Virus record (IMG/VR): IMGVR_UViG_3300003097_000006
Reading direction: 5' to 3' (one strand)
Length of the DNA stretch: 64,000 bases
Source of the DNA: a virus
Lineage: Duplodnaviria; Heunggongvirae; Uroviricota; Caudoviricetes
The translations under genes were made by a program, and so were the position numbers. The notes under the pieces were generated by a model. It was given only the letters and a program-made list of their open reading frames with translations, searched no databases and was not told the origin of the DNA. The stretch's first letter is position 1, and every line of letters starts with the position of its first letter. Shown piece by piece: positions 1 to 64,000 of this stretch.

Positions 1-293
1 CCGCCAGCATTTACACGGAAGTTCTGCATACCACGACGCAGAGAACCATACGTTGCGATGAAAGTTTTGCCCTCAGATGGGAAGATTACGTTTTTAACTA
101 CGTCAGTCATTTTCTTTTCCTGTTCAGGGATATAGTGTCGGAACTCGACAAAACGCCAAGTATTCATGTAGTGCAGTGCGAGACTTTTAGCCTCTTCGTA
201 CTGAAGGCCACTTCCAATTACGTGGCCATCTTCACCCTTGCCCATACGTCCAATGAGCATGAAACGGTATTTTGGGTCGTTAAGATTTCCCAT
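1..293 (-). CDS. gamma-glutamyl cyclotransferase (AIG2/GGCT)-like protein, partial; runs off the window start
   Basis: The minus-strand reading frame is open from the ATG at 291-293 to position 1. The translation ends ...KTFIATYGSLRRGMQNFRVNAGG, and YGSLRRG is the hallmark N-terminal motif of the AIG2/GGCT fold. An alternative internal start (MTDVV, ATG at 108-110) has an AGGAAAAG ribosome-binding site. Confidence 0.5.
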   Translation of the reverse strand, partial: MGNLNDPKYRFMLIGRMGKGEDGHVIGSGLQYEEAKSLALHYMNTWRFVEFRHYIPEQEKKMTDVVKNVIFPSEGKTFIATYGSLRRGMQNFRVNAG

Positions 294-468
294 TCACAAC
301 CTTCCTACTATTGAGACTGTTGAGCAGGTTTCTGGAAAAATTAAAGGACATTGTATCAAACACCCCTTCACCCTTAGGACCAGCTTTAACTGTTTTCTCT
401 AAGTTTTCACGGAGCTTTCGCCCATTCTCTTCCATTTGAGCTTTGTGTTTTTCATCAAACAGAGCCAC
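280..468 (-). CDS. hypothetical protein (62 aa)
   Basis: ORF from the six-frame track on the strand shared by the whole block. Lys/Glu-rich, no recognisable motif. Confidence 0.35.
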   Translation of the reverse strand: MALFDEKHKAQMEENGRKLRENLEKTVKAGPKGEGVFDTMSFNFSRNLLNSLNSRKVVNGKS

Positions 469-823
469 TTTTACCCTCCGACCAGATTGGCGACAGAGAT
501 TTCAAGAATGAAAACACTTCTTTATCGCTCTTGAAACGTTTAATACCTTTGTGACGTTGAATACCTTCACCGACCATTTGAATGTACTCAAACGCATCAT
601 CAAATGAGAAGAATTCAAACTCTTCACCGCTGTAACGGTTCTTCGTTAAACGCCAAGACAGTGTTGCATCGTAGTCACAATCAATGACGTATTCTGCAAA
701 CCGAATAAGGTCACGGTAATACCGATGGGTTAGTTCATCGGCGGCCTCTTCAAAATCACAGAAGTCATATGGCTCCTCTTCCAAGAAAGCATATAACTTA
801 CCCTGAATTACCAGAATTGTCAT
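455..823 (-). CDS. hypothetical acidic protein (122 aa)
   Basis: Minus-strand ORF tightly packed against its neighbours. No recognisable motif. Confidence 0.5.
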   Translation of the reverse strand: MTILVIQGKLYAFLEEEPYDFCDFEEAADELTHRYYRDLIRFAEYVIDCDYDATLSWRLTKNRYSGEEFEFFSFDDAFEYIQMVGEGIQRHKGIKRFKSDKEVFSFLKSLSPIWSEGKSGSV

Positions 824-875
824 GTTAAAATCGCCTTGTACGCCAACCAGGCGTCTTGACTTTTGACATACACCC

Positions 876-1160
876 TCACTTGATGCTTACAGATACATCA
901 AACACAGAGGTTGGACCATCTCCACAATTCATAATGTTACTACCAGTCATAACAACAACCTTTGTGACTTTATGTTTTGCAGCGAATGCAGCAATGGCTT
1001 CCGTTAGTGCAGTATATGAATTCACATACCCAATATCGTCACAAGACCTCATGTTTGGAGAAGTCAGGGAACAATACGGACCTTTACCGGCAATAACAGA
1101 ATCAATCAACTGCTTTTTGTTGGTTTCATTCTTCGTCACAGTAGTGAACCTCAGCAACAC
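876..1160 (-). CDS. hypothetical protein (94 aa)
   Basis: Minus-strand ORF. It overlaps the 3' end of the upstream ORF 1126..1446 by 35 nt in another frame. Confidence 0.4.
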   Translation of the reverse strand: MLLRFTTVTKNETNKKQLIDSVIAGKGPYCSLTSPNMRSCDDIGYVNSYTALTEAIAAFAAKHKVTKVVVMTGSNIMNCGDGPTSVFDVSVSIK

Positions 1161-1446
1161 GGGTCACTGATTTCTTGGTCGGGTTGATACTCGAACCTTG
1201 ATACCAGCGAGAATCAGAAGAAAGTACATGACCAACCTCTGCTTCTTCAGCAGGCAGAATGGCCACATTACAGGTTTCACCCATTGCATCTTTCATATGA
1301 CTGAAAGGGTTCAGAGAGAAACGTTCGATTTTGTTACACACAGTAACTTTACAGAGACGCTGATTCTTCAGTTCATCTTTCAGAGATGCTGCTGAACCAA
1401 ACGAAACGCCTAAACCAATTACTGCAACAAGTAAAGCCTTTTTCAT
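1126..1446 (-). CDS. hypothetical secreted protein (106 aa) with N-terminal signal peptide
   Basis: N-terminus MKKALLVAVIGLGVSFGSAAS is a typical Sec signal peptide. Confidence 0.5.
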   Translation of the reverse strand: MKKALLVAVIGLGVSFGSAASLKDELKNQRLCKVTVCNKIERFSLNPFSHMKDAMGETCNVAILPAEEAEVGHVLSSDSRWYQGSSINPTKKSVTRVAEVHYCDEE

Positions 1447-1650
1447 TTAATCATTACCTTTTCTTTTAAAGTTAGAACCTACAAGAGTCCCTCTACTTCT
1501 TATTGTGGAAGTAGATACTGAGAATTGATTTCCCGTCTTTGGATTAAAAACATCACAACTTGAAGACCAGCAATATAATATTACCAGATGTTGTCCAGTT
1601 TTACCATCCATTTTAACAACAAGCCCTGGGCACAGGAAAGTATCTTTCAT
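1447..1650 (-). CDS. hypothetical protein (67 aa)
   Basis: Minus-strand ORF abutting its neighbours. Confidence 0.4.
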   Translation of the reverse strand: MKDTFLCPGLVVKMDGKTGQHLVILYCWSSSCDVFNPKTGNQFSVSTSTIRSRGTLVGSNFKRKGND

Positions 1651-1893
1651 TCAACCTCCGAGCCACTGGCTCATTGTTTTTTCGATGTACTCACACTGAA
1701 CATCTGTTGCACCTGTAGAGAATTGTTCATGCAACATACACTCCCAGAATGGATTAAAGACCTCAATCCACGTTGTTCCGTTTGAGAAGTGTGTTCTGTA
1801 GATAACACATCCATTGTTCCAAACAGAATCAATTGCTTTCTTCAGACGTTCATTTTCCATGAGCACCTCATTATTGGCTCCAAGTTTTACCAA
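1651..1893 (-). CDS. hypothetical protein (80 aa)
   Basis: Minus-strand ORF abutting its neighbours. Confidence 0.45.
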   Translation of the reverse strand: MVKLGANNEVLMENERLKKAIDSVWNNGCVIYRTHFSNGTTWIEVFNPFWECMLHEQFSTGATDVQCEYIEKTMSQWLGG

Positions 1894-1974
1894 TTAAACT
1901 AATGTTTCAGAGACAACAGGTTGTAATTGATGTTCCTACGCATCCTGATTTCGAGTCAGGAATTGGAGACGATT

Positions 1975-2033
1975 TGGTGGAGGAGACGGGGGTCGAACCC
2001 GCACAATTAATCCTATACCGACAGGACTCCCCC
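1975..2033 (-). ncRNA. tRNA-like element of unclear identity: T-arm, 7-bp acceptor helix and encoded CCA, no canonical D-arm
   Basis: The reverse complement reads GGGGGAG-TCCTGTCGGTATAGGATTAATTGT-GCGGG-TTCGACC-CCCGT-CTCCTCC-A-CCA. The T-loop (TTCGACC), the acceptor pairing GGGGGAG/CTCCTCC and the terminal ACCA are clear, but only about 59 nt lie between the acceptor strands. Confidence 0.3.
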
Positions 2034-2117
2034 TGAATTTGGGCGAGTTTGTTTAAAGAGGGTTGACTCGCTTACCTCTCCCACACGTTCTCGGTTTGGG
2101 TTTCGAGAACTTACGCC

Positions 2118-2195
2118 TGGTGGATACTTCGGGACTCCAACCCGAGTCTCAGGACCTAAAGCCCTGCGCGCATATGCTTACATCGCCTAGTACCC
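2118..2195 (-). tRNA. atypical tRNA, anticodon UUA as folded (would read the UAA ochre codon); candidate suppressor tRNA
   Basis: The reverse complement folds as: acceptor GGGTACT/AGTATCC; D-stem GCG/CGC; anticodon stem CAGGG/TCCTG; loop CTTTAGG (U33, anticodon TTA); variable loop AGAC; T-arm TCGGG-TTGGAGT-CCCGA; discriminator A plus CCA. Atypical features are A8 and no GG in the D-loop. Confidence 0.45.
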
Positions 2196-2366
2196 GTTTA
2201 TGTTTGCAAGTCCGTGTCGTTAATACGGCTCTCCGGGCTCATGCGACCCAGCGCATTTTGTATACTCTATGCTAACTTGCTAAGTGGTGAATTGAAGCAT
2301 AATTACCGCTATACGACCACCCTTTCGGGCAGGTTGGTTCTGACCCAACGTCTCTTCAATTCAAAA

Positions 2367-2455
2367 TGGTTGGGGTGGTGGGATTTGAACCCACACTCCA
2401 CTTAAGGAGACACATTCTTAGTGTGCTGCGTACGCCTTTCCGCCACACCCCATTA
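2367..2455 (-). tRNA. type-II tRNA (Leu-like) with a long variable arm; anticodon AAG as folded
   Basis: The reverse complement has acceptor TGGGGTG/CACCCCA, D-stem GCG/CGC with loop GAAAGGCGTA, anticodon stem GCACA/TGTGT, loop CTAAGAA, variable arm CTCC-TTAAGT-GGAG, T-arm GTGGG-TTCAAAT-CCCAC and a terminal ACCA. Confidence 0.5.
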
Positions 2456-2500
2456 ATTCATATTCGACAAAGGCCACTCCGAAGAATGACCTTTAGCAAA

Positions 2501-3079
2501 TTACTCAGGCTTGGCCTTGAGTTTGACGACTCGTAACTGTTTGGTCTGAGCGGTGCGCTTGTATTCATCCAGAGAATCCGGAGATACAGTCATAGCGCCC
2601 CAACCTTCAACACGAACATTAATACGAACCATCTTATCATACAACTCCTTGATTTGTGCTGGAGTTTCAATCTTATCACCCTGTACCTGGTTAACCACAA
2701 CTACAGTTTTACCAGTGGATTTCAGACCTTTCTTCACAACACGAGCAGTTACATGATAACCAACAATTACCTCAGTTGTTTCAATGTCAAGGAATTCATC
2801 AGTCAGGTCAATAATATTGGCATCTTTACGACGACCAATATCATATACGCTGCCAACACGGAAACTATCACCAATGTCATAGACACGGATGCCAGTTAAC
2901 TGGGAGCTTGCATATGCTTCTGCACTGCCATAGTTACGAACCATATAAGAATGCTGATTAGCAGACTGACGGACGTAGTTGCTATGATAGGCATCATAGA
3001 TTGACTTTAACTGAGCGAATACATCATCTTTCTCAGTGGAGATGGACATGATGTTGCCAGAATTAACAGTGATAAACAT
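2501..3079 (-). CDS. hypothetical protein (192 aa)
   Basis: The ORF is preceded by the conserved promoter-like box at 3094-3117 and by an AAGGAAC ribosome-binding site. Confidence 0.6.
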   Translation of the reverse strand: MFITVNSGNIMSISTEKDDVFAQLKSIYDAYHSNYVRQSANQHSYMVRNYGSAEAYASSQLTGIRVYDIGDSFRVGSVYDIGRRKDANIIDLTDEFLDIETTEVIVGYHVTARVVKKGLKSTGKTVVVVNQVQGDKIETPAQIKELYDKMVRINVRVEGWGAMTVSPDSLDEYKRTAQTKQLRVVKLKAKPE

Positions 3080-3093
3080 GAGAATATAGTTCC

Positions 3094-3117
3094 TTTATAT
3101 TATGTGGATTTACTGTA
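3094..3117 (-). promoter_or_regulatory. conserved promoter-like box (GTAAATCCACATAATATAAAGGA on the minus strand) 15 nt upstream of gene 2501..3079
   Basis: It is one of four near-identical copies (3094, 16073, 29037, 34976). Each contains a TATAAT-like element and three sit directly upstream of a ribosome-binding site and start codon. Confidence 0.5.
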
Positions 3118-3136
3118 CAATCTTTGTACAGGTCTA

Positions 3137-3652
3137 TTACAGACGGGTTACTACGTTTTCGTAAGTGGTTACAGCTTTACGAGCCACTTTACCGTGCAAG
3201 CGACACCAGAAGAACTCGCCGCCGTGACGCTCAGCCATAGAGTGAGCAACAGCACGAGCCTGCTTTTCACTTTCCAGAACTACGCGAGGTGGCAGGTTTG
3301 AAGTCGGGCACCAGATGATATACTTACCTGGAACATCATCATCGTCTTTCTCTGGAATTGCTTTAGCGCCGTTAGGGCAAAGCTTCTCTTCCAGATACAT
3401 TGCAGTACCATACACCAATGTCCAACAATACTGGCGAAGCTTCTCTTTAGTTACTTCACGAGTACAGTTGAAAGTACGAATAACATTGCCATCGACGTCG
3501 AAATAAGTAACGTCGGTGCTATTAGAGTTAGCACCCGGTTTCAGTTCGATAGCACCTGCAATATTGCTACCGCGTTTAAGGAGAATTCGGTCACCGGTTT
3601 TAAATACATAGGACGGGCCACGAGCCGGAATCAGAGTGTGCTTAACGGTCAT
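3137..3652 (-). CDS. hypothetical protein (171 aa)
   Basis: Minus-strand ORF. Contains a DDDD acidic patch and no recognisable motif. Confidence 0.6.
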   Translation of the reverse strand: MTVKHTLIPARGPSYVFKTGDRILLKRGSNIAGAIELKPGANSNSTDVTYFDVDGNVIRTFNCTREVTKEKLRQYCWTLVYGTAMYLEEKLCPNGAKAIPEKDDDDVPGKYIIWCPTSNLPPRVVLESEKQARAVAHSMAERHGGEFFWCRLHGKVARKAVTTYENVVTRL

Positions 3653-3858
3653 TATTTACCTACCTTGGTAACTGCTTCGATGATGTGAGAAGGGAATGAT
3701 GCAACCAACTGCATGTTGGACTGACCTTTATCGTTCACACCGCTTTCATAGAACTTGGTGTGAGCTGGGTCAATTTGAACCATATCCGCATGAAATGTCT
3801 GAGCTCTACGGTCAACCTCAGATTTCAGGAACTCTACTTTGTACTTAACCTTTGCCAT
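3652..3858 (-). CDS. hypothetical protein (68 aa)
   Basis: Minus-strand ORF whose stop overlaps the next start. Confidence 0.5.
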   Translation of the reverse strand: MAKVKYKVEFLKSEVDRRAQTFHADMVQIDPAHTKFYESGVNDKGQSNMQLVASFPSHIIEAVTKVGK

Positions 3859-3860
3859 TG

Positions 3861-4046
3861 TTAAACCTCAACGACTGATTTGATTTGCTCTAATGGATAG
3901 AGCGCGATTGTATCATAGCGATTTTCACCACTACGAATGGTTTCTTTCTCTTTAAGAATCTGCACAGATGCAGAATCTGTCCAGAGCTTAGTGCCGTTAT
4001 GACGAACCTTCTCGTCATTGTACAGTGTTACTTCGTAGACTTTCAT
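3861..4046 (-). CDS. hypothetical protein (61 aa)
   Basis: Minus-strand ORF. Confidence 0.45.
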   Translation of the reverse strand: MKVYEVTLYNDEKVRHNGTKLWTDSASVQILKEKETIRSGENRYDTIALYPLEQIKSVVEV

Positions 4047-4047
4047 G

Positions 4048-4275
4048 TTACGACCACGCTGGTGTCATGTCCTTCAAGGCAAAGTCACGAACCTGGTCTT
4101 TATCCACGTCGAGCGCCTTCAGGAGCCACTGGTCCTCAGGATGCCACTCCGTGTGGCCGAACCAGATGTTGATGGGGATGATTCTGCGTTCAGCAGTTTC
4201 ACCACGATAGTTGGTATAGGTGACCCGGTGTGGAACACCGAGCACCATCAACTTAGGACGGTACTCGTTTGCCAT
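4048..4275 (-). CDS. hypothetical protein (75 aa)
   Basis: Minus-strand ORF. The plus-strand ORF 4045..4278 lying antisense to it is taken as spurious. Confidence 0.45.
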   Translation of the reverse strand: MANEYRPKLMVLGVPHRVTYTNYRGETAERRIIPINIWFGHTEWHPEDQWLLKALDVDKDQVRDFALKDMTPAWS

Positions 4276-4595
4276 TAGAAAGGTATCTTGTCGTCAAAGC
4301 CAATCATAGACTGAGCAATACGCTCAATCTCCCTGTCACGCATCTGCTGACGGAAGCACATCTTGTCATATATTTCAATGACCTTTCGTACTTTATCATC
4401 AATGGTGATTTTAGGCTTCACATCGTCAATGAAATGAAGCCTTCGGAAAGGCATGACCAAGTACACAAACTTCGCAGCTTCGAGATTAGTGCGAAGGCAT
4501 ACTCGGTCACCATTGCTCAACTTATAATACACAGAGGTGCTCCAGAATTGTTGCGTCTGATGCCGCGACTGGAACCTCCCAGCCAACGATTTCAA
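4275..4595 (-). CDS. hypothetical protein (106 aa); start uncertain
   Basis: Minus-strand ORF overlapping the 3' end of the ATP-grasp gene by about 74 nt. An internal Met would remove the overlap. Confidence 0.4.
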   Translation of the reverse strand: MKSLAGRFQSRHQTQQFWSTSVYYKLSNGDRVCLRTNLEAAKFVYLVMPFRRLHFIDDVKPKITIDDKVRKVIEIYDKMCFRQQMRDREIERIAQSMIGFDDKIPF

Positions 4596-5781
4596 AGTGA
4601 GACATGCTTACGTCGTACTTACCAACAGTACGCTCACCGTCAACAGTGATTAAATAAACACCGTTGTTTTGGAGAGTTGGAGTGCTATTTGCCAACTGAA
4701 CAGCACGTTCGCCATTACGACGGCTCTGGTTGCTTTGGGTACGGTTTACAGGAGTTGCCCGTAAGTTTTGTGCAGAATCGCCGGACAGCGCAAAGTTTTC
4801 ATCAGCAGCAACTTCTTGTTCAGGAGCCGGTGCTGGCGCTGGGGCAGGTGCAGCTTCACGCTGTAAAGTCTGACGAACGGTACGTGTCTGAGCAGAAGGT
4901 GTGTTGTTCACTTCACGCTGAAGTTCGTCCAGAGAAGGGGCAGGCATCACCTCTTCAACTTCCTGGCCGTTCAGGAGACGCAGCACGTTTGATGCGAAGG
5001 TTGTCAGGTTAGTGCCTGTCATACCTGGAGCGGTATTTACTTCCAGAACCCATGCTTCATCACGACGAGTGATTACATCAACTGCACCGTAATCCAGACC
5101 CAGAGCCTGAATAGCTTTCAGCGCTTCACGCTTAGCCTCTTCATTAAGCTGAGCCATTTGGGTGGCATAAATCCAGCCGGTATGGTAGTTGCGAACTACG
5201 CCAGAATATTCCGGCATGTCAGCGTAACCATCACGACGCTTTTTCTGCTGAACGTAGGTGATTTTACCTTTCATGACGTGAATACGGAACTCACGACGGT
5301 CTGCGGTAATACCACGAGTGTACAACTGGGCGCTTACCGCTGATTCAGAAGTCTGGACACCACCGATGTTTCCCAGGCTGGAAGGGTCGCGGTGACAGGC
5401 AACGATGCCCTCGCCTGAATGGCCCTGGAGTCTTGTGCGGGCATAGACAAGTTCACCGCTGTCAACCCACTCTTGGGCGGTTGTGCGTGAAGTGGTGAAG
5501 TCGACAGTTTTGACTCCAGCATCTGCAAAAGTTCGGAAAGCGGTTGATTTATTGGAAGCGTTGCCAATGCGATGTCCTGGGTTGAGAACGGTAGCACGAC
5601 CGATTACGTGAGAAGGCATGTTGGAATCACCATAGTTAATGATGATATCACCAGCACGGCCTGTGAAATTGGAGTTGTTGCGACGAATTTTAATCAGGTT
5701 GTCACCCTGTGCAGCCACTTCAACTTTCAGTGCATTTACAGTGTCAGAAGCCGCGTGAGACCAGATTGCTAAACGTGCCAT
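4522..5781 (-). CDS. ATP-grasp family ligase (RimK-like) with PAPAPAPAPE linker and extra C-terminal domain
   Basis: The segment ...GAVDVITRRDEAWVLEVNTAPGMTG matches the ExN..PG C-terminal ATP-grasp motif, and the N-terminal half fits an ATP-grasp fold. A (PA)4 linker precedes an approximately 100-aa tail. It sits in a cluster with the GATase and amidoligases. Confidence 0.65.
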   Translation of the reverse strand: MARLAIWSHAASDTVNALKVEVAAQGDNLIKIRRNNSNFTGRAGDIIINYGDSNMPSHVIGRATVLNPGHRIGNASNKSTAFRTFADAGVKTVDFTTSRTTAQEWVDSGELVYARTRLQGHSGEGIVACHRDPSSLGNIGGVQTSESAVSAQLYTRGITADRREFRIHVMKGKITYVQQKKRRDGYADMPEYSGVVRNYHTGWIYATQMAQLNEEAKREALKAIQALGLDYGAVDVITRRDEAWVLEVNTAPGMTGTNLTTFASNVLRLLNGQEVEEVMPAPSLDELQREVNNTPSAQTRTVRQTLQREAAPAPAPAPAPEQEVAADENFALSGDSAQNLRATPVNRTQSNQSRRNGERAVQLANSTPTLQNNGVYLITVDGERTVGKYDVSMSHFEIVGWEVPVAASDATILEHLCVL

Positions 5782-5858
5782 TTTGTATTTACCTTTTCAT
5801 CTATTGGTTGGGAAGAATCTACATTATAAGAGGCTCCGAAGAACCTCTGAAATATAGA

Positions 5859-6110
5859 CTACGCCTCTTTCAAAGCAAGAAGACTTGCAACAATATCACG
5901 ATTCTTAGTTTTAAGACCCGCAATCTCGTCGTCTATAAGGCTGTAGTGATAGGTGAGCATCATCAGTGAAAGTTCGCCATTCGTATGGGAAATCATCTGA
6001 TTGACGTAATACAACTTCTCCTCAAGAAGCTCACCAATACGCTTAAGGTTGTCTTTGCAGAGAGCATCGCTCTCCGCTTTCAACTCCTTCATTACATCCT
6101 TATCGGACAT
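5859..6110 (-). CDS. hypothetical coiled-coil protein (83 aa)
   Basis: Minus-strand ORF. Confidence 0.5.
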   Translation of the reverse strand: MSDKDVMKELKAESDALCKDNLKRIGELLEEKLYYVNQMISHTNGELSLMMLTYHYSLIDDEIAGLKTKNRDIVASLLALKEA

Positions 6111-6340
6111 TAGACCTTAATACCTTTCAGTCGGCAATAATCGGCCAGCATCATGTGAATTGACACTGGATAAGGGATGGCCACTTTAACTCCCTTCTGT
6201 TCTTCGTGGAGACGGACTTGGTAGTCACGTACCGCTCGGAGCATATCTGAACCAAAGTCGGTCATTGGCACTTTACGTACTACAACCGGATTGTCCAGGC
6301 GGAGCATTTTAACTTCTTTCATTGAATTATCCATATTCAT
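6110..6340 (-). CDS. hypothetical protein (76 aa)
   Basis: Minus-strand ORF abutting its neighbours. Confidence 0.5.
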   Translation of the reverse strand: MNMDNSMKEVKMLRLDNPVVVRKVPMTDFGSDMLRAVRDYQVRLHEEQKGVKVAIPYPVSIHMMLADYCRLKGIKV

Positions 6341-6349
6341 CTTTACCTA

Positions 6350-8299
6350 TTACTTGTTGTGGCTTGGAACCATTCCCAGTTCCAATTTTTTAGCGCAGGT
6401 TTCACAGCAAGGTGTGCTACCTACGAATTCTGTCGTTGCTGCCTTTTTGAATGGAATTTTATCATGACACCAAGAGCAGGTGTTCATTTCATTCCACTGA
6501 GACAGCGTGACCTTCATCCCATTTTGAAGAGTTTTACGATACGTCAGAATTGGACGAACGTTGCCCTTCGGTTTGTTAGCGTATTTGTTTGCAAAGCACT
6601 GCAAACAGACACACTCTTTTTCTGACTCTGCATCAACTGGAAGTTCAGTCGAACATTCGATACACTCGAAGCGAAGTTCTCCCAGTTGAGGCTCCCCCTT
6701 TGATTGTGACTCCTTTGGTTCAAGGCCGTCAATAAGACCGGCATCTACGCAGGCGTCACAGTAGGCGAAGTCACGGAACACAGTGGCATCAGCCATGAAG
6801 TCGAAGGGGATTGGAGAGCCACAATTTCCGCAGGAATTTAAACAATCGTGTCTCTCCCACTCCTTTTTTGTATAGACGCTACCATCTCTGGTTACGTCCA
6901 TTTCGTTACCGTCTGATTCCTCTTCTTCCATTTCTGGGTCTTGAGGGACGTCAACGTCGTCAGGAGTGTGTGTCTGAGCAATCAGCGCAGTTCCACGAAC
7001 AGTTGATGCAATGATATGTTCCATTTCATCATCTTCATCAAAATCATCATCCAAAGGAATTGGAGTGACATTGACAGTTTCGTCACGAACATCGCTGACA
7101 ATCAGAGTCAGAATGTAGTTGGCTTCATAAGCCGAGATAACTTTACCAGAGTACAGTTGCTCACCGCCATAGATGTTTTTATCAACACCATGACCCTGAA
7201 CTTCGATGTACTCACCTTCACCAATCCAGCCGGTCAGTTGACCACGCTCAGGATTTTTCGGATATGGTTCGAACTGGAATGCTTCGAACTTAATACGGTC
7301 ACCGATTACAGCATCAACGCCGTGGCTCTGAAGCATCTCATTTAACTGATGATGCTTTTCGAGCGTGGCTCTCATTTCTGATGTTTGATGAGTGTTGCTA
7401 GAAACGCGGTTTGGATAGCTGTTAGCCCCTCGATTATTGTGGGGCCAGCGGCTGTCGTAGTCGTCGTAGTCGTCGTCATACGAGTTATAGCCGCCCGAAT
7501 TCCAGTTGCGATAGTTGTAAGAATAGGTGGAGCGAAAGGTTGGAAGCTCATGCTTCACCTCCTCCCTAAACTTCAGCCCATCGGCGGTATCAAAGATATA
7601 CTGAACACCAACTTCGAGTTCAAACTCTTTTTCAATCGTCGGATTGAACTTCCGGCGAGACATAATCCATTTAATCATGTCTTTTTCGGAAGCACCATAC
7701 CAGTCACCGGTATTGGTTTTCATCATGTAGAAAGGACGCTCATCGTTTCGGATGAAATTCAGAGTGTTCTCTTTAGCATCATGCCAAACCAGAACGAACG
7801 CACCATGCAATTTCTTGATGGTTTCAGCGATACCGATTGTAGCAATCGAATAGCAGACATTTTCACTGTCTACTTCGAAACGCTTGTGGTCTGGTAACAA
7901 AGACTGGTCAACCAGTGAACCATTGTGAACCAGGGTGATATGCTCATGTTGGAAAGGGTGAGCGTTTTTGTCGTTAACCGCACCGGCAGTTGCATAACGG
8001 TTGTGACCAACCATGAACTTCGGATTGATTGAAGACGTCGTTGTTGCCTTCGTAACAGGGTTAACATTTTTGGTTTTGTGTTCTTTAACATCATCCCAGA
8101 TTTGGGAACGAACAAACATGTCACCTGGGATTGCTTTCTTTGCAATCTTAATGAAAGCTTGTTCATTATACGGCTTGTAATAAGCCATGACGCCAGTTGA
8201 GTGTTCACCACGGAAAGTGTCAGCAAACAACATGTTTTCAAAACGTTCGATATTAGCCGACGAAAGTGTCACGCCGCCCACAAATACGATTCCACACAT
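6350..8299 (-). CDS. class-II (Ntn) glutamine amidotransferase fused to a C-terminal array of CxxC zinc ribbons
   Basis: The protein starts MCGIVFVGG with a Cys2 nucleophile and carries GHNRYATAG, both characteristic of GATase class II (GlmS/AsnB/PurF-like). A Tyr/Asp/Asn-rich low-complexity linker follows. The C-terminus has at least 5 CxxC pairs (CGNCG, CDAC, CIEC, CLQC, CSWC, CETC). Confidence 0.7.
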   Translation of the reverse strand: MCGIVFVGGVTLSSANIERFENMLFADTFRGEHSTGVMAYYKPYNEQAFIKIAKKAIPGDMFVRSQIWDDVKEHKTKNVNPVTKATTTSSINPKFMVGHNRYATAGAVNDKNAHPFQHEHITLVHNGSLVDQSLLPDHKRFEVDSENVCYSIATIGIAETIKKLHGAFVLVWHDAKENTLNFIRNDERPFYMMKTNTGDWYGASEKDMIKWIMSRRKFNPTIEKEFELEVGVQYIFDTADGLKFREEVKHELPTFRSTYSYNYRNWNSGGYNSYDDDYDDYDSRWPHNNRGANSYPNRVSSNTHQTSEMRATLEKHHQLNEMLQSHGVDAVIGDRIKFEAFQFEPYPKNPERGQLTGWIGEGEYIEVQGHGVDKNIYGGEQLYSGKVISAYEANYILTLIVSDVRDETVNVTPIPLDDDFDEDDEMEHIIASTVRGTALIAQTHTPDDVDVPQDPEMEEEESDGNEMDVTRDGSVYTKKEWERHDCLNSCGNCGSPIPFDFMADATVFRDFAYCDACVDAGLIDGLEPKESQSKGEPQLGELRFECIECSTELPVDAESEKECVCLQCFANKYANKPKGNVRPILTYRKTLQNGMKVTLSQWNEMNTCSWCHDKIPFKKAATTEFVGSTPCCETCAKKLELGMVPSHNK

Positions 8300-8366
8300 G
8301 GGAAAGTTTCCTCTTGAAACATTTAAAGAAGGGGCTTTATGCCCCTATGATGGACGATAGTTCGTC

Positions 8367-10070
8367 TCAGAAGTTGGCTGTATCTTCGTCGTCTTCTTCG
8401 TCGTAACCTTCGTACTCTTCATCATCGTCTTCAAAAGAAGCACGACGTGGGGCCGGTTGAGGTACACTGCGGGAAGAGTAGAACTCACGATAGAGTTGAC
8501 GATGTTGATTCGGCAACTGACGAGGCACGAACCAGTCAGAGTCGAAGGTAATGCCGCGTTCACGACATTTCTCTTGCAACTCAGCCAACCATTCGAATGT
8601 AATTACATCCGGTGCTGAATCTGGGAACAACCACATACCGTCAGTATGTCGGCGCAATTCACGCTGAAGATGGTTGATATATGGGCTTTCAACCGTCACA
8701 CGCATTCTGCGAGATGTATCATCGGTTTCGTTACGAACGTTGTGAACGTAAACATTACGACGACGACACTTAGCCAGAGAAACCACATCGTGAGCCAGCT
8801 TATAACCAATCTCCATGTCTTGCTCAAAGTCCGGTAAGACTTTAGGCAGACCTTTGCGAATCGCTTGGTGAAGCGGAATCGTCATGAGATATTCGATGAA
8901 CGATGAATCATCGCCTTCGAAGTTCATTGCTAACTCTTTCAGCGAGAGGAAGCGGTTGACCAGGCGAATCAAACGACCTTTACGCCACTTCGCTTCACTG
9001 ATGCGGAACTCGATGGAACCGAAGCTCTGCATTGGAAGCAAGTTCAAGGACGTGTACTTGTCCCAGTTTGAAGCGATGCTACGCATGAAGTTCTGGTCGT
9101 CTTGTTCCCACGCACGAGCCAGAATAGCCAACTGGTCTTGGGCAAAGCCCAAAGCAACACAGAAGTTATTCTTGTAACGATGCCACCCTGAACATTTGAA
9201 CAGGATACGCTCGTAAACAATGTACGCCAGAATCATTCGCTTCAACTGAGGAGCAGTCATGTTACGAACGTCTACGTGGACATGAGTTGAACAACGCCAA
9301 GACTCATCCGGAGAGTTCGTGAACAAGAAGCTGTCGATTTCAATCGCAGCATTGTACAGGTCGCGTCCACCCCACGGAGATGAGCAGACAAATTCCATTC
9401 CGGAATTACGCAGAGAACCATCTGACTTAGCTTCCCAATACTGGAAGTTAGGGGGGTTGGAGGTCATGTTCTCCAATTCAATCTCAACCCCAGCGAGATT
9501 CTGACCCACAATCAGTGGGTGACTCTCAATTGTCGGATACGACGCTCGTTGTCCAAAAACCTGAGCAACAGTAACCATATTATTATCAACCTCTACGTTA
9601 CCAGATATGAAGTTTTCCTGATTAACACTTCCAAAGCTTCCGTTGCCTTGGCGAGGGTGGTCCTCATCAGACCAGTGGTAGACACCACTAACAGCACCAG
9701 GTGCATCATCAACCGGTTCTGTGTGAGCTGCTTGGAAGGGGTCAGAAGTTAGACTACCAGAACCCCCTCCAAAGGCGTGTGCAAATTGGGCATATCGACT
9801 GATTCCACCATTAGTACGTGAACGTGATGATACAGACTGAACTGTACGTTGACCGGATTCAGCTTCTGCTCTTGCACGTTCTTGACGTTCTCGGATTCGA
9901 GCTAAATCTCTGTCCCACATTGCCTGCCACTCATTTACCGCCCTTGTGGCATCTTCTGTTGGTGGAGCAGGTGGTGGAGCAGAAGCCTCACGGGCCTCTG
10001 CTTCTAAACGATTCCGGTCATTTTCAGACCGGATATGAGCCATTAACTCGTCGAAACTACGGTTTGGCAT
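8367..10070 (-). CDS. glutamine-synthetase-fold amidoligase (Amidoligase_2-like) with low-complexity N-terminus and acidic C-terminal tail
   Basis: Motifs VEIELENM, SGMEFVCSSP, THVHVDV and GSIEFRISEAKWRKGR give the Glu/Glu, HxH and ExR constellation of GS-like/GCS2 amidoligases. The protein is 567 aa. Confidence 0.6.
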   Translation of the reverse strand: MPNRSFDELMAHIRSENDRNRLEAEAREASAPPPAPPTEDATRAVNEWQAMWDRDLARIRERQERARAEAESGQRTVQSVSSRSRTNGGISRYAQFAHAFGGGSGSLTSDPFQAAHTEPVDDAPGAVSGVYHWSDEDHPRQGNGSFGSVNQENFISGNVEVDNNMVTVAQVFGQRASYPTIESHPLIVGQNLAGVEIELENMTSNPPNFQYWEAKSDGSLRNSGMEFVCSSPWGGRDLYNAAIEIDSFLFTNSPDESWRCSTHVHVDVRNMTAPQLKRMILAYIVYERILFKCSGWHRYKNNFCVALGFAQDQLAILARAWEQDDQNFMRSIASNWDKYTSLNLLPMQSFGSIEFRISEAKWRKGRLIRLVNRFLSLKELAMNFEGDDSSFIEYLMTIPLHQAIRKGLPKVLPDFEQDMEIGYKLAHDVVSLAKCRRRNVYVHNVRNETDDTSRRMRVTVESPYINHLQRELRRHTDGMWLFPDSAPDVITFEWLAELQEKCRERGITFDSDWFVPRQLPNQHRQLYREFYSSRSVPQPAPRRASFEDDDEEYEGYDEEDDEDTANF

Positions 10071-10648
10071 TCTGGGTACTCCTGACTCACTGAACGAAGC
10101 AAATGAGCCGCCTCTGGGAACAGCTCAATGCCTTCCCCGACGAACTTACCGATGTACACGTCTTTATAACGCAAATCATCATCAGTTTTGAGGAAGACGT
10201 TGCCAGACACTTCAGGATACTTGTGCTCACTAAAGAACTCAGCGATTGTATCCCAATCGAACACTGGCATTCCGCAAACACGGCGACTTGTCAGACCTTT
10301 CTTGGTCGAACGATTCGCACGATACGAAACCCAATAATAACGATTACGCCACTTAATGTAGCGAGAGTCTGGAAGTTCCAGAACCAACTTCTCGTCAGTG
10401 TGAGGAACTGAACGGTTTTCGTAATTACCGTTCGGATAACGAACTGTTCCGTGGAACACCAGAGCATCCAGTGCATCATCAGAGAAACCTAAAGTCTCAC
10501 GGTCAGATGCACTCATTGCTCGCAGGTTCATCACATTGTTATCGTGAGTTACCGCTTCAATTTGAAACGGCAACAAACCATGTTCAGGGTCACGATAACC
10601 GACGTAAGTCGAACAGTAATACATTCCGAAATCGTCGGATAAAGCCAT
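10043..10648 (-). CDS. hypothetical protein (201 aa) located between the two amidoligase paralogs
   Basis: Minus-strand ORF with no recognisable motif. Its position suggests it belongs to the ligase cluster. Confidence 0.55.
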   Translation of the reverse strand: MALSDDFGMYYCSTYVGYRDPEHGLLPFQIEAVTHDNNVMNLRAMSASDRETLGFSDDALDALVFHGTVRYPNGNYENRSVPHTDEKLVLELPDSRYIKWRNRYYWVSYRANRSTKKGLTSRRVCGMPVFDWDTIAEFFSEHKYPEVSGNVFLKTDDDLRYKDVYIGKFVGEGIELFPEAAHLLRSVSQEYPECQTVVSTS

Positions 10649-10658
10649 CTTGTGCTCC

Positions 10659-11462
10659 TTAGCAGATGTTCAACATACGGATGAACTGTTCCGCCATGTG
10701 TTTGTCGTTGTTGTTGATTGCCTTCTGAATATCTTCAGGGTTAACAATCGACACCATCTCCATGTAATCACCCTGAGACATGTCGAACGCTTTATGAGCC
10801 TGTTCCCAAGCCCAGCGACGATTATCGTCATTGGCAATCCAGAAGTTAGACAGAACACGATATTCAATACCGTACTCTTTGAAACGGCAAGCACCCGCTT
10901 TGCCATACAGCTCTTTACGACGGTCGTCGCCGTCCAGAAGAAGTGCAGGCAGACCCAGATAGTAATCACACATTACACCCATAACCTTCTGAAGTTCAGA
11001 GGTTACAGGAACCACACCGCTTACGCCAATGTGAATGTGACCACCTGCTGTACGGAGGCCTGGGTCAGCAGCAGCCGGTTTAGGGTTACGCATACCGGTC
11101 AGAGCATTGTAATCCGGCTCACAACCGAATACGAATGCATCTTTGTGGAATGATAATAACTCTTCCGGCGTGAAGATGTGAGAACTCACACCGAGAATAA
11201 CTTCGTGACCAACTTCTGCAACAGCCTCTTGACATAAGTCAATGCCGCGCTTAATGTTGTCATTGAAGCCGTCAAAATCACCATGCGGGTTGGTATCAAA
11301 CTCAACCAGCACGTTATCTTCCTGAATACGAATGTCGTCCGTGACTACCTTTTTGTTGTACTTGTCCGCTCCCAGCAGACCTGCAACTGAACTGATAAGG
11401 TTGCTGCTCACATTACGGGTGAACAGTTCAGGGTCAGTTGCCAACAAAATGACTTTAGACAT
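10659..11462 (-). CDS. second glutamine-synthetase-fold amidoligase paralog (267 aa)
   Basis: VLVEFDTNPHGDFDG, GGHIHIG and EYGIEYRVL reproduce the E-x-E, HxH and E-x-R pattern of GS-like amidoligases. Confidence 0.55.
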   Translation of the reverse strand: MSKVILLATDPELFTRNVSSNLISSVAGLLGADKYNKKVVTDDIRIQEDNVLVEFDTNPHGDFDGFNDNIKRGIDLCQEAVAEVGHEVILGVSSHIFTPEELLSFHKDAFVFGCEPDYNALTGMRNPKPAAADPGLRTAGGHIHIGVSGVVPVTSELQKVMGVMCDYYLGLPALLLDGDDRRKELYGKAGACRFKEYGIEYRVLSNFWIANDDNRRWAWEQAHKAFDMSQGDYMEMVSIVNPEDIQKAINNNDKHMAEQFIRMLNIC

Positions 11463-11476
11463 TTCTATATCCTTAA

Positions 11477-12550
11477 TTAAAGACGTGGTGGAATGTTGTT
11501 ATCGGTACAGAATTGAGCAAGACGCTCAATAAGAAGCTCAGCCTTCTCATCGCTTAAGCTCTCCTGTAGATATGTGATATCATCTAAGAAAAACTTAAAC
11601 CCAAGAACACTGTTCCATTGTTGAATTTCTTCATCAATGGGAACATCCCCCGGAATACTGAACACGTCAATCATGTGCCAATATTTACGAGGACACATTG
11701 GTACTCGGTCTTCACGACCCCAGTTTTGAAGCTCAGCAGCAACATCACGGCTCTTTGTCGTGAAGTTCCAAAGGAACCCTTCATAACGTTCGTCGAACCA
11801 GATTTCGTTTCTGCGGAACCATTCTTCGCGGAAGTAGCCTTTAGACTCACTCCACTTGTGCTGCTTCCACCGGAAAGCTTCCAGATTCTGACCCATAAGG
11901 TTCAGGAACCCTTGACGACCCAGTGTATCAGGACTACACCAGTTATACTCACCGGTTTGTGTGTTCTGAATTACAGCTTTAGGAGCACGACCGAAAGTAC
12001 CTGGCATCACATCAATGTAAACCATGTGCGCCACAACAGCCGCGAAACGAGGACGATAACCTTTGTTCAGTAACCAACGATAACCCATTGCGAAGTTACC
12101 GTATTGAGCCAAGTTACGGAAAAGGTAGAGAGCCAACATGATTTGGTCGGCAGTGTGGTCTTTGATATGCACACGAATGCCGCCGATGAGGGGGTGGACA
12201 GTCACAAGACCTGCCAACATTGGCAAGTCTTCAACCAAATCCTTCATCATGTTCAGAAAGTTACGGTTTGCGGTTTTACGAGCATCGGTTCGAGATACGT
12301 CGCTAGGCCAGTCACGAGTCGAGTAATCAGACTGGTCGTAGCACCAAATTGGATGAATCCCATGAAGAGAGTCATACAAAATGAATGCATGGTCAGAGCC
12401 ATCACGGTCTAACAGACTGTGTACGTTGCTTCCAGAGAAGCTGAACGGTCTCTGCTCATGCCAACGGGCGTTTCCCATAACCCCGAAGCAAATGGATTCG
12501 TTTGAAAAACGGTTCCCATCCTTGAAAACCACACTGTAACGTACTGACAT
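11477..12550 (-). CDS. hypothetical protein (357 aa)
   Basis: Minus-strand ORF, Trp-rich, no recognisable motif. Confidence 0.55.
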   Translation of the reverse strand: MSVRYSVVFKDGNRFSNESICFGVMGNARWHEQRPFSFSGSNVHSLLDRDGSDHAFILYDSLHGIHPIWCYDQSDYSTRDWPSDVSRTDARKTANRNFLNMMKDLVEDLPMLAGLVTVHPLIGGIRVHIKDHTADQIMLALYLFRNLAQYGNFAMGYRWLLNKGYRPRFAAVVAHMVYIDVMPGTFGRAPKAVIQNTQTGEYNWCSPDTLGRQGFLNLMGQNLEAFRWKQHKWSESKGYFREEWFRRNEIWFDERYEGFLWNFTTKSRDVAAELQNWGREDRVPMCPRKYWHMIDVFSIPGDVPIDEEIQQWNSVLGFKFFLDDITYLQESLSDEKAELLIERLAQFCTDNNIPPRL

Positions 12551-12551
12551 T

Positions 12552-13463
12552 TTATTCCCCTTTATTATCTTTCAGTACTTTCTCCCACACCGCCTGAGCA
12601 AGCTTCAGGAATTCACTTTCAACAAAGCGATGATGGTTTCCAAAACTGTTGTTGATAGTCAACAGTTCAGTTTTATCCCAATCTTCCGGGATGTTTTCCA
12701 GAGACGTTAACATCGTTGTATCAGTCAGAGTACAACGACGACCGGTACGTGGGTTAACTGGAGCAGAACCATCCCCGTAGTTACCATAACGACCGTAACC
12801 CTGCTCTGTATCACCGAACACGCCTTGATAGATTTTACCTAATCCACCTTCCATCATGTTGATGAGGTCAGCAACGGTTACTTCGTCACCGAATACACAT
12901 TCATCTCCACCCTGACCTTGCCAGAACGAGTATTCGGATGAACCGAAGCTCTTATTGCACTGATAGGTCATTGCCATGACGAACGAGAATGGAACATCGA
13001 AACCGGCAGTACGCAGAATCATGTACGAGTTCCCGAATGAGCTGTACTCAATCAGGTTACGCAGCATCATTGCGCCCATCACAGTAGTCTGCATGTTTTG
13101 GTCAGCCAGTGGAATATAAATATCACCGGTATCAAAACCGCCAAGTTCCAGACCTGGATAACTCTCATCTTCATCCAGAATCTTAAACCCACTGAAATAC
13201 TGAGGGAATGCTGCCAGAATTTCTGGAAGCTCCTGATTAATCAGCTGAGTTCCATCGCACCCAGATGGGCCAGGTGACCAAACCATATGGCTCAATTCAC
13301 CAGATGAGAAACCACTGAGAGGACCGGCTACATACTCGTCCTCTTCGTCATCCCATTGTTCGTTATCTTCATCCCACTGTTCGATGTAGGATAAAAATCC
13401 AAAGCAAGGTTTTGAAAACTCTTCACTTGCACCTCGCTTATTAAACACCGTAGCCATTACCAT
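12552..13463 (-). CDS. hypothetical protein (303 aa), acidic N-terminus
   Basis: Minus-strand ORF, Gly/Tyr-rich, no recognisable motif. Confidence 0.55.
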   Translation of the reverse strand: MVMATVFNKRGASEEFSKPCFGFLSYIEQWDEDNEQWDDEEDEYVAGPLSGFSSGELSHMVWSPGPSGCDGTQLINQELPEILAAFPQYFSGFKILDEDESYPGLELGGFDTGDIYIPLADQNMQTTVMGAMMLRNLIEYSSFGNSYMILRTAGFDVPFSFVMAMTYQCNKSFGSSEYSFWQGQGGDECVFGDEVTVADLINMMEGGLGKIYQGVFGDTEQGYGRYGNYGDGSAPVNPRTGRRCTLTDTTMLTSLENIPEDWDKTELLTINNSFGNHHRFVESEFLKLAQAVWEKVLKDNKGE

Positions 13464-13540
13464 TGTATTGTTACCTCTTTAGTAAGATTCATCAAGAGCC
13501 CCTCCCGAGGGGAGAGGCGCTTTGAGTATCCGACTAATTA

Positions 13541-13936
13541 TTAGTTAGCCGCTTCTTTTGCTTTGGCTTCTTCCCAAGCCGCATCAAGCGCCAGGACTTT
13601 ACCAGTCTGCGCATCGATGAATTGGGACATCTGAACACGATGGAATTTGTATTGCAGCGCGTCGGCCATCAGTTCGGTATACTGCTGGGCCAGGAAGCTA
13701 CGAGCCGCTACCAGCGCTTTCTGAGAATGACCACCTTTACCTTCACGGATTTTCAGGTTCAGGTCACGCAGGTTTTCGGAGATGATTTTACGCAGCACTT
13801 TTGCAGCGGTGGTTTCGACGTTGAAACGGAAACGGTCGCGGCGGGCACGGGTCAGGATGGAACCTTCGGATTTAACAACTTCGCCCAGAGCGATTGCAGC
13901 AGTGATTACGATTTTGGAAGTAGTGGTAGTAGTCAT
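13541..13936 (-). CDS. hypothetical protein (131 aa)
   Basis: Minus-strand ORF. A GC-rich hairpin lies downstream at about 13494-13512. Confidence 0.55.
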   Translation of the reverse strand: MTTTTTSKIVITAAIALGEVVKSEGSILTRARRDRFRFNVETTAAKVLRKIISENLRDLNLKIREGKGGHSQKALVAARSFLAQQYTELMADALQYKFHRVQMSQFIDAQTGKVLALDAAWEEAKAKEAAN

Positions 13937-14011
13937 GGTTAAATACCTTTTATCGATTTGACTTGGATTGGGAAGATTTTACTACAGTTTCAAACTGGTA
14001 CTGCCGGGTGA

Positions 14012-14209
14012 TTAGCCCAGCAGGTTGTCAAAGAAAGCTTTTACTTTGGAGATTTTAGCGCCTTCGGCTTCGCACTCAGCGACTTGCTTCTGAGCTTTTT
14101 CAAGCTCCGCATTGTTGAAGTCTTCCGCAGCTTGCAGTTCTTCCTGCGCTTTGGTGAAGGTCTTCATTGCTGAAGCGAAGGTTGGTTTACCGGTGATAGC
14201 TGTCAACAT
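14012..14209 (-). CDS. hypothetical protein (65 aa)
   Basis: Minus-strand ORF. Confidence 0.45.
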   Translation of the reverse strand: MLTAITGKPTFASAMKTFTKAQEELQAAEDFNNAELEKAQKQVAECEAEGAKISKVKAFFDNLLG

Positions 14210-14221
14210 TGGTGAATCCTC

Positions 14222-14479
14222 TTAGATTTTAGCGTTAAGTTCGACGACTGATGCCGCCTGGAAGGTTGATTGTGATGTGATGTGAGGCTGCACAACAACA
14301 CCATTGCTCAAGTCAACTAAGCTGAAGGTAGAAGAATGAGAACCTTCAAACTTAATCTTCATGAACATTGTTTCTGTCAGGATTGTATCCTGAGCTGTTT
14401 TCATGCGGACAACTTGTCCACATCCTACATCTGAAAAACTAACCCAGGGGTTTCCCCCTGAATTAATAGTTACTTTCAT
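14222..14479 (-). CDS. hypothetical protein (85 aa)
   Basis: Minus-strand ORF. Confidence 0.45.
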   Translation of the reverse strand: MKVTINSGGNPWVSFSDVGCGQVVRMKTAQDTILTETMFMKIKFEGSHSSTFSLVDLSNGVVVQPHITSQSTFQAASVVELNAKI

Positions 14480-14483
14480 AGTC

Positions 14484-14972
14484 CTATTCTCTTAAGAAGT
14501 AATGGTTACCGTACTTGTAAGCACGTTTACCTTTAGCCCAATAGGGTCTGTCGCTCCCACTGTAGAAGTGAACAAACTTGTACTTGGGAATGTAACCGGG
14601 CTTCATTACTTTGTACGCAACTTGAGCAGCTTGGAAATACGCATGACGTTCCTTGTCACCAAACTTTCGTTCAGCGAACAGCTTCTCTTGATAACGTATC
14701 AAACCATTGAAGTCTTTGGATTTAAGGCGTTTAGTCCAGTTAAACTGGTTGGACTGTAGAACAACTTTGCAAACGTCATTCGGGTACTTTTCGTTATGAA
14801 CACGAGTTATCACTGTATCAGCGACAATCTCCATGCCCTTAGTACCTTCGCCTCCGGCCTCCGTGTAAATGTTAAGGGTGAGTGCTAACCAGCACACTAA
14901 AAAGCTCATCGGGGATTGACTCTCCTTATAGCCGCCATTGAGTTTAAAAAAGGACTCTGTTTCCAGAGCCAA
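14484..14972 (-). CDS. cell-wall hydrolase (SleB/Hydrolase_2-like); candidate endolysin with N-terminal hydrophobic (possible signal-anchor-release) segment
   Basis: TEAGGEGTKGMEIVADTVITRVHNEKYPNDVCKVVLQSNQFNWT matches the conserved block of the SleB family (EAxGE...NRV...VVxQxxQFS). The N-terminus MSFLVCWLALTLNIYT is hydrophobic. Confidence 0.6.
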   Translation of the reverse strand: MALETESFFKLNGGYKESQSPMSFLVCWLALTLNIYTEAGGEGTKGMEIVADTVITRVHNEKYPNDVCKVVLQSNQFNWTKRLKSKDFNGLIRYQEKLFAERKFGDKERHAYFQAAQVAYKVMKPGYIPKYKFVHFYSGSDRPYWAKGKRAYKYGNHYFLRE

Positions 14973-15153
14973 ACTTTAAAGCCAATGTAAACTGTGGATA
15001 ACCTGTTCTTTTACTCTATTCGGCGGATGTTCGAGCATTTGCTCTCCCTAGCACCGAAGCCATACGGCAATTGTTTAAAAGAATAGGTTAGTGAGTTACC
15101 CTGTTAAAATAACTCCAATAGCCCTCTCGTAAGAAGGCTATAAGTGTTACTTA

Positions 15154-15390
15154 TTAGAAAGTTACAGTGGCCTCTGGCCAAGGCATAACTTTTTGAATAC
15201 CCTCAAACCAATGAGGGTTACCATTGGCTAAAGAGATGCAGTTAACATTATATTGAACTTCATCTTCTTCAATTCTAACCAAAGGTTCAGTTTTTAAATA
15301 GGTTGAAGTAGAGCCATCAACTGTAAAAACTTCTCCACACTGAACCTCTTTAAACTCAACCCGGGTTTTGGGTTTTGGTGATATTTTCAT
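15154..15390 (-). CDS. hypothetical protein (78 aa)
   Basis: Minus-strand ORF. Confidence 0.4.
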   Translation of the reverse strand: MKISPKPKTRVEFKEVQCGEVFTVDGSTSTYLKTEPLVRIEEDEVQYNVNCISLANGNPHWFEGIQKVMPWPEATVTF

Positions 15391-15839
15391 TCAACCTCCA
15401 TACGAGGGCAGTATTTATCTTTGTAACCCTGCCACATGGCAGACACCCAACCTTGCTTCTTGGTCTTTGGTTTCTTGTCACGATACAGCAAACGTTGGAA
15501 CCCAGTAACCAATTTGGAAATGCACCAAGCCACTGAAAAGAATGCCGCAACTAAAGATGCAACAAAAGCAGCACCAGCGAAAGGTGCAGCAAAGTATTTC
15601 CAGGTTGGGATTAATTCCCAATGGTCGCCAAAATTATCCATCTCTTGCAACGGAACAGTTCCCACAAGAGAGGCAGCAGCAATCAGGAATGAACCCAAAA
15701 GCGCAATGAGAAAGAAGTGCTTAACAGTTTTCCAGAAGTATGGGCAAAAATTAGTCTGTTCATCCCACCACCAACCCGGTTGGTCTGACACTGATTTGTT
15801 GAATCGATGAATCCAACTGTTCTTATTGATTTTAATCAT
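15387..15839 (-). CDS. membrane protein with 2 predicted transmembrane helices (start trimmed to the internal Met MIKINK)
   Basis: Hydrophobic segments FFLIALLGSFLIAAASLVG and AAPFAGAAFVASLVAAFFSVAW. The ORF track start at 15956 would overlap the upstream gene by about 120 nt. Confidence 0.45.
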   Translation of the reverse strand: MIKINKNSWIHRFNKSVSDQPGWWWDEQTNFCPYFWKTVKHFFLIALLGSFLIAAASLVGTVPLQEMDNFGDHWELIPTWKYFAAPFAGAAFVASLVAAFFSVAWCISKLVTGFQRLLYRDKKPKTKKQGWVSAMWQGYKDKYCPRMEVE

Positions 15840-16065
15840 CTTCAAAGTGCTCCATCTTATATGTTGCACGAACACGTTGCATGTTCTTACCGCTGTATGC
15901 CTCGCGCTTCTCAACGCACTCTTCAGAGTTCTTTGCATACACTGGATAGTCTTCATAGTTGAAGGTATCAGTTACAACAATTAAGAACTCAGAACCTTGA
16001 GCCTTGCCACGAAGAATCCAGTCACGTAGTTCGCCACGATGGGGAAGTGGAAATTTACCTTTCAT
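15832..16065 (-). CDS. hypothetical protein (77 aa), start at the internal ATG downstream of the promoter-like box
   Basis: The track ORF 15832..16095 reads through the conserved box. ATG 16063-16065 is preceded by an AGAGG ribosome-binding site and by the box at 16073-16093. Confidence 0.5.
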   Translation of the reverse strand: MKGKFPLPHRGELRDWILRGKAQGSEFLIVVTDTFNYEDYPVYAKNSEECVEKREAYSGKNMQRVRATYKMEHFEDD

Positions 16066-16072
16066 AGAACCT

Positions 16073-16093
16073 CTTATATTATGTGGATTTACC
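16073..16093 (-). promoter_or_regulatory. conserved promoter-like box, copy 2 (GGTAAATCCACATAATATAAG on the minus strand)
   Basis: Identical core to the box at 3094. It lies immediately upstream of the ribosome-binding site and ATG of gene 15832..16065. Confidence 0.5.
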
Positions 16094-16264
16094 AAAGACG
16101 TAATTGTTTACCTCTTCAATGCTCCTGGTTTCTAATACTGTTCTCCAATCAAAGCAACGACCATACCCTCTTCTGTCGTCACCATCCATCCACTTTTGCA
16201 CATGGAATAGAGTTAGATGTTCATGTTGTAAAACACGAACACCATCTCCCGAATATATTAACAC
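16079..16264 (-). CDS. hypothetical small protein (61 aa, GTG start)
   Basis: A strong AGGAGGT Shine-Dalgarno sequence sits 7 nt upstream of GTG 16262-16264. It is in frame with the C-terminal part of the track ORF 16079..16354, and its stop lies inside the promoter-like box. Confidence 0.4.
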   Translation of the reverse strand: MLIYSGDGVRVLQHEHLTLFHVQKWMDGDDRRGYGRCFDWRTVLETRSIEEVNNYVFGKST

Positions 16265-16274
16265 TGTTGACCTC

Positions 16275-16448
16275 CTACTTATTGCAAGCCCAGAACGCAC
16301 CCTGAAGCGCTGCAAAGATGCCACCAACGAATGCCATACCCAGTGCATTGTCACCAGACCGGCACAGTAGTAAGATGAAAACGAAGATAAGAGTAAGCAG
16401 GAATGTAATCACTGCACTATAACCAAACAAACGACAAGCAGTTATCAT
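16275..16448 (-). CDS. small hydrophobic membrane protein (57 aa); candidate holin or lysis accessory
   Basis: ATG 16446-16448 overlaps the stop of the upstream HTH gene in an ATGA arrangement. The translation MITACRLFGYSAVITFLLTLIFVFILLLCRSGDNALGMAFVGGIFAALQGAFWACNK contains two hydrophobic stretches. It is below the 60-aa track cutoff. Confidence 0.4.
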   Translation of the reverse strand: MITACRLFGYSAVITFLLTLIFVFILLLCRSGDNALGMAFVGGIFAALQGAFWACNK

Positions 16449-16759
16449 TTCTTTCTAAGCCTCAGTGACACATCAAGTACATAACAAGCATGGTATGAAA
16501 GAGAAGCAAGGGAGCGACCCAGTTTTTTAGCCATAGTAGCTCTTGACATACGACCTGCCCAACGACGGACATAAGCCTCTTCTTCTTTTGTCCACACTTT
16601 CTTGTGGTAGGCAATCGAGATTCCATAATTGGAAGCCGTCCGCTTAATTGTTTTAACAGTTACCCCGAAGTGTTTAGCAATCGTCTCGACTGAAACCTTC
16701 GTGCCCATCTCGGTCAGTTCATCCAACCGTTCATCAGTCCAGAATTTTTTACGACCCAT
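16445..16759 (-). CDS. helix-turn-helix DNA-binding protein (about 104 aa)
   Basis: VSVETIAKHFGVTVKTIKRTASNYGIS is HTH-like. ATG 16757-16759 has an AGAGGTGG ribosome-binding site; the track start 16765 is GTG. Confidence 0.55.
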   Translation of the reverse strand: MGRKKFWTDERLDELTEMGTKVSVETIAKHFGVTVKTIKRTASNYGISIAYHKKVWTKEEEAYVRRWAGRMSRATMAKKLGRSLASLSYHACYVLDVSLRLRKK

Positions 16760-16781
16760 AACCACCTCTAACGATTTAATA

Positions 16782-16803
16782 AAGGGCTCCCTAAGGAACC
16801 CTT
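16782..16803 (-). other. conserved hairpin, copy 1 (AAGGGTTCCTTAGGGAGCCCTT on the minus strand)
   Basis: An 8-bp stem with a 6-nt loop. A near-identical sequence occurs at 25625-25646. No U-tract follows. Confidence 0.4.
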
Positions 16804-16895
16804 GATAAACATTCAGAGAGAGTCTACATCAAAGGCCACCAAAAGCACGATACCGAATGCGATACATGCTAATGTTAAAAGCAAGCCCCAATCCA

Positions 16896-17117
16896 TCACC
16901 CCTCCTTAGAAACACTTCCAGAAAATTTAACCTTGAAGTATTTCTTCAAATGCTCCACAGACATATACGCCAGCACAACATCAATGCCAGCACCCAGCAC
17001 TGATGCGTTGCGTACATCGTAGATAAACAGGAAGAACAGAATAACTAAAAACACCATATGTGCATACGGTGTATTCAGAAAGTCTGCAACCTTATTCAGC
17101 TTTGACTTAAAGCTCAA
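16896..17117 (-). CDS. small membrane protein (73 aa)
   Basis: Hydrophobic segment HMVFLVILFFLFIY. Its start overlaps the NAMPT stop. Confidence 0.45.
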   Translation of the reverse strand: MSFKSKLNKVADFLNTPYAHMVFLVILFFLFIYDVRNASVLGAGIDVVLAYMSVEHLKKYFKVKFSGSVSKEG

Positions 17118-18784
17118 AACAGCCCCTTAGCTACGGCTTCTTTCACCGTGCGGTCAACGTATGATTCGATACGTGCCAGCACTTCATCACCGCTTTCAGT
17201 GAAGATTTCACCGTTGCGGTAGATAGTTACCAGCGCAGTGTCTGCTTCTTCTTCAACAGTAGCCTGGTCTTTGAAAGTCCAGTTACCGTTTTCATCGACG
17301 AAGTGAGCCATCAAGCCTTTAGCAGACTTTTTGGTGCCATCGTCAGTTGCAGGGTCTTTGAAGATTTCGCGGGCTTCACCATTAACGATGCCCCACGTCG
17401 CTTTCATAGCCCAGCCCAGCGTGTCACGAGTGACATACTGATAGGTGAACGAGCCGATACCCAGCACAACGTTGCTAGAGGCAAAGCCCTTAGCTTTGAG
17501 ACGCTGGAAGATTTCGAGCTGACGTTCCAGAGAGATTGAATCGCCGTAAATCAGGCCGATTTGAGGAGCGAGGACTTTGTAGCCTTTGGAGTTGATTTCA
17601 CCACCAAAAGTATCCCACAGAATCTGAATCGCACCTTTCACTTCCGCTTCTGACTTTTTAGTCACGCAGAAGTAACCGCCGTTGAAGTACGCATAGGTGA
17701 AGTATTCATCACCAATCTGTACAACATACGAACCATTTTCCGGCAGGTCGTTAGCATCATCCAGCATCCACTGACGTGCAATGTTCTCGTCTTTGAAACG
17801 AGCCACAACAGTGAATCCACAGATAATGTCTTCCGGAACACCGGAATCAGGACGAACAACCAGCTTACCATCACGTTCCATGATGATATCTTTGATGCTC
17901 GGCAGGGTGATTGTCAGAACATCCCAGAAGTTCCAGGTGTCAGACACGACCGACAGAATACCGGTAGTGTAGACTTCGGTCAGAAGACGAATGAACGTCT
18001 GGCGCTCATCATCTTTACCACCCATGCACATTACTGAATGCTCAGTAGCATTTACAGAGCCACCACGACCAGCTTCGGTCGGATAATGCTCATTGAAACG
18101 CTCACGGGCAAACACAGAGTCTGTCCCGTTGTAAGCCATCATATGACCAATACCGGTCAGACTGTTAGCCCACATGCCCATGCTCCCACGAGCAGCAAAG
18201 TCATGACCCTGCCACTGAACGTGGTCGTTGTTGTCGCAGGTCAGCTCAGCGAAGTATTCGCTCATCAGACGGAAGCTGAGTGCAGTCGTTGCAGAGGTAG
18301 CAACAGGCCACAGTTCAGCGCTCATCAACGTTTCCAAATAGTTCGGAATCCAGTAGAAATCGTCGATGGTGTTGATGATGGTAATCGGAGGACATTTAAC
18401 TTCCACCACATTACCTTCCGGCACTGCTTTAACGTGAATCGGCAGGTAGCCGAGTTTGTGCAGTTCATAGAACGGCTTCACGTCATAGTCGGTGTACAAA
18501 TAACTGTTAACCGATGCACGGAATTTCTCAACCACTTCTTCAGCGGGTTGGTTAAAGAAGTTGGTCTGAAACTCGTCGACCAGCCACTGAAGCATGAAGG
18601 TCTGAGCACCAACCCAAAGGATTGGAGAACCAGCTTCACCACGGAGGGCTTTGAAGAACGGAGATTTCAGATACTTGTTCGCACGAGGCGTAAAGTTACT
18701 GTACACGCGAGTAGTACCTTCTGGGTACTGAGCGCGGTGACCGAGTTTATAGCCGTCAATCGCAAAGATAGGACTAATTTTCAT
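17114..18784 (-). CDS. nadV: nicotinamide phosphoribosyltransferase (NAMPT/NadV-like)
   Basis: The N-terminus ...SPIFAIDGYKLGHRAQYPEGTTRVYSNFTPR matches the conserved NAMPT N-terminal block (DSYK..H...YP). Size is about 556 aa. The start is trimmed to Met15, giving a TAATG overlap with the Prs stop. Confidence 0.8.
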   Translation of the reverse strand: MKISPIFAIDGYKLGHRAQYPEGTTRVYSNFTPRANKYLKSPFFKALRGEAGSPILWVGAQTFMLQWLVDEFQTNFFNQPAEEVVEKFRASVNSYLYTDYDVKPFYELHKLGYLPIHVKAVPEGNVVEVKCPPITIINTIDDFYWIPNYLETLMSAELWPVATSATTALSFRLMSEYFAELTCDNNDHVQWQGHDFAARGSMGMWANSLTGIGHMMAYNGTDSVFARERFNEHYPTEAGRGGSVNATEHSVMCMGGKDDERQTFIRLLTEVYTTGILSVVSDTWNFWDVLTITLPSIKDIIMERDGKLVVRPDSGVPEDIICGFTVVARFKDENIARQWMLDDANDLPENGSYVVQIGDEYFTYAYFNGGYFCVTKKSEAEVKGAIQILWDTFGGEINSKGYKVLAPQIGLIYGDSISLERQLEIFQRLKAKGFASSNVVLGIGSFTYQYVTRDTLGWAMKATWGIVNGEAREIFKDPATDDGTKKSAKGLMAHFVDENGNWTFKDQATVEEEADTALVTIYRNGEIFTESGDEVLARIESYVDRTVKEAVAKGLF

Positions 18785-19674
18785 TAGACACCTGAGTAGT
18801 TGAGTGTACGAGCCAAATGTCCGCAATCATAGATGCGAACCTGCGGGTTGTCTTCGTGAGGTTTCTCACAGAAGGACACTGAGTTTGTAGTGTAGATTTT
18901 ATCCACACCACGACTGAGCAGGTGGTCGTAACCTTTACTAAAGATTCCGTGAGTTACCACCAGTTCGACTGTCTTAGCCCCAGCCTTTTTCAGGGCTTCG
19001 GCAGCACCGATGAAGGTCATACCACCGTCGCAAATATCATCGAAGATAACGCAACGACGGCCTTCAAGAGAAGACAGTGAACAGTCAACGATACGCATAC
19101 CGACAATATTGCCAGTCGCCACGTCACGCTCTTTATCCAGAACAACCAAGCCGATACTCGGCACGACCTTCTGAATACCATGAATTTTCTTCAGAGCACC
19201 GGCATCAGGAGAAACGATTACAATATCGTCACCCTGGGTTAAGCCATAGTGAAGAGGGTTGATTTGAAGCAAACGAGCCTGAGGAATGTTGAACACATTG
19301 TCAATCAAACCTGGGCCAACATCAGAGTGAGCATCAAACACGATGATTGAATCGAGTTCAAGTGCATTTAACTGCTTAGCGAACACTTTAAGAGTGAACG
19401 CATCGTTCTGAACCATGCGACGGTCTTGACGTGCATATGGCAGATACGGCATGAACAGGCAGATACGCATACGCGGATTGATGAATCGCAGAATATCTAC
19501 CACGCAAGCAACTTCAAAGAATTGATGTTGCGGGTCAGTGTCAGCCGTAACACTGATTGTAGCGCTTTCACATTGACGAGGCAGAACCCCTAACAACTGA
19601 ACACGCAAAGCACCGTCACTGAAACGTCCAGATTCGATGGATACATCGAGCGAATTAACCTTAAGATTAATCAT
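18784..19674 (-). CDS. prs: ribose-phosphate pyrophosphokinase (PRPP synthetase)
   Basis: PYLPYARQDRR, FDAHSD and VIFDDICDGGMT are the classic Prs motifs. The start is trimmed to MINLKV (ATG 19672-19674) with an AGAGG ribosome-binding site. Confidence 0.8.
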   Translation of the reverse strand: MINLKVNSLDVSIESGRFSDGALRVQLLGVLPRQCESATISVTADTDPQHQFFEVACVVDILRFINPRMRICLFMPYLPYARQDRRMVQNDAFTLKVFAKQLNALELDSIIVFDAHSDVGPGLIDNVFNIPQARLLQINPLHYGLTQGDDIVIVSPDAGALKKIHGIQKVVPSIGLVVLDKERDVATGNIVGMRIVDCSLSSLEGRRCVIFDDICDGGMTFIGAAEALKKAGAKTVELVVTHGIFSKGYDHLLSRGVDKIYTTNSVSFCEKPHEDNPQVRIYDCGHLARTLNYSGV

Positions 19675-20009
19675 ATTGCCTCTGTATGAAGGGTGGTAAC
19701 CACACTGCCAGCCTGGCCTAAAAACACGGGAACAGAAAATCCACATAAAAGGTTTTACCCAGGATTTTAAGAGCCTTACAAACTATCGTTTGATGGTCGC
19801 CGTCTGGGCAACCAATGAGGCTTATTCAACTAACTTTTAATTGAGCGCCATGCCCATACTGAGTGTTAACAGCTGAGTCTTAAGTTTTAACCCGGTGCGG
19901 TTTTACGGCTGCCCGGTTAGCCCCTAGGTTTCAATTAGCAGTTGAATGCCACTATCGCTGTGGCTTGCGTTCTGTTTTAGTTTTAACAGCAGGTGATTAC
20001 CGATTTTGT

Positions 20010-20651
20010 TTACGCCGCTGGGACTTCGATTTGAGTCGCTGCGTTTGTTTCGTTCAGTGCAACGTCGACTTCCTGCTCGAACACCTCAATTTCGTTCAAC
20101 TGAGTTGTGATGAACTGTTGCAGGTCAACCGGTGCAACGATGGAAGGAGTACCACGCTTACGCATGTCTTCAATCGTCGTCTTCACCAGGTCTTCGTTCG
20201 TATTGTCGGCCTGTTCTTTCGAATAGGCGTCGATACGGTTTTCAAGCTCAGTCTTCTTCGTACCAACCGTCGCTGATACTGAACGGAGCTGCATCTGAAG
20301 GCGTAACAGGAACGCTTTGCGACTCACGACGAATTTCTTCATCTCAATCGCTTCCGCCAGCGTGTATGTCTTTTCGCCAACCTTCACAGTAGTTTGTGCA
20401 TTAGCCGTAACCACTGCTCGCTTGACCAACTCACGGCGAAGGATTAACGCTTGCAGTGAGTCGAAGTTACCTTTCAGCGCTGCTTTGAGCGATTCAAGGT
20501 CTTTGAAAGTGTTATCATTAGGTTTGGCGAGTTCGCCTTCACCCAACACAACACTCACAACTGGTAGGGCTGCCGCACGTTCAATGCGACCTCCCAGTGA
20601 TTTCAATTCTACCAACGCACGAGCGATGGAGATTTTAGTTGTTCCCGACAT
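20010..20651 (-). CDS. hypothetical protein (about 213 aa, start at MSGTTK)
   Basis: ATG 20649-20651 has an AAGAGG ribosome-binding site. The track start 20720 overlaps the upstream gene. Confidence 0.5.
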   Translation of the reverse strand: MSGTTKISIARALVELKSLGGRIERAAALPVVSVVLGEGELAKPNDNTFKDLESLKAALKGNFDSLQALILRRELVKRAVVTANAQTTVKVGEKTYTLAEAIEMKKFVVSRKAFLLRLQMQLRSVSATVGTKKTELENRIDAYSKEQADNTNEDLVKTTIEDMRKRGTPSIVAPVDLQQFITTQLNEIEVFEQEVDVALNETNAATQIEVPAA

Positions 20652-21363
20652 TTTGAAGACCTCTTGGGGGTGGAGTAACAAATTTGCGATGGTCGAAATC
20701 AAGCCCTTCAATTTCACCAATCACACGGTAAGTTGTGTTCATAGTTTCAATGAACCAAACCTGAGCAATGCAGTAAATCTGTTTGATACTGCTGGTGTGG
20801 ATGTGAGTACCATCACGGAATGGATGATGCCCCGTGGTCATTTTATCATCAAAGATATTGCCCCACGCTATCGCACGACTCTTGTCCAGGTTGTACTGGA
20901 TGAAGCAACGACCAAGTCGAGCATCAAAGTGATGCTGCTTAGGTGCTTTAATCAAACCGGTAAGCAGTGGATTTTCATCCGCTGTAAACGATGAGAATGC
21001 GTTACGTTCATACATGATTTTGAAGTCACGAGCGAACTGACGCAGGCGGTTTGGGTTAAGACGCAGTACGTTCTTCTGGAAGCCACGTAACTGAACCGGG
21101 TCCATTAACTTCATGGAACCATCAACAGCGACACGGCTACCGACTGAGGTTGCCATGCACAGGTATTCATAACGACCACACCAGACATACAACAGTTGAC
21201 CGATTTCGAATTCAGTGAAGTCAGTCAACTCTGCCAGCACTTTGGTAGTGCCAATTGCCAGAGGTTCAGGGAACTTCTTATTGAACAGATGAGGAAAACG
21301 CTCAATCAGTTCAGGCATACGGCGGCTGTAGAAATCATATTGAACAGGAGAAACTGGACGCAT
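20635..21363 (-). CDS. ProQ/FinO-domain RNA-binding-like protein with an unknown C-terminal domain
   Basis: The N-terminus ...MPELIERFPHLFNKKFPEPLAIGTTKVLAEL resembles the ProQ N-terminal block (ERFPHCF...PLKIG). ATG 21361-21363 has a GAGAGGTG ribosome-binding site. Confidence 0.5.
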   Translation of the reverse strand: MRPVSPVQYDFYSRRMPELIERFPHLFNKKFPEPLAIGTTKVLAELTDFTEFEIGQLLYVWCGRYEYLCMATSVGSRVAVDGSMKLMDPVQLRGFQKNVLRLNPNRLRQFARDFKIMYERNAFSSFTADENPLLTGLIKAPKQHHFDARLGRCFIQYNLDKSRAIAWGNIFDDKMTTGHHPFRDGTHIHTSSIKQIYCIAQVWFIETMNTTYRVIGEIEGLDFDHRKFVTPPPRGLQNVGNN

Positions 21364-21456
21364 CTTAACACCTCTCATTGTTAGTTGACATATAACTAAT
21401 AAAGCCCACTTATCAACCACCCCTCTAAGAAGGGAAGCTGTAAATGGGCTTGATAG

Positions 21457-21579
21457 TTACATGAGTGATTTAATCTTATCCACTGCCAATTGCACAGCAG
21501 ATACAAACAAGGCAATCAGAATTGCTCCGATGCCACCTTTAATTGCAACCACCACACAATCAACAATGAATTGAGACAT
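21457..21579 (-). CDS. small hydrophobic peptide (40 aa) upstream of the SPFH gene
   Basis: An AGGTGA ribosome-binding site precedes ATG 21577-21579. The translation is MSQFIVDCVVVAIKGGIGAILIALFVSAVQLAVDKIKSLM. It is below the ORF-track cutoff. Confidence 0.3.
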   Translation of the reverse strand: MSQFIVDCVVVAIKGGIGAILIALFVSAVQLAVDKIKSLM

Positions 21580-21593
21580 GAATCACCTATGAA

Positions 21594-22514
21594 TTATTTG
21601 GAACGACTGTCGAAGATGGTAGAACCGGCGTAGCCAGCACCCATAACAGTGTTCGGAACGCCACCCTGGTATTTATCAGCAATGGTCTGCTGAACATCCA
21701 GTTCTTTCCAGCGAATCATCTCAGGTGTGATGGTCTGCTGAAGGGCACGGTTAGCTTCTGCTTCTTTCTTAGCTGCGTACAGCTTAGCATCAGCATCACG
21801 TTCGTTCGCCTGAGCGGCGTTAGCACGAGACTCTTTCGCTGCTACAGAAGTAACAACTTGCTGTTGAGCAATCTGTTCTTTCTTAGCCAGTTCAGCTTTC
21901 TCAGCGTTCACCTCTTCTTCACGAATCTTGGTGTTAGTCACCTGAGTCATGATTACTTCCGGCAGGGTGATGTCCTGCAAGAAGATTTCCTTAACGGTAT
22001 AACCGTAAGGACGGGCATACGCTTCGATTTCTGCTTTCACAGAATCTTGCAACTGAGCCTGGATTTCAGCATTGAAAAGGTCTTGAGCTTTCGGCACTGA
22101 CTTACCGAACTCGCGGACAGTAGAGAGCAATTTCTGCTCAACATACTTATCCAGCGCCTGGTCCTGAGTACCAGCGTTGATGCGGTTCATTGGCGCTTTA
22201 GAGCCATCAAACTGCAACATGACAGTCATATCCACAGTGGATTTGAACTTGTCCTGGCTAGGAACCTGGAGCTTGTCGTATGAGATTTTAATATCCTTCG
22301 TGGAGAAGGTATCAAAACTTGCAAACGGGTTCACGATGTGGAAGCCCGGCTTGACAGGTGCAGTTGAAACTTTACCCAGGAAGGTCTGAGTCTTAACCGT
22401 ACCGTCTTGCACAACGGTGTAGGAGTTGAGGCCAACAATCAGTGCAACGACTGCAACCAGACCACCTAAACCCCACTTCTTAAACTTCTTGAACAAGTCT
22501 TGCTCACGAGACAT
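21594..22514 (-). CDS. SPFH/band-7 (HflK/C, stomatin/prohibitin-like) membrane protein
   Basis: An N-terminal transmembrane segment (GLGGLVAVVALIVGL) is followed by YTVVQDGTVKTQTFLGKV, typical of the band-7 core. The C-terminus is a long Ala/Glu/Lys-rich coiled coil. Confidence 0.65.
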   Translation of the reverse strand: MSREQDLFKKFKKWGLGGLVAVVALIVGLNSYTVVQDGTVKTQTFLGKVSTAPVKPGFHIVNPFASFDTFSTKDIKISYDKLQVPSQDKFKSTVDMTVMLQFDGSKAPMNRINAGTQDQALDKYVEQKLLSTVREFGKSVPKAQDLFNAEIQAQLQDSVKAEIEAYARPYGYTVKEIFLQDITLPEVIMTQVTNTKIREEEVNAEKAELAKKEQIAQQQVVTSVAAKESRANAAQANERDADAKLYAAKKEAEANRALQQTITPEMIRWKELDVQQTIADKYQGGVPNTVMGAGYAGSTIFDSRSK

Positions 22515-22599
22515 GGATTAACCTTATCAGTTAGTTGTTGAAACCGGAGCCAACATGACTCCGAACAAACCCTCTCGTAAGAGGGCTTGCGCAGAGCAC

Positions 22600-23808
22600 T
22601 TAGCTGAACAGACGTTCCAGCATGTCTTTCTCAGTCTTCGCCTTCATAGGCTCGACGATTACAGTGAACAGCTTGCCGTCAACCTGACGTTCGAAGCGAG
22701 CACCTTTTGTAGTGCTGAAGGTGTCGGTCGCTGTATCCAGGCGCAGGTAGGCTTTGAATGGGGTTTCAAAGTCTTCCAGGTCTTCTTCAGTAGGTTCACG
22801 CTCTTTGGAGATTTCCACCAGTTCACGGTTGTAGTGATAGCAGTTGGATTTGCCCATCGCGCTGATGAAGGTCGCCATGTCTTTCCAGTTATCGAGTTCG
22901 AACCCGATGTTGAACAAGTGGCTACCTTCGTGTACAGCAACCAGGTCAACCATAACGTGAGCGTCATGAACTTTCAGCTCTTCGTCACCCCAGGTAACTT
23001 TGGTGGTGCGGCAGTGCATACGAGTTGCTTCACCCAGAGTCACGTTCATGTCCAGAATCAGGTCAACGAAGTTGGCGTCAGGGTAACGGTTGAGTTCTTC
23101 AACAACAGACTGCAACACGTCGAAGGACATGTCAGTGCTGATACCCCAGAACACGCGGATTTTCGGCAGGAAGTCTTTATTGACCAGCACGTCGTTACAG
23201 TAGCCAATCAGAACTTCTTCTTCCAGCTTGACGTAACGCCAGTGATAGAAGAAACGGCTTGGACGAGACAGCAGGAATTCACTGACCTGACCATCGTTGG
23301 TAGTCGCCAGGAACAGCTTGTTGTTAACGCCAGTGCCGTCCAGCAGGGACAGGAGGCCGTTCTGTTTGTCGTGGTCGTTGTATTTCTTCTCGAACTCGTC
23401 GATGAATACGACAACCGGCTGAGTGATGGAGTTCATGAACTGGTTGAACTCAGTACCCATGTACGCTTCTTCAATCAGAAGAACAGGTTTGTCTTCTTCA
23501 AGCGCCAGGGCGCAGATGGTACGGGACAGCAGGGTTTTGCCAGAGCCTTTGTTACCAGACAGCAGTACGCCGGTGTTCTTGTCCGTGCGGCTGTTGAAGG
23601 TGTTCAGCACTTTACGAGCACGAGGCTCAACAGTACCGTACAGCTTCTCAGGCAGAGTCATGTCAGCCTGACGACGCAGGAAGAAACCGCCAGCCATAGG
23701 GTTGTAATCAACCACATAGACGCCGGTTGGGATAGCAGGAATCTCATCACCACGGTCAGACGCAGTGAATACATTCTTGCCACGGGCTACAAAATGTTGC
23801 TGTTCCAT
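22600..23808 (-). CDS. classical AAA ATPase with unknown C-terminal domain
   Basis: Walker A (LLSGNKGSGKTLL), Walker B (VVVFIDEFE), sensor-1 (ATTN) and arginine finger (LLSRPSRFF). It lies immediately upstream of the SPFH gene on the same strand. Confidence 0.7.
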   Translation of the reverse strand: MEQQHFVARGKNVFTASDRGDEIPAIPTGVYVVDYNPMAGGFFLRRQADMTLPEKLYGTVEPRARKVLNTFNSRTDKNTGVLLSGNKGSGKTLLSRTICALALEEDKPVLLIEEAYMGTEFNQFMNSITQPVVVFIDEFEKKYNDHDKQNGLLSLLDGTGVNNKLFLATTNDGQVSEFLLSRPSRFFYHWRYVKLEEEVLIGYCNDVLVNKDFLPKIRVFWGISTDMSFDVLQSVVEELNRYPDANFVDLILDMNVTLGEATRMHCRTTKVTWGDEELKVHDAHVMVDLVAVHEGSHLFNIGFELDNWKDMATFISAMGKSNCYHYNRELVEISKEREPTEEDLEDFETPFKAYLRLDTATDTFSTTKGARFERQVDGKLFTVIVEPMKAKTEKDMLERLFS

Positions 23809-23876
23809 GTTACTTCCTCTTTTGTTTGCATTACAGTAAAAGTGAATAAGCCCTCTCGAAAGAAGGCTTAAGCAAA

Positions 23877-24065
23877 TTACTGTCCGTTTGTACGGATTAC
23901 CAGTGTGCTATCACGTTCTGCCATTTGCAGAGTTTCAACCAATGCAATTGCTGCATTGAGACCTTCCATAGCGAGCCGGTAGCCTTTCTCGTAAGAGGTG
24001 GCGGATTGGGCTCCATCACGCTGAGATTTCAGGTGATATAGAGTGGATGGGTTAATGATTGACAC
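23877..24065 (-). CDS. hypothetical protein (62 aa)
   Basis: Minus-strand ORF. Confidence 0.4.
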   Translation of the reverse strand: MSIINPSTLYHLKSQRDGAQSATSYEKGYRLAMEGLNAAIALVETLQMAERDSTLVIRTNGQ

Positions 24066-24068
24066 TAA

Positions 24069-24287
24069 CTACCTCACTGAATTATTGATTTCGTCTACAC
24101 GGTCACAATGGATAAGGAAACTTTCTTTAGCTTTATACCAGCTTTCAGTTCCATAATTCCAAATACCGTAGAATTTTAGAAGATTTCGATAATACACCAT
24201 TTCACGACGGTGCATGACGTATGCTTCACCCATACTAATGGTGTTACGTTTTACCAACATCTTCTTTGTTTGCCATAAGGTAATCAT
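24069..24287 (-). CDS. hypothetical protein (72 aa)
   Basis: Minus-strand ORF. Its ATG overlaps the stop of an upstream 30-aa membrane peptide (24284..24376) in an ATGA arrangement. Confidence 0.45.
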   Translation of the reverse strand: MITLWQTKKMLVKRNTISMGEAYVMHRREMVYYRNLLKFYGIWNYGTESWYKAKESFLIHCDRVDEINNSVR

Positions 24288-24368
24288 GGCTTTTTACCAC
24301 AATGGCCTTCGACAAATATCCAGATTACAACACCAACAGCAAGTAGTGCGTAATCAATCCACCAGTAG

Positions 24369-24584
24369 TCAGACATAATAGTGGAACTCCTTGTTGTGGA
24401 AGATAAATTTCTTACCAAGCAAAGTGCCCACCAAAACGGGAGACGTCACAGTAGTTTTAACTTCGAGAACAACCATTGATTCATTTTCAATCTTCAGTGG
24501 CTTGTTCTTCTTTTGCTTCTTTTTCATTGACTGGCTCCGGTACACAACGTGGGTTGGATTTTGGGAACCAGTGAATGCGACCAT
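24369..24584 (-). CDS. hypothetical basic protein (71 aa)
   Basis: Minus-strand ORF. Confidence 0.4.
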   Translation of the reverse strand: MVAFTGSQNPTHVVYRSQSMKKKQKKNKPLKIENESMVVLEVKTTVTSPVLVGTLLGKKFIFHNKEFHYYV

Positions 24585-24613
24585 CAGATTGGCGAATGCC
24601 GAATCCAGGAAGA

Positions 24614-25033
24614 TTAATCACCTGTTCCAGGTTTGCTGACACCATTGAAACGACCTCGCTTCATGACTCTCGCTTGTTCTGCTAAGCGAAATGCCCTACC
24701 TGCTTCTGCTGCCTGACGTTGTGATTCTTTAACCACACGTAAAGCATCCTGCTGCAATTTGTTATTCATTCGACGCTGAAGAACCATAATGCACTTCTTC
24801 AGAATCGCAATCTTAACAGCGTCAGGAATCTTATTGAGTCGCAGGAATTTATCAACGAAAGACTTGGCGTTGTTATATTCTTTACGAACAAAGACAACGT
24901 TGCTTTCCGTATAATCCAACAATGGGTCAAGACGTTCAAATGTAACGTCATGCACATCACTGAATTCTTCGCCTGAGTAGTAGCATGTTCCATCACCTTT
25001 GCGGAACAGCTTAACCATTTTCTCAAGGCTCAT
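24614..25033 (-). CDS. hypothetical protein (about 139 aa, start at MSLEKM)
   Basis: ATG 25031-25033 has an AAAGG ribosome-binding site. The track start 25225 overlaps the upstream gene by more than 100 nt. Confidence 0.45.
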   Translation of the reverse strand: MSLEKMVKLFRKGDGTCYYSGEEFSDVHDVTFERLDPLLDYTESNVVFVRKEYNNAKSFVDKFLRLNKIPDAVKIAILKKCIMVLQRRMNNKLQQDALRVVKESQRQAAEAGRAFRLAEQARVMKRGRFNGVSKPGTGD

Positions 25034-25106
25034 TTTAACCTTTGGCTCATTGCTTGCACCACGGTCGCAGTTAGCATACTTGGCGGCAATCAACCGGCTG
25101 ATAGCA

Positions 25107-25421
25107 CTATCGGTCAAAGTCGAGTACAACACTCCCTTTCTCCTCAATCTCAGCCATAACTTTATTATACTCACGAACAGTTCGAACGAGAGCAGCTTTA
25201 GGATTATCCTGCATGGCAATCCCAACGATTACGCCCTGTACCTGAATATCAGTACACCACGTATTAGTAATTGTTGCTGCGCAACCAACCAGCTTAGGTT
25301 TGGTTCGAGCTTTTCGACCTTCTAGGTCTGCAACACGCTCTTCCATTAACATTGTGAGAATCATTGTCTCAAGAGCGTCTTCATACATCTCTAACTTTTT
25401 GTCAGGAAAAATCATTCGCAT
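25107..25421 (-). CDS. hypothetical protein (104 aa)
   Basis: Minus-strand ORF. Confidence 0.5.
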   Translation of the reverse strand: MRMIFPDKKLEMYEDALETMILTMLMEERVADLEGRKARTKPKLVGCAATITNTWCTDIQVQGVIVGIAMQDNPKAALVRTVREYNKVMAEIEEKGSVVLDFDR

Positions 25422-25624
25422 AAGTCCTATTTTAAAATAGGGAGGCGGGGACGAGCCGCCTTTATCCCTAGAAGCATGTAAGACCTAACAAACCCTACCC
25501 CGTCCGAAATGAGGGGATACGATTCTAAGGGGCGGTAAATTACCCGGCCTACGTTTCGCATTGTTTAAGTTAGTGTCACCTTTCGGTGACGGTTAGGTGT
25601 CAAGGTTATCTAATCCTCAACTCA

Positions 25625-25646
25625 AAGGGCTCTCTAAAGAACCCTT
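25625..25646 (-). other. conserved hairpin, copy 2 (AAGGGTTCTTTAGAGAGCCCTT on the minus strand), 12 nt after the stop of gene 25658..25900
   Basis: Same stem as the copy at 16782-16803. Possible RNA processing or regulatory site. Confidence 0.4.
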
Positions 25647-25657
25647 CACGTTGTAGG

Positions 25658-25900
25658 TTAGAGTGTAATTGTCACTTTTGCAGTTTTAACAATTACACAC
25701 AATACACTGTTAATAGGTGCAATCATGTCGCCAGATTCAAGATTGGCTAACATTGTTCGTTTGCTAAAATCTGACTTATTAACATAACTGGATTCGTCTG
25801 GGTTAAGGACTAAGTAATGCTTGTCGTTAACTTCAACCACATCACCAGATTTAGCAGAACCAACTGAAACCTTTTTATAATTCGTAACTTCGACTTTCAT
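25658..25900 (-). CDS. hypothetical protein (80 aa)
   Basis: Minus-strand ORF. Confidence 0.5.
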   Translation of the reverse strand: MKVEVTNYKKVSVGSAKSGDVVEVNDKHYLVLNPDESSYVNKSDFSKRTMLANLESGDMIAPINSVLCVIVKTAKVTITL

Positions 25901-25901
25901 C

Positions 25902-26318
25902 TTAGTCCCCTAGTTTAAGACCCCAATCAGACCAATGAAGCTTGTGAGCCTCGTTATTAGTCTCGATGGAGTCAATAAGAGCCTGATAAGCTTTCTGCTG
26001 ACTTTCTGGAAGCTTCAAGATGATATGATAATTACCAAACCAATGGTATTGACCATACGTTCTAGGAACACCCATTTCAGACATGCAGATTCCAGTTACC
26101 AAGAACGAATGAGCGTACTCGCTGTGAGTATTCACTGAGGATGAGATTCTGAGAATCAAATCTCTGTGGACTTGCTCATAACTTGGCTTGGACAGCCTAC
26201 CATCAAAAATCGGTATAACCCAATCACCCGGTTTCAACTCTTTGAGGTCTTTAACTCTCAGAGGATGATTAAGGTACTTATTGAGGTACTCAGGTATAAT
26301 CGACATGGCGGCCATCAC
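25902..26318 (-). CDS. hypothetical protein (138 aa)
   Basis: Minus-strand ORF. Confidence 0.55.
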   Translation of the reverse strand: MMAAMSIIPEYLNKYLNHPLRVKDLKELKPGDWVIPIFDGRLSKPSYEQVHRDLILRISSSVNTHSEYAHSFLVTGICMSEMGVPRTYGQYHWFGNYHIILKLPESQQKAYQALIDSIETNNEAHKLHWSDWGLKLGD

Positions 26319-26324
26319 AGTAGT
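26313..26324 (-). repeat. 12-mer ACTACTGTGATG (minus strand), copy a of a 4-copy motif
   Basis: Spans the junction between the 50-aa ORF stop and the 25902..26318 start. Confidence 0.5.
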
Positions 26325-26476
26325 TACTGGAGTTTAGGCTCCGAGTGAAGATTACGAGAAGGCTCATAACGGTCATACGTTTTTGAGCCACCAGACTGCT
26401 TGATACTTGCGAAGCGGTCATGATTGAGCGCCTCGATAATATCTTTGCAGAAGAAGTCTTTAATGTGTTTCCACAT
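26324..26476 (-). CDS. hypothetical small protein (50 aa)
   Basis: A TGAGGT ribosome-binding site precedes ATG 26474-26476. The translation is MWKHIKDFFCKDIIEALNHD... It lies between tRNA-Cys and gene 25902..26318. Confidence 0.3.
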   Translation of the reverse strand: MWKHIKDFFCKDIIEALNHDRFASIKQSGGSKTYDRYEPSRNLHSEPKLQ

Positions 26477-26490
26477 AAATACCTCAGAAA

Positions 26491-26566
26491 TGGAGGATAG
26501 CACCCGATTCGAACGGGTGTGATTCGGATTTGCAATCCGATGCCTAAGCCACTCAGCCAGCTACCC
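26491..26566 (-). tRNA. tRNA-Cys (GCA)
   Basis: The reverse complement has acceptor GGGTAGC/GCTATCC, anticodon arm TCGGA-TTGCAAA-TCCGA (anticodon GCA), T-arm ACCCG-TTCGAAT-CGGGT, discriminator U73 (typical of tRNA-Cys) and an encoded CCA. Confidence 0.7.
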
Positions 26567-26572
26567 TATGAA

Positions 26573-26803
26573 TTATTTCAGGATGATATCAACGTCCAAC
26601 AGGTGCTTGACCCGCTGAGTGCAGGAGAAGTGCTTGAACCCGCCTTCCACATCAACAGCGTTAAAGTTAATCCCACGATGGCTTAGGTCTTTTGAATCGT
26701 TGACCTTAATGAACACGTTTGAATCAACCTGGAAGTATGACCAAAGAGGCAACTCACTGAAAGTTGCCTTTGCTTTAGTTTTATCAATCACTTTGATAGA
26801 CAT
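26573..26803 (-). CDS. hypothetical protein (76 aa)
   Basis: Minus-strand ORF. Confidence 0.5.
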   Translation of the reverse strand: MSIKVIDKTKAKATFSELPLWSYFQVDSNVFIKVNDSKDLSHRGINFNAVDVEGGFKHFSCTQRVKHLLDVDIILK

Positions 26804-26820
26804 GATATCACCCCTTGTGA

Positions 26821-27015
26821 TTATTCGCCTACAGACACACCGGTGCGGAAGCTTTTAGCACCCAGACGATTCATTGCCTTACGTGCCTGACGCTGGAGCT
26901 GAGCGCCCAGAACATCAACACGCTTGTTGGACTTGCGCTTGTAACCGTTGCGGGAGGTTGCCGGTTTAGCGAAAACTTTAGAGCTGGAATCTTGTTTCTT
27001 AGCACCTTTAGCCAT
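26821..27015 (-). CDS. small highly basic protein (64 aa)
   Basis: Lys/Arg-rich (AKGAKKQDSSSK...KRKSNKR). Possible nucleic-acid-binding protein. Confidence 0.5.
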   Translation of the reverse strand: MAKGAKKQDSSSKVFAKPATSRNGYKRKSNKRVDVLGAQLQRQARKAMNRLGAKSFRTGVSVGE

Positions 27016-27050
27016 TTTGAATCTCTCTTTGTTAGTTTGGTTAATTAAGT

Positions 27051-27133
27051 TGGAGCGGGCATCAGGAGTCGAACCTGAATCAGTTGCGCACCACTGTATG
27101 CCTACAATGGACTGATAATCCTATATTACCCGC
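27051..27133 (-). tRNA. probable tRNA (about 83 nt), anticodon arm not resolvable by eye
   Basis: The reverse complement has a 7-bp acceptor GCGGGTA/TGCCCGC, T-arm TCAGG-TTCGACT-CCTGA, discriminator U and an encoded CCA. The 48-nt core does not fold canonically. Confidence 0.4.
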
Positions 27134-27138
27134 TGAGG

Positions 27139-27217
27139 TGGGACGACCGAGGATTCGAACCTCGTACTGACTACGTAACAGCGCGCCTTCTGTAGCCAGC
27201 AACTACCTGCATCATCC
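27139..27217 (-). tRNA. probable tRNA (about 79 nt), anticodon arm not resolvable by eye
   Basis: The reverse complement has acceptor GGATGAT/GTCGTCC (with G-U pairs), T-arm CGAGG-TTCGAAT-CCTCG, discriminator C and an encoded CCA. The core is non-canonical, with GCGCGC and CTACGTAG palindromes. Confidence 0.4.
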
Positions 27218-27726
27218 ATCGAGCCCCCTTTCCTTAATACAGAGTAGGGAGAACACTCCGGTCGTTTCGATTATGAAGGCGACTCACCCTTCACGAGCGC
27301 ATTGGCGATTAAGCTGCTACTCGGAACGCATTATCATTTGCATTTATCTTTGTGGTCTGTTTCTTAAAAACCGCATAGACGCTACGACGATAACGAAAAC
27401 CTTTAAGAACTCTCGTGAGAACTCTTAGAGCTTTTCGTTGCCGCCTGTATCGTAGACGGCACACGCCCTATCAAGGGAAGCATTCTTAGTTCGAGTCACA
27501 TTCTCGGTTAAATTTACTGCTTCGGACTAGCTCGGATAGATTTCATAGTTTCTTTTCCGGATTCGCGGAGGTTAATGGGCGATGCCGAGTTTTGTTAGAG
27601 CAGGTTTTCTCGGAAACTGCTTGTCAGATGTTTGTTAACCCAGTTGTCTCTGGAAGGCTTGTACCGTCAACCCCTATTGGCGAGGTGAGATTGATAGTCT
27701 CATAGGGGCTGGCAGGTGGCGTCCGA

Positions 27727-27906
27727 TTACACCAACTGAGTCCCGAAAGGACGGGTTTGCTCAATCATGTTGATGTTACGGACAATGCCGCGAAGAATAA
27801 CCGCTTCAGATTTGAGAGCACCATTGCTGATGCTTTCCATCTTGGAAGGGCGATTCATACGCTTTTCAGCGTTGCGGCGAAATGCTTTGAGGTTACGAGA
27901 ATTCAT
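27727..27906 (-). CDS. hypothetical basic protein (about 59 aa)
   Basis: ATG 27904-27906 overlaps the 3' end of the zinc-finger gene by 14 nt. The translation is MNSRNLKAFRRNAEKRMNRPSK... It is below the ORF-track cutoff. Confidence 0.3.
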   Translation of the reverse strand: MNSRNLKAFRRNAEKRMNRPSKMESISNGALKSEAVILRGIVRNINMIEQTRPFGTQLV

Positions 27907-28108
27907 TTATGTCTTCCTTAATTTGCATGAGGAGGGTTTCTTTAGGTACAGCACAACCCGTACCATCGCAGGAGGTGCATGTCCAAGAGTTATAGGACAT
28001 GTCACCAGGTTCGGCATCGTCACACTGACCTGTTCCGTGACAAACGGGACACTTCATGGCCTCGACGTGGCGCTTTAAATTCTGGTAAAAGCCGGTAGGC
28101 TGAGGCAT
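27893..28108 (-). CDS. small zinc-finger protein (71 aa)
   Basis: CPVCHGTGQC...CTSCDGTGC. An AGGAG ribosome-binding site lies 9 nt upstream of ATG 28106-28108. Confidence 0.5.
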   Translation of the reverse strand: MPQPTGFYQNLKRHVEAMKCPVCHGTGQCDDAEPGDMSYNSWTCTSCDGTGCAVPKETLLMQIKEDINEFS

Positions 28109-28343
28109 TGAATCGTGCTCCTGTAAAGATTAAACCTTCACCAGAGCATTGATATGGCGTCAGGTCAGTGGCTTTGAAGAACATCTCACGAGCAACAGCA
28201 CGTAACTTGTTTACCATGCTTGTGTTTGAATCATGACGATACAGACAAAGACTGAGTTTGTAGAAAGTCCCCTTACACTTGAAGTACAAGGCATCGCGGT
28301 CTTTGTCGATTGATTTTTTATAAACTGTAACTATAACAGCCAT
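28020..28343 (-). CDS. hypothetical protein (about 107 aa); overlaps the zinc-finger gene by 89 nt in another frame
   Basis: The track ORF 28020..28538 is trimmed to the internal Met directly after the stop of the 28345..28644 gene. Confidence 0.35.
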   Translation of the reverse strand: MAVIVTVYKKSIDKDRDALYFKCKGTFYKLSLCLYRHDSNTSMVNKLRAVAREMFFKATDLTPYQCSGEGLIFTGARFNASAYRLLPEFKAPRRGHEVSRLSRNRSV

Positions 28344-28344
28344 T

Positions 28345-28644
28345 TTATTTTCTCCAGACCGGTTTGACTTTACCAGGGTTAAACCAGTCCCACTTGGAAC
28401 TATAAACCCCTTTTGCTGGGCCATATATTGATACTCCATTCTTTTTTGGATAGGAGCGATAGCCTTTCCACCAGACACGCTTGAGATAACCATCAGCGTC
28501 CAACTCACCGATACGAACATAGCCACGCTTAGTAGCATAACGTTTTGCAGTGAGCAGGTTATGTCTGACGTAGACCACTTCGTTTTTCTTAGTCATAATG
28601 ACATAAGTTTCAGCGGGGAATTTGAACACTGAGTCAGCCGTCAT
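28345..28644 (-). CDS. hypothetical protein (99 aa)
   Basis: Minus-strand ORF. Basic and Trp/Tyr-rich. Confidence 0.5.
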   Translation of the reverse strand: MTADSVFKFPAETYVIMTKKNEVVYVRHNLLTAKRYATKRGYVRIGELDADGYLKRVWWKGYRSYPKKNGVSIYGPAKGVYSSKWDWFNPGKVKPVWRK

Positions 28645-28649
28645 AGTAG

Positions 28650-29018
28650 TTAAGCCTTTTCTAAGAGCTTGTCACTCTCACGTTTAAATTCTTCAATCAA
28701 ACCATCATCAGGTTCAATAGGCATTAAATGCTTTTCAGCAATTAATGCGTAATCATCTGGTATGTTTGAATTGTAAATTTCAGGATTCTTTCTGAACCCC
28801 TCACTGCGGATGAGCCACAGGTTGATATCACATCGACGGATTTTAAAAGTTTTACCTGGGAAGATTACACAACTTCCCACCCAAGTCCCTTCTTCATCCA
28901 CCTCATGTGCAGCGAATCGCTGAACCAGAGTAACTGACTTACCGACTAAATGCTTTTTGCCGTAGTTAGTACGAGCATTAATTACAAGAGCATTTTCACC
29001 AGGAATTAAACCTTTCAC
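28650..29018 (-). CDS. hypothetical protein (122 aa, GTG start)
   Basis: An AAGGAG ribosome-binding site lies 7 nt upstream of GTG 29016-29018. The promoter-like box at 29037-29059 is immediately upstream. Confidence 0.55.
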   Translation of the reverse strand: MKGLIPGENALVINARTNYGKKHLVGKSVTLVQRFAAHEVDEEGTWVGSCVIFPGKTFKIRRCDINLWLIRSEGFRKNPEIYNSNIPDDYALIAEKHLMPIEPDDGLIEEFKRESDKLLEKA

Positions 29019-29036
29019 AGTGAACTCCTTATTATA

Positions 29037-29059
29037 TGTGGATTAACTGACTAATAAAT
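29037..29059 (-). promoter_or_regulatory. conserved promoter-like box, copy 3 (GTTAATCCACATATAATAAGGAG on the minus strand)
   Basis: Contains an exact TATAAT. It is directly followed by the ribosome-binding site and start of gene 28650..29018. Confidence 0.5.
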
Positions 29060-29342
29060 ACTCAGAGAATACTCATTAGTGAGTTGCCAGTCTCTTCCTG
29101 GCCGTCAAACCTAATCGGTGTCATAGCGGTTAACTATGTATGCGAGGTAAATCTCCATGTGGGAGCAAAACCTCCACCTAACTCATTCATTCCTATTCCA
29201 ACGTGCTCGGCCAAAGGAGGAGACCTTATCTGTACAACGAGTTGGTAGACTCACAGAGGGCTACATTGGGGAATTGTCCCATTTCAGAGAATTGACGATG
29301 AGCTGCCGCCTTCAGCAACGCAGACTAGCGTCTACAGCAGTG

Positions 29343-29501
29343 TTATTTTTCGGTCAGATAACGAATATCTGCCAGGATTTTGAATTGTTGCCCACAGTGT
29401 GTGCAGGTAACACGAATCTGGTCGAACTGACGTACACGATATGCAATCGTCCACGGTGTAACTTCTTTCTTACCCTCGCAATGAGGACAAGTAACAAACA
29501 T
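29343..29501 (-). CDS. small zinc-ribbon protein (52 aa)
   Basis: The translation MFVTCPHCEGKK...VTCTHCGQQF has two CxxC pairs. It is below the ORF-track cutoff. Confidence 0.4.
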   Translation of the reverse strand: MFVTCPHCEGKKEVTPWTIAYRVRQFDQIRVTCTHCGQQFKILADIRYLTEK

Positions 29502-29502
29502 C

Positions 29503-29685
29503 TTATCCACTTTTGATTACCTCTGTTTTAAATGTGTAGTCTGCACGAATATTGAATTCGGTTTCGCAGCCAGAGCATTTACGTTTAATGGGAGCGCCAG
29601 CCTTAACAAGACCTGAGACGCTATCTGATAAATTACCCCGTGTACCACACACAGGGCAGAAGAAAGCATTTTTGAAAATATCCAT
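29503..29685 (-). CDS. small zinc-ribbon protein (60 aa, start at MDIFKN)
   Basis: FFCPVCGTRG...KCSGCETEF. The track ORF 29503..29784 is trimmed so that it abuts the upstream 60-aa gene. Confidence 0.45.
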   Translation of the reverse strand: MDIFKNAFFCPVCGTRGNLSDSVSGLVKAGAPIKRKCSGCETEFNIRADYTFKTEVIKSG

Positions 29686-29686
29686 G

Positions 29687-29869
29687 CTACCAACCACGGA
29701 TAGTGTTGTTACGGCGTACAGAGTACTCTTCTTCACGCAGACGGCGAAGATTCTCGCTAATCTGTTGTGTTTCAGATTTCTCATTCTTCTTATTCAGAAG
29801 ACGCTCACGACGGTCTAAGTCACGCTCAGTCTGTCCGATAACAGCAGGTTTCATTTCTTTGGTATCCAT
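29687..29869 (-). CDS. hypothetical Arg/Glu-rich protein (60 aa)
   Basis: Minus-strand ORF fitting exactly between its neighbours. Confidence 0.4.
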   Translation of the reverse strand: MDTKEMKPAVIGQTERDLDRRERLLNKKNEKSETQQISENLRRLREEEYSVRRNNTIRGW

Positions 29870-30228
29870 CTTCTCTGTTGGAAATTAATGCTCCGAGCAT
29901 ACAGCGCCAAATGATTTGCACGATTGGCGATAACTTCAAGCGGGATGTCACCCTGCTCAAGCCCGGCGTCACAGTAGTACTTCTGGTGCAGACAAACACC
30001 CATCGCATACTCTCGACGGTTCTGCCAGATAGTAAAGAAGTCGTCTAACATTTCATCACTGAACTTGATGTATGGGTCAGACTTCATTCGGTTGATTGCC
30101 TCCGGTGATAGAGGCAACGGAGAGTGAGGCTTCATTGTGTGAGGGTAAATGTCACACATCATCGGCTTCACTGCTTTGTAATTCTCGTACTGCTCAGGGG
30201 TGAAGTGCGTTATCTCTGCCCGTACCAT
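29851..30228 (-). CDS. hypothetical protein (125 aa)
   Basis: Minus-strand ORF. Confidence 0.5.
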   Translation of the reverse strand: MVRAEITHFTPEQYENYKAVKPMMCDIYPHTMKPHSPLPLSPEAINRMKSDPYIKFSDEMLDDFFTIWQNRREYAMGVCLHQKYYCDAGLEQGDIPLEVIANRANHLALYARSINFQQRRWIPKK

Positions 30229-30592
30229 TTAGAACCTTCGATTTATTAGCCTCACCTACAACATAATACGAACCCCAAAGAGGTGTATAAATCTTGCAAG
30301 ACTGAGAAGGGTTTAAGTCACAACCTGTTTGCTCTTCTGCGAGACGAAGTACATCGACTAACGTCGCTTCTGTCTTTGATTTCGCACCCATCTCGATAGC
30401 TTCAAGATAACTATCGAAAACCATATCAAGACAAGTATCAGAGTCGCTTTGATTAGCAGCATCACACACCACCTTAGCGTCGTCGTTCATTTCATCAACG
30501 ATAGCTTGCGGCAGGAATACATCTGATTCATGTGCAAGCGCAGGAGCTGGATGACAAGCAGTCATCAACAGAATTAAAAGTAAACGTTTCAC
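30194..30592 (-). CDS. hypothetical secreted protein (132 aa) with signal peptide
   Basis: MKRLLLILLMTACHPAPALA is a signal peptide. Several Cys residues are present. Confidence 0.5.
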   Translation of the reverse strand: MKRLLLILLMTACHPAPALAHESDVFLPQAIVDEMNDDAKVVCDAANQSDSDTCLDMVFDSYLEAIEMGAKSKTEATLVDVLRLAEEQTGCDLNPSQSCKIYTPLWGSYYVVGEANKSKVLNGTGRDNALHP

Positions 30593-30595
30593 TAC

Positions 30596-30856
30596 TCACC
30601 TCAGTTGGCTGTCTTTCGAGCCTCTACGATTGTATCCAGAAGCAACCATACGGTCATTACCAGATTGGCAGCGGATACAGTGTGTGCAGCCCGGAACAGC
30701 TAATCGGCGGGCTTTAGGAATTGTCCGACCACAAGCTAAGCAATGGGTTCGAGCCTGTCCTCTCTTGATTTGAGAGCGAGCAAAGTCAACAGCATTATCC
30801 ACTGTAGCTTGAATAGTCTCTTGATGGTTGTCTACAGAACCGAACCCAACAGCCAT
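30596..30856 (-). CDS. DksA/TraR-family C4 zinc-finger protein
   Basis: CLACGRTIPKARRLAVPGCTHCIRCQ is the CxxC-x17-CxxC signature of the DksA/TraR family. Confidence 0.6.
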   Translation of the reverse strand: MAVGFGSVDNHQETIQATVDNAVDFARSQIKRGQARTHCLACGRTIPKARRLAVPGCTHCIRCQSGNDRMVASGYNRRGSKDSQLR

Positions 30857-31098
30857 TACTTGATTACCTCTAATGATTTGATGCTACGGGCTTCTACTAC
30901 CCCGTCAGACCACTTAACCCACACACGCTGGATGTTACCAGTGAATGCTGTAATAGTCCCAAACACCTGCTGGGTTGGTCGTGCATAGCGATAAAGCACT
31001 TTCTTATTTAACAGCACTTCACGCTGTACCTGGTTGACAGGTGCGCCGTTGTTGTTATCAAGAGAGGCTTTTAATAATTGGAAAGCTGATTGACGCAT
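30856..31098 (-). CDS. hypothetical protein (80 aa)
   Basis: Minus-strand ORF. Confidence 0.5.
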   Translation of the reverse strand: MRQSAFQLLKASLDNNNGAPVNQVQREVLLNKKVLYRYARPTQQVFGTITAFTGNIQRVWVKWSDGVVEARSIKSLEVIK

Positions 31099-31188
31099 GA
31101 TTTACATCCCCAAAGCTGCGGCAAATAACAGGCCGCCAAACACACCAGTGGCGCACAACGCAACCACACCAGACACAACAGAACGCGC

Positions 31189-31200
31189 CGTCACAGTAGT
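31189..31200 (-). repeat. 12-mer ACTACTGTGACG (minus strand), copy b
   Basis: Lies inside a small hydrophobic ORF (31102..31308 frame) and encodes the peptide N-T-T-V-T-A. Confidence 0.5.
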
Positions 31201-31201
31201 A

Positions 31202-31609
31202 TTACGAGTTGCCATGAGTGAGCACCTTAACCATTGCATATGGATTGATTGAAGTAATGTCGCCAGTTTCCAGAACTTTGGCACGAACTTCGGAGAAATC
31301 ACCCTCATTTTCGAGGATTAAAAACGTTTCAGAGTTGAAGTTGTTCTTATCATCTGCCATACGAACAACATCATTCACATCAAGTGCGCCAGCTTCGACT
31401 GGTTCGACTGCCTGAGTAGGCAGGAATTCGCACCGTGCATACGGCTGAAACTTCATGATACGCTTAGTATCTTCTTGAATGGCAAGCACATTGTCGTACT
31501 CACCATACATACGAATACACACGAACACCGCGCCGTTTGCTGTAAAACGTTCGCCGATATTCAATTCAAACATTTCTTTACGCATAGTTTTAGTCATGAT
31601 TAACTCCAA
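31202..31609 (-). CDS. hypothetical protein (135 aa)
   Basis: Minus-strand ORF. Overlaps the small hydrophobic ORF 31102..31308. Confidence 0.5.
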   Translation of the reverse strand: MELIMTKTMRKEMFELNIGERFTANGAVFVCIRMYGEYDNVLAIQEDTKRIMKFQPYARCEFLPTQAVEPVEAGALDVNDVVRMADDKNNFNSETFLILENEGDFSEVRAKVLETGDITSINPYAMVKVLTHGNS

Positions 31610-31788
31610 ATATCACGTTTAACAGTGAGATTGATTTGTGGTTTGCTACCAAACAAAGCCACACGAATCAGAGGCCACAGGGCAAGGATAAAGAAAACGC
31701 TTGCCAACATGTTGCCGCCCATGAGCCAGAAGAAGGCAGCCAGGATAAGGAACAATACAGACAGAGCAACAGTCAGAAACGTTTTCAT
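31600..31788 (-). CDS. small membrane protein (62 aa, 2 transmembrane helices)
   Basis: LTVALSVLFLILAAFFWLMGG and ASVFFILALWPLIRVALFG. Confidence 0.45.
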   Translation of the reverse strand: MKTFLTVALSVLFLILAAFFWLMGGNMLASVFFILALWPLIRVALFGSKPQINLTVKRDIWS

Positions 31789-31790
31789 AA

Positions 31791-32360
31791 TTAACCCTTA
31801 AACAGATTCCAGTGAACACGGAGTGCTTCCATGTCCAACTTAACACGGTGTTCTTTCAACTCTGTACCTTCATACAAAGCTGAATATGGATGATAGCAGT
31901 TGAAGTGTACTTTCATAGTGTCAGGGTCAACACTCATAAGTCCACGTTCAAACAGGATACGCAGAGTCGTGTCAAACAGTATTCCATTTGACGTACCATC
32001 ACCACCAGTAGGACGAATCATTGCAGCCTGCAAGCATTTGTCAATCTTATGACCCGTTACAGCACACTTACCACCAAAGTTAGCCATGACACGCTTATGG
32101 AATGTCATGAATTCAGTTTTAGGCGTTGCAGGAGCTGGAACATTTGCTTTGCTGGGCGGCGTCACAGTAGTTTGTGACACCTGGCGGTGACGGTGAAGTT
32201 GTGGGCGATAAGTTACCGTCTCTTCTGTTGCCCGCTGCTCTGCCTCAATACGTGCTTGACGTTGACGCTGAGCTTTTGTCGGTTTGTTTAACAGATTGTT
32301 TTGAGCCTTGAGCATATCAGCAATGATACGGTCTTGCTCCTCACGAGACGGCATATTCAT
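31791..32360 (-). CDS. HNH endonuclease (HNH_2-like) with basic N-terminal region
   Basis: GGKCAVTGHKIDKCLQAAMIRP...SNGILFDTTLRILFERGLMSVDP matches the HNH_2 pattern (C..TG....L.AAHI.P....NG..L....H.LFD.G). Confidence 0.6.
   Translation of the reverse strand: MNMPSREEQDRIIADMLKAQNNLLNKPTKAQRQRQARIEAEQRATEETVTYRPQLHRHRQVSQTTVTPPSKANVPAPATPKTEFMTFHKRVMANFGGKCAVTGHKIDKCLQAAMIRPTGGDGTSNGILFDTTLRILFERGLMSVDPDTMKVHFNCYHPYSALYEGTELKEHRVKLDMEALRVHWNLFKG
32160..32171 (-). repeat. 12-mer ACTACTGTGACG (minus strand), copy c, inside the palindrome GTCACAAACTACTGTGAC
   Basis: Lies inside the HNH gene and encodes the peptide Q-T-T-V-T-P. Confidence 0.5.
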
Positions 32361-32361
32361 T

Positions 32362-32571
32362 TTAAAATCCCCACACGTTATTCGTGTAACTCACACCTGT
32401 AGGCCGTGACGTGTCCGCCATTGACCTATCGTGTGCTTTCTTGATGTTAGCCTTGAGTTGTTTTCTCTCGGCCTGTAAACGTTTGTAGAGCTTTTTGCTC
32501 TTGACACGCGGAACACAGCGGCCTTTACACTTTTGAAGATGTTCGAGGTCGTTCCACGTTTTACTAGCCAT
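32362..32571 (-). CDS. hypothetical basic protein (about 70 aa, start at MASKTW)
   Basis: The track ORF 32362..32727 is trimmed. ATG 32569-32571 overlaps the stop of gene 32564..32932 by 8 nt. Confidence 0.35.
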   Translation of the reverse strand: MASKTWNDLEHLQKCKGRCVPRVKSKKLYKRLQAERKQLKANIKKAHDRSMADTSRPTGVSYTNNVWGF

Positions 32572-32932
32572 GACGCTTGCCCTTTGCAAACTTAGAGGAC
32601 TGGCGACGTGCTTTGTGAATCTTTGGCTTAGGTGTGCCACGAACACCACGACGATTAGGCGCAGCATTCTTTTCAGCCAGCATTTCAGGCGTATATGTAC
32701 GCTCGTCACCCAGCTTGATTGTTTCACCTGACACTTTGGTCTTAAAGCCGTGTTGACTCACCTGGTAGTGCAGACATTTACGCTTACGACCGTCTAAGAG
32801 CTTTGTAGTCAGTTCACTAGCAGTCTTACGACCACCCACAGGAGAAAGAGCTTGCTTGCGTTTAGGCTGGCGAGATTTACCCTTTGGTTTGACTGCGTAG
32901 ATTGACGCATTCATGATGAATTGAACAGACAT
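32564..32932 (-). CDS. hypothetical highly basic protein (122 aa)
   Basis: An AAGGGG ribosome-binding site is present. Lys/Arg-rich. The 12-mer motif copy d lies about 30 nt upstream. Confidence 0.5.
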   Translation of the reverse strand: MSVQFIMNASIYAVKPKGKSRQPKRKQALSPVGGRKTASELTTKLLDGRKRKCLHYQVSQHGFKTKVSGETIKLGDERTYTPEMLAEKNAAPNRRGVRGTPKPKIHKARRQSSKFAKGKRHG

Positions 32933-32963
32933 ACTAACCCCTTGTCAGTTGATAGGCGCACCC

Positions 32964-32975
32964 GTCACAGTAGTT
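32964..32975 (-). repeat. 12-mer ACTACTGTGACG (minus strand), copy d, flanked by GGTGCGCC direct repeats
   Basis: Non-coding position between the 41-aa ORF and gene 32564..32932. Confidence 0.5.
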
Positions 32976-32993
32976 TCGAGGCGCACCAGTGCT

Positions 32994-33118
32994 TAGATAA
33001 ACATACTTGCAACAATCATTGCAGCGATAATCAATCCGGCAAACTTTGCCCAGAATGCTGCCACACCTTCATGAATGTTAATATCACCGTATTCAACGGT
33101 GTACTTGTTACGCTTCAT
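32994..33118 (-). CDS. small membrane-anchored peptide (41 aa)
   Basis: A strong AGGAG ribosome-binding site lies 8 nt upstream of ATG 33116-33118. The translation MKRNKYTVEYGDINIHEGVAAFWAKFAGLIIAAMIVASMFI is hydrophobic at the C-terminus. It is below the ORF-track cutoff. Confidence 0.3.
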
Positions 33119-33187
33119 AACATTACTCCTATTGTTACCAGTGAATTTAATAAAGCCCCTGCTATCAGAGGCTTGATAATCCCACTG

Positions 33188-33805
33188 TTACGCCGCTTTT
33201 TTCTCTGCTTTGTTGCGCAGTTCACGGACGTTATCAGCCGCAAACATATCGCTAACAGCTTTCAGTGCCATGTTACGCAGCACGTCGATGTTAGCGCCGC
33301 TGTCAATCGCAGCCTGGATTTGAGACTGGATAGATGTACGGATTGCTTTTGCAGACTTATCCATGTCGTAGGATTTTTCAGTACGTGCCACGGTCTTTTT
33401 ATCGTGCAGCAGGGAGGTATGTTCCGCTTCGATGAAAGACTTAACAAAGGTACGGAAAGCAACCTTTTCTTCTTTCGTGGTCGCAACTTCGCCTTTTTCG
33501 GCGTTAGGTTTCCAGTTAACCACGGTGTAAGCCTTCTCTTTCTTATCAGCGGACGTGTTGTCTTTATCCAGCTTGATAGTCAGTTTAGCCATACGTGGCA
33601 GCAGGTCATTAATGACCGCCTTTTGTAACTGAGGGAAACGCTTGATAGCGTTCACGAAAAATTCAATGTTGGCCGGGTTACAGGAGTCTTTGCCCCAATA
33701 ATCAGACACAACTACTTCGAAAGACTTAACCAGACCACGGGAACCTTCACGGAAATTCTTGACGGATTCCAGAATCAGAGTTTGGGTAGCATTCAGTTTA
33801 GCCAT
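33188..33805 (-). CDS. hypothetical protein (about 205 aa); first gene of the leftward block
   Basis: ATG 33803-33805 has a GAGGTG ribosome-binding site. The track start at 33901 has no ribosome-binding site. Lys/Glu-rich, no recognisable motif. Confidence 0.55.
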   Translation of the reverse strand: MAKLNATQTLILESVKNFREGSRGLVKSFEVVVSDYWGKDSCNPANIEFFVNAIKRFPQLQKAVINDLLPRMAKLTIKLDKDNTSADKKEKAYTVVNWKPNAEKGEVATTKEEKVAFRTFVKSFIEAEHTSLLHDKKTVARTEKSYDMDKSAKAIRTSIQSQIQAAIDSGANIDVLRNMALKAVSDMFAADNVRELRNKAEKKAA

Positions 33806-34975
33806 GATAACACCTCGATAATTAACCATTTGATTTGAAGGAAGCAACGCGCTTCGGTGGATAGACCTCGCCTCATAAGATTTAAGGTCTACCCGAAACA
33901 CACTACAACCAGCCGCCGGAGAGTCCAGGAGCTGGAAGGTACAACTCTAGCCGGTATCAGCTTGACCGGCAACGCTCGACAGCTACGCTCATGACTGCAT
34001 GAGGAAACGGCTTAATCCGTTCGGTCGCTATCAATTTTGTTACACTATCCAGTAACCAGGACAATCACGCGCCTAATGGATACGGGAGGCGAGAACCTTT
34101 GCACTTTACATGATTAATTTCTTTCCCCTTTATACTCCCGACAATCAGCAATTAAACCAGTGTTATTTGATTCAGGGAAACGCCGCACACACAAAAGGCA
34201 GCGTGATAATCAAATCACCGCCGCGCTATTGTTTAACGTGGTATTGTTGTTTCCCGTTGTCGCATTCTTTGCTTAACGCTTTCGGGAGTTAGTCGCAATT
34301 AGTAGACAAACTGCACGCCTAGCTATCGCTTTCACCTTTCGGATTTTTAATCTATAGCGGCTATTCTATTCACCGCCGACCAATTCCGAGATACAGAAAA
34401 CCATGCCAATTCACCCAATCATATAGCCTGACTGCTGCTAGGTTAGAATATTGGATGCCTTGCCTACAGTGCCAGCCTGATACAGAACAGCTACACTTTC
34501 AGAAGCAAAGGGCTACGCGCTCTTAAGTTTAGTCAGTGTCTTATTGCATCGTCGGATTTTGTCTATCATCTTGCCCGACTAGCTCACCACACTACGATAA
34601 AGAATCACCAGTAAAGAGTCTACAGTTTGCCCTACCAACTGACTAGACCAGTCAGATTATAGGGTATAACTTGCAAACGGTGACGCCTCGGTACTTTGAG
34701 GAAACGCCTTGTCACCCTGGCTATCTCGCAACACGTTCGGTAAACAATTCTAAATTACCCGCCGTGTCTATCGCCTTGCCTTATTGCTTATGGCTTAATC
34801 CGCATCCCATTACAGGACGGATTATCACATTGACCAGGGGAAAATATCCATTGGCCTGATTTTTACCTTGCCATTAGGCGCTAGTCGATTCATTCCCTAG
34901 CTTTTCGGACGGCGTTAGTGATTCGCTGCCTAGTATCAGTAAAACTATGGCTATCTGATACGTTCAAATTTTATA

Positions 34976-34999
34976 CAGTAAATCCACATATAATAAGAG
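34976..34999 (+). promoter_or_regulatory. conserved promoter-like box, copy 4 (CAGTAAATCCACATATAATAAGAG), pointing rightward into ORF-free DNA
   Basis: Same box as upstream of three minus-strand genes, but here in the plus orientation. The only downstream ATG (35001) is followed by a stop after 2 codons. Confidence 0.45.
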
Positions 35000-36039
35000 A
35001 CTTACTTTATGGAATGATATTCTTAACTCATGCCGTTTTGCTTTCGGTAGCTTGCTTATATGCTCATACGTCATAACTCGCAAAGCGTTACATCGCTCAT
35101 GCCCTATCGTGTCTTATACAGTTTCGGTTACTTTGCTATTCAGCTTCACCTATCCGATACCAGGTAGCTACTTTACGTTTCCGCTTCACTATCTGATGTA
35201 AGTCACTATACAGTGTCTTTTCCGTAGTGTCTAGCTTTATTTTCACTTTTTTTCATCTGATTTTCTAGATGAAAGTGAATCGCTTAACACGTTGTCAGAT
35301 TAACCAGGATTAAAAACCTTGTCAATCCATCTAGGATAAAAATTTACCCTTTTATCGTTCGGCGTTTTGTATCGCCTCCCGATGAATTGAATATTAGAGA
35401 CTCCTGGTTTTACTTGCAAGCGTTTATTTTAAAAAAGATTAAAATAGTTACTAACTCACTGATTAATAAGGGAATTTATTTTCACTTATTTTCTACCTAT
35501 TTCATAACTCATTGATTTATAACGATTAATTCCAATCCACCAGGTTTTAAAATATGAATAAGTCTTTGACTATCACAATTCAATCTATCTTGTCTATAGG
35601 ATAAGTCTTAATAATCACCGCATGAATACAACAATGTGATAAGTCATTGATTAACATGCGATTTGTTATCCCATACGCATAAAATCTATACACTGAAAAG
35701 AGAAAAGATTAAAAGAATCAATAACATACGAATTAATCCTTATATAACAGTCGCTTATATTAAAACGTGGTATTTTCCAGCCCCTGAAATGGTAGAATCT
35801 ATCAATCAATAGTTAATCAATAGGTTTAACCGATGGAACGTGATGGATAATGAAACATCATTTCAGGACGTATGAAACGAAAGGTTAGCCATTAATGAAC
35901 CGGCGTTTTAGTTTTGTAAAATAACGGGGATGTTATAACGTAACAATATCTTTACTGTACATAATTACATGATGGATAAATCCCCAGGTTATCAGCTCAT
36001 AGCACTGTATGAATAGCCATGCTGTATGGATACCCAGTA

Positions 36040-36100
36040 TTACCAGTGTGATTATATACGTGTGAAACTATATCGTGTGGAATGATACCGTGTGGATATT
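36040..36100. repeat. three direct repeats of CGTGTGRA spaced about 15 bp apart (tacgtgtgaaact / atcgtgtggaatg / accgtgtggatat)
   Basis: Seen directly in the sequence. A candidate protein-binding array. Confidence 0.4.
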
Positions 36101-36184
36101 AATGATTAGCTAACTAACAATGATTCCCGTGTCACTGTATCAGTACACTAGTACAAGGGATTGTAATGTTATAGTGTAACAGAT

Positions 36185-36193
36185 GGGGGGGGG
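36185..36193. repeat. G9 homopolymer tract followed by the perfect 12-bp palindrome ATGTTATAACAT (36202-36213)
   Basis: Seen directly. Candidate slipped-strand or sequencing-error hotspot in non-coding DNA. Confidence 0.5.
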
Positions 36194-36622
36194 TAGTGTG
36201 ATGTTATAACATAAAGGGATTGTACTGGATGGATGTACAGCTAAGAGGCTAAGTGTTTGATATTTATAGGGAATTAGCGTATCAGCGTACTAGTGCAGAG
36301 AGGACGACCCACTTCCCCCTTTTCGTGTGCGTGTTTGACCGTACGCCTCCTATACCACCGCGTGTGAGTTCAATAATGAGGATATCCTGACTTGATATAA
36401 GGGTGTGTGAATGACCCCGCATCAATGTTCCGTGTACTTACATATCTTTATTTTATTTCTTTTCAGTGTAAAGGGTAAGATTTCCAGAAAATTTGAACTA
36501 AAGTTCATGGGCGAAGGGGAAAGGGGTTCAGGGATATTCACTATCCTTGTTTAATCCTCTTCTTATCTAACTCTTTCACTCAATTTCCCTTCTCAAAAGA
36601 GCCCGTCCTCTGTCTAAGGTAT

Positions 36623-36715
36623 GACCTCCCATCAAACGCTGATAAGAATGACATCCCATCAATCAGTGACCAATATGATATCCCATCTATCAGTGTAAAT
36701 ATGAATAGCCATCAA
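36623..36715. repeat. iteron-like array of four direct repeats of TCCCATCWATCAGTG spaced about 26-28 bp apart; candidate replication origin or regulator-binding array
   Basis: The four units read cctCCCATCAAacgctg, caTCCCATCAATCAGTG, taTCCCATCTATCAGTG and tagCCATCAATGtttt. The neighbouring sequence TTTTCAGTGTAAAG recurs at 36461 and 36729. Confidence 0.5.
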
Positions 36716-36856
36716 TGTTTTCAATCTTTTTCAGTGTAAAGTTGTAATGTTTTCTTCTTAACAGTGCTATAAGTCAATGTAGCATCTGTAAGGATATGAA
36801 TTCTATGACAGATGGGTGGAAGGTGGGAGCTACATTAGTTGAAGGAGTGATGTGTA

Positions 36857-37252
36857 ATGGCTGATAACGATAATGAACTGATTGATTCTATTATTGAAGG
36901 TCGCTCCGTCAAGACTGGACAGTTTGTCAAGGGTAATACAGCAGGTAAGGGAAGACCTAAAGGTTCGAGAAACAAAATGACTCAACGAATGTTGAATCGT
37001 GTTGCTGAACGAAGTGAAGACGGTCTGTCAATGGAAGAAATCATGATGGATATCGCCCAAGACCCTAACATGCCCGCTGAGTTAAGATTCAAAGCTGCGG
37101 CTAAAGTTTCTGACCTCGTTTATCCGAAAGCATCCTCTGTTGAAGTTAAGATGGACGAGAAAGAGAGCATGACTAAAGAACAAATTGACGCTCGACTCAA
37201 AGCTTTGCTTGCTGGCAATGTTGTTGAGACGAAGGAAGAAGACGAAGACTAA
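36857..37252 (+). CDS. putative terminase small subunit or DNA-binding packaging protein (131 aa)
   Basis: First gene of the rightward block, upstream of the large terminase. The basic segment GNTAGKGRPKGSRNKMTQRMLNRV resembles small-terminase N-termini, and the C-terminus is acidic. A GAAGGAG ribosome-binding site is present. Confidence 0.45.
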   Translation: MADNDNELIDSIIEGRSVKTGQFVKGNTAGKGRPKGSRNKMTQRMLNRVAERSEDGLSMEEIMMDIAQDPNMPAELRFKAAAKVSDLVYPKASSVEVKMDEKESMTKEQIDARLKALLAGNVVETKEEDED

Positions 37253-37257
37253 GGTAG

Positions 37258-37497
37258 GTGACTATGATTGGACTGCTGTTTGATATTTTGATTCCTCGAT
37301 TTGTCACTGAACCTTTCTGCTTGAGTGGTAATGACAATGAAGGCTATGATGCTGTTTGTGCTTACCGATATCGAGAAGAAGGTGAGCGGTTCGATAAAGT
37401 CGCTGATATAAGTTACTTCAATCTCTTCGGGTTGATGTTGTTCATCAAGGTTAGACAAGATACAGTACGTAATTTTTCACGAGAAGACGTGCTGTAA
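37258..37497 (+). CDS. hypothetical protein (79 aa)
   Basis: Plus-strand ORF. A stem-loop (CTGGTAT-13 nt-ATACCAG, 37524-37551) follows it, ahead of the tRNA array. Confidence 0.45.
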   Translation: MTMIGLLFDILIPRFVTEPFCLSGNDNEGYDAVCAYRYREEGERFDKVADISYFNLFGLMLFIKVRQDTVRNFSREDVL

Positions 37498-37561
37498 ATC
37501 AGGATACCTTAGGACGTCTTTCGCTGGTATAGACGATTAAAGAATACCAGCCGCGAAATTC

Positions 37562-37638
37562 GTTTCCATAGCTTAATTGGATAGAGCAACAGCCTTCTAA
37601 GCTGTCGGTTGAAGGTTCGAATCCTTCTGGGAACGCCA
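37562..37638 (+). tRNA. tRNA-Arg (UCU)
   Basis: Acceptor GTTTCCA/TGGGAAC, D-arm GCTT-AATTGGATA-GAGC, anticodon arm ACAGC-CTTCTAA-GCTGT, T-arm GAAGG-TTCGAAT-CCTTC, then GCCA. Confidence 0.75.
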
Positions 37639-37643
37639 GATAT

Positions 37644-37733
37644 AGAGAAGTGGCCGAGTGGCTTAAGGCACCATCTTGGAAAGGTGGCAACTCTTAATTG
37701 GGTACGTGAGTTCGAATCTCACCTTCTCTGCCA
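37644..37733 (+). tRNA. tRNA-Ser (GGA), type II
   Basis: Acceptor AGAGAAG/CTTCTCT, anticodon arm CCATC-TTGGAAA-GGTGG, long variable arm CAACTCTTAATTGGGTAC, T-arm GTGAG-TTCGAAT-CTCAC, then GCCA. Confidence 0.7.
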
Positions 37734-37737
37734 AATT

Positions 37738-37813
37738 GGACGATAAGCACATGTGGATGTGCGGTGAGCTGTTAACTCAATGGTAGTTGGTTCGAATCCA
37801 ACATCGTCCGCCA
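37738..37813 (+). tRNA. tRNA-Asn (GUU)
   Basis: Acceptor GGACGAT/ATCGTCC, D-arm GCAC-ATGTGGAT-GTGC, anticodon loop CTGTTAA, T-arm GTTGG-TTCGAAT-CCAAC, then GCCA. Confidence 0.75.
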
Positions 37814-37819
37814 AAATTT

Positions 37820-37896
37820 CTCCGACTAGCTCAATTGGCTAGAGTACACCGTTTGGGGCGGTGGGGTTCAAGGTTCGAGTCCTTGGTTGGAGACCA
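37820..37896 (+). tRNA. tRNA-Pro (UGG)
   Basis: Acceptor CTCCGAC/GTTGGAG, D-arm GCTC-AATTGGCTA-GAGT, anticodon arm CACCG-TTTGGGG-CGGTG, T-arm CAAGG-TTCGAGT-CCTTG, then ACCA. Confidence 0.75.
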
Positions 37897-37902
37897 AACA
37901 AT

Positions 37903-37976
37903 AGGGATGTAGTGTAACGGTAGCACATCGGACTTTGAATCCGATAGCCTAGGTTCGAAACCTAGCGTCCCTGCCA
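37903..37976 (+). tRNA. tRNA-Gln (UUG)
   Basis: Acceptor AGGGATG/CGTCCCT, D-arm GTGT-AACGGTA-GCAC, anticodon arm TCGGA-CTTTGAA-TCCGA, T-arm CTAGG-TTCGAAA-CCTAG, then GCCA. Confidence 0.7.
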
Positions 37977-37983
37977 AACAAAT

Positions 37984-38057
37984 GGGTGATTCGTATAGTG
38001 GTATTACGCTGGATTCCAAACCCAGTCACCGGAGTTCGATTCTTCGATTGCCCGCCA
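37984..38057 (+). tRNA. tRNA-Trp (CCA)
   Basis: Acceptor GGGTGAT/ATTGCCC, anticodon arm CTGGA-TTCCAAA-CCCAG, T-arm CGGAG-TTCGATT-CTTCG, then GCCA. Confidence 0.65.
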
Positions 38058-38060
38058 AAT

Positions 38061-38138
38061 TGCGAGTTACAGTTCTGGTTGAACTGGTCAGTCTCATAAA
38101 CTGAATAAAGGTAGGTTCGATTCCTGCACTCGCCTCCA
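38061..38138 (+). tRNA. tRNA-Met or tRNA-Ile2 (CAU)
   Basis: Acceptor TGCGAGT/ACTCGCC with a U1-C72 mismatch, D-arm CAGT-TCTGGTTGA-ACTG, anticodon arm TCAGT-CTCATAA-ACTGA, T-arm GTAGG-TTCGATT-CCTGC, then TCCA. Confidence 0.65.
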
Positions 38139-38159
38139 CATTAAGGACTATCTTTACCA

Positions 38160-38315
38160 ATGAATGAAAAAGTTAAATCCGTAATCTACAAAGATGGGAA
38201 TGTTATAGTTCACATTGGTAAAGATGGTTTTGATTCAACACGATTCTTTGTATTCTCAAAGGAAACTGCTAAAGAAGTGGTCGAAGTGTTGAATGAGTTT
38301 ATTCGCAAACATAGC
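38160..38315 (+). CDS. small ORF (51 aa) embedded in the tRNA array; its 3' end overlaps the last tRNA
   Basis: An AAGGA ribosome-binding site lies 13 nt upstream of ATG 38160. The translation is MNEKVKSVIYKDGNVIVHIGKDGFDSTRFFVFSKETAKEVVEVLNEFIRKHS, and the TGA stop falls inside tRNA 38305..38379. It is below the ORF-track cutoff. Confidence 0.35.
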
Positions 38316-38379
38316 TGAGATGGATTAGCGCTTGCCTGAAGAGCTTGAGAGCTTGGTTCGATTCCAAGTGTTTGCACCA
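38305..38379 (+). tRNA. tRNA-Phe-like (GAA) with a weak anticodon stem (two U-U mismatches); possibly degenerate
   Basis: Acceptor GCAAACA/TGTTTGC, D-arm GCTG-AGATGGAT-TAGC, anticodon region CTTGC-CTGAAGA-GCTTG, T-arm CTTGG-TTCGATT-CCAAG, then ACCA. Confidence 0.5.
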
Positions 38380-38468
38380 AATAACGAACGGTAAAAATTT
38401 TGCGCGTTCGCTTCGCAGATGTTAAAGGGTCGCCACATGGGGCGCGTCTGTATTGGAGGTTTAGTAAA

Positions 38469-39953
38469 ATGGATTTTGATAACATCGATTTCGACAACTT
38501 GCCGGAACATGTTAAGTGGGAGATTATTGACTTACTAGAGGAAAGAGAAAGGGTCATTAAGTATAATCGTATTAACACTTTCATGCCATACAAGTTTCAA
38601 AAAGATTTTTATAAAGCAAGTGCAAAGTATAAGAGGCGCTTTCTGTGCGCGGCTAACCGTGTGGGTAAATCCTACTCCGAAGCTGTAGAAGTGTACTATC
38701 ACTTGTCTGGTCTGTACCCTGAATGGTGGGAAGGGCACAAGTTTAACAAGCCAATTCTTTGTTGGTCTGTCGGTATTACAGGGGATTCGACGCGAAAGGT
38801 TCTTCAAAAAGAATTGTTCGGTACTCCTATGGGTAAAGACACCGATGCCTTAGGCACTGGTGCTATTCCGCGTGACCTGATTGATATTGATAACATTGAG
38901 AAAGACGGTAACATCATCAAGATTGCTAAGATTAAGCATCATGACGCCAATGGTCACTTCGATGGTTGGTCTACTCTCGAATTCCGTTCAACTCAACAGG
39001 GTGAACACGTACTGATGGGTGCGACAGTTGATTATATCTGGCTTGACGAAGAAGACCCATTCAAATCTATGGAAATCTATGCTCAGTGCGTTACTCGTAC
39101 TGCTACGACTGGTGGTTTGATTACCATCACAGCGACACCTGAGAACGGTTTGACGAAACTGGTAGACCTGTTCATGAAAGATATGTCGGGCTATTTATAT
39201 TTTCAGAACGCTACATGGGATGATGCACCGCACTTAGATGAGGAAACTAAAAAAGAATTGCTGGCGTCTATTCCATCTTGGCAACACGAAATGCGAAGCA
39301 GGGGTATACCAATGATGGGTGAAGGTCTTATTTATGACATTCCTGAATCAATGATTGCTATGGAACCAATTGAGATTCCACAACATTGGCGTAGGATTTG
39401 TGCTATTGATATCGGTATTAGTCACGATACTGCTGCTGTTTGGACAGCTTATGACGCTGCAACAGACACAATTTATGTATATGACTGCTACCACGCAGAT
39501 GCGGGAGTTCCTGCAATGCATGCCACTGCAATTAATGCGAGAGGCAACTGGATTCCTGTTATTCTTCCGCACGATGCTGACAACACCGAACGTGGCTCAG
39601 GTCGTAGCGTAGCATCTTACTATGCAGAAGCGGGCGTCAATGTTATGCCTGAAACGTTTTACAATCCTCTGGATTGGACTGGTAAGAAGAATAACTTTGT
39701 TGAACCAGGCATTATGGAGATTCTTCAAAGGATGAAGACTGGTCGATTCAAAGTATTCAGTACTTGCGGTCGGTTCTTCGAAGAATTACGTCGTTATCAC
39801 CGTAAGGACGGTAAAATCGTTAAAGACTTCGATGATACGATGGATGCTACCCGATATTCAGCACTCTCTGTTGTTGCACGAGGATTAAGTGCGGGTGAAG
39901 CAAGCGCTGGCTACAACGCTGCGTACAATGACGGCTGGAATTATAACTATTAA
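38469..39953 (+). CDS. terL: terminase large subunit
   Basis: Walker A-like CAANRVGKS, Walker B YIWLDEED, and a C-terminal nuclease-like region. A GGAGGT ribosome-binding site lies 9 nt upstream of ATG 38469. The track start at 38400 has no ribosome-binding site. Confidence 0.8.
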   Translation: MDFDNIDFDNLPEHVKWEIIDLLEERERVIKYNRINTFMPYKFQKDFYKASAKYKRRFLCAANRVGKSYSEAVEVYYHLSGLYPEWWEGHKFNKPILCWSVGITGDSTRKVLQKELFGTPMGKDTDALGTGAIPRDLIDIDNIEKDGNIIKIAKIKHHDANGHFDGWSTLEFRSTQQGEHVLMGATVDYIWLDEEDPFKSMEIYAQCVTRTATTGGLITITATPENGLTKLVDLFMKDMSGYLYFQNATWDDAPHLDEETKKELLASIPSWQHEMRSRGIPMMGEGLIYDIPESMIAMEPIEIPQHWRRICAIDIGISHDTAAVWTAYDAATDTIYVYDCYHADAGVPAMHATAINARGNWIPVILPHDADNTERGSGRSVASYYAEAGVNVMPETFYNPLDWTGKKNNFVEPGIMEILQRMKTGRFKVFSTCGRFFEELRRYHRKDGKIVKDFDDTMDATRYSALSVVARGLSAGEASAGYNAAYNDGWNYNY

Positions 39954-39972
39954 TTTTTGAGGAGTGTTAAGA

Positions 39973-42324
39973 ATGTCAGATTGCAAGATTACTGGCAACG
40001 TTATGCTTGACGACGAGACCCTGAGTACTCTCCAATATCAGGTTGGTACTTATTATAACCACGCAATTGGTTATCATGAGGGCGAGTTAGGTGTACGTGC
40101 TCGAATGGGTTGGGAATACTACTACGGAAACCTCCCAGAACCCGTCACACGCGGTTCTTCACGTTGGGTTGACCGAAGTGTATGGGAAAGTGTCAACGGC
40201 ACGTTACAGGAGCTTGTGAGCGTTTTCACGAGTGGTGAGGATGCAGTTAAGTTCTCCCCAATGCACTCGAAAGATGCTGATGCTGCTATGGCTGCCACTA
40301 AGATGGTAAATAAAATTCTTCTGCGTGATAATCCAGGTTTCAACGTACTGCATGACGCCTTTAAGGAATGTCTTGTTGCACGTAACTCCTTTATCAAACG
40401 CTATTGGAAAACAGAAAAGAAAACTTTCACTGAAGAGTTTGAAGGTTTGACTAAAGATGAATTGGACTTGTATCTGTCTCAAGTTGAAGGTGACATCATT
40501 GAATTCACTGCTGAACTGGAAGATTTGTCCGAGAAAGAAGAACACGTAATCGAAACTCATGCTGACGAACAAGAAGATGATGAGCAAGATTTCAATAAGA
40601 TTCAGGATGAAGAGCCTGCTAAACCACCAATGCCTAAAGAGTCCGATGGATTTGAACAAGGTATTGAGAATGAGTTTGCTCAGGAAGATAAACCTACCGA
40701 AGACGTAAAAGAAGAAAAAGCTCCGAAAGGTGTGATGGCTACTGACGAACCTAAAGATGGTGAGAATGATAAAGAAGAACGATTCTCTGGTCAAGTCACA
40801 TATGAAATCACAACTGAAGGTGTTTGTGTTGAGTACGTACCATTTGAGGAAGTAATCGTTGAGCCAACCGCACGGTCACTCAAAGATGCTAACTATATTG
40901 GTCACCGAGTTCGTAAGAGTAAAGATGAATTGTTACTAATGGGTTTTGATGCTGAAGCAATTGAGAACCTAAACCCTGCGTCTTCAGACATCGAAGCTGG
41001 TGTTATTGCTAACTCCCGCGTAAACAACTTGAACCCTTTGAACGTGAGTGATGTTCTTTCTGTTGGTGATGAGAAAGCAGACAAGCTGTGGTTACATGAG
41101 AACTACATCAAGACGTCTCTTGTTGCTGATAGAATGGAAATCCTTCAAGTCTTCACGTTGAATGGTCAGATTTTAGAAGTCAACCGTGTAAACGAGTTTC
41201 CTTTTGAAACGATGACTCCATTCCCAATCCCAGGTTCTATTTGGGGTGAATCTGTTTTCGATATTACGAAAGATGTTCAGGATTTGACTACTACTTTAGT
41301 ACGTGGTGTCATTGATAATATCATGAACGCTAACTTCCGTCGTTACGAAGCAGTTAAAGGTCAGTATGACCGTGAATCACTTCTGAATAACAGACCAGGT
41401 GCTGTGATTGAAGTTCTTTCTCAAGGTGCGGTTACACCTTTCCAACATCACCAGCTTCCTGCTGGCGTCGACTCCTTGCTTGAGTACATCAATGGCAAGA
41501 AAGAAGAACGTACTGGTGTTTCAAAGGTTGGCCAAGGTCTTGACCCTAACGTGTTTAAAAATGACAACTCAACCGCCACTGTAAATATGGTAATGTCCGC
41601 TGCACAAAACCGTCTGCGTATGGTTGCACGTAACATTGCTCAGCGTGGTATGATGAGTCTGATGCTGTCAATCTATAACTTGGTACGTGAGAATGGCAAA
41701 GCTCCTATCTTTGTCGAAACTGCTAACGGTACGGTCACACTTGACCCACGTAAGCTGCCTCATCGTTCTGAAATGATTGTTGCTGTTGCCGTTGGTGATG
41801 GTGAGCGTAAAGAAAGAGCTGCTGCTCTCCAAGGTTTGATGATGAGTATGACTCAGGTTCCGCAGTTACAACAGTTCCTGCAACCTCAGAACGCTTATCA
41901 CCTTGCTGCTCAACTGTTTGAATCTATGGGTGTGTACGATGTTGAGAACTACTTAACTCCACTCGACCAGATTCCACCACCACAACCAGACCCAATCCAA
42001 GAGCTTACTATCCAGCAATTGCAGGAACAGATTAAGCAGATTGGTGTACAGACTCAGAAACTTATTTCCGATGTTAATAACGAAGACAGAAAATCCGAGT
42101 TCGAGCAACAAAGAGCTGCTGATGAGATGTCGCTTAAGATGGGCGAGTCGAAGAGCAATGCTGATATGAATGCTGAGAAGATGGCACTCGAACGAGCAAA
42201 ACTGGATTTAGAACGTGACCGTGTTAATCTCGAAAGAGAGAAGATTGAGCTTAAACGTCAAGAGATGTTAATGGAAGCTCAAATCGAAGCACGTCAGGTA
42301 CGTCCAGTATCTATCGGGAGATAA
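39973..42324 (+). CDS. portal protein (about 783 aa)
   Basis: Immediately downstream of terL and of the size expected for a portal. A GAGGAG ribosome-binding site lies 8 nt upstream of ATG 39973 (the track start 39964 is GTG). The C-terminus is a coiled coil. Confidence 0.6.
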   Translation: MSDCKITGNVMLDDETLSTLQYQVGTYYNHAIGYHEGELGVRARMGWEYYYGNLPEPVTRGSSRWVDRSVWESVNGTLQELVSVFTSGEDAVKFSPMHSKDADAAMAATKMVNKILLRDNPGFNVLHDAFKECLVARNSFIKRYWKTEKKTFTEEFEGLTKDELDLYLSQVEGDIIEFTAELEDLSEKEEHVIETHADEQEDDEQDFNKIQDEEPAKPPMPKESDGFEQGIENEFAQEDKPTEDVKEEKAPKGVMATDEPKDGENDKEERFSGQVTYEITTEGVCVEYVPFEEVIVEPTARSLKDANYIGHRVRKSKDELLLMGFDAEAIENLNPASSDIEAGVIANSRVNNLNPLNVSDVLSVGDEKADKLWLHENYIKTSLVADRMEILQVFTLNGQILEVNRVNEFPFETMTPFPIPGSIWGESVFDITKDVQDLTTTLVRGVIDNIMNANFRRYEAVKGQYDRESLLNNRPGAVIEVLSQGAVTPFQHHQLPAGVDSLLEYINGKKEERTGVSKVGQGLDPNVFKNDNSTATVNMVMSAAQNRLRMVARNIAQRGMMSLMLSIYNLVRENGKAPIFVETANGTVTLDPRKLPHRSEMIVAVAVGDGERKERAAALQGLMMSMTQVPQLQQFLQPQNAYHLAAQLFESMGVYDVENYLTPLDQIPPPQPDPIQELTIQQLQEQIKQIGVQTQKLISDVNNEDRKSEFEQQRAADEMSLKMGESKSNADMNAEKMALERAKLDLERDRVNLEREKIELKRQEMLMEAQIEARQVRPVSIGR

Positions 42325-42326
42325 TT

Positions 42327-42554
42327 TTGGATAGTTCTCTGATTTACAAACTTAAAAACTTGATGGAGGGGGACGACCTCTCCATCCTTTTACAAAGTAT
42401 TAAACATGATATTGCCCTGAGTATAGTTCACACTGCCTTCGACGAAAAGGTCAAGAGGGAAGAGCTATACATGCTAACTAAAGCTATAGATGGTTTACAG
42501 GTTAAGCTTCAGGAGTATGTTAACGAATATGACAAGATTCAGGAGAGTGAATAA
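42327..42554 (+). CDS. hypothetical protein (75 aa)
   Basis: Plus-strand ORF between the portal and scaffold genes. Confidence 0.5.
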   Translation: MDSSLIYKLKNLMEGDDLSILLQSIKHDIALSIVHTAFDEKVKREELYMLTKAIDGLQVKLQEYVNEYDKIQESE

Positions 42555-43612
42555 TGGCTAATGACGCTATCGAAGTAACCAATCAAGAAGTAACCAACCC
42601 TATGTTTATCGACACTGACAACTTCAACTTCTTCGATTTGGAAGACGTTGTGCAGGAAGATACTAACGAGTTGGGTTATTCCACCAAACAAACTGGCAAA
42701 GACCTCATGACCAAAGATGAAATCTCTGACCTCGTAGGTGAAGATGAGGAAGAATCTGAGGAAGAAGAGCACGATGAGCTCCCAGATGAGGGTGATGAGG
42801 ACGAAAATGATGAGTCCGAGGAAACTGAGGAAGGCGAAGTCGAAGTAACCGATGAAGACGGTGAAGAAGTTGACTTTGAATCCTATGAAGTAACCCTGCC
42901 GTCAGGCGAAGTTGTAGTTCTGAGTGAAGCTATTCAGGGTTATAAAGCTGCTGCTGAATTGAAAGCTGAACGTGAAGAGTTTGAAACAACTCGTGATGCG
43001 TTTGCACAAGAATCAGAGAAAGTTGCTAAATATCTTGAACTGGCTCGTCTTGAAGCTGACCGTGTTATCGAAGATTATGAAGATTTCGATTGGGCTGCTT
43101 ATAAGAAAGACGACCCTGTAGGTTATGTTGAGAACCGTGAGTTCCTTGACCGCTATAAAGCTCGTCGTCAGGAAATTCTGGCTGCTCAGCAAGAACTCGA
43201 AGAAGAAAAAGCTGCTAAGGATGCAGAAGAGTTTAAAGTCAAGGCTCGTGAAGCGGGTGTAGTTCTGGCTCGTGATATCCCTGGCTGGAATAACGACCTG
43301 TATCAGCAACTGATGGTTTACGCTGTAGAGAACGGTGCTAACGCTGAAGAAATCGCTAACTCTGTTGACCCAACTATCTTTAAGATTCTGTATAAAGCTA
43401 TGCAGTATGAGAAAGGTAAGCAGGTTGTTAAGGCGAAAGTTAAACGTGTTGGTGGTTCTCCGAAGAAAGTTGCTACCCCATCTGCTAAACCTGCTCCTAC
43501 TTCAGAGGCTACCCAGAAGGGTGCTGCTAAGAAAGCAATCATCAAGAAAATGGAGAATGGCGGTCTGAACGAACGTGAACTGCGTAATTCCTTCAATTTC
43601 CTGGAAGATTAA
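42554..43612 (+). CDS. scaffolding protein (acidic, coiled-coil, 352 aa)
   Basis: Contains poly-Glu/Asp stretches (EDEEESEEEEHDELPDEGDEDENDESEETEEGE) followed by long helical segments. It lies directly upstream of the capsid gene. Confidence 0.55.
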   Translation: MANDAIEVTNQEVTNPMFIDTDNFNFFDLEDVVQEDTNELGYSTKQTGKDLMTKDEISDLVGEDEEESEEEEHDELPDEGDEDENDESEETEEGEVEVTDEDGEEVDFESYEVTLPSGEVVVLSEAIQGYKAAAELKAEREEFETTRDAFAQESEKVAKYLELARLEADRVIEDYEDFDWAAYKKDDPVGYVENREFLDRYKARRQEILAAQQELEEEKAAKDAEEFKVKAREAGVVLARDIPGWNNDLYQQLMVYAVENGANAEEIANSVDPTIFKILYKAMQYEKGKQVVKAKVKRVGGSPKKVATPSAKPAPTSEATQKGAAKKAIIKKMENGGLNERELRNSFNFLED

Positions 43613-43736
43613 TAGGTTAATCTGTAAGGCAATGTAACAAAACGTACTATAATAGTATGTTAACAACAAGGAAATGCCTTGTGTGCTTAACTCAAGCCGC
43701 AAGGCAACTACAATATATTCAGAGGAGAATTCTCTA

Positions 43737-44675
43737 ATGGCAGATACTACTTTAGTTTCTTACGACCTGAACGGTAAGAAACTCTCTTTTGCAAACTGGA
43801 TTTCGAACCTGTCTCCTACTGAGACCCCGTTCGTATCTATGACTGGTAAAGAAGCAATCAATCAGACCCTGTTCCAATGGCAGACTGATACCCTTGAAAC
43901 TGCGAATGCGAACAACGCCGTAGTTGAAGGTTCTGCTGCTGAAGCACCAGTTCGTAGCTCTACCACTGTACTGTCCAACGTTACCCAGATTCTGCGTAAA
44001 GTTGTTCGTGTTTCTGACACTGCTAACGCTCTGGCGAACTATGGCCGTGGTCAAGAACTCCAGTACCAGATGGAAAAAGCTGGTAAAGAAATCAAACGTG
44101 ACCTCGAAGTTGCGCTGCTGCGTAACGGTGCGAAGGTTGATGGTTCTGGCACTGTAGCACGTAAGACCGCTGGCTTTAAAGCTCTGGTTGCTGCTAAAGA
44201 TGCTGCTGACCCAGATACCGGTGCAGTAGTTCACAAAGAAACTGCGGCTTCTGGTGTAATTACCGAAGCAGAGCTGTTTGACCTGACATACAACCTGTAC
44301 CTGTCCGGTTCTAACGCTAACATCATCATGTTCCACCCGAAACACGCAAGCTTCTTCGCGTCTCTGATGGAAACTCCGGCTGCTGGTGCAAACCGTATGA
44401 AGATGTTCGATGGTCAAGATACCAAGTTCAACCAGTACGTTTCTACCGTAGTTGACCCGCTGGGTCAGTTGTTCAAACTGATTCCTAACCGTTGGATGGG
44501 CGAAGCTGATGTTTACTTCTTCACTCCTTCTGACTGGACTCAGATGGTACTGCGCGCTCCACAGCGTACCAAACTGGCGAAAGACGGTTCCTACGAAAAA
44601 TGGATGGTTGAGATGGAAGTTGGTCTGCGTCACCGCAACCCGTATGCTTCCGGCATCCTGTCTATCAAAGCTTAA
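43737..44675 (+). CDS. major capsid protein, lambda gpE-like (312 aa)
   Basis: A GAGGAG ribosome-binding site is present. NANIIMFHPKHASFFASL resembles the lambda gpE block NIIVFDPKGWALFRSF. A strong intrinsic terminator follows the gene. Confidence 0.75.
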   Translation: MADTTLVSYDLNGKKLSFANWISNLSPTETPFVSMTGKEAINQTLFQWQTDTLETANANNAVVEGSAAEAPVRSSTTVLSNVTQILRKVVRVSDTANALANYGRGQELQYQMEKAGKEIKRDLEVALLRNGAKVDGSGTVARKTAGFKALVAAKDAADPDTGAVVHKETAASGVITEAELFDLTYNLYLSGSNANIIMFHPKHASFFASLMETPAAGANRMKMFDGQDTKFNQYVSTVVDPLGQLFKLIPNRWMGEADVYFFTPSDWTQMVLRAPQRTKLAKDGSYEKWMVEMEVGLRHRNPYASGILSIKA

Positions 44676-44695
44676 TCGTAAGTTTTGAAACCTTT

Positions 44696-44728
44696 AAAGG
44701 GGAGGAGAAATCCTCTCCTTTTTTTTTT
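44696..44728 (+). terminator. Rho-independent terminator after the major capsid gene
   Basis: A 10-bp stem AAAGGGGAGG/CCTCTCCTTT with loop AGAAAT, followed by T10. Confidence 0.75.
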
Positions 44729-44752
44729 GAAAAAGTTCTAGGAGAATACTAG

Positions 44753-46510
44753 ATGGCAGATACCACATTAGTATCCTATGACCTGAATGGTAAGAAACTT
44801 TCATTTGCGAACTGGATTTCCAATCTGTCCCCAGATGAAACACCCTTCGTGTCCATGACAGGCAAGGAGAGCATTGCTCAAACTCTTTTCCAATGGCAGA
44901 CTGACTCGCTCGAAGCAGCCGTTGATAATAACGCAGTTGTTGAAGGCTCACAAGCTGAAGCACCTATTAGAAAAACAACCCTGACACTCAACAACGTTAC
45001 TCAAATCCTTCGCAAAGTAGTTAAAGTTTCCGATACATCTCAGAGCTTGGCTAACTATGGTCGTGGTAATGAACTGAAGTATCAAATGGAGAAAGCAGGT
45101 AAAGAGATTAAGCGTGACTTGGAAGTAATTTTCCTTTCTGCTCAAGATAGAGTAGATGGTGATGCAACTACCATTCCTCGCAAAACCGCAGCATTCCAGA
45201 AACTTGTTGCAGCATTTGAAGTAGCAGACCCAGACACAGGTGCTATCGTTCATAAGGCAATGGCAGGTGAAACTCCTACCGAATCCGAAATCTTTGATAT
45301 CACTTACAACCTGTATCTGTCAGGCTCCAAAGCAAACATTATCATGTTCCATCCTAAGTTTGCTTCCTTCTTCAGTTCACTGATGGAAGTTTCTCAGACT
45401 GGCAACCGTGTTAAACTGTTTGATGGTGAAGATACTCGTTACAACAAATATGTGACTGAAGTGGTTGACCCACTGGGTTGCACTTATAAGCTGGTTCCAA
45501 ACCGTTGGATGCCAGAAAAAGCAATCTACTTCCTCAGTGCATCTGATTGGACTCAAATGGTTCTCCGTGCTCCAGAAAGAACTAAGCTTGCAAAAGACGG
45601 TTCTTATGAGAAGTGGATGTTGGAAATGGAAGTTGGTCTGAGACACCGTCACCCTTATGCCTCTGGTATTCTGGTAACTGCAAGTGCTGCTCCGGCTGAC
45701 CCAGTTGCCTCAATTGCACTGAACAACACAAACTTCTACGGCGGTTTGAATGCTCTGCAAGTTGGTGCTGCTGCTACTTCCGATGCTGTTGCTGCTACAA
45801 CCTCTACAGCTAACGTAACTATTCTGCCATCTGGTGCAAACCAAGCGTTTACTGCCGTGAGCTCTGCTCCTGCTGTTGCAACGGTTGCAATCCAAGGTAG
45901 TTCTGTTAAGATTACTGCTGTGAGTGCTGGTACTGCAACCCTGACTGTTACTTCTGTTGGTGACCCGACTAAGACTGCAACTGCTACAATTACTGTTTAT
46001 GATAGAAGTGTTTCTACTGATTCCTTCTCTAATCAGCCGTTGTATGTAGGTCAGACTCAGACTATCGGTAAGTCAATCGATGTTTCAACCCCTGCTCCAA
46101 CTTGGAGTTACGTATCTCTGGATACATCGGTTGCGACAGTTAACAGTTCTGGTGTGACTACTGCTGTTGGTTCTGGCTTTACCCGTATCCGTGCAATCGC
46201 TGCTGTAAACGGTATTCGCTTCTTCGACCAATCTGGTATTGATGTTGAAGCTGCTGTAGTGGTGACTGCAACTGGTGGTGCTGCAACTGTTGCCTCTGGC
46301 TCTACAGTAAATCTTGCTTCTGCATTTAGTGCAACCCCTGCATCTGCTCAGACTAAGGGCTTCACTTATGCATCCAGCAATGACACTAACGCAAGCGTAG
46401 ATGCTTCTGGTGTTGTGACTGGTAAAGTTGCTAGTACAAGTGTTACAATTACTGCAACTTCTAAAGCAGACACAACTAAGTCCGCAACTAAAGTTGTAAA
46501 CGTGACCTAA
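44753..46510 (+). CDS. capsid-protein paralog with C-terminal tandem Ig-like (Big_2-type) domains (585 aa)
   Basis: The first roughly 310 aa are about 70% identical in protein sequence to gene 43737..44675 but heavily diverged at synonymous sites. The C-terminal roughly 270 aa are Thr/Ala/Val/Ser-rich repeats (ITAVSAGTATLTVTSVGDPTKTATATITV etc.). Confidence 0.7.
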   Translation: MADTTLVSYDLNGKKLSFANWISNLSPDETPFVSMTGKESIAQTLFQWQTDSLEAAVDNNAVVEGSQAEAPIRKTTLTLNNVTQILRKVVKVSDTSQSLANYGRGNELKYQMEKAGKEIKRDLEVIFLSAQDRVDGDATTIPRKTAAFQKLVAAFEVADPDTGAIVHKAMAGETPTESEIFDITYNLYLSGSKANIIMFHPKFASFFSSLMEVSQTGNRVKLFDGEDTRYNKYVTEVVDPLGCTYKLVPNRWMPEKAIYFLSASDWTQMVLRAPERTKLAKDGSYEKWMLEMEVGLRHRHPYASGILVTASAAPADPVASIALNNTNFYGGLNALQVGAAATSDAVAATTSTANVTILPSGANQAFTAVSSAPAVATVAIQGSSVKITAVSAGTATLTVTSVGDPTKTATATITVYDRSVSTDSFSNQPLYVGQTQTIGKSIDVSTPAPTWSYVSLDTSVATVNSSGVTTAVGSGFTRIRAIAAVNGIRFFDQSGIDVEAAVVVTATGGAATVASGSTVNLASAFSATPASAQTKGFTYASSNDTNASVDASGVVTGKVASTSVTITATSKADTTKSATKVVNVT

Positions 46511-46523
46511 TACGTCAACCTAA

Positions 46524-46554
46524 GAGGGGCAGGGGTAATCCCCTCCCCTTTTTT
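46524..46554 (+). terminator. Rho-independent terminator after the Ig-decorated capsid paralog
   Basis: GAGGGGCAGGGG-TAAT-CCCCTCCCC followed by TTTTTT. Confidence 0.6.
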
Positions 46555-46572
46555 CGTTTCTGGAGGTTAATA

Positions 46573-46857
46573 ATGGCTGTACCAGCTCCGCTGTACAAAC
46601 TTAACTATCCTATCGAATCTGCTGAAGCTAAGAAGTTCTGGTCTTCTAATCTGAAGTTGAACAGAATCAAAGCAATCATCGCTTTCTCTCTTGATTTAGA
46701 GAACGCCAATGACAACTTGAGAAGATATGGATATTCCAAACAATATAGAAATCGCGCATTGAGAGCATTTGGCCAATACGTGAATAATCCAACAATGGCA
46801 GGTGTTCCCTTCAACCAGTTGGAAGACAAATGGTGGGAAGAAATGCCATACGCATAA
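46573..46857 (+). CDS. hypothetical virion protein (94 aa)
   Basis: A GGAGG ribosome-binding site is present. Located in the structural module. Confidence 0.55.
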   Translation: MAVPAPLYKLNYPIESAEAKKFWSSNLKLNRIKAIIAFSLDLENANDNLRRYGYSKQYRNRALRAFGQYVNNPTMAGVPFNQLEDKWWEEMPYA

Positions 46858-46871
46858 GATAAGGAGTTAAC

Positions 46872-47063
46872 ATGTGGGCTTTCTTTGTTAAAGCCCTCGT
46901 GGCATTTGGGTACAACCTAATGGTAGCGCTTGTTGGTGAGGCGATGATTCAGTGGGTGTTCTTCAAAGTGACACGTTGGCTTGCCTCTAAGACCAAAACC
47001 AAAGTCGATGATGAGTTTATCGAAAAGTTAGAAGATAACTACAAACGCGGTAAGGGTGGTTAA
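46872..47063 (+). CDS. small membrane protein (63 aa)
   Basis: The N-terminal hydrophobic segment FFVKALVAFGYNLMVALVGEAMIQWVFF is followed by a charged tail. Confidence 0.5.
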   Translation: MWAFFVKALVAFGYNLMVALVGEAMIQWVFFKVTRWLASKTKTKVDDEFIEKLEDNYKRGKGG

Positions 47064-47108
47064 TAATCGGAACTAAGAGAGTATGCAAGTGCTCTCTTTG
47101 GAGGAAAG

Positions 47109-47798
47109 ATGAATCAGATTAACAACTATAAAGATTTAAAAGATGCTGTACAACTCTGGCTTAACCGTCGAGACCCTGCAACCGTGAACAACATCCCAAT
47201 GTTTATTAACTTTGCAGAGAAACAATTCACTCGATTAGTTAAATTGCCATATTATGAAACTGGTGTTAACTTTACCATTGACGACCAGTTCAACTACGTA
47301 GTAATCCCTCAAGACTTCCTGAGTGCAAAACATGTCATGGTAAATGGTAAGCCATATAACCGTACAGATGTTGAAACATTCATGAGACTTAAGAACATGG
47401 GCAACTTCAGTGATGTTCAACAAGCATCTACTGACCCGAACCCAAGCCAAGACGTCCTCAAGTCGGGTTCGACCTCAGAGAAGAATTACTTCTTCACTCG
47501 TATCGGTGAACAAATCCACTTCCTTCCAACTCCAGTTCCTGGTGATGTGATTGAGTTGATTTACTCACAAGATATCCCAGAGATGACGTTTGATAATGAC
47601 CAACCATATTCACTATTGATTGCTCCAGACGTTCTGATGTACCTGTCACTGAGACACGCTTCAATTTTCCTCCGTGATAATGAACAAGAACAATTCTGGA
47701 TGTCTAAAGCCCAAGAAGCAGCTGAATCCTTGAAACAGCAGCTCGACGAAGCCGAATGGTCTGGTTCTGCTCTTGTTGTTCCATTCTTTGACCGATAA
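47109..47798 (+). CDS. hypothetical structural protein (229 aa)
   Basis: Plus-strand ORF with a GGAGGA ribosome-binding site. Confidence 0.55.
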   Translation: MNQINNYKDLKDAVQLWLNRRDPATVNNIPMFINFAEKQFTRLVKLPYYETGVNFTIDDQFNYVVIPQDFLSAKHVMVNGKPYNRTDVETFMRLKNMGNFSDVQQASTDPNPSQDVLKSGSTSEKNYFFTRIGEQIHFLPTPVPGDVIELIYSQDIPEMTFDNDQPYSLLIAPDVLMYLSLRHASIFLRDNEQEQFWMSKAQEAAESLKQQLDEAEWSGSALVVPFFDR

Positions 47799-47807
47799 GG
47801 AGTAATA

Positions 47808-48569
47808 ATGGCTACGTTACCAACTAAACCAGATGCGTTTACACAACCAGCATCTGAGGATATTTCAAACTTGGGGGTCAACGTAGCCCCCTTTGCTTGG
47901 ACTACCAATGATATTACCAGTGTTAAAGACATTCTGACCTATGTTCAGACTGCACTTCAAGCTGCTGAATCTGCTCAAGCAAATGCTGCTGTAGCTACTG
48001 CTGCTGTTGACAGGATTAACCTATTGGATTCACAATATCAAGTCAAGCTTCAAGACATTGACCAAATGTATGATAATATGGTCACCCTGTCAAATAACGT
48101 AACTGTTACGAACGCTGATTTGATTCAGTATCGTGACCAAACTAAAGCATACCGAGATACAACCCAAGCCATGTACACTGAAGTTATTGGATTGAGAGAT
48201 GATATCTTAACTTATGCACTTCAAGCAATTTATAAGTACTTTGCTAACAACAACCCCGGTGCTTCTGGTTCATTGGCACTTAACGTTGCAGATGGTACAG
48301 TACAGTTTTTCAAATTGCAACAACCTTCTACCACATTTAACATTGCAACCTTCACAGACCCAGTAAGTACTTGTCGACAAATCACTTTGATTCTTCAGCA
48401 AGGTACTGGTGCAAACCAAGTGACTTGGCCTTCTAAGGTTAGATGGAACAACAACAGGACTCCAGTTCTGTCATACGTTAAGGATAAGGTTGACTTTATC
48501 ACACTTTTAACTAAAGACTCAGGTGCCACTTGGTACGGTTTCTACAACGGGGGTTGGTTCAATGCTTAA
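47808..48569 (+). CDS. tail-fibre-like protein with conserved N-terminal anchor motif (253 aa)
   Basis: The N-terminal block FAWTTNDITSVKDILTYVQTALQAAESAQANA is shared with gene 51456..51914. Confidence 0.55.
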   Translation: MATLPTKPDAFTQPASEDISNLGVNVAPFAWTTNDITSVKDILTYVQTALQAAESAQANAAVATAAVDRINLLDSQYQVKLQDIDQMYDNMVTLSNNVTVTNADLIQYRDQTKAYRDTTQAMYTEVIGLRDDILTYALQAIYKYFANNNPGASGSLALNVADGTVQFFKLQQPSTTFNIATFTDPVSTCRQITLILQQGTGANQVTWPSKVRWNNNRTPVLSYVKDKVDFITLLTKDSGATWYGFYNGGWFNA

Positions 48570-51459
48570 TGCTTTATCGAATGCTAACTTTGACCAGAAC
48601 GATGTTGAATCAATGATGCAGGGACATTTGCTGTTCCTGCAAAAGAATACTGGTAGAACGGATGATGCTACTCAGCAACACTACGTTTTCAACCCAGAAA
48701 TGATTCTCTCGAACAACAGGCACTTCATTGCAAGGGCCCAGATGGAAGCACAGCCAAACGGTGATGCTACAACTGAAGGTCAGTCACTCCAAATCATTGG
48801 TTTCTGTTATGCATATATGGCTACAGGTGTTCCTGAATATCTACAAGCAGCAAGAGATTGTTTTGATGCGTACATTGACCACTTCTATGCAGGACAACCA
48901 ATTCCAAACTCACCTCAGCGTTACATCTGTAACTGGCTGGTGAATGGTAAAGAACCTGTACTGGCTAACTGGCCTGTAGACCTTGAATTTCCGACTCACT
49001 CCGGTTTCAAAGGTGTGATGATGAATTTCACCAATGGTAGAACTCAAATCCCTCATGGTGCTCCATATTGGGGCGAGTACGTTGATAAGGTTACGTTTGC
49101 TTTTGATGGTGCATTAGGTTGGGATTCAATTGTAGGTGCAGTTAAGGGTATCAACCCCGACGGTTCTACGGACTGGAACTCTGATGGTGTTCAATACGAT
49201 TGTGAATGGGTAATCTCGTACACTGGTCAGAAGATTACTGGTGATGCTTGGAAGGGTAATGACATTGATGGGAATTATCGTGAAGGGTCTGGCTGGATTC
49301 TGTCTGAAGGTCATCCAACATCTGAAATCGGTACAGTTCAACTCGGTAACAAGAACGTCCAAGGTAATCACAAGTTAAACTGGGGTAACAGGCAGCCAGT
49401 TGAGCATGGTGGTTATATGATGCAAAGGAATGAAGTGTGGCATAACCGTCCACTCAACGTTCCAGTAGCAGTTGACAAAGGTGATGGTCAAGGTCGTCCA
49501 TACGGTCAGCTCGGTAACGCATCTGATGCCGAACAGTGGTTTGCTGATGCTGCTTATTTGCTGTATAAGATTACTGGTGAGTCAAAATACTGGACTGTTT
49601 GGCAATGTGTTATTGAAACGGTAACTGAATACTCCAACATTGACGCTGTAGATAGATTCTTCCGTCAAGAAGTTGGTGCAAACACTCCGTGGACTGATGG
49701 CATCTCTTATGACTACCAATATCCATCTGGAAACAAGGTTGGTTACATTCGTGACGAGAACGGCTACATCGGCGTCACAGTAGCTGAGGGTGGTTCTAAC
49801 ACAATGGAGCAACAGGCCGTTTGGTATCTGTGTGATAACAACTCTAAGGTGAGAACTACGATTGGAGGGAGAGGTAACTTAGGTGAAAACCTGAACGTTG
49901 AAGTGACAATTAGTATGGCTAATAGTAAAACTGAGCCTGAAGCTAATTGGACTATTTGGAAGGCGAATTTGCCGTACCCATCAGAACAGCCGAACATTAT
50001 CGACACTAAGATGAATGAATTCCTTCAATTAAGACGTGAAGACGGTTCTGAATTCGTAATGGCAGATAGTCGCTCTGTTGTAAACTATGGTGCTTCTGAG
50101 AACACAATGATGTTCCAAGATAATATCATTGATGGTCGTACAGCACAAGTTTCCTACAACACTTTGCGTAACTCTGGTTCTGGTGTGATTATTGGTTTCT
50201 GGTTGCTGGAAAGCAAGAGACTTGATGTTACTTCAATCGTTATGAAAAGTAACATGGGGTTAGATATCGGAATCACTGACGATAACGGTTGGTACTGGCA
50301 CTGGCAGGTTCCTTCGACTGGTAACCAATGGAAAGAAGTTTCACTACCTCGCTCTGGTTTGATTATTAATGATTATCAAGCGAACCCTGGTACCCCTCCA
50401 TCAGCTCCGTCTTATACAACTGTAGACCAAATTGAGATTACTCAGACTAGTAACAACCCAAGTGGTGAGTTTACTTGGTATTCAGTGAACGAAATGCCAA
50501 GACGTTATAATCTGGGTAAACGTTACTTGATGAAATACTCAATGAACGTTCGTAACTCTGACTCTGGTTTCAGTTATAAGGTTGGTGACTGTATGGTTGT
50601 GGACTATCTGGATGGTGACCTGTTCTGTACTCCAGGTGTTATTCCATTCTCAAATATCTACACCGAGGGTTCTCAACAGTTTGATGGTTGGCATGGTATG
50701 CCTTATCCTGGCTATCAATATCCATTTGTTTGGTTATTCAGGCCCAACTTTAAAACCAGACTGAATAACATGGTCGAGTTTATGTATCAATCTCAAACTT
50801 GGTTCCAAGGTAGATTTGGTACTCTCGGGCCAGGTGCTTCAGCCTATATCTGGAACCGTTGGGATAACTACAAATATGGTACACCAGATACCTGGACTAT
50901 GTACCACTGGGGTAGTGACCACGCTTGGGCAGGTTATCAGCCTCGTGCTTACTTTGGTGCTGCTCGTGCTTGGTACGAATTGGTACTTGAAGGGGAAACT
51001 GTTCCACCGAAACTGATTACATATGTTGAAAACTGGACTAAGTTCCTGTCTAAGACAATGGAAGCGAATGGTGGTTACTCTCCAACTGACTTTACAACAG
51101 ATGGTAGGGTAATTTGTGACCCCAATGACTTTACTGGTCATATGTGCGGTTTGTTCTTGGCAGGTGCTTGTATCTCATATTTGGCAGGTGCTAAAACCCC
51201 TGGTATTGAGAATCTGATTGAAATGTTAGCTGCTGAACTGAGCAGAAACTATCAAATCACCCCAACCCCAGACCATGTGATGAACGGCTCTTGGAGTCCT
51301 GCACTGAGATTGGGTACTGGTTCTGGTCCAGAAAACAATGGTATGTTCTTTGGCTTCTGGTCTGGTGAAATCCTGAGAGGCTTAGGCTTATACCTTCTTT
51401 ATAAGAAACTGTCTCCTAAAGATGACATGTACGAATACTCACAGGAGGAACATTCATGA
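48562..51459 (+). CDS. large tail protein, possibly a tailspike or receptor-binding protein (about 965 aa)
   Basis: The ATG at 48562 overlaps the stop of the previous gene. Trp/Gly/Asn-rich sequence typical of fibre or spike beta-structure. No enzymatic motif recognised. Confidence 0.6.
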   Translation: MLNALSNANFDQNDVESMMQGHLLFLQKNTGRTDDATQQHYVFNPEMILSNNRHFIARAQMEAQPNGDATTEGQSLQIIGFCYAYMATGVPEYLQAARDCFDAYIDHFYAGQPIPNSPQRYICNWLVNGKEPVLANWPVDLEFPTHSGFKGVMMNFTNGRTQIPHGAPYWGEYVDKVTFAFDGALGWDSIVGAVKGINPDGSTDWNSDGVQYDCEWVISYTGQKITGDAWKGNDIDGNYREGSGWILSEGHPTSEIGTVQLGNKNVQGNHKLNWGNRQPVEHGGYMMQRNEVWHNRPLNVPVAVDKGDGQGRPYGQLGNASDAEQWFADAAYLLYKITGESKYWTVWQCVIETVTEYSNIDAVDRFFRQEVGANTPWTDGISYDYQYPSGNKVGYIRDENGYIGVTVAEGGSNTMEQQAVWYLCDNNSKVRTTIGGRGNLGENLNVEVTISMANSKTEPEANWTIWKANLPYPSEQPNIIDTKMNEFLQLRREDGSEFVMADSRSVVNYGASENTMMFQDNIIDGRTAQVSYNTLRNSGSGVIIGFWLLESKRLDVTSIVMKSNMGLDIGITDDNGWYWHWQVPSTGNQWKEVSLPRSGLIINDYQANPGTPPSAPSYTTVDQIEITQTSNNPSGEFTWYSVNEMPRRYNLGKRYLMKYSMNVRNSDSGFSYKVGDCMVVDYLDGDLFCTPGVIPFSNIYTEGSQQFDGWHGMPYPGYQYPFVWLFRPNFKTRLNNMVEFMYQSQTWFQGRFGTLGPGASAYIWNRWDNYKYGTPDTWTMYHWGSDHAWAGYQPRAYFGAARAWYELVLEGETVPPKLITYVENWTKFLSKTMEANGGYSPTDFTTDGRVICDPNDFTGHMCGLFLAGACISYLAGAKTPGIENLIEMLAAELSRNYQITPTPDHVMNGSWSPALRLGTGSGPENNGMFFGFWSGEILRGLGLYLLYKKLSPKDDMYEYSQEEHS

Positions 51460-51914
51460 GTTTCTACAGCGCAAACGGGGTCAAGAGAGTCTATGACGTT
51501 CAAGCGGTTCTCGATGGTGACCCCGATATCGTAAGAGTAAGGGAGGCTAACGTCTCCCAGTTTGGTTGGACAACTAATGACCTCAAATCTGTAAAAGACT
51601 TGGTGACATGGGTTGCCGTAGCAATTGAAGCTGCTGAATCGGCTCAGGCAAACGCAAAGTACGTTGAAGACTCAGTCCAATACGTTCAAGACCGTTCTGC
51701 TGAAGTTGATAACAGTGTTTCAGACGCAAACACGATGTTGGCAAGTGTGACCTCACTCTACAATGATTTCATTCCCAAGTACAACACCTTCAATACGAAC
51801 TATGCAGACTTTACTTCCAAGTATGCAGACTTCCTGGTCAAGTACGCTGATTTCATTGAGAAATTCAACATCTGGGCTGCTTCGAATCTTCCAGACGCTC
51901 CTATTACTCCATAA
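51456..51914 (+). CDS. small fibre-associated protein sharing the N-terminal anchor motif (152 aa)
   Basis: FGWTTNDLKSVKDLVTWVAVAIEAAESAQANA. The C-terminus has three YADF repeats. Confidence 0.55.
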   Translation: MSFYSANGVKRVYDVQAVLDGDPDIVRVREANVSQFGWTTNDLKSVKDLVTWVAVAIEAAESAQANAKYVEDSVQYVQDRSAEVDNSVSDANTMLASVTSLYNDFIPKYNTFNTNYADFTSKYADFLVKYADFIEKFNIWAASNLPDAPITP

Positions 51915-52009
51915 TCAATTGACAAAAGCTGCTTTTAGTGCTGATTGGTAAGAACTCTTACTGAAAGGCACTAAAAGTTGTGTCAAGTGGAAAATAATGG
52001 GATACTGAA

Positions 52010-52279
52010 ATGTTTGAAGACAGCATAAGAAATATTCTTATTGGTGTAGCCACTTCTCTATCGGTTGCATCAATCGCAGTGGGCGTTAACACTTATGTTG
52101 ACGTTCAAATACTGAAAAATAACCAGTCCGAGCAAAAGGATACTGTAAAGACAATCCAAGAAATCCTTAATCGGATAGATAAAACTCAGGCTGTTCAAAG
52201 TGAAACAATTAAGACCCTATCTGACGTGGTTCAGAGAATAAACAGGGAAAACAAGGACGATTCGGGAGGTTCTAAATGA
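52010..52279 (+). CDS. hypothetical protein with N-terminal transmembrane segment (89 aa)
   Basis: ILIGVATSLSVASIAVGV is followed by a coiled-coil segment. Confidence 0.5.
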   Translation: MFEDSIRNILIGVATSLSVASIAVGVNTYVDVQILKNNQSEQKDTVKTIQEILNRIDKTQAVQSETIKTLSDVVQRINRENKDDSGGSK

Positions 52280-53103
52280 CTGTAGAAACTGGTGCTAGTT
52301 TCATCAACCAATTGAATGAAACGTACCCTCGAAAAAGTGACCTCATCAAAGAGGGTGATGACCACCTGAGACTTATTAAACAGGTTCTCAAGCAGACTCT
52401 CCCGAACTTTGACCGAGCAATCACTATGACTGGCGCAACTCTGAACCTGTTGAACACGGTTCTGACGCCAACCGCTGATACACTAACAATAAATACAGGC
52501 GTGAAGGCGGTCGCCAACAAGACATATGATTTTGCTGCTAACAAGCTAACAAACGTAGCCAACCCATCAAACCCCCAAGATGTTGTTACTCTTAACTATC
52601 TGACTGGTGGTGCAGGTGCTCAAGTTGCTTGGCCTGTTGGTTCTATTTACATGAGTGTAGATACTCGTAACCCATCAGCCTATATGGGCTTTGGTACTTG
52701 GGTTCAGTTTGCTTCTGGCAGATGTATCATTGGTTCTGGTACGACTGTTGATGGTCGTGGTGAATCAAGGGTGTTTAACCTGAACCAAACCGGTGGTAAC
52801 TACCAGCATCAGCTGTCTACTGCCGAAATGCCCAGCCACTCTCATGGACACAACCTTTCAGGTACTACTTCCGTTGAAGGTGCTCACAACCATGCTATTA
52901 GAACAGGTAGTCAGCGTATGTCAATCGATGACGTTCGTGGTAACTGGTTCCGTGCAAACGACCAAGTCAACTACACTGAATATGCCGGTGCTCACAGCCA
53001 CGTTGTAACAATTGCAGGTGGTATTTCAGCGACAGGTGGTAATGCTTCACACAATATTACTCAACCATACGTTGTTGTTAACATCTGGAGAAGAACTGCG
53101 TAA
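52276..53103 (+). CDS. tail fibre protein with phage tail-collar domain
   Basis: GSIYMSVDTRNPSAYMGFGTWVQFASGRCIIGSG...LSTAEMPSHSHGH is the tail-collar signature. Confidence 0.65.
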   Translation: MTVETGASFINQLNETYPRKSDLIKEGDDHLRLIKQVLKQTLPNFDRAITMTGATLNLLNTVLTPTADTLTINTGVKAVANKTYDFAANKLTNVANPSNPQDVVTLNYLTGGAGAQVAWPVGSIYMSVDTRNPSAYMGFGTWVQFASGRCIIGSGTTVDGRGESRVFNLNQTGGNYQHQLSTAEMPSHSHGHNLSGTTSVEGAHNHAIRTGSQRMSIDDVRGNWFRANDQVNYTEYAGAHSHVVTIAGGISATGGNASHNITQPYVVVNIWRRTA

Positions 53104-53112
53104 GGAGTTACA

Positions 53113-54825
53113 ATGCCTATTTTTAGATTAAGAGGTCTTGGTAACAAGGGTGTCGTAACAGACACCCCTCCTTTTGATTTACCACCTGATACTTGGTCAG
53201 ACGCTCGAAATGTTCGTTTCCAAGCTGGTAGGGTTCAAAAGGTTGGAGGCAATAAGCCAGCTGTTACTCGAAACATGCCAGCAAATAGGGTTCCACTTTC
53301 AATCGTCCAAAGACCATTGAGTGAATCTATTATTTATGGCGCTTATAACCCTGCAACTCTTCGTGGAGATTTGTGGAGAATTGAAGGTCCAACTCACACT
53401 AACATCAGTAAAAGAAACTCTGGTGGCACTGGCCCAATCGACTACGAAGTACGTCCATCTCAAACTTGGGATTATACAACCCTTTCTAACACGGTAATTT
53501 TCTCAACCCCTCTGACAAACCCACAAGGTCTTGCTCCAGGTAAAGAGTATTTTGAAGACTTGCCAGGTTGGGGTATTCCTAAAAAGTCAGCACCGGGTGA
53601 AGTTAAGGATTGGAAAGCAAACAGAATTAGAGCCTATAAAAACTATTTATTGTGCTTAGGTATTATAGAAACTGGTACAGAATACCACCAACGCGTTAGA
53701 TGGTCTAACGTTGCTTATCTTAACAGCTTGCCACCAGATTGGTATGAAGATGATGAAACGGGTGATGGTGGTTTTAACGACCTCACAGACTCCCAATCTC
53801 ATATTATTGACGGAAGACCTCTCCGAGATTCATTTGTCATTTATACCAACCGAGATACGTTCATTATGGACTATGTTGGTGGTACGATGGTGTTTAACTT
53901 CCGTAAAATCTTTGCTGACTCTGGTATTCTGGCTCCAAACTGTTGTGTGGAATTCGAAGGTAAACACTTTGTTATCAGTGAAGAAGACATTTTTGTTCAT
54001 AATGGCTCTACAAGACAATCAGTTGCGACTGGTAGGATTAAGGAGAAGCTGATGAATGAAATATCATCTGTTAACTTCTTGGCAACTAAAGTTTACTCTT
54101 ATCCAACAAGAAAAGAGATTTGGATTACTTATGTTGGCCCAGGTAATACAGCAAACCCTGGTGGTACTGGTGATGATAACTTCGCATGTGACAAAGTAGC
54201 GATTTGGTCATGGCAGTATGACACTTGGTCATTTGCAGATTTGCCTAATATCTACGACATTGGTATGGGTATTCCACCCGATACAGATGCTCGTATTTGG
54301 GACCAATACAACCCAGATGGTACTCCTGGTGAAGACGGTCCAGAGTGGGACTCTACATCTGTTGAAGAGGATGTATGGGAGCAATTTTCTCAGACATTTA
54401 CAGCACATGTGATGTTTGCCCCATCAAGTGATGGGTTCTTCTATAATCTAGACACTGGCTACTTCAGTTATTCATATAACCCAACAACTCACTTGTTTGA
54501 CAGGGTTCCAGTTGTTTGTGAGGTAACAAAACAAGCAATTGATATGGATGAACAAGAACCAGATATCAGTTACTACAAATGGTGGAGGGCAGTATATCCA
54601 CAAATGGCAGGTTCAGGAACCGTCAGGTTCTTTGTTGGTGGCTCTGATAATCCATACAAAGACCCAGATTGGGATTCAACACAAGATTATATTATCGGTG
54701 TTGATACAAAAGTGGACTGCTTCAGTAACTATCGTTATCCAGCGATTAAGATTCAAGATACCGCAGAAGGTGCTTGGAGCTTTACTGGATTTGATGTTGA
54801 ATACTTCAGAGAAGGTAATAGATAA
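53113..54825 (+). CDS. hypothetical tail protein (570 aa)
   Basis: Plus-strand ORF in the tail-fibre cluster. Confidence 0.6.
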   Translation: MPIFRLRGLGNKGVVTDTPPFDLPPDTWSDARNVRFQAGRVQKVGGNKPAVTRNMPANRVPLSIVQRPLSESIIYGAYNPATLRGDLWRIEGPTHTNISKRNSGGTGPIDYEVRPSQTWDYTTLSNTVIFSTPLTNPQGLAPGKEYFEDLPGWGIPKKSAPGEVKDWKANRIRAYKNYLLCLGIIETGTEYHQRVRWSNVAYLNSLPPDWYEDDETGDGGFNDLTDSQSHIIDGRPLRDSFVIYTNRDTFIMDYVGGTMVFNFRKIFADSGILAPNCCVEFEGKHFVISEEDIFVHNGSTRQSVATGRIKEKLMNEISSVNFLATKVYSYPTRKEIWITYVGPGNTANPGGTGDDNFACDKVAIWSWQYDTWSFADLPNIYDIGMGIPPDTDARIWDQYNPDGTPGEDGPEWDSTSVEEDVWEQFSQTFTAHVMFAPSSDGFFYNLDTGYFSYSYNPTTHLFDRVPVVCEVTKQAIDMDEQEPDISYYKWWRAVYPQMAGSGTVRFFVGGSDNPYKDPDWDSTQDYIIGVDTKVDCFSNYRYPAIKIQDTAEGAWSFTGFDVEYFREGNR

Positions 54826-55040
54826 TGGCAGATGCTATTGACAGGACAAAACAGCCATACCGACTTTATAAGCCACTGTTCCTTGATGTGAACCATTTGA
54901 AGATGGACTTGGACCGAGAGTTCGAGTCTGTCTCTCAGGCTTTGATTTGGGTGACTTCAAACATGAACATCATTGTTGATGCTCTTAATACACTACTTCC
55001 ACCAGGCAGTAAAATTGAACTGGTGTATCCTACTAAGTAA
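54825..55040 (+). CDS. hypothetical protein (71 aa)
   Basis: Plus-strand ORF with an ATGA overlap with the upstream gene. Confidence 0.45.
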   Translation: MADAIDRTKQPYRLYKPLFLDVNHLKMDLDREFESVSQALIWVTSNMNIIVDALNTLLPPGSKIELVYPTK

Positions 55041-55050
55041 GGAGTAAGAA

Positions 55051-56292
55051 ATGGGTAAATCTAAGTCTCAGACTCAGAAGACGAGTTCTAAAACTGAGAA
55101 CAATCCGTGGGGGCCTGCCCAAGACCAACTCAAAGATATTTTGAGTGAAGCTCAGAAACAGTACGAGGCTACAGGTGGTCTTGATGGTAACTGGATTGAT
55201 AAACAGTTTCCAGACTTGACACCAGAGATGAAAAACTCTTTACAGAATCTTGCATCATCTGGGAATCTAAATCAAGTCGCTGACAACATCAATGCCATTA
55301 CAGCGGGTGGTGCTGGTAACGTTAATAACGCTTCCAATGCATTAACTGGTTTGGCTCAAGGTGGTATCACAGGCCAGCAAGTAAATGACCTGGCAGCACA
55401 ACTTTATGACAATGACACTGTTAATTCTCAAATTTCTAACCTGACAGATGATGTCAATAAGAACTACGATAAACAGGTTCAAGGTCTTAACCAAGCCGCT
55501 GTATCTTCTGGTAACATGGGCTCCTCTCGTGCTGGTGTTGCTCAAGGTGTTATGGCAGGGGAAGCAAACAAAGCAATTGCAAAAGGTACTGCTGATATTC
55601 AAAACACTGCAAGGACGAATGCTTATAACCAAGCACTTGGGACTTTGCAGGGCAATCAGCAAACAAACCTGAATGCTGCTGGTCAGTTGGGCCAGTTGGG
55701 TATGAATCAAGGTTCTCTCCAAGCTGGTAACGCTGGTATTTACCAGAATATCCTCCAGAACGAAGCAACTGCTGCTAATACCACTCAAACGCAAGCTCAA
55801 GGTCAAGCCGAAAACAATTGGTTTAACCAAATGGGTCAAGCTAATGCAGGTTGGGATAACTTGTCCAAATATCTGCAAATGGTTGGTGCAATTGGTGGAA
55901 TGGGTGGCACTTCCAACACCACTGGTAAGACCACAGCATCTGGTGGTGGCGGTGGTATGTTTAACTCCATTCTTGGTATGGGCTCTACTGGTGCTGGTAT
56001 TATCGGTGCTGGTGCTCAAGCAGGTTGGTGGTCTGACGCTTCCATGAAGAAGAATGTTAAGAAAACCGGCAAGACTAAAGATGGTACGAACACCTATGAG
56101 TGGGAGTGGAACAAGGCTGGTGAGAAGAAGGGTATGAAAGGTAAAGGTTCTGGTGTACTTGCACAAGATGTTGCCAAATCTAACCCAGAAGCAGTTAAGA
56201 AAACTCCGGATGGTAAGCTGATGGTTGATTATGATAAAACCCAGGTTACTCCGAAGAACTCTAAAGCTAAGAAGAAAAAGGGTAAAAAATAA
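55051..56292 (+). CDS. Gly/Asn/Gln-rich fibre-like protein with C-terminal intramolecular chaperone (peptidase S74-like) domain
   Basis: The C-terminus ...WWSDASMKKNVKKTGKTKDGTNTYEWEW...VLAQDVAKSNPEAVK resembles the S(D)xxLKxN(V/I) autoproteolytic chaperone block of fibre and endosialidase C-termini. Confidence 0.55.
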   Translation: MGKSKSQTQKTSSKTENNPWGPAQDQLKDILSEAQKQYEATGGLDGNWIDKQFPDLTPEMKNSLQNLASSGNLNQVADNINAITAGGAGNVNNASNALTGLAQGGITGQQVNDLAAQLYDNDTVNSQISNLTDDVNKNYDKQVQGLNQAAVSSGNMGSSRAGVAQGVMAGEANKAIAKGTADIQNTARTNAYNQALGTLQGNQQTNLNAAGQLGQLGMNQGSLQAGNAGIYQNILQNEATAANTTQTQAQGQAENNWFNQMGQANAGWDNLSKYLQMVGAIGGMGGTSNTTGKTTASGGGGGMFNSILGMGSTGAGIIGAGAQAGWWSDASMKKNVKKTGKTKDGTNTYEWEWNKAGEKKGMKGKGSGVLAQDVAKSNPEAVKKTPDGKLMVDYDKTQVTPKNSKAKKKKGKK

Positions 56293-56324
56293 GGGGGCTT
56301 CGGCCCTCTTTTTAAGGAGGAGTA

Positions 56325-57236
56325 ATGGGTAACCTTTTAAAAGATGGTTTAGATTACGTCAAAATGACTGCTTGGGACCAACCTACTGGCATTCTTAAAG
56401 ATGTTGGTAAGGGTGATATTGGTGGTGCTTTTGGTAAGTGGAAACATACCTTTGGTGATAACAACGACGGTGAAGAAAAACTGCTTGGTGATGTGGGTAT
56501 TCGTGGATGGGTTGGCAGACACCCCACTGAATCAGCGGGCGCTGTTGTAGGTTCTATCTTTGGTGGTATTTATGCAGCCGGTGCTTATGGTGCTACCGCA
56601 GCAGCGGGCTCTGGTGCAGCCGCAGGTGCAGGTGGTGGAGCTGCCGCTACTGGTTCTTCTGCTTTAGGTGGAATTGGTGCAGGAGCTTACATGGCTCCAG
56701 CAGCTTCAGGTGGTGTAGCAACCACAGGTTCTGGTGCTGGTTTGGCATCTTCTGGTGCTCTTTCTGCTGCTTCAGCAAATGCTCCATCAACAATGGCACT
56801 GATTAACATGGGTAATGCTGGTGTTGGTGCTTCTGGTGCTACTGCTGGTGCTTCCAGTTTTACACCTGCTATGTTGACAACTCAAGGTGCTGCTGCATCT
56901 GGTGGTACTTATGGAGCTGCTTCTGCCCCTGCTGCAACTCTCAGTGTTCCTGCTGCTTCTGCAAGTACATATTCCCCATCATCTTTAGGTGCGGTTGAAT
57001 CTGTTAAAGGTGCTAGCAGTGGTATGAATGCTGGGGATTGGAATAACATTGCAAGATTGATGAATTCCATCAAACAACCAGAACAACAACAGCAACAACT
57101 TAGTCCTGCACCTGGTGGCAGAGCACCTGGCGGTAGTTTCAACTTTGACCGTAAGGCTTTCCAAAATCAGGCACTAACAAAGACGTACAGTGACTTATAT
57201 AACAACCCGACTCGGGCTGCTAATATTAAATTCTAA
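56325..57236 (+). CDS. Gly/Ala-rich low-complexity virion protein (303 aa)
   Basis: Long (G/A/S)n tracts. A GGAGGAG ribosome-binding site is present. Confidence 0.55.
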   Translation: MGNLLKDGLDYVKMTAWDQPTGILKDVGKGDIGGAFGKWKHTFGDNNDGEEKLLGDVGIRGWVGRHPTESAGAVVGSIFGGIYAAGAYGATAAAGSGAAAGAGGGAAATGSSALGGIGAGAYMAPAASGGVATTGSGAGLASSGALSAASANAPSTMALINMGNAGVGASGATAGASSFTPAMLTTQGAAASGGTYGAASAPAATLSVPAASASTYSPSSLGAVESVKGASSGMNAGDWNNIARLMNSIKQPEQQQQQLSPAPGGRAPGGSFNFDRKAFQNQALTKTYSDLYNNPTRAANIKF

Positions 57237-57246
57237 GGAGAGTTAG

Positions 57247-57795
57247 ATGGCCACTAATGCTTACTTAGAGCGTATGAATCAACTCCGTTCTGAAAGACGT
57301 CAGAATACAACTAGACAGCTAGAAGAAGCGGGCGTTCCGATTCGTCGCCCTCAAGAACATCAAGCTCCTGTTTCACCTTCAGGTGTTCCAACAGGACAAG
57401 CTCCGATTCCTCAAGAAGACGAGTCCTATAAAGATACTCACTTTTATAACGCATTTGAAGGTTATAAAGGTCAAGACCCTTACTTTGGTGGTGTAGTTGA
57501 TGAACTAACTCAACTAGCTACTGGATTGAGGGAGCAAGTTAAACTTGGCTATATGCCAGAACAAGTTGCTCGTCAAAGACTTACTCAGTTTGTTGGTGAT
57601 ACACAACAACACTTCATCAGAAACAAACCTAAGATTCAAGAAGAAGAGAAAAATCGTCAGATGCAGGCACTTCTTGGTGCTCTGACTCAGGTTTCTGGTG
57701 CTCAGGGTGGTCAAGAGCAACAACCACAGCAGCCTCAAGAGATTCCTCCTGAAGGCGTTTCCGCTCAACAAGCAGCTCAGATGGAGGGGCAATAA
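57247..57795 (+). CDS. Gln/Pro-rich protein (182 aa)
   Basis: Plus-strand ORF. Confidence 0.55.
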   Translation: MATNAYLERMNQLRSERRQNTTRQLEEAGVPIRRPQEHQAPVSPSGVPTGQAPIPQEDESYKDTHFYNAFEGYKGQDPYFGGVVDELTQLATGLREQVKLGYMPEQVARQRLTQFVGDTQQHFIRNKPKIQEEEKNRQMQALLGALTQVSGAQGGQEQQPQQPQEIPPEGVSAQQAAQMEGQ

Positions 57796-59426
57796 TGGCT
57801 GATTCACCTAGTTTAATGACTTACGCTATTGGCGCTTTAAACCCTCAAGTGGCTTACGGTGCTGGTATGCAGAACGTCAAAAGGGTTGTTAGTCCAGTGA
57901 TTAACACATCCTTGGCAGAGAATGATTTTAAAGAGGCCAATGGCCGATATCCTAATTCCGCTGAAGAACGTGATGCTTGGATTAAATCCCAAGGTCAGGG
58001 TGAACGGGACAGACGTGCTGCTCAACAGCAACCTACTCCAGATAACCCAGAAAACGCTGTTCAGCAACAACTTCCACTTGGTCCAGCGACTGAAGTAAGT
58101 GCTCAAGACCAAGCCGCTCAGCAAAGAGGTGTTTTAAGCACCGAATTGCAGAATCAAACTCAGAAGAAAGTAGATGCTACTGCTGCTGGTTACACTGATG
58201 TACCAGATGCTGCATCTAACCCTGTTGGTAACTTAGCTGCTAGAAATAGCAACAAAGCTGCTGGTATTGGTGGCTCTTCTGGTCAAATTAACTTTGGTGA
58301 AGGTGGTCCAAAAGCACCTACTGTTCAACAACAGCAGAACATGCAATTAGACCAGACTGGTAAACAACAAGCATTCAGTATGAAAGATATGCCTGCTTGG
58401 TACGAGTCTAACTCCTTCAACTATGGCTTAATCTCATTTGGTCTTAATCTACTGTCCGGTAATGATTTGGCAACATCTTTTAATGCTGCTGGTCAAGCTT
58501 TTGGTGACATGTATGGTCAAGAACGTAGACAAGCATGGGCACAAGATTTGATTTCTCAGGGTTACTCTCCTACAGAAGTTGAAGAATATGTTCGTACTGG
58601 TAAGTCTGATGTACTGACTGACCCAATGAAGAAACAAGCTCAACAGATTCAAATGCAGACTAATCTGCAACAGCTTAACAATCTGCAATACGAAAACTCA
58701 GACGAAATGCGTCAATACAAACTTGACCAAGATACGTTTGACCGTAATATCAAGATTCAACAACTTGATGATGCTCGTGCTGCTAGAGCTGAAACTGCTG
58801 CATTGCGTCGTGAACAAATGGCTGCTGCTGCTGAAGATAGAGCTTATCGCCGTCAAGAACGTGCTGATAAAGAAGCTGCTAAAGGTCAAGAGTATAAAGA
58901 GAACTTGGCGAAAGCTGAAAACTGGTATACTCGTGCTAGACAGGGTTATAAGAACTACGAAGACACTGTTAAAGGGTATGGTGGTACTGACAATATTTAC
59001 TCTAATAATGCGTTTGGTAAGTTAACACAAGGTGCTATGACCGATATGATTTTCTCCGGTGATACTACTAAAGAAGTTGCTGCTAAACAACTTGATGAGA
59101 AATTTGTTACCACAGTTAACCGTGAACGTGAGTTCCTTGCTCCACTGCTGCGTAAAGACTCTGGTGCTGCCATTTCTCAGAGTGAATGGAAAACCACAGG
59201 TGAGATTTACTTCCCACGTCCTGGTGATACCAAACAAGCCCAAGAGCAGAAAGCTCAGTCTCGTGTTGTTGCAATGATGTCTATGAACCCTCACGCCTCT
59301 GGCGAAATGAGGAGTGCAGTTGATAACTACACTATGGGTAATTTAAGAGCCCTCAAAGAGTCAAGAGGTAAGGTTTATGCTCAAACTCTTGATGGACAGT
59401 GGTTCGAAATTAACCAAAACAAATAA
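57795..59426 (+). CDS. Gln-rich coiled-coil protein, putative internal virion protein (543 aa)
   Basis: Plus-strand ORF. Confidence 0.6.
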   Translation: MADSPSLMTYAIGALNPQVAYGAGMQNVKRVVSPVINTSLAENDFKEANGRYPNSAEERDAWIKSQGQGERDRRAAQQQPTPDNPENAVQQQLPLGPATEVSAQDQAAQQRGVLSTELQNQTQKKVDATAAGYTDVPDAASNPVGNLAARNSNKAAGIGGSSGQINFGEGGPKAPTVQQQQNMQLDQTGKQQAFSMKDMPAWYESNSFNYGLISFGLNLLSGNDLATSFNAAGQAFGDMYGQERRQAWAQDLISQGYSPTEVEEYVRTGKSDVLTDPMKKQAQQIQMQTNLQQLNNLQYENSDEMRQYKLDQDTFDRNIKIQQLDDARAARAETAALRREQMAAAAEDRAYRRQERADKEAAKGQEYKENLAKAENWYTRARQGYKNYEDTVKGYGGTDNIYSNNAFGKLTQGAMTDMIFSGDTTKEVAAKQLDEKFVTTVNREREFLAPLLRKDSGAAISQSEWKTTGEIYFPRPGDTKQAQEQKAQSRVVAMMSMNPHASGEMRSAVDNYTMGNLRALKESRGKVYAQTLDGQWFEINQNK

Positions 59427-59437
59427 TGGAGATATGA

Positions 59438-62400
59438 ATGAACTTAGTAACTGACCCAGAACTGTTAAAGGAGTTAAATTCTGGATTTGGGGAGCTTCCG
59501 AGCTCTCCGTCAGTTTCACCACAGGGTGAGACGACGCCAGATACACAAACTCAAAGCGCTCCACAGGAAGGTCGTAGCTGGGGTTTATATAACCAGGAAG
59601 ATGGTTCTATTATGGATGCCATTGGTTCTGGTTTAACTCGTTTAGGAAGAGCAACAGCCGCTGGCTTTGTACCTTCTGGTGACGATGATATGTCCGATTA
59701 TGCTATCTCCCGTGCTCGTATTGCGAGTCAAGAGAATAAGCAAGATATGGATAAACTTGGTTATGCAGGTCAGGTTGCTGCTGGTGCAGCTACTTATGCC
59801 CCTGTAATTGCCGCTGGTCTTGCTAACCCTGTAGCGGGTGCTGCAATGATGGGTAGTGCTACGACTGCTGATGCTCTTGCATCTCAGATTGATAACAACC
59901 AAGATGTAAACCTTGACGATGCCATTGGTGCGGGGATTGTATCTGCTGGTGCTGATTTAGCCACTATGGGCGTAGCATCAAAAGGTATGGATATTGCTAA
60001 AACGTTAACTAGTCCACTTCGTCGTGGTGCTGCTGGCACTGCTGTACAAGCAGCTCAAGGGGCTTCCTCTAACGCAGCGTCTCAGGTGGCTGTTAACCTA
60101 GCTTCTGGTAGACCTTGGAATGAAGGTCTGGAAGAGGCTGCTGGTATTGGTGCTGTTGCAGGTGGTGGTTTACACGCATCTCTTGCAGGTTTAAACTACA
60201 GAACTGGTACTCCTAAGAACCAAGGTGGTCAGAAAGCTATTGAAGACCAAGTTAAGTTCGAAACTAAGTCTGGCATTCAACCTTCTAATGATTATCGTAA
60301 TCAGGTTTATGAATACGGTAACAAACGTCATGAGTATGACACTGATATTGACAACATTGACATTGATGATTTGAAAACCCTTGATACGGCTGTAAAGGCT
60401 AAAGTTGGGTTGTCAATGGAGAATGGTACTGCAACCGCTGTTCAGGATGCAGCTAAAGTTTATGAAAAGTTCAAGTTCCCTAATACGATTAATATTTGGG
60501 ACATCTCAGCTGGTCATGGTATTGCAAGTCCTGAAACTGGTAACATTGCTCGTGATTGGTTTAAAGCTACTCCACAAGAGTTGTCTGATGCTGGTGAATC
60601 AATTACCAGAGCTCGTCAAACAATGACTGGTCGTGCTAAAGCTCGTGAAGCAGGTGAGTTTGATACAGCATTCTCAGAGAAGTTGAAAAACTCTTATGAT
60701 GAAGCTCAAACTGACATGTATAACCGTGCTAAATCAAACCACAATCTGATTGAAACTATTCGTGCAAACTCTCGTGATGCTGAACGTGGCATGAAAGACA
60801 ACTTAACTGACCTGTCTCGTAGCCTAGATTCATATCAGAAAATGGTTCGTGATGCCAATAATGGACATGCTCCAGATTTGGATACACTTCGTCGTACATC
60901 TGAAGACATTGAGCGTCTGTCTAAACTCACTGGTACTCGTGACCAACTTAAATCACTGATTGGTGATTCTGAAAGATTTGACCCAGTTAGTAACTTGCAG
61001 ACTGCTTTGATTGTAGCTAAGGGTACAAAGAAACTGGATACTTCTATCCAGAATGCTAACCCTAACTCAATGAAGGTTTCTTCTGCTGCTGGTAACATGA
61101 TTGACGCTGCATCTGTTGCGACTGGCCAGTTCTGGATTCCAATGGTTCGTCATACTGCTAAAGAAATTGGCGGTAAGATGTCTCAACGTAGACTTCGTAA
61201 AGCTAAGGAAGCTGGTTCAGAAATGACTCGTTCCCTGGCACAAGAGCCTGCTGGTTTCCGTAACAGAGCTGCTGAAGCTGGTGATTTTAAAGGTGGTGCT
61301 GCTGAGGCTGCTGCTGATTTAGAATCAATGGGTATTAATACCGGCGGTGCTAAGCAGCAAGTTGAGAAGGATGTTTGGGGTCGTGAAGTTGAGCAACCAA
61401 CTCAGAGTCAAGATATGCCACCTCCGGCAGAACCGATTCCTGAGACTGCTCCAGTAGCTCCTCAAGAACCTGAGCTTGATGTTTGGGGTCGTCCGAAAGA
61501 GTTTACTGACCTGACTGGTCGAAATGTACGTGATGCTGAAGCCGAAGCTATTGCTAGACGTCAAGCTGAAGAAGCTGCTGCTAATGAGCCTACTCCTGTA
61601 GACCCAGAAGTATTAGCTGCTGAAAGGGCTAGACAAGCTGCTGCACTTTCTCAAGATGCTCGTGTCGATTCACAAAGACGTGCTCCTGTTCAAGAAGTTG
61701 AACCTGAACCCGCACCAGTCCGTAGTGAAGAAGAAATTGCCGCTGAAGCAGATAGAATCAGGGCAGAGGAAGAGGCTGCATTTTCTGCTCGTGAACAAGA
61801 AATTGCTTCACGTAACGCTGATAACGCTGCTAATGCTCGTGTTGAATCTCAACGTAGAACTCCACAAGAACAACCTGCTACAACTCCAGAAGAAGCTGAA
61901 GCATTGGCTCAAGCTCTTGTTGAAAGCAATCGTCGTAAAACTGAAAATGCTCGTGTAGATAATGCTCGTCGTGCCCCTAAAGAGGAAACCACTACAGAAC
62001 CTACACAGGAAGCTCCTAGAGCGACTGAAGAAGCAGAAACACCTGAAGCTAAGGCTGAGCCAGAGAAGGTCACAGAGCCTGAACTGGAGAGCGAGAAACA
62101 AGGTGTTAAATCTTCTGAATTGGTTAGACGTCCTATCTCTGACAGACTGGATGAGATTAAAAATCTCCCTGCTAAAGAGAAGAACACTATGCCTGTTATT
62201 AACGAAACTCAGAGACTTCGTCGTCAACTGAAAGAAGTTAATAAGGCAGTTAGCAACAGAGCAACTGCTCAGTCTATTCCAGAAGAGAATGTTTGGAGAA
62301 TCATCGAACGTCAAGGCGGTATTGATGAAGTCTTTGCAAATGGTAACTCTGCTGAGCGTGGTCTGAACTTGCTGTTGCAGAAGGATAAAGTTGAAGTTGC

Positions 62401-63964
62401 TCGTAGAGCTGAAGTTGAAGCTAAGGCTGCTGAGAACGCTGTTGATAATGCTGTTTCTGGTAAGTCAGACGGCACAGTAGTTGACCCAGAAGTTACTATT
62501 GAGGCAATGAAGAAAGACTTTATCTCGAAGGGTGTTTCTGAAGAGACCTTTGCTGAGGCTAGAACTAAGGCAGCACAGGATTTGGGAGAAGATTACACAC
62601 CGACTCAATTGGCGAACGTAGTTAAAGTTCTGGCAAGAGAGAAGGCCGCTAAGGCGCGTGAAGCTGCTAAGGCAGGCAAGAAGGGTGAAAGTAAGACAGT
62701 TCGTCCAACTAAGGCTGAAAAAGGCCCAGAACGCACTATGGAGAACTCTTGGAATGACATTAACAAATACGCTAAAGATAGCGGTGTTGATACAGACCCA
62801 GAGGTCCAGAAGGCTATCAGAGAAGCTATGAATGCTGGTAACAGATTACGCTCCACGTTTGCACCACTGAGTGATGCTGCTGAACGTAAACTGTATAACC
62901 TGATTGATAGAACTGCTGATAATGCTAACAGGTCTCCAGAGCAGGCTCGTACAATGCAAACTTCATGGGATGAGATTAATGGTTATGCCCAGGCACTTGG
63001 TGTTGAAGGTGAACCTGAAATCCGCAAAGCCCTTAAAAAGGCTATGAACCCAGGTAACAAGAAACGTTCTGCATTTGGCCCATTAAGCCAGTCAAAAGAG
63101 CGTGAAATGTACAACATGATTGACGACTTCATCAAAGGTCAGGAAGAAGCTTATGAGGCCGCTTTGGCGAGACCTAAAACTGAGCAGCCTGCTGAACTGG
63201 GTGAATGGCGTAAGAAAGTTGCAGACCTGAAGAAACGCCGTGCAAGAGTTTCAAACTTCAATGAATGGCAGAATCAGAAAGCCAATGCTCGTAAAAAGGC
63301 TGCGGAAGAAAAGATTCGTCAGGAAGATATTCGTAAGGAGAGACTTGAAGCAGAAGCGAAGAAGGCAGAGGAAGAGGCTTCTAAGGCTGACCAAGTTGTA
63401 GAAAACCTGGAAAAAGCCAAAGAGAGGCAGATTGAGGATGCTAAAGAAGCAGTTAGAGAAGAGTTTGCTGACAAGCAGCTCGACAATGATGTAATCACTG
63501 AAGCGGGTACTAATCTGTTTGAGAAACTGGCTGATAAGGTGCATAACACTGACTCACCAGATTACGTCAAACTCAAAGCTGTTATGGATGTAATCTCTGA
63601 AAACTTGACCACTGGCCCGTTCCGTAAAGGCGAGCGTGACCCTCAGAGAGCACTTTTTAACGCTCAGAAAGCTTTGTTTGATGGTTTACAGCGTAAAGCT
63701 GAATTCCCTAACAATCCAGAACTCTGGTTATCTACCACTGAACGTAACGCTATCGGTGAAGCCTACACCGGTAAAGTTGGTTCTAAAGATTATGGTAGTA
63801 TGTATCAGAAACTTCGTTCTGGTCTGTTCGAAGATGAAAACACTCGTGAATACGTACACCTGCCAATCGAAGCGATTAATAAGAAGATTAAAAATCTTCG
63901 TAAACGCAGAGAAGGTGCTCGTGACCTGAGTGAGGGTGCAATCAACGTTCAAGATATTAAGTAA
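59438..63964 (+). CDS. very large internal virion or ejection protein (1508 aa) with a Gly/Ala-rich N-terminus, ARV(D/E)SQRR(A/T)P repeats and long charged coiled coils
   Basis: Three copies of NARV(D/E)xxRRxP lie within about 300 nt (61650-61990). No tail tube, sheath or tape-measure genes precede it, which fits a short-tailed virion with large core proteins. Confidence 0.65.
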   Translation: MNLVTDPELLKELNSGFGELPSSPSVSPQGETTPDTQTQSAPQEGRSWGLYNQEDGSIMDAIGSGLTRLGRATAAGFVPSGDDDMSDYAISRARIASQENKQDMDKLGYAGQVAAGAATYAPVIAAGLANPVAGAAMMGSATTADALASQIDNNQDVNLDDAIGAGIVSAGADLATMGVASKGMDIAKTLTSPLRRGAAGTAVQAAQGASSNAASQVAVNLASGRPWNEGLEEAAGIGAVAGGGLHASLAGLNYRTGTPKNQGGQKAIEDQVKFETKSGIQPSNDYRNQVYEYGNKRHEYDTDIDNIDIDDLKTLDTAVKAKVGLSMENGTATAVQDAAKVYEKFKFPNTINIWDISAGHGIASPETGNIARDWFKATPQELSDAGESITRARQTMTGRAKAREAGEFDTAFSEKLKNSYDEAQTDMYNRAKSNHNLIETIRANSRDAERGMKDNLTDLSRSLDSYQKMVRDANNGHAPDLDTLRRTSEDIERLSKLTGTRDQLKSLIGDSERFDPVSNLQTALIVAKGTKKLDTSIQNANPNSMKVSSAAGNMIDAASVATGQFWIPMVRHTAKEIGGKMSQRRLRKAKEAGSEMTRSLAQEPAGFRNRAAEAGDFKGGAAEAAADLESMGINTGGAKQQVEKDVWGREVEQPTQSQDMPPPAEPIPETAPVAPQEPELDVWGRPKEFTDLTGRNVRDAEAEAIARRQAEEAAANEPTPVDPEVLAAERARQAAALSQDARVDSQRRAPVQEVEPEPAPVRSEEEIAAEADRIRAEEEAAFSAREQEIASRNADNAANARVESQRRTPQEQPATTPEEAEALAQALVESNRRKTENARVDNARRAPKEETTTEPTQEAPRATEEAETPEAKAEPEKVTEPELESEKQGVKSSELVRRPISDRLDEIKNLPAKEKNTMPVINETQRLRRQLKEVNKAVSNRATAQSIPEENVWRIIERQGGIDEVFANGNSAERGLNLLLQKDKVEVARRAEVEAKAAENAVDNAVSGKSDGTVVDPEVTIEAMKKDFISKGVSEETFAEARTKAAQDLGEDYTPTQLANVVKVLAREKAAKAREAAKAGKKGESKTVRPTKAEKGPERTMENSWNDINKYAKDSGVDTDPEVQKAIREAMNAGNRLRSTFAPLSDAAERKLYNLIDRTADNANRSPEQARTMQTSWDEINGYAQALGVEGEPEIRKALKKAMNPGNKKRSAFGPLSQSKEREMYNMIDDFIKGQEEAYEAALARPKTEQPAELGEWRKKVADLKKRRARVSNFNEWQNQKANARKKAAEEKIRQEDIRKERLEAEAKKAEEEASKADQVVENLEKAKERQIEDAKEAVREEFADKQLDNDVITEAGTNLFEKLADKVHNTDSPDYVKLKAVMDVISENLTTGPFRKGERDPQRALFNAQKALFDGLQRKAEFPNNPELWLSTTERNAIGEAYTGKVGSKDYGSMYQKLRSGLFEDENTREYVHLPIEAINKKIKNLRKRREGARDLSEGAINVQDIK

Positions 63965-63982
63965 TTGTAAGGAAGGTGTGTG

Positions 63983-64000
63983 ATGGGCACTAATATAATT
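63983..64000 (+). CDS. start of next gene, runs off the window end
   Basis: A GGAAGG ribosome-binding site followed by ATG GGC ACT AAT ATA ATT. Confidence 0.3.

Follow-up and report, generated by a model that had tools for sequence, protein, structure and literature searches.

The window analysed here, a 64,000-nucleotide stretch of phage DNA, carries five units of two short sequence motifs, Box A and Box B, directly upstream of the gene for a small terminase (TerS). This array is real and well beyond chance, and its repeats are very probably a docking site for a protein, likeliest the packaging enzyme and otherwise a regulator of the packaging genes. The best explanation, to which we assign a probability of roughly 40%, is that the five units form a multi-site small-terminase recognition region similar to lambda cosB or to pac sites, perhaps acting as an operator as well, with a binding protein, genome-end positions and a packaging direction that we infer.

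With about 90-91% identity to the Salmonella phages 7-11, SE131 and SeKF_80, the phage is a 7-11-like Moazamivirus of the Grimontviridae. The array lies in the final 240 bp of a non-coding stretch in front of the late operon, in which eight tRNAs, the large terminase TerL (38400) and the portal (39964) come after the first gene. The features of the region are as follows.

1-33901, - strand: minus-strand genes
33902-36856: stretch of about 3 kb with no convincing ORFs
36303-36387, + strand: non-coding block GACGACCCACTTCCCCCTTTT ... CCTCCTATACCACCGCGTG ... AATAATGAGGATATCC, directly 5' of the arrays
36411-36423, + strand: Box A copy 0, ATGACCCCGCATC, upstream of P0; 20.6 bits with a matrix from other species and genera
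36460-36473, + strand: Box B, TTTTCAGTGTAAAG, 1 nt 5' of the -35-like element of P0; kept in relatives
36475-36500, + strand: P0, promoter-like GTAAGA-N16-ACTA, a pattern match to the published consensus (PMC8948821); no ORF follows
36540-36615, + strand: CT (pyrimidine-rich) tract between P0 and the main array, read from the sequence
36621-36633, + strand: Box A copy 1, ATGACCTCCCATC; 23.1 bits, with a degenerate Box B, ACGCTGA
36648-36671, + strand: Box A copy 2, ATGACATCCCATC; 26.6 bits, with a compact Box B, TCAGTGACC, at 36663-36671
36675-36699, + strand: Box A copy 3, ATGATATCCCATC; 23.0 bits, with a compact Box B, TCAGTGTAAA, at 36690-36699
36701-36713, + strand: Box A copy 4, ATGAATAGCCATC; 17.7 bits, closest to the promoter
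36728-36741, + strand: Box B, TTTTCAGTGTAAAG, 2 nt 5' of the -35 element of P1
36744-36769, + strand: P1, late promoter GTAATG-N16-GCTA, a pattern match 29 bp past the array end
36806-36828, + strand: G-rich element in the 5' UTR (..GATGGGTGGAAGGTGGGAG), conserved, containing an inverted Box A core, TGACAGATGGG
36857, + strand: start of the late operon, whose first gene encodes 131 aa
36857-37252, + strand: gene 1, 131 aa, assigned by profile search to the PaP3/NV1 family of TerS; upstream of TerL and portal

Box A (ATGAnnTCCCATC; consensus ATGAC-N4-CATC, its conserved core also written ATGA-N2-TCCCATC) is exact at 36621, 36648 and 36675; the copy at 36701 is degenerate, a fifth lies at 36411, and all five are on the + strand. 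Box B has the consensus YCAGTGT, which the sequence-only reading had given as CAGTGTAAAG. Three exact matches to ATGANNTCCCATC are present in the 64-kb window (36621, 36648 and 36675, all +) and none in 100 dinucleotide-preserving shuffles; similarly, TTTTCAGTGTAAAG has two exact copies in the 64 kb (36460-36473 and 36728-36741), where 0 are expected. Across the units the gap from Box A to Box B ranges from 2 to 40 nt, the Box B position of copy 1 being degenerate: it is 2 nt in copies 2 and 3, yielding a unit of 27 bp, and is filled by a T-rich spacer of 14 nt at copy 4 and of 36 nt at the 36411 copy. The -35 element of P1 starts 43 bp after the start of copy 4, and a Box B-like CAGTG (36763-36767) overlaps the P1 -10 region.

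The sequence-only reading had described four copies at a spacing of about 27 bp, 140 bp upstream of the first rightward gene, and its location, spacing (27/27/26 bp from copy 1 to copy 4, about 2.6 helical turns) and distance (142 bp from the end of the array to the ATG at 36857) all agree with our measurements. Its repeat unit needed revision: the 15-mer TCCCATCWATCAGTG is exact in copies 2 and 3 only, copy 1 reading TCCCATCAAACGCTG and copy 4 AGCCATCAATGTTTT at this position, the core is shifted 5', and the copy at 36411 had been missed. The flanking motif does occur on both sides of the array, but it starts at 36464 and 36732 rather than at 36466 and 36733.

The repeats are conserved far beyond the genus. 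A position matrix trained on PKM.Hi.22.6, Csa009, A24, BUCT695 and SNUABM-01, with the window excluded, ranks the five sites of the window (17.7-26.6 bits) at the top of about 128,000 positions on both strands, the next position scoring 11.9 bits. In the whole 7-11 genome (89.9 kb) the five copies take ranks 1-4 and 6 with a best score elsewhere of 13.8 bits, and TTCAGTGTA is found just three times in this complete genome. The same motif in the same orientation before the same downstream gene is present in pSal-SNUABM-01, PKM.Hi.22.6, the Cronobacter phages 009 and A24, the Proteus phage Privateer and the Aeromonas phage BUCT695, and an equivalent of copy 0 was found in 7-11, SeKF_80, SNUABM-01, PKM.Hi.22.6, Csa009 and Privateer. 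In each genome examined, the strong copies all share one orientation, toward terS. The interval from the conserved block to terS holds an array in Moazamivirus, the PKM phages, Privateervirus, Crifsvirus, Libingvirus, Lahexavirus, a Vibrio phage and metagenomic contigs, partly with altered motifs: Lahexavirus LAh_8 and two metagenomic contigs carry the variant ATGAnnnGGCATG with CCAGTGT, and the Vibrio phage a variant related to ATGAnnnGGCATG. Among more distant TerS relatives, in which a repeat array likewise stands immediately before terS and the motifs differ, one IMG/VR contig (L097) carries ATGACYYTCCCTGAA with TTTCAGYGTA, and three contigs of 82-90 kb (L098-L100) carry GCCATTCATA three to four times and then CTTTCAGAGG, with a coding gene directly upstream. 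When IMG/VR was searched for exact 14-mers, the Box A cluster was present in the three known isolates only, all other matches being single or unrelated.

Conservation in related phages had been named by the sequence-only reading as a check, and it holds for motif and orientation over several genera and only in part for the spacing, which in relatives is 26-28 bp in compact units and otherwise 14-91 bp, and in PKM.Hi.22.6 small hairpins are inserted between the Box A copies. The genera that keep the Box A motif have almost no further non-coding sequence in common, and in the wider group the nucleotide similarity of 7-11 and GAP52 is about 10% (Lavysh et al. 2022, PMC8948821). A short oriented motif kept at one genomic place in many genera and hosts argues for a phage-encoded, sequence-specific DNA-binding protein. 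The conserved motif, orientation and position give strong support to the view of the phased direct repeats as a protein-binding array. Within Moazamivirus, the segment 36460-36860 is nearly unchanged across the window, 7-11 and SeKF_80, and the sequence immediately upstream diverges. The CT tract is kept in composition, not in sequence, in SNUABM-01, PKM, Csa009, A24 and L097, and of the G-rich 5' UTR element, which is part of an inverted repeat (I4), GGGTGGAWGGTGGG is retained in PKM and A24.

Profile comparison identifies gene 1 as a homologue of TerS. Searched against the PDB, a profile built from 49 homologues matched solely the TerS proteins of NV1 (7joq, E 2.7e-5) and PaP3 (6w7t, E 2.2e-3). 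Gene 1 itself is sub-threshold for the Pfam family DUF5681, which is matched by 29 of the 49 family members, and its homologue in the Kuraviruses was assigned as TerS by HMM comparison (PMC9965538). A search with the single sequence agrees with TerS and is non-significant on its own, as is the Foldseek comparison of the low-confidence AlphaFold model (pLDDT 68) with the PDB, whose top hit is PaP3 TerS at E 0.38. The resemblance to the solved TerS structures concerns the oligomerisation core and not the DNA-binding N-terminus. We treat gene 1 as TerS on the grounds of the profile matches, the DUF5681 family and the Kuravirus assignment taken together. PaP3 TerS shows sequence-specific binding to its own cos DNA and has been proposed to recognise repetitive sub-sites (PMC7672466).

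The array also stands in a promoter context. For 7-11, eight late promoters with the consensus GTAAtg-N16-aCTA, recognised by host RNA polymerase with the phage sigma factor gp47, were mapped (Lavysh et al. 2022, PMC8948821). The orthologue of P1 was among those mapped by primer extension and is transcribed in vitro by the gp47 holoenzyme, from a template made with the forward primer GATATCCCATCTATCAGTGT and a reverse primer within gene 1 (PMC8948821). Since this forward primer lies inside repeat copy 3 (window 36677-36696), the primer positions identify the published promoter with 36744-36769 of the window. P0 is probably an additional late promoter, judged from its match to the consensus; it is conserved in seven relatives, lies outside the eight published promoters and is preceded in the window by a Box A, T-rich spacer and Box B of its own. 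The consensus is matched at five further window sites just 5' of genes (43624, 47050, 51948, 57151 and 63967), and Box A and Box B are absent from these five as well as from five validated 7-11 promoters elsewhere. A scan for sigma-70 promoters and terminators gave fewer matches than shuffled sequence and nothing informative at the array. The TGTGATGTTATA repeats, which fall outside the array region, had been proposed as late promoters (PMC4331800), a proposal superseded by the experimental consensus (PMC8948821); the repeat array is mentioned in neither of these two papers. With a published late promoter 29 bp downstream of the array and TerS as the first gene, the location points to packaging recognition or to control of the terminase operon.

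In the packaging explanation, TerS oligomers would bind the same-orientation sub-sites on concatemeric DNA, mark it as phage DNA and place TerL to cut nearby, possibly in the conserved block (36303-36387) or close to it. Packaging would then proceed rightward through terS, and the early-gene end would be packaged last and injected first. TerS bound at these sites could, in addition, reduce the expression of its own operon; repression of P1 by bound TerS is conceivable since Box B flanks the -35 element and overlaps the -10 element. Several observations lead us to favour TerS as the binding protein, namely the linkage to terS, the change of the motif with TerS, the uniqueness of the cluster, its absence from the late-promoter consensus, its location between a possible terminus and terS, which parallels lambda cosN-cosB-Nu1, and the precedent of PaP3 TerS. 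As would be expected of a small-terminase site, the array lies next to terS, its end 142 bp upstream of gene 1, and both the window and 7-11 have one such locus per genome; a cluster that is unique in each genome provides the single recognition locus that a packaging signal needs. Furthermore, the array stays with terS as the motif shifts in distant relatives, which fits a TerS gene and its site that are inherited together and co-evolve, although co-variation of TerS and motif follows phylogeny and would hold for any conserved phage protein. Some findings run counter to TerS. P0 and P1 each carry Box A, a T-rich spacer and Box B, and with the same box-spacer-box order at both promoters a purely transcriptional element would look alike. 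Kuraviruses, moreover, have a 50%-identical TerS with no such array before it; their terS follows gene 5 after 57 bp, and their terminal repeat lies 1.5 kb upstream and has different repeats.

The conserved block is our candidate for the terminus or cleavage region. Its pattern, GACCCACTTCCCCCTTTT ... CCTATACCACCGCGTG ... AATGAGGATAYCC over about 85 bp, aligns in 11 phages and contigs from Salmonella, Cronobacter, Proteus, Aeromonas and Vibrio hosts and from metagenomes. With nhmmer, the best match of the block in positions 1-4000 of phiEco32 is at 161-194, a weak match (E 0.029 for 8 kb) that would lack significance genome-wide and that ends at the boundary of the 193-bp terminal repeat. This phiEco32 repeat was determined experimentally, and a conserved core at nt 130-170 has been reported for the Kuravirus terminal repeats. 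Within the family, 'novel end types' were reported for Privateer, and for SeKF_80 redundant ends with two preferred forward-strand termini. The database records of 7-11, SE131 and SNUABM-01 are simple permutations with no duplicated ends, and that of LAh_6 was deposited as circular. As the record starts are arbitrary, the proximity of the array to a terminus is drawn from the weak phiEco32 similarity.

The main rival, which corresponds to the repressor-site option of the sequence-only reading, is that the boxes are operator or activator sites of a dedicated phage or host regulator of P0 and P1, setting the timing or level of the terminase operon with no role in packaging. Direct-repeat operator arrays near promoters are well known, and in the window, Moazamivirus, the PKM phages and Privateervirus both promoter-like sites are preceded by Box A, the T-rich spacer, Box B and the -35 element. 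Box B adjoins the -35 element, CAGTG overlaps the -10 element of P1, and A24 has its Box B at the -35 element itself; the proximal Box A is found 5' of the -35 element at a distance of 33, 41-43, 54 or 73 bp, depending on the genus, in steps of about 10-20 bp that loosely fit one helical face. However, the distances from Box A to P0 (50-67 bp) have no phase preference, the boxes occur at P0 and P1 only and not at the other late promoters, and we found no candidate regulator. The arrays and promoters also come apart in several relatives: Lahexavirus and the contigs L018 and L019 have arrays without P0, the P0 match of A24 and BUCT695 has no upstream Box A, and in the Vibrio phage Box B-like copies reach to within 26 nt of the terS start codon, too close for a promoter to fit in between. 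In addition, copies 1 and 2 are dispensable for P1 in vitro, where the gp47 holoenzyme by itself transcribes it efficiently from a template without them (PMC8948821). We consider a purely regulatory role somewhat less probable than recognition by TerS.

A stronger form of the packaging explanation, which we regard as improbable, joins the block, the Box A/B units and the two late promoters into a packaging-initiation region of the Grimontviridae in which Box B would be a strand-specific cut or nick signal. The two TTTTCAGTGTAAAG copies, 268 bp apart at 36460 and 36728, would in that case correspond to the two forward-strand termini of SeKF_80, the 'novel' ends called by PhageTerm would be accounted for, and late transcription from P0 and P1 could couple to packaging initiation, as proposed for the T7 concatemer junction. 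The nick consensus of tf and LUZ24, TACT/RTGMC, is a different site: ATGAC of Box A resembles its 3' half, and the 5' TACT is missing. An IHF site was also considered, since the 3' half of Box A, CATCAAnnnnTT, looks by eye like WATCAANNNNTTR, and was set aside because the conserved ATGAC falls outside the IHF consensus.

It is very doubtful that the repeats act in RNA, where Box A copies in a leader transcribed from P0 would control translation or stability, either by pairing with the G-rich anti-box (GAUGGG..GGUGGGAG) in the terS 5' UTR or through an RNA-binding protein. The minimum-energy fold of 36507-36870 does pair CCUCCCAU of copy 1 with GGUGGGAG and CCCAUCUAUC of copy 3 with GACAGAUGGG, and PKM and A24 retain the G-rich element, but the anti-box is not kept in Csa009 and Privateer. 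The fold is no stabler than those of shuffled sequences (z = -1.0; 17 of 100 at least as good), for which reason we gave this explanation less weight, and an Rfam scan of 33700-37000 at E <= 1 yielded no match. Moreover, the Box A upstream of P0 lies outside the transcript in question, and the validated P1 transcript begins past the array.

The sequence-only reading had also put forward an initiator-bound origin or a partition site. Partition is unlikely for a lytic phage, and initiator-bound iterons of a replication origin are poorly supported and, in our estimation, most improbable. Repeats of about 22 bp in the same orientation within a 27-bp unit do have an iteron-like form, the cumulative GC skew has its minimum near 36000 with a GC content of 33.5% at 35001-36000, and P0 with no ORF downstream recalls promoter-primed origins, of which the primary origin of T7 is one. 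The skew switch, however, coincides with the switch of the coding strand and is for this reason uninformative on replication. The array itself is not AT-rich (GC 0.40 at 36001-37000), the AT-rich stretch being about 0.9 kb away, and DnaA-box-like sites are unclustered; a supposed DnaA cluster near 36090 was reduced to one box with 1 mismatch (36091). At 27 bp the repeats do not recur at full helical turns, and in relatives the spacing takes values between 14 and 91 bp. No initiator gene was seen beside the array, whose neighbours are terS and genes for proteins of unknown function. The array tracks terS, even where a coding gene lies upstream, and neither replication genes nor the divergent junction. 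If an origin is sought here, the genus-specific TGTRATGTTATA, present four times at 35926-36208 and nearer to the AT-rich stretch, is the better candidate. Finally, functionless remnants of a tandem duplication of the promoter-upstream segment, to which the differing copy number among relatives (2-5 near P1) and the resemblance of copy 4 and the P0-upstream unit to diverged duplicates of one module might point, are excluded, as motif core and orientation are kept across genera with a matrix gap of about 6-15 bits over background, which neutral remnants would not have retained over such divergence.

The array, the block and two late promoters upstream of a PaP3-type TerS constitute a defined cis-region that makes the packaging question testable in the Grimontviridae, 7-11-like podophages with very long heads whose published ends are 'novel' or unclassifiable. 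With it, binding and packaging assays have a short DNA fragment and a candidate protein to start from, and P0 is a probable addition to the published transcription map. Packaging signals and genome ends matter for genome annotation, for the transduction risk of therapeutic Salmonella phages and for phage engineering; should the boxes turn out to be just a local operator, what is gained is a small contribution on how one operon is regulated. In the literature on 7-11, Privateer and SeKF_80, including PMC8948821 and PMC4331800, we found no earlier description of Box A and Box B, P0 or the conserved block. Set against the gp47 promoters of 7-11, P1 and P0 fit the consensus, whereas the repeat array is no part of it.

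Among known systems, lambda cosB is the nearest in arrangement, with the gpNu1 sites R3, R2 and R1 as sub-sites between cosN and the Nu1 gene and packaging running toward Nu1. As in cosB, the array lies directly 5' of terS, has repeated sub-sites and forms one locus per genome. Unlike in lambda, where R3 and R2 are inverted around an IHF site and there is no promoter within cosB, all copies here are direct and the sites flank a late promoter; the cosB sequences are unrelated to Box A and Box B, and the cut site and binder of the present region are ones that we infer. Lambda ends are cohesive, whereas those of the relatives of our phage are reported as redundant or 'novel'. The pac sites of the Bacillus phage SPP1 (pacL and pacR, bound by the TerS G1P) and of phage P1 (clustered hexamer repeats) consist of short boxes by or in terS that engage many TerS subunits. 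The SPP1 TerS-pac contacts have been described (PMC7672466). Several short repeated boxes next to terS are common to these pac sites and the array, but motifs, spacing and TerS family are unlike. In T7, the short repeats SRL and SRR lie just inside the terminal repeats, beside promoters, and are suspected of a role in concatemer processing. The likeness to them is conditional on the block at 36303-36387 marking a terminal-repeat boundary as in phiEco32, and, unlike the array, they are 7-mers, closely and irregularly spaced, that lie far away from the terminase genes. Origin iterons (pSC101, phage P1, lambda ori) are same-orientation repeats of about 20 bp with regular spacing, as here, yet the array differs from them in its spacing (27 against about 22 bp), in its linkage to terS and in having no flanking AT-rich element, DnaA-box cluster or adjacent initiator gene. 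Repeated protein-binding sub-sites beside terS are thus known, and what is new in this region is the combination of two box types in oriented units, interleaved with late promoters of a phage sigma factor and conserved family-wide.

The 1.1 kb or so between 33902 and 35000 contains no convincing ORF, and its left part is still about 92% identical to the Salmonella phages 7-11 (up to 34347) and SE131 (throughout). A segment of 120-165 bp immediately to its right (35003-35169) is missing in all four close relatives. The following kilobase, 35001-36000, is the richest in AT within the window (GC 0.335), and the cumulative GC skew is lowest at about 36000, the point at which coding passes from one strand to the other. 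Sigma-70-like promoters pointing left were also seen within 35001-36000, e.g., at 35233-35205. Together with a predicted tRNA gene near the left end, we list the following features of the window:

2118-2195, tRNA with anticodon TTA, called by ARAGORN and adjoining a tRNA-Leu
35926-36208, four copies of TGTRATGTTATA
36137-36155 and 36279-36297, 19-nt direct repeat (GTATCAGTACACTAGTACA / GTATCAGCGTACTAGTGCA), 142 bp apart
36303-36387, non-coding block of ~85 bp, common to Grimontviridae, Lahexavirus and metagenomic relatives
36806-36828, G-rich conserved element GATGGGTGGAAGGTGGGAG in the terS 5' UTR

The predicted tRNA would read the UAA stop codon and may be of the suppressor type.

The TGTRATGTTATA repeats correspond to the 'long motifs' that were earlier proposed as late promoters (PMC4331800), a proposal since superseded. 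In other genera the same place is occupied by different repeats, such as five copies of TTTACTATGGGAT in Csa009 and three of TGAATACTTATGCA in A24 (both Cronobacter phages), and we regard the TGTRATGTTATA array as a possible origin or early-regulator site.

Immediately to the left of the conserved ~85-bp block lies the 19-nt direct repeat. The best match to the block in phiEco32, although weak, ends at the boundary of the 193-bp terminal repeat of that phage, and the block may be a marker of the genome terminus. Further right, P0, the plus-strand promoter-like site at 36475-36500, is kept in seven relatives and has no ORF downstream; the sequence 3' of it begins purine-rich and continues as a CT-rich tract.

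The G-rich element is present in PKM.Hi.22.6 and A24, is not found in Csa009, and includes an inverted copy of the core of Box A, the plus-strand motif ATGAC-N4-CATC repeated upstream of terS. In PKM.Hi.22.6 (L005, 5771-5860), four small hairpins (AGTCCGAAGGACT, TTGCCGTAGGCAA, AGGCCGAAGGCCT and CTTACCAAAGGTAAG), of which three have a triloop that reads GAA or GTA, are inserted between the Box A copies, which accounts for the Box A spacing of 55-59 bp in this phage.

Short direct-repeat arrays are also located upstream of terS in distant members of the TerS family of gene 1, with unrelated repeat motifs:

L098-L100 (IMG/VR contigs), three to four copies of GCCATTCATA, about 100-170 bp upstream of terS
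PaP3 (L150), 862-1100, four copies of GGGATATTCCCC upstream of terS

Follow-up and report, generated by a model that had tools for sequence, protein, structure and literature searches.

Programmed frameshifting is the textbook route by which phages make an extended structural protein as a constant minor fraction. Relatives of the locus considered here, Kuravirus (phiEco32, SU10, YF01) and Privateervirus (Privateer, P59), use it in the capsid. One gene gives a plain major capsid protein (MCP) and, by a -1 slip at G-GGA-AAG, a minority MCP with C-terminal Ig-like domains (Big_2 and/or I-set), with identical cores in both forms and a ratio set at translation. In SU10, capsid forms of 38.5 and 55.4 kDa were found by mass spectrometry (PMC4281155). 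Privateer carries a GGGAAAG site, and its longer, minor form of the capsid protein was seen in CsCl-purified virions using SDS-PAGE and mass spectrometry (PMC7881722). Kuravirus-group phages are described as frameshifting likewise (PMC9965538). We read the same arrangement directly in P59, where G-GGA-AAG-TAA leads into a -1 frame encoding I-set and Big_2 domains, and in phiEco32, where the -1 frame continues into a Big_2 ORF. Cryo-EM of SU10 gave no density, and gels no band, for the long isoform (PMC9509320; PMC9965538); at least one relative, then, has an Ig form that is low in abundance, is shed during purification, or is made only some of the time.

The viral DNA analysed here (the window, a stretch of 64 kb) is about 90% identical to Salmonella phage 7-11. 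It carries two consecutive capsid genes, both, like every feature described below, on the + strand. Gene A (43737..44675) encodes an MCP of 312 aa with the SU10_MCP/HK97 fold and no extension; it is the homologue of 7-11 gp008 (96.5% identical). Gene B (44753..46510) encodes 585 aa, namely a capsid core paralogous to A (residues 1-308, 44753..45676) followed by three Ig-like domains. Since 2011 the record of 7-11 has listed the two genes as "major head proteins" and marked the terminator, but it offers no interpretation. The tandem arrangement was thus already on record, which the earlier note on this DNA overlooked; also absent from that note is the key comparison, that relatives frameshift to the same two products.

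Both proteins matched the Pfam family SU10_MCP (PF17236) over its full length (A: E 1.2e-83, 281 bits; B: E ~1e-77 to 1.2e-76, 258 bits; cut-off 24.1), and the solved SU10 capsid protein (PDB 7z45) was matched at E 6e-104 with phmmer, which places them in the HK97 fold. AlphaFold2 modelling and Foldseek comparison were applied to the B protein; the best matches of the model were SU10 capsid chains (E 1e-32, TM ~0.7), followed by HK97 itself. The label "gpE-like" given previously to the capsid protein has to be replaced, as neither A nor B gave a Phage_cap_E (lambda gpE) match in Pfam at E <= 0.01; membership of the lambda gpE family is ruled out.

The SU10-type core common to A and B spans 308 aa, with 230 of 309 aligned residues identical (74%; BLASTP, E 5e-175). 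At the nucleotide level, identity was 69% over 310 aligned codons and 43% at third positions, and a different codon was used at 123 of the 217 identical residues with degenerate codons. Between the two genes dN was 0.21 and dS was saturated (2.3-2.8). These values, together with the codon changes, indicate an old duplication and selection at the protein level, as the earlier note had proposed from the same gene pair and its differing synonymous positions. Both copies are under purifying selection, with a dN/dS against 7-11 of 0.078 for A and 0.027 for the B core. The first two Ig-like domains of B gave a dN/dS of approximately 0.09 in the same comparison, and on these ratios B is a functional gene. 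The A and B clades differ by eight fixed residues and no clade-specific indels. Sixty-one columns are invariant in A yet variable in B, and 15 show the reverse; A and B hardly differ in the N-arm (residues 1-40) or over the last ~50 residues of the core.

The three Ig-like domains attributed to the longer paralogue were recovered by profile and by structure model. The whole B protein scored 36.2 bits against Big_2 (PF02368; curated cut-off 22.8), and each third of the tail matched, the third one alone passing the cut-off by itself. Domain 1 (residues ~316-416, 45698..46000), preceded by an Ala/Pro-rich linker, was borderline (E 1e-4, 22.6 bits); domain 2 (residues ~420-499, 46010..46249) fell below threshold (E 0.01, 16.2 bits); and the distal domain 3 (residues ~503-584, 46259..46510 with the stop codon) gave E 9e-7 and 29.2 bits. 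AlphaFold2 placed three all-beta domains in the tail at pLDDT >90 (beta-sandwiches at ~90 and >90 for domains 1 and 2, ~96 for domain 3), and the B model also matched multi-Ig arrays in Foldseek. Domain 3 is the fastest-diverging part (71% identical to 7-11, dN 0.22, dS 0.96). The Ig content of B varies with lineage, from about half a domain in Crifsvirus and one in BUCT695 to three here and five Big_2 stretches in PKM, as expected of an exposed accessory module.

Upstream of A, the motif TGTAAGG-N16-ACTA (43623..43649) is an exact match to the late promoter and lies where 7-11 has its homologous promoter P8, recognised by the phage sigma factor gp47. P8 was mapped by primer extension upstream of gene 8, the published 7-11 consensus is GTAAtg-(16)-aCTA, and no promoter was reported for gene 9 (PMC8948821). 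The motif is kept upstream of A, or of the single MCP gene, in 11 relatives, BUCT695 also having it, and is likely to be an active late promoter in this phage. The late-promoter consensus matches at 43624 here and next at 47050, with none in front of B. The 77-nt spacer between A and B returned no promoter in a sigma-70 scan, with the strict late motif or with the looser published consensus at 15-17 nt spacing; on these scans, B has no promoter of its own.

The 5' leader of A contains a stem-loop (43675..43706; MFE -22.4 kcal/mol, z -3.2, none of 200 shuffles as stable) that B does not have. Hairpins of other sequence occupy the same leader position in GAP52, P59, BUCT695 and Aeromonas 4_4572, and the element is probably a stabiliser of the gene A mRNA. 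It is followed by the ribosome-binding element CAGAGGAGAATTCTCTA (43720..43736), which is nearly invariant (10 of 11 genomes, four genera). B has a predicted Shine-Dalgarno sequence, AGGAG (44740..44744), 8 nt upstream of its ATG.

The terminator described between the two genes is present as T1 (44696..44728), which is annotated as a terminator in 7-11. Its stem has 11 pairs, among them three A-U and one G-U (5' arm 44696-44706, 3' arm 44711-44721), closed by a GAAA loop and running into T10 (44719-44728). The hairpin and T-run are kept in all eight aligned tandem-bearing genomes, with one compensatory GC/AU stem pair, and BUCT695 has an equivalent hairpin and T-run between its two MCP genes. 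A second element, T2 (46524..46554; GGGGCAGGGG-TAAT-CCCCTCCCC, 9-bp G/C stem, T6), lies 3' of B and is kept in five genomes. Both consist of a G+C-rich hairpin immediately followed by a U-run, as intrinsic (Rho-independent) terminators do, and they are predicted to terminate partially.

Codon usage separates the two genes in the same direction. A has the strongest codon bias of the module (Nc 33.8, Fop 0.78) compared to B (Nc 43.6, Fop 0.57), and the 7-11 gene pair shows the same pattern. Synonymous divergence from 7-11 points the same way, with dS lower in A (0.28) than in B (0.44). Horizontal acquisition of B is an unlikely explanation of its codon usage, as B fits the head module in GC3 and Fop and A is the outlier. 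The earlier note had suggested that terminator read-through fixes a sub-stoichiometric amount of the longer protein. Dependence on read-through is a sound inference, since B has no promoter of its own and T1 is conserved, but the terminator would not be the only determinant of the A:B ratio, given the far stronger codon bias and the leader hairpin of A.

The A/B pair works like the frameshift capsid-isoform family of Kuravirus and Privateervirus, yet is no member of it. The shared features are a homologous SU10-type core (56-84% identity), the same order of the head module, a plain and an Ig-tailed capsid product, and a terminator after the capsid unit. The differences are that here two genes encode cores of 74% identity that can evolve independently, with a ratio that would come mainly from predicted termination and codon usage, and that the Ig domains are encoded in frame within B. 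No slippery X_XXY_YYZ heptamer was found in A or B, and no GGGAAAG within 43600-46600. No alternative-frame Ig ORF leaves A; the -1 frame ends at a TAG beside the ATG of B and the +1 frame stops at once. Frameshifting or read-through that would join A to B is ruled out on these grounds. Frameshifting was also ruled out at the B/ORF012 junction of GAP52: the junction has a double stop, only four codons can be read in the alternative frame, and a Shine-Dalgarno sequence of its own precedes the next ORF.

The slippery site is likewise absent from the lineage of 7-11, Lundtoftevirus, Crifsvirus and BUCT695, in which a second gene encodes the Ig-tailed form. In Aeromonas phage BUCT695 a promoter, a short MCP, a terminator and a long MCP follow one another as they do here, and A of Crifsvirus ends ...VKAGA*, at the point where P59 goes on ...VKAGAGK* across its slip site. 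In the MCP tree, the B copies were monophyletic (75%) and the A copies grouped with the Privateervirus MCP (99%), while A and B were sisters inside one phage in 0.4% of bootstraps, which rules out concerted evolution or a recent duplication in each phage. The scaffold tree united the tandem-bearing phages (98%, or 60% with BUCT695 added), with Privateervirus outside. The second gene of this lineage thus most likely derives from one old duplication. Taken by itself, the MCP tree has B outside the clade of A and Privateervirus, and an older duplication with subsequent loss of B in Privateervirus would also fit it. The two-gene layout appears to do what relatives achieve from a single gene by ribosomal frameshifting.

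Our preferred reading, to which we give a probability of roughly 0.62, is that this locus is a two-gene version of the system of major and Ig-extended minor capsid proteins of the C3-morphotype (elongated-head) podophages, in which duplication replaced frameshifting and B became minor by read-through. The ancestor would have had one gene with a -1 frameshift at G-GGA-AAG near its end. The gene would have duplicated in the ancestor shared by Moazamivirus, Lundtoftevirus (PKM), Crifsvirus and BUCT695. Slippery site and extension would then have disappeared from the upstream copy, while the downstream copy turned into a permanent in-frame fusion. In the present phage, A would be the bulk shell subunit, transcribed from the late promoter by the phage sigma factor and favoured by the stabilising leader hairpin and optimised codons. 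T1 would stop most A transcripts, and B, with its ordinary codons, would be translated from read-through transcripts only. As B has no promoter and a second terminator follows it, its output should be far smaller than that of A. B is best read as a subunit of the shell that is present in sub-stoichiometric amounts and exposes Ig domains for adhesion. Its fully constrained HK97 core suggests that it occupies ordinary lattice positions beside A, with its three C-terminal Big_2 domains probably projecting from the capsid surface, where their most likely effect would be a weak and reversible attachment to carbohydrates on surfaces. Random co-assembly of A and B, whose cores differ at 26% of positions, is assumed here. 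A search of the literature found no virion proteomics or structures for 7-11-like phages.

Other capsids offer partial parallels to this reading. T7 gene 10 also gives major and minor forms (10A and 10B) differing by a C-terminal extension, with a strong late promoter before the capsid gene and a leaky terminator (T-phi) after it. The T7 extension is surface-displayed and is the basis of T7 display. Unlike the present pair, T7 frameshifts within one gene, its capsid protein belongs to another sequence family and its extension is not Ig-like; that of T3 gene 10, of otherwise the same plan, is Ig-like (PMC5009743). Prolate podophage phi29 has an Ig-like domain on its shell subunit gp8 (HK97 core plus C-terminal BIG2), which is among the Foldseek matches of B, but there a single capsid gene puts the domain on every subunit, whereas here it is on the minority paralogue only. 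T4 Hoc is a string of head-exposed Ig-like domains thought to be weakly adhesive (PMC10385173; Fraser et al. 2006, cited in PMC9965538); however, Hoc is made separately and attaches to the lattice once that is complete, and the Ig string of B is a covalent part of a capsid-type subunit.

Three roles had been suggested for the Ig-bearing paralogue in the earlier note: a vertex or cap-specific capsomer, head-length determination, and surface adhesion. Adhesion fits best, no evidence was found for head-length determination by B, and the vertex role is weakened by several observations. According to this last explanation, which we consider unlikely, B is a shell protein confined to particular positions of the prolate head, its pentons or its end caps, and the Ig domains mark vertices. 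Division of labour between adjacent HK97-fold paralogues that build one shell is known from T4 genes 23 and 24 (gp23/gp24; PMC3012670) and from mycobacteriophage Jabs, which has a separate penton protein (MCPh/MCPp; bioRxiv 10.64898/2026.07.24.740622); the literature on tandem capsid paralogues in tailed phages yielded nothing relevant beyond the T4-type cases and Jabs. In a prolate SU10-like head, 55 of 715 subunits are in pentons, a fraction that would suit a strongly attenuated gene, but in SU10 itself a single polypeptide makes up pentamers and hexamers alike (PMC9509320). Identical cores in the ancestral long and short isoforms also argue that position specificity is not ancestral. The tight constraint on the B core (dN/dS 0.027) and the eight fixed differences are compatible with a vertex role; a vertex paralogue should show extensive fixed divergence from its hexon protein, as the highly diverged T4 and Jabs pairs do, and here the near-identical N-arm and terminal core, the 74% identity and the lack of clade-specific indels leave the Ig tail as the obvious difference. 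The excess of columns variable in B only (61 vs. 15) amounts to more variability and no new fixed design, and the roughly half Ig domain in Crifsvirus B indicates that the tail is no conserved vertex feature. A vertex-specialist B is therefore less likely than a subunit mixed into the ordinary lattice.

Slightly less probable still is that B is a dispensable or assembly-only paralogue, made at a low level and either not stably incorporated or without measurable contribution. T7 10B, which is dispensable in the laboratory, is a precedent for a non-essential minor form; Privateervirus has no B gene, and B of Crifsvirus is cut off inside its first Ig domain. The missing long form in the SU10 reconstruction and gel (PMC9509320; PMC9965538) points the same way, but the long isoform was found by mass spectrometry in Privateer and SU10 virions (PMC7881722, PMC4281155). 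Purifying selection is moreover stronger on the B core than on A and extends into Ig1-Ig2, and the gene, its Shine-Dalgarno sequence and both flanking terminators are kept across several genera and many metagenomic relatives, which speaks against this reading.

The least probable alternative, that T1 acts as an insulator of the kind commonly found behind a very strongly transcribed capsid gene (T-phi of T7 gene 10 being an example), shielding all downstream tail genes from over-expression with low B as a by-product, draws on the in vivo promoter activity of 7-11, in which P16 is the next late promoter after P8 (P12 being active in vitro only; PMC8948821), so that the adaptor and fibre genes too depend on T1/T2 read-through, and on the terminator that follows the Ig ORF in the frameshifting P59 and SU10, which makes a terminator after the capsid unit ancestral, but it refines the preferred reading rather than replacing it, since in the tandem lineage T1 separates the capsid genes and T2 follows B, which would give B a dosage distinct from that of A and from that of the tail genes.

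Some uncultivated relatives (source samples SRR26596595 and ERZ28629128) carry seven to eight consecutive capsid paralogues at the normal capsid-gene position. The C-terminal tails of these paralogues gave no Pfam match, and they are called Ig-like solely from a D-x-G-x-Y...V-x-V motif seen by eye. Tentatively, tandem amplification may be a general tendency of SU10-type capsid genes, in which the core and N-arm are kept and Ig-like tails differ, the pair described here being the minimal case and seven to eight copies the extreme. If this is true and the copies co-assemble, the heads would be mosaics whose adhesins form a graded and genetically encoded series. Such heads would amount to a natural multivalent phage display, which in the present lineage would have arisen when an isoform once made by frameshifting was given a gene of its own that evolves independently. 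Judging by the arrays, mosaic capsids may occur more often than assumed.

This lineage appears to have swapped a translational frameshift for gene duplication and transcriptional attenuation. As close relatives still frameshift, both solutions can be compared directly for how stoichiometry is set and for the evolutionary constraint that each imposes; after the duplication, the core and the tip domain of the minor subunit can evolve independently of the major one. The arrangement also makes a long-open question testable, namely the role of Ig-like domains on phage heads, because B, as a separate gene, is open to deletion, exchange or altered dosage while the major capsid protein stays as it is, which is impossible in the frameshift systems. 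Relatives of phage 7-11 are candidates for Salmonella biocontrol, and in them B would offer a natural site for capsid display.

Genes A (43737..44675, + strand, 312 aa) and B (44753..46510, + strand, 585 aa) are present as ORFs exactly where the earlier note had placed them. In BLASTP, A aligned to residues 1-307 of B (74% identity, E 5e-175). Over 310 aligned codons, nucleotide identity was 69% and dN 0.21; the claim that the genes differ at most synonymous positions agrees with a third-position identity of only 43% and a dS of 2.3-2.8 (saturated). Pfam placed A and B alike in SU10_MCP (PF17236) and neither in the lambda gpE family originally proposed. This family name is the single correction needed to the original observation, the rest of which was confirmed. 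Pfam also found a Big_2 match in B. The three Ig-like domains claimed for B were recovered in two ways: each third of its tail matched Big_2 when searched separately, and the AlphaFold2 model of B (55 homologues) showed three beta-sandwich domains (pLDDT >90) behind an HK97-type core. In Foldseek, solved SU10 capsid chains ranked first with this model and HK97 next, with phi29 gp8 and multi-Ig arrays as further matches. The feature is real and no chance similarity.

The DNA of the region is ~90% identical to Salmonella phages SE131 and 7-11 (Moazamivirus, Grimontviridae), whose heads are unusually elongated. The 7-11 GenBank record lists gp008 and gp009 both as 'major head proteins', with a rho-independent terminator between them. 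A literature search, with the 2011 7-11 genome paper outside its reach, found no paper interpreting a gp008/gp009-type pair. The pair is therefore annotated before in a close relative, yet unexplained. A and B are best classed as a major plus Ig-extended minor capsid system, in which gene duplication and terminator attenuation replace ribosomal frameshifting.

Related kuraviruses carry a GGGAAAG slippery site inside the capsid gene (PMC4281155; PMC9965538). In SU10 virion preparations, the capsid protein was present at 38.5 kDa and, as a fusion to the downstream Ig-like ORF, at 55.4 kDa (PMC4281155). YF01 and further phages of the Kuravirus group are described as making the same two capsid forms (PMC9965538), and a longer minor capsid protein was detected by SDS-PAGE and MS in purified virions of Proteus phage Privateer (PMC7881722). 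The -1 frame of phiEco32 leads straight to a Big_2 ORF. The capsid gene of P59 (Privateervirus), read from the sequence, ends in ...GCG-GGA-AAG-TAA; its -1 frame is open for 169 codons, in which an I-set and a Big_2 domain are encoded, and a terminator follows only after them. In Aeromonas phage 4_4572 (L006 4412-4693), the -1 frame is open past the capsid stop codon into an I-set domain, and the heptamer beside that stop is GGTAAAG (G-GUA-AAG), one base off canonical; because of these two features, an unannotated frameshift isoform is probable. The record annotates just a 75-aa 'hypothetical protein' at that place.

The window would yield the same two products as Kuravirus and Privateervirus, but from two genes where these relatives frameshift. 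No slippery heptamer was found in frame in A or B, no GGGAAAG within 43600-46600 and no alternative-frame ORF exiting A; the plain and the Ig-tailed MCP are thus encoded as two genes. The -1 frame relative to A is open for 48 codons (44609-44752), from within the 3' end of A, across the terminator and up to a TAG adjoining the B ATG, and B lies in the same frame; as it is without a slippery site, this open stretch is probably chance. In the SU10 cryo-EM study the long form had neither density nor a gel band (PMC9509320; PMC9965538), so how abundant the Ig-bearing subunit is in this group, and even whether it is constant, is uncertain. Compared with phiEco32 (L007 4541-4580), the SU10 record (KM044272, L008 4541-4581) has a 1-nt indel just 3' of GGGAAAG, because of which the -1 frame ends ~12 codons on; frame 0 holds the Ig ORF, behind TAA-CAG-TAG. 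The indel may stem from a sequencing error; a genuine one might be relevant to the missing long isoform in the cryo-EM study.

In 7-11, primer extension located late promoters (phage sigma factor gp47) upstream of genes 1, 8, 16, 22, 28, 48 and 69; P12 was active in vitro only, and no late promoter was reported for gene 9 (PMC8948821). An exact match to the published 7-11 consensus lies upstream of A (43623-43649, + strand), and every relative examined keeps the motif ahead of its capsid gene, whether A or a single copy. When the looser published consensus was applied, the + strand was not matched again beyond 43624 until 47050, the P12 position, and no sigma-70-like site was found in the A-B spacer. 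Window matches lie at 36744-36769, 47050-47075, 50321-50346 and 51948-51973, those at 36744, 47050 and 51948 at or near the places expected for 7-11 P1, P12 and P16.

The terminator reported between A and B (T1) is present in the 77-nt spacer, with a stem of 11 bp instead of the 10 bp claimed, a GAAA loop (hairpin 44696-44721, + strand) and ten T's. It was kept in 8/8 aligned tandem-bearing genomes, with changes in both arms that turn one stem pair from GC into AU, and a comparable hairpin and T-run lies between the two MCP genes of BUCT695, which was read separately. A second terminator (T2, hairpin and T6) follows B at about 46524-46554 (+ strand) and was kept in five genomes. T1 must be leaky, for it precedes the adaptor and fibre genes as well. 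Codon bias in the module was strongest in A (Nc 33.8, Fop 0.78), while the B core (Nc 43.6, Fop 0.57) was on a par with the portal gene (0.55); 7-11 shows the same contrast. Synonymous divergence from 7-11 was lower in A (0.28) than in B (0.44), as expected if the codon choice of A is itself selected. Folding revealed a 13-bp hairpin in the A leader (43675-43706, + strand, z -3.2); GAP52, P59, BUCT695 and Aeromonas 4_4572 have hairpins of unrelated stem sequence at the same place, and none was found before B. This suggests that the A leader hairpin is a structurally conserved mRNA stabiliser or processing element. A 17-nt element, CAGAGGAGAATTCTCTA (43720-43736), directly precedes the capsid ATG; it is partly palindromic, holds an EcoRI site and is almost invariant in Moazamivirus, Crifsvirus, Privateervirus and PKM, whereas the remaining leader has diverged. 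A would be expressed far above B, and B above the downstream genes, a gradient that may arise from partial termination and be reinforced at translation.

Tandem short and long capsid genes occur in Moazamivirus (7-11, SE131), the unclassified 7-11-like phage pSal-SNUABM-01, the plasmid-dependent phage PKM.Hi.22.6 (a relative of Lundtoftevirus Lu221), Crifsvirus (GAP52, ECO319P1, A24) and Aeromonas phage BUCT695, whose layout (promoter, short MCP, terminator, long MCP) matches that of A and B. Privateervirus, Lahexavirus, Kuravirus and KSP100 have one capsid gene only. In a bootstrapped NJ tree of the core, the B copies all fell in one clade (75%) and the A copies all grouped with the Privateervirus protein (99%). 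The scaffold-protein tree united the tandem-bearing phages at 98%, with Privateervirus outside; with BUCT695 added, support was 60%. The BUCT695 short copy grouped with A (67%) and the long copy with B (51%). The simplest history has a single duplication in the ancestor shared by the tandem phages, after the split from the frameshift-using relatives, with B evolving faster since; alternatively, the duplication may be older and B later lost in Privateervirus. Recent duplication or gene conversion is ruled out, since A and B of one phage were sisters in just 0.4% of bootstrap replicates of the core tree. Crifsvirus A ends in ...VKAGA*, and P59 runs on from there across the slip site (...VKAGAGK*), which supports, at the level of sequence, a probable loss of frameshifting.

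The long copy of PKM.Hi.22.6, a conjugative-pilus-dependent phage, has 778 aa and five Big_2 stretches (L009 3656-5992), its extra length apparently due to a linker-Ig1-Ig2 block that was duplicated internally. Among the B copies it has the most diverged core (74% to window B), whereas the A copies are 93% identical. The Crifsvirus long copy stops at TAA TAA mid-Big_2 (GAP52, L003 5453-6075; likewise L004 and L010). Its tail covers Big_2 profile positions 2-46 and the next ORF, with a Shine-Dalgarno site of its own 2 nt downstream, starts with positions 45-79; one Ig domain is therefore split over two polypeptides. No plausible slippery site was found at the split, which recurs in three Crifsvirus isolates and in several metagenomic clusters (361-366 aa).

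Against 7-11, dN/dS was 0.027 in the B core, 0.078 in A, about 0.09 in Ig1 and Ig2, and 0.23 in Ig3. Ig1 and Ig2 are 96-98% identical to 7-11 (dS 0.14-0.28); Ig3 (46259-46507) is 71% identical, with dN and dS both raised (dS 0.96), and its C-terminal strand is closer to pSal-SNUABM-01 than to 7-11, suggesting that the tip domain was swapped by recombination. The dN/dS pattern thus points to B as a constrained shell protein with a tip domain in quick turnover, by diversification or module exchange. Across genera, 233/308 core columns were invariant among A copies and 187/308 among B copies; 61 columns invariant in A vary in B, and 15 show the reverse. A and B are almost identical in the N-arm and over the last ~50 core residues. 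This column pattern fits a B that sits in the same lattice positions as A, and fits poorly with a vertex protein redesigned in the manner of T4 gp24 or Jabs MCPp. Among the roles proposed in the earlier note, a vertex-specific capsomer is unlikely: A and B differ by only 8 fixed positions and no clade-specific indels, and a single SU10 polypeptide forms both pentamers and hexamers (PMC9509320). The column pattern and the one-polypeptide SU10 shell instead favour surface display, in which B would co-assemble with A and carry the Ig string on the exterior, with T7 10B, phi29 gp8 and Hoc-type adhesins as analogues. Read-through into B, its co-assembly and a function in adhesion are what we infer.

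Searching a database with B gave 282 relatives, many of which are extended at the C terminus by 100-560 residues; on one contig a 775-aa copy precedes a 490-aa copy. Two uncultivated phages carry seven (L019 4901-15037; Logan SRR26596595_2634, 56,456 nt) and eight (L020 4429-14917; ENA ERZ28629128 scaffold_8, 188,957 nt) SU10_MCP paralogues in a row. These have 307-753 aa, the shortest copy last, with nearly identical N-arms and differing C-terminal tails, for which a Pfam search gave no match. The arrays occupy the usual capsid-gene place, with terminase, portal, a 73-aa ORF and the scaffold gene ahead of them and a very large gene behind, in an otherwise standard head module. Their members fall in a clade of their own, in which copies from one contig pair as sisters at 95-100%, so the arrays arose by further independent duplications. 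No description of such capsid arrays was found in the searchable literature, and they are, although outside the window, a more surprising lead than the A/B pair. The switch from frameshifting to two genes is neat and experimentally useful to the specialist, not astonishing, and the window pair looks like the smallest case of a recurrent tendency within this capsid family.
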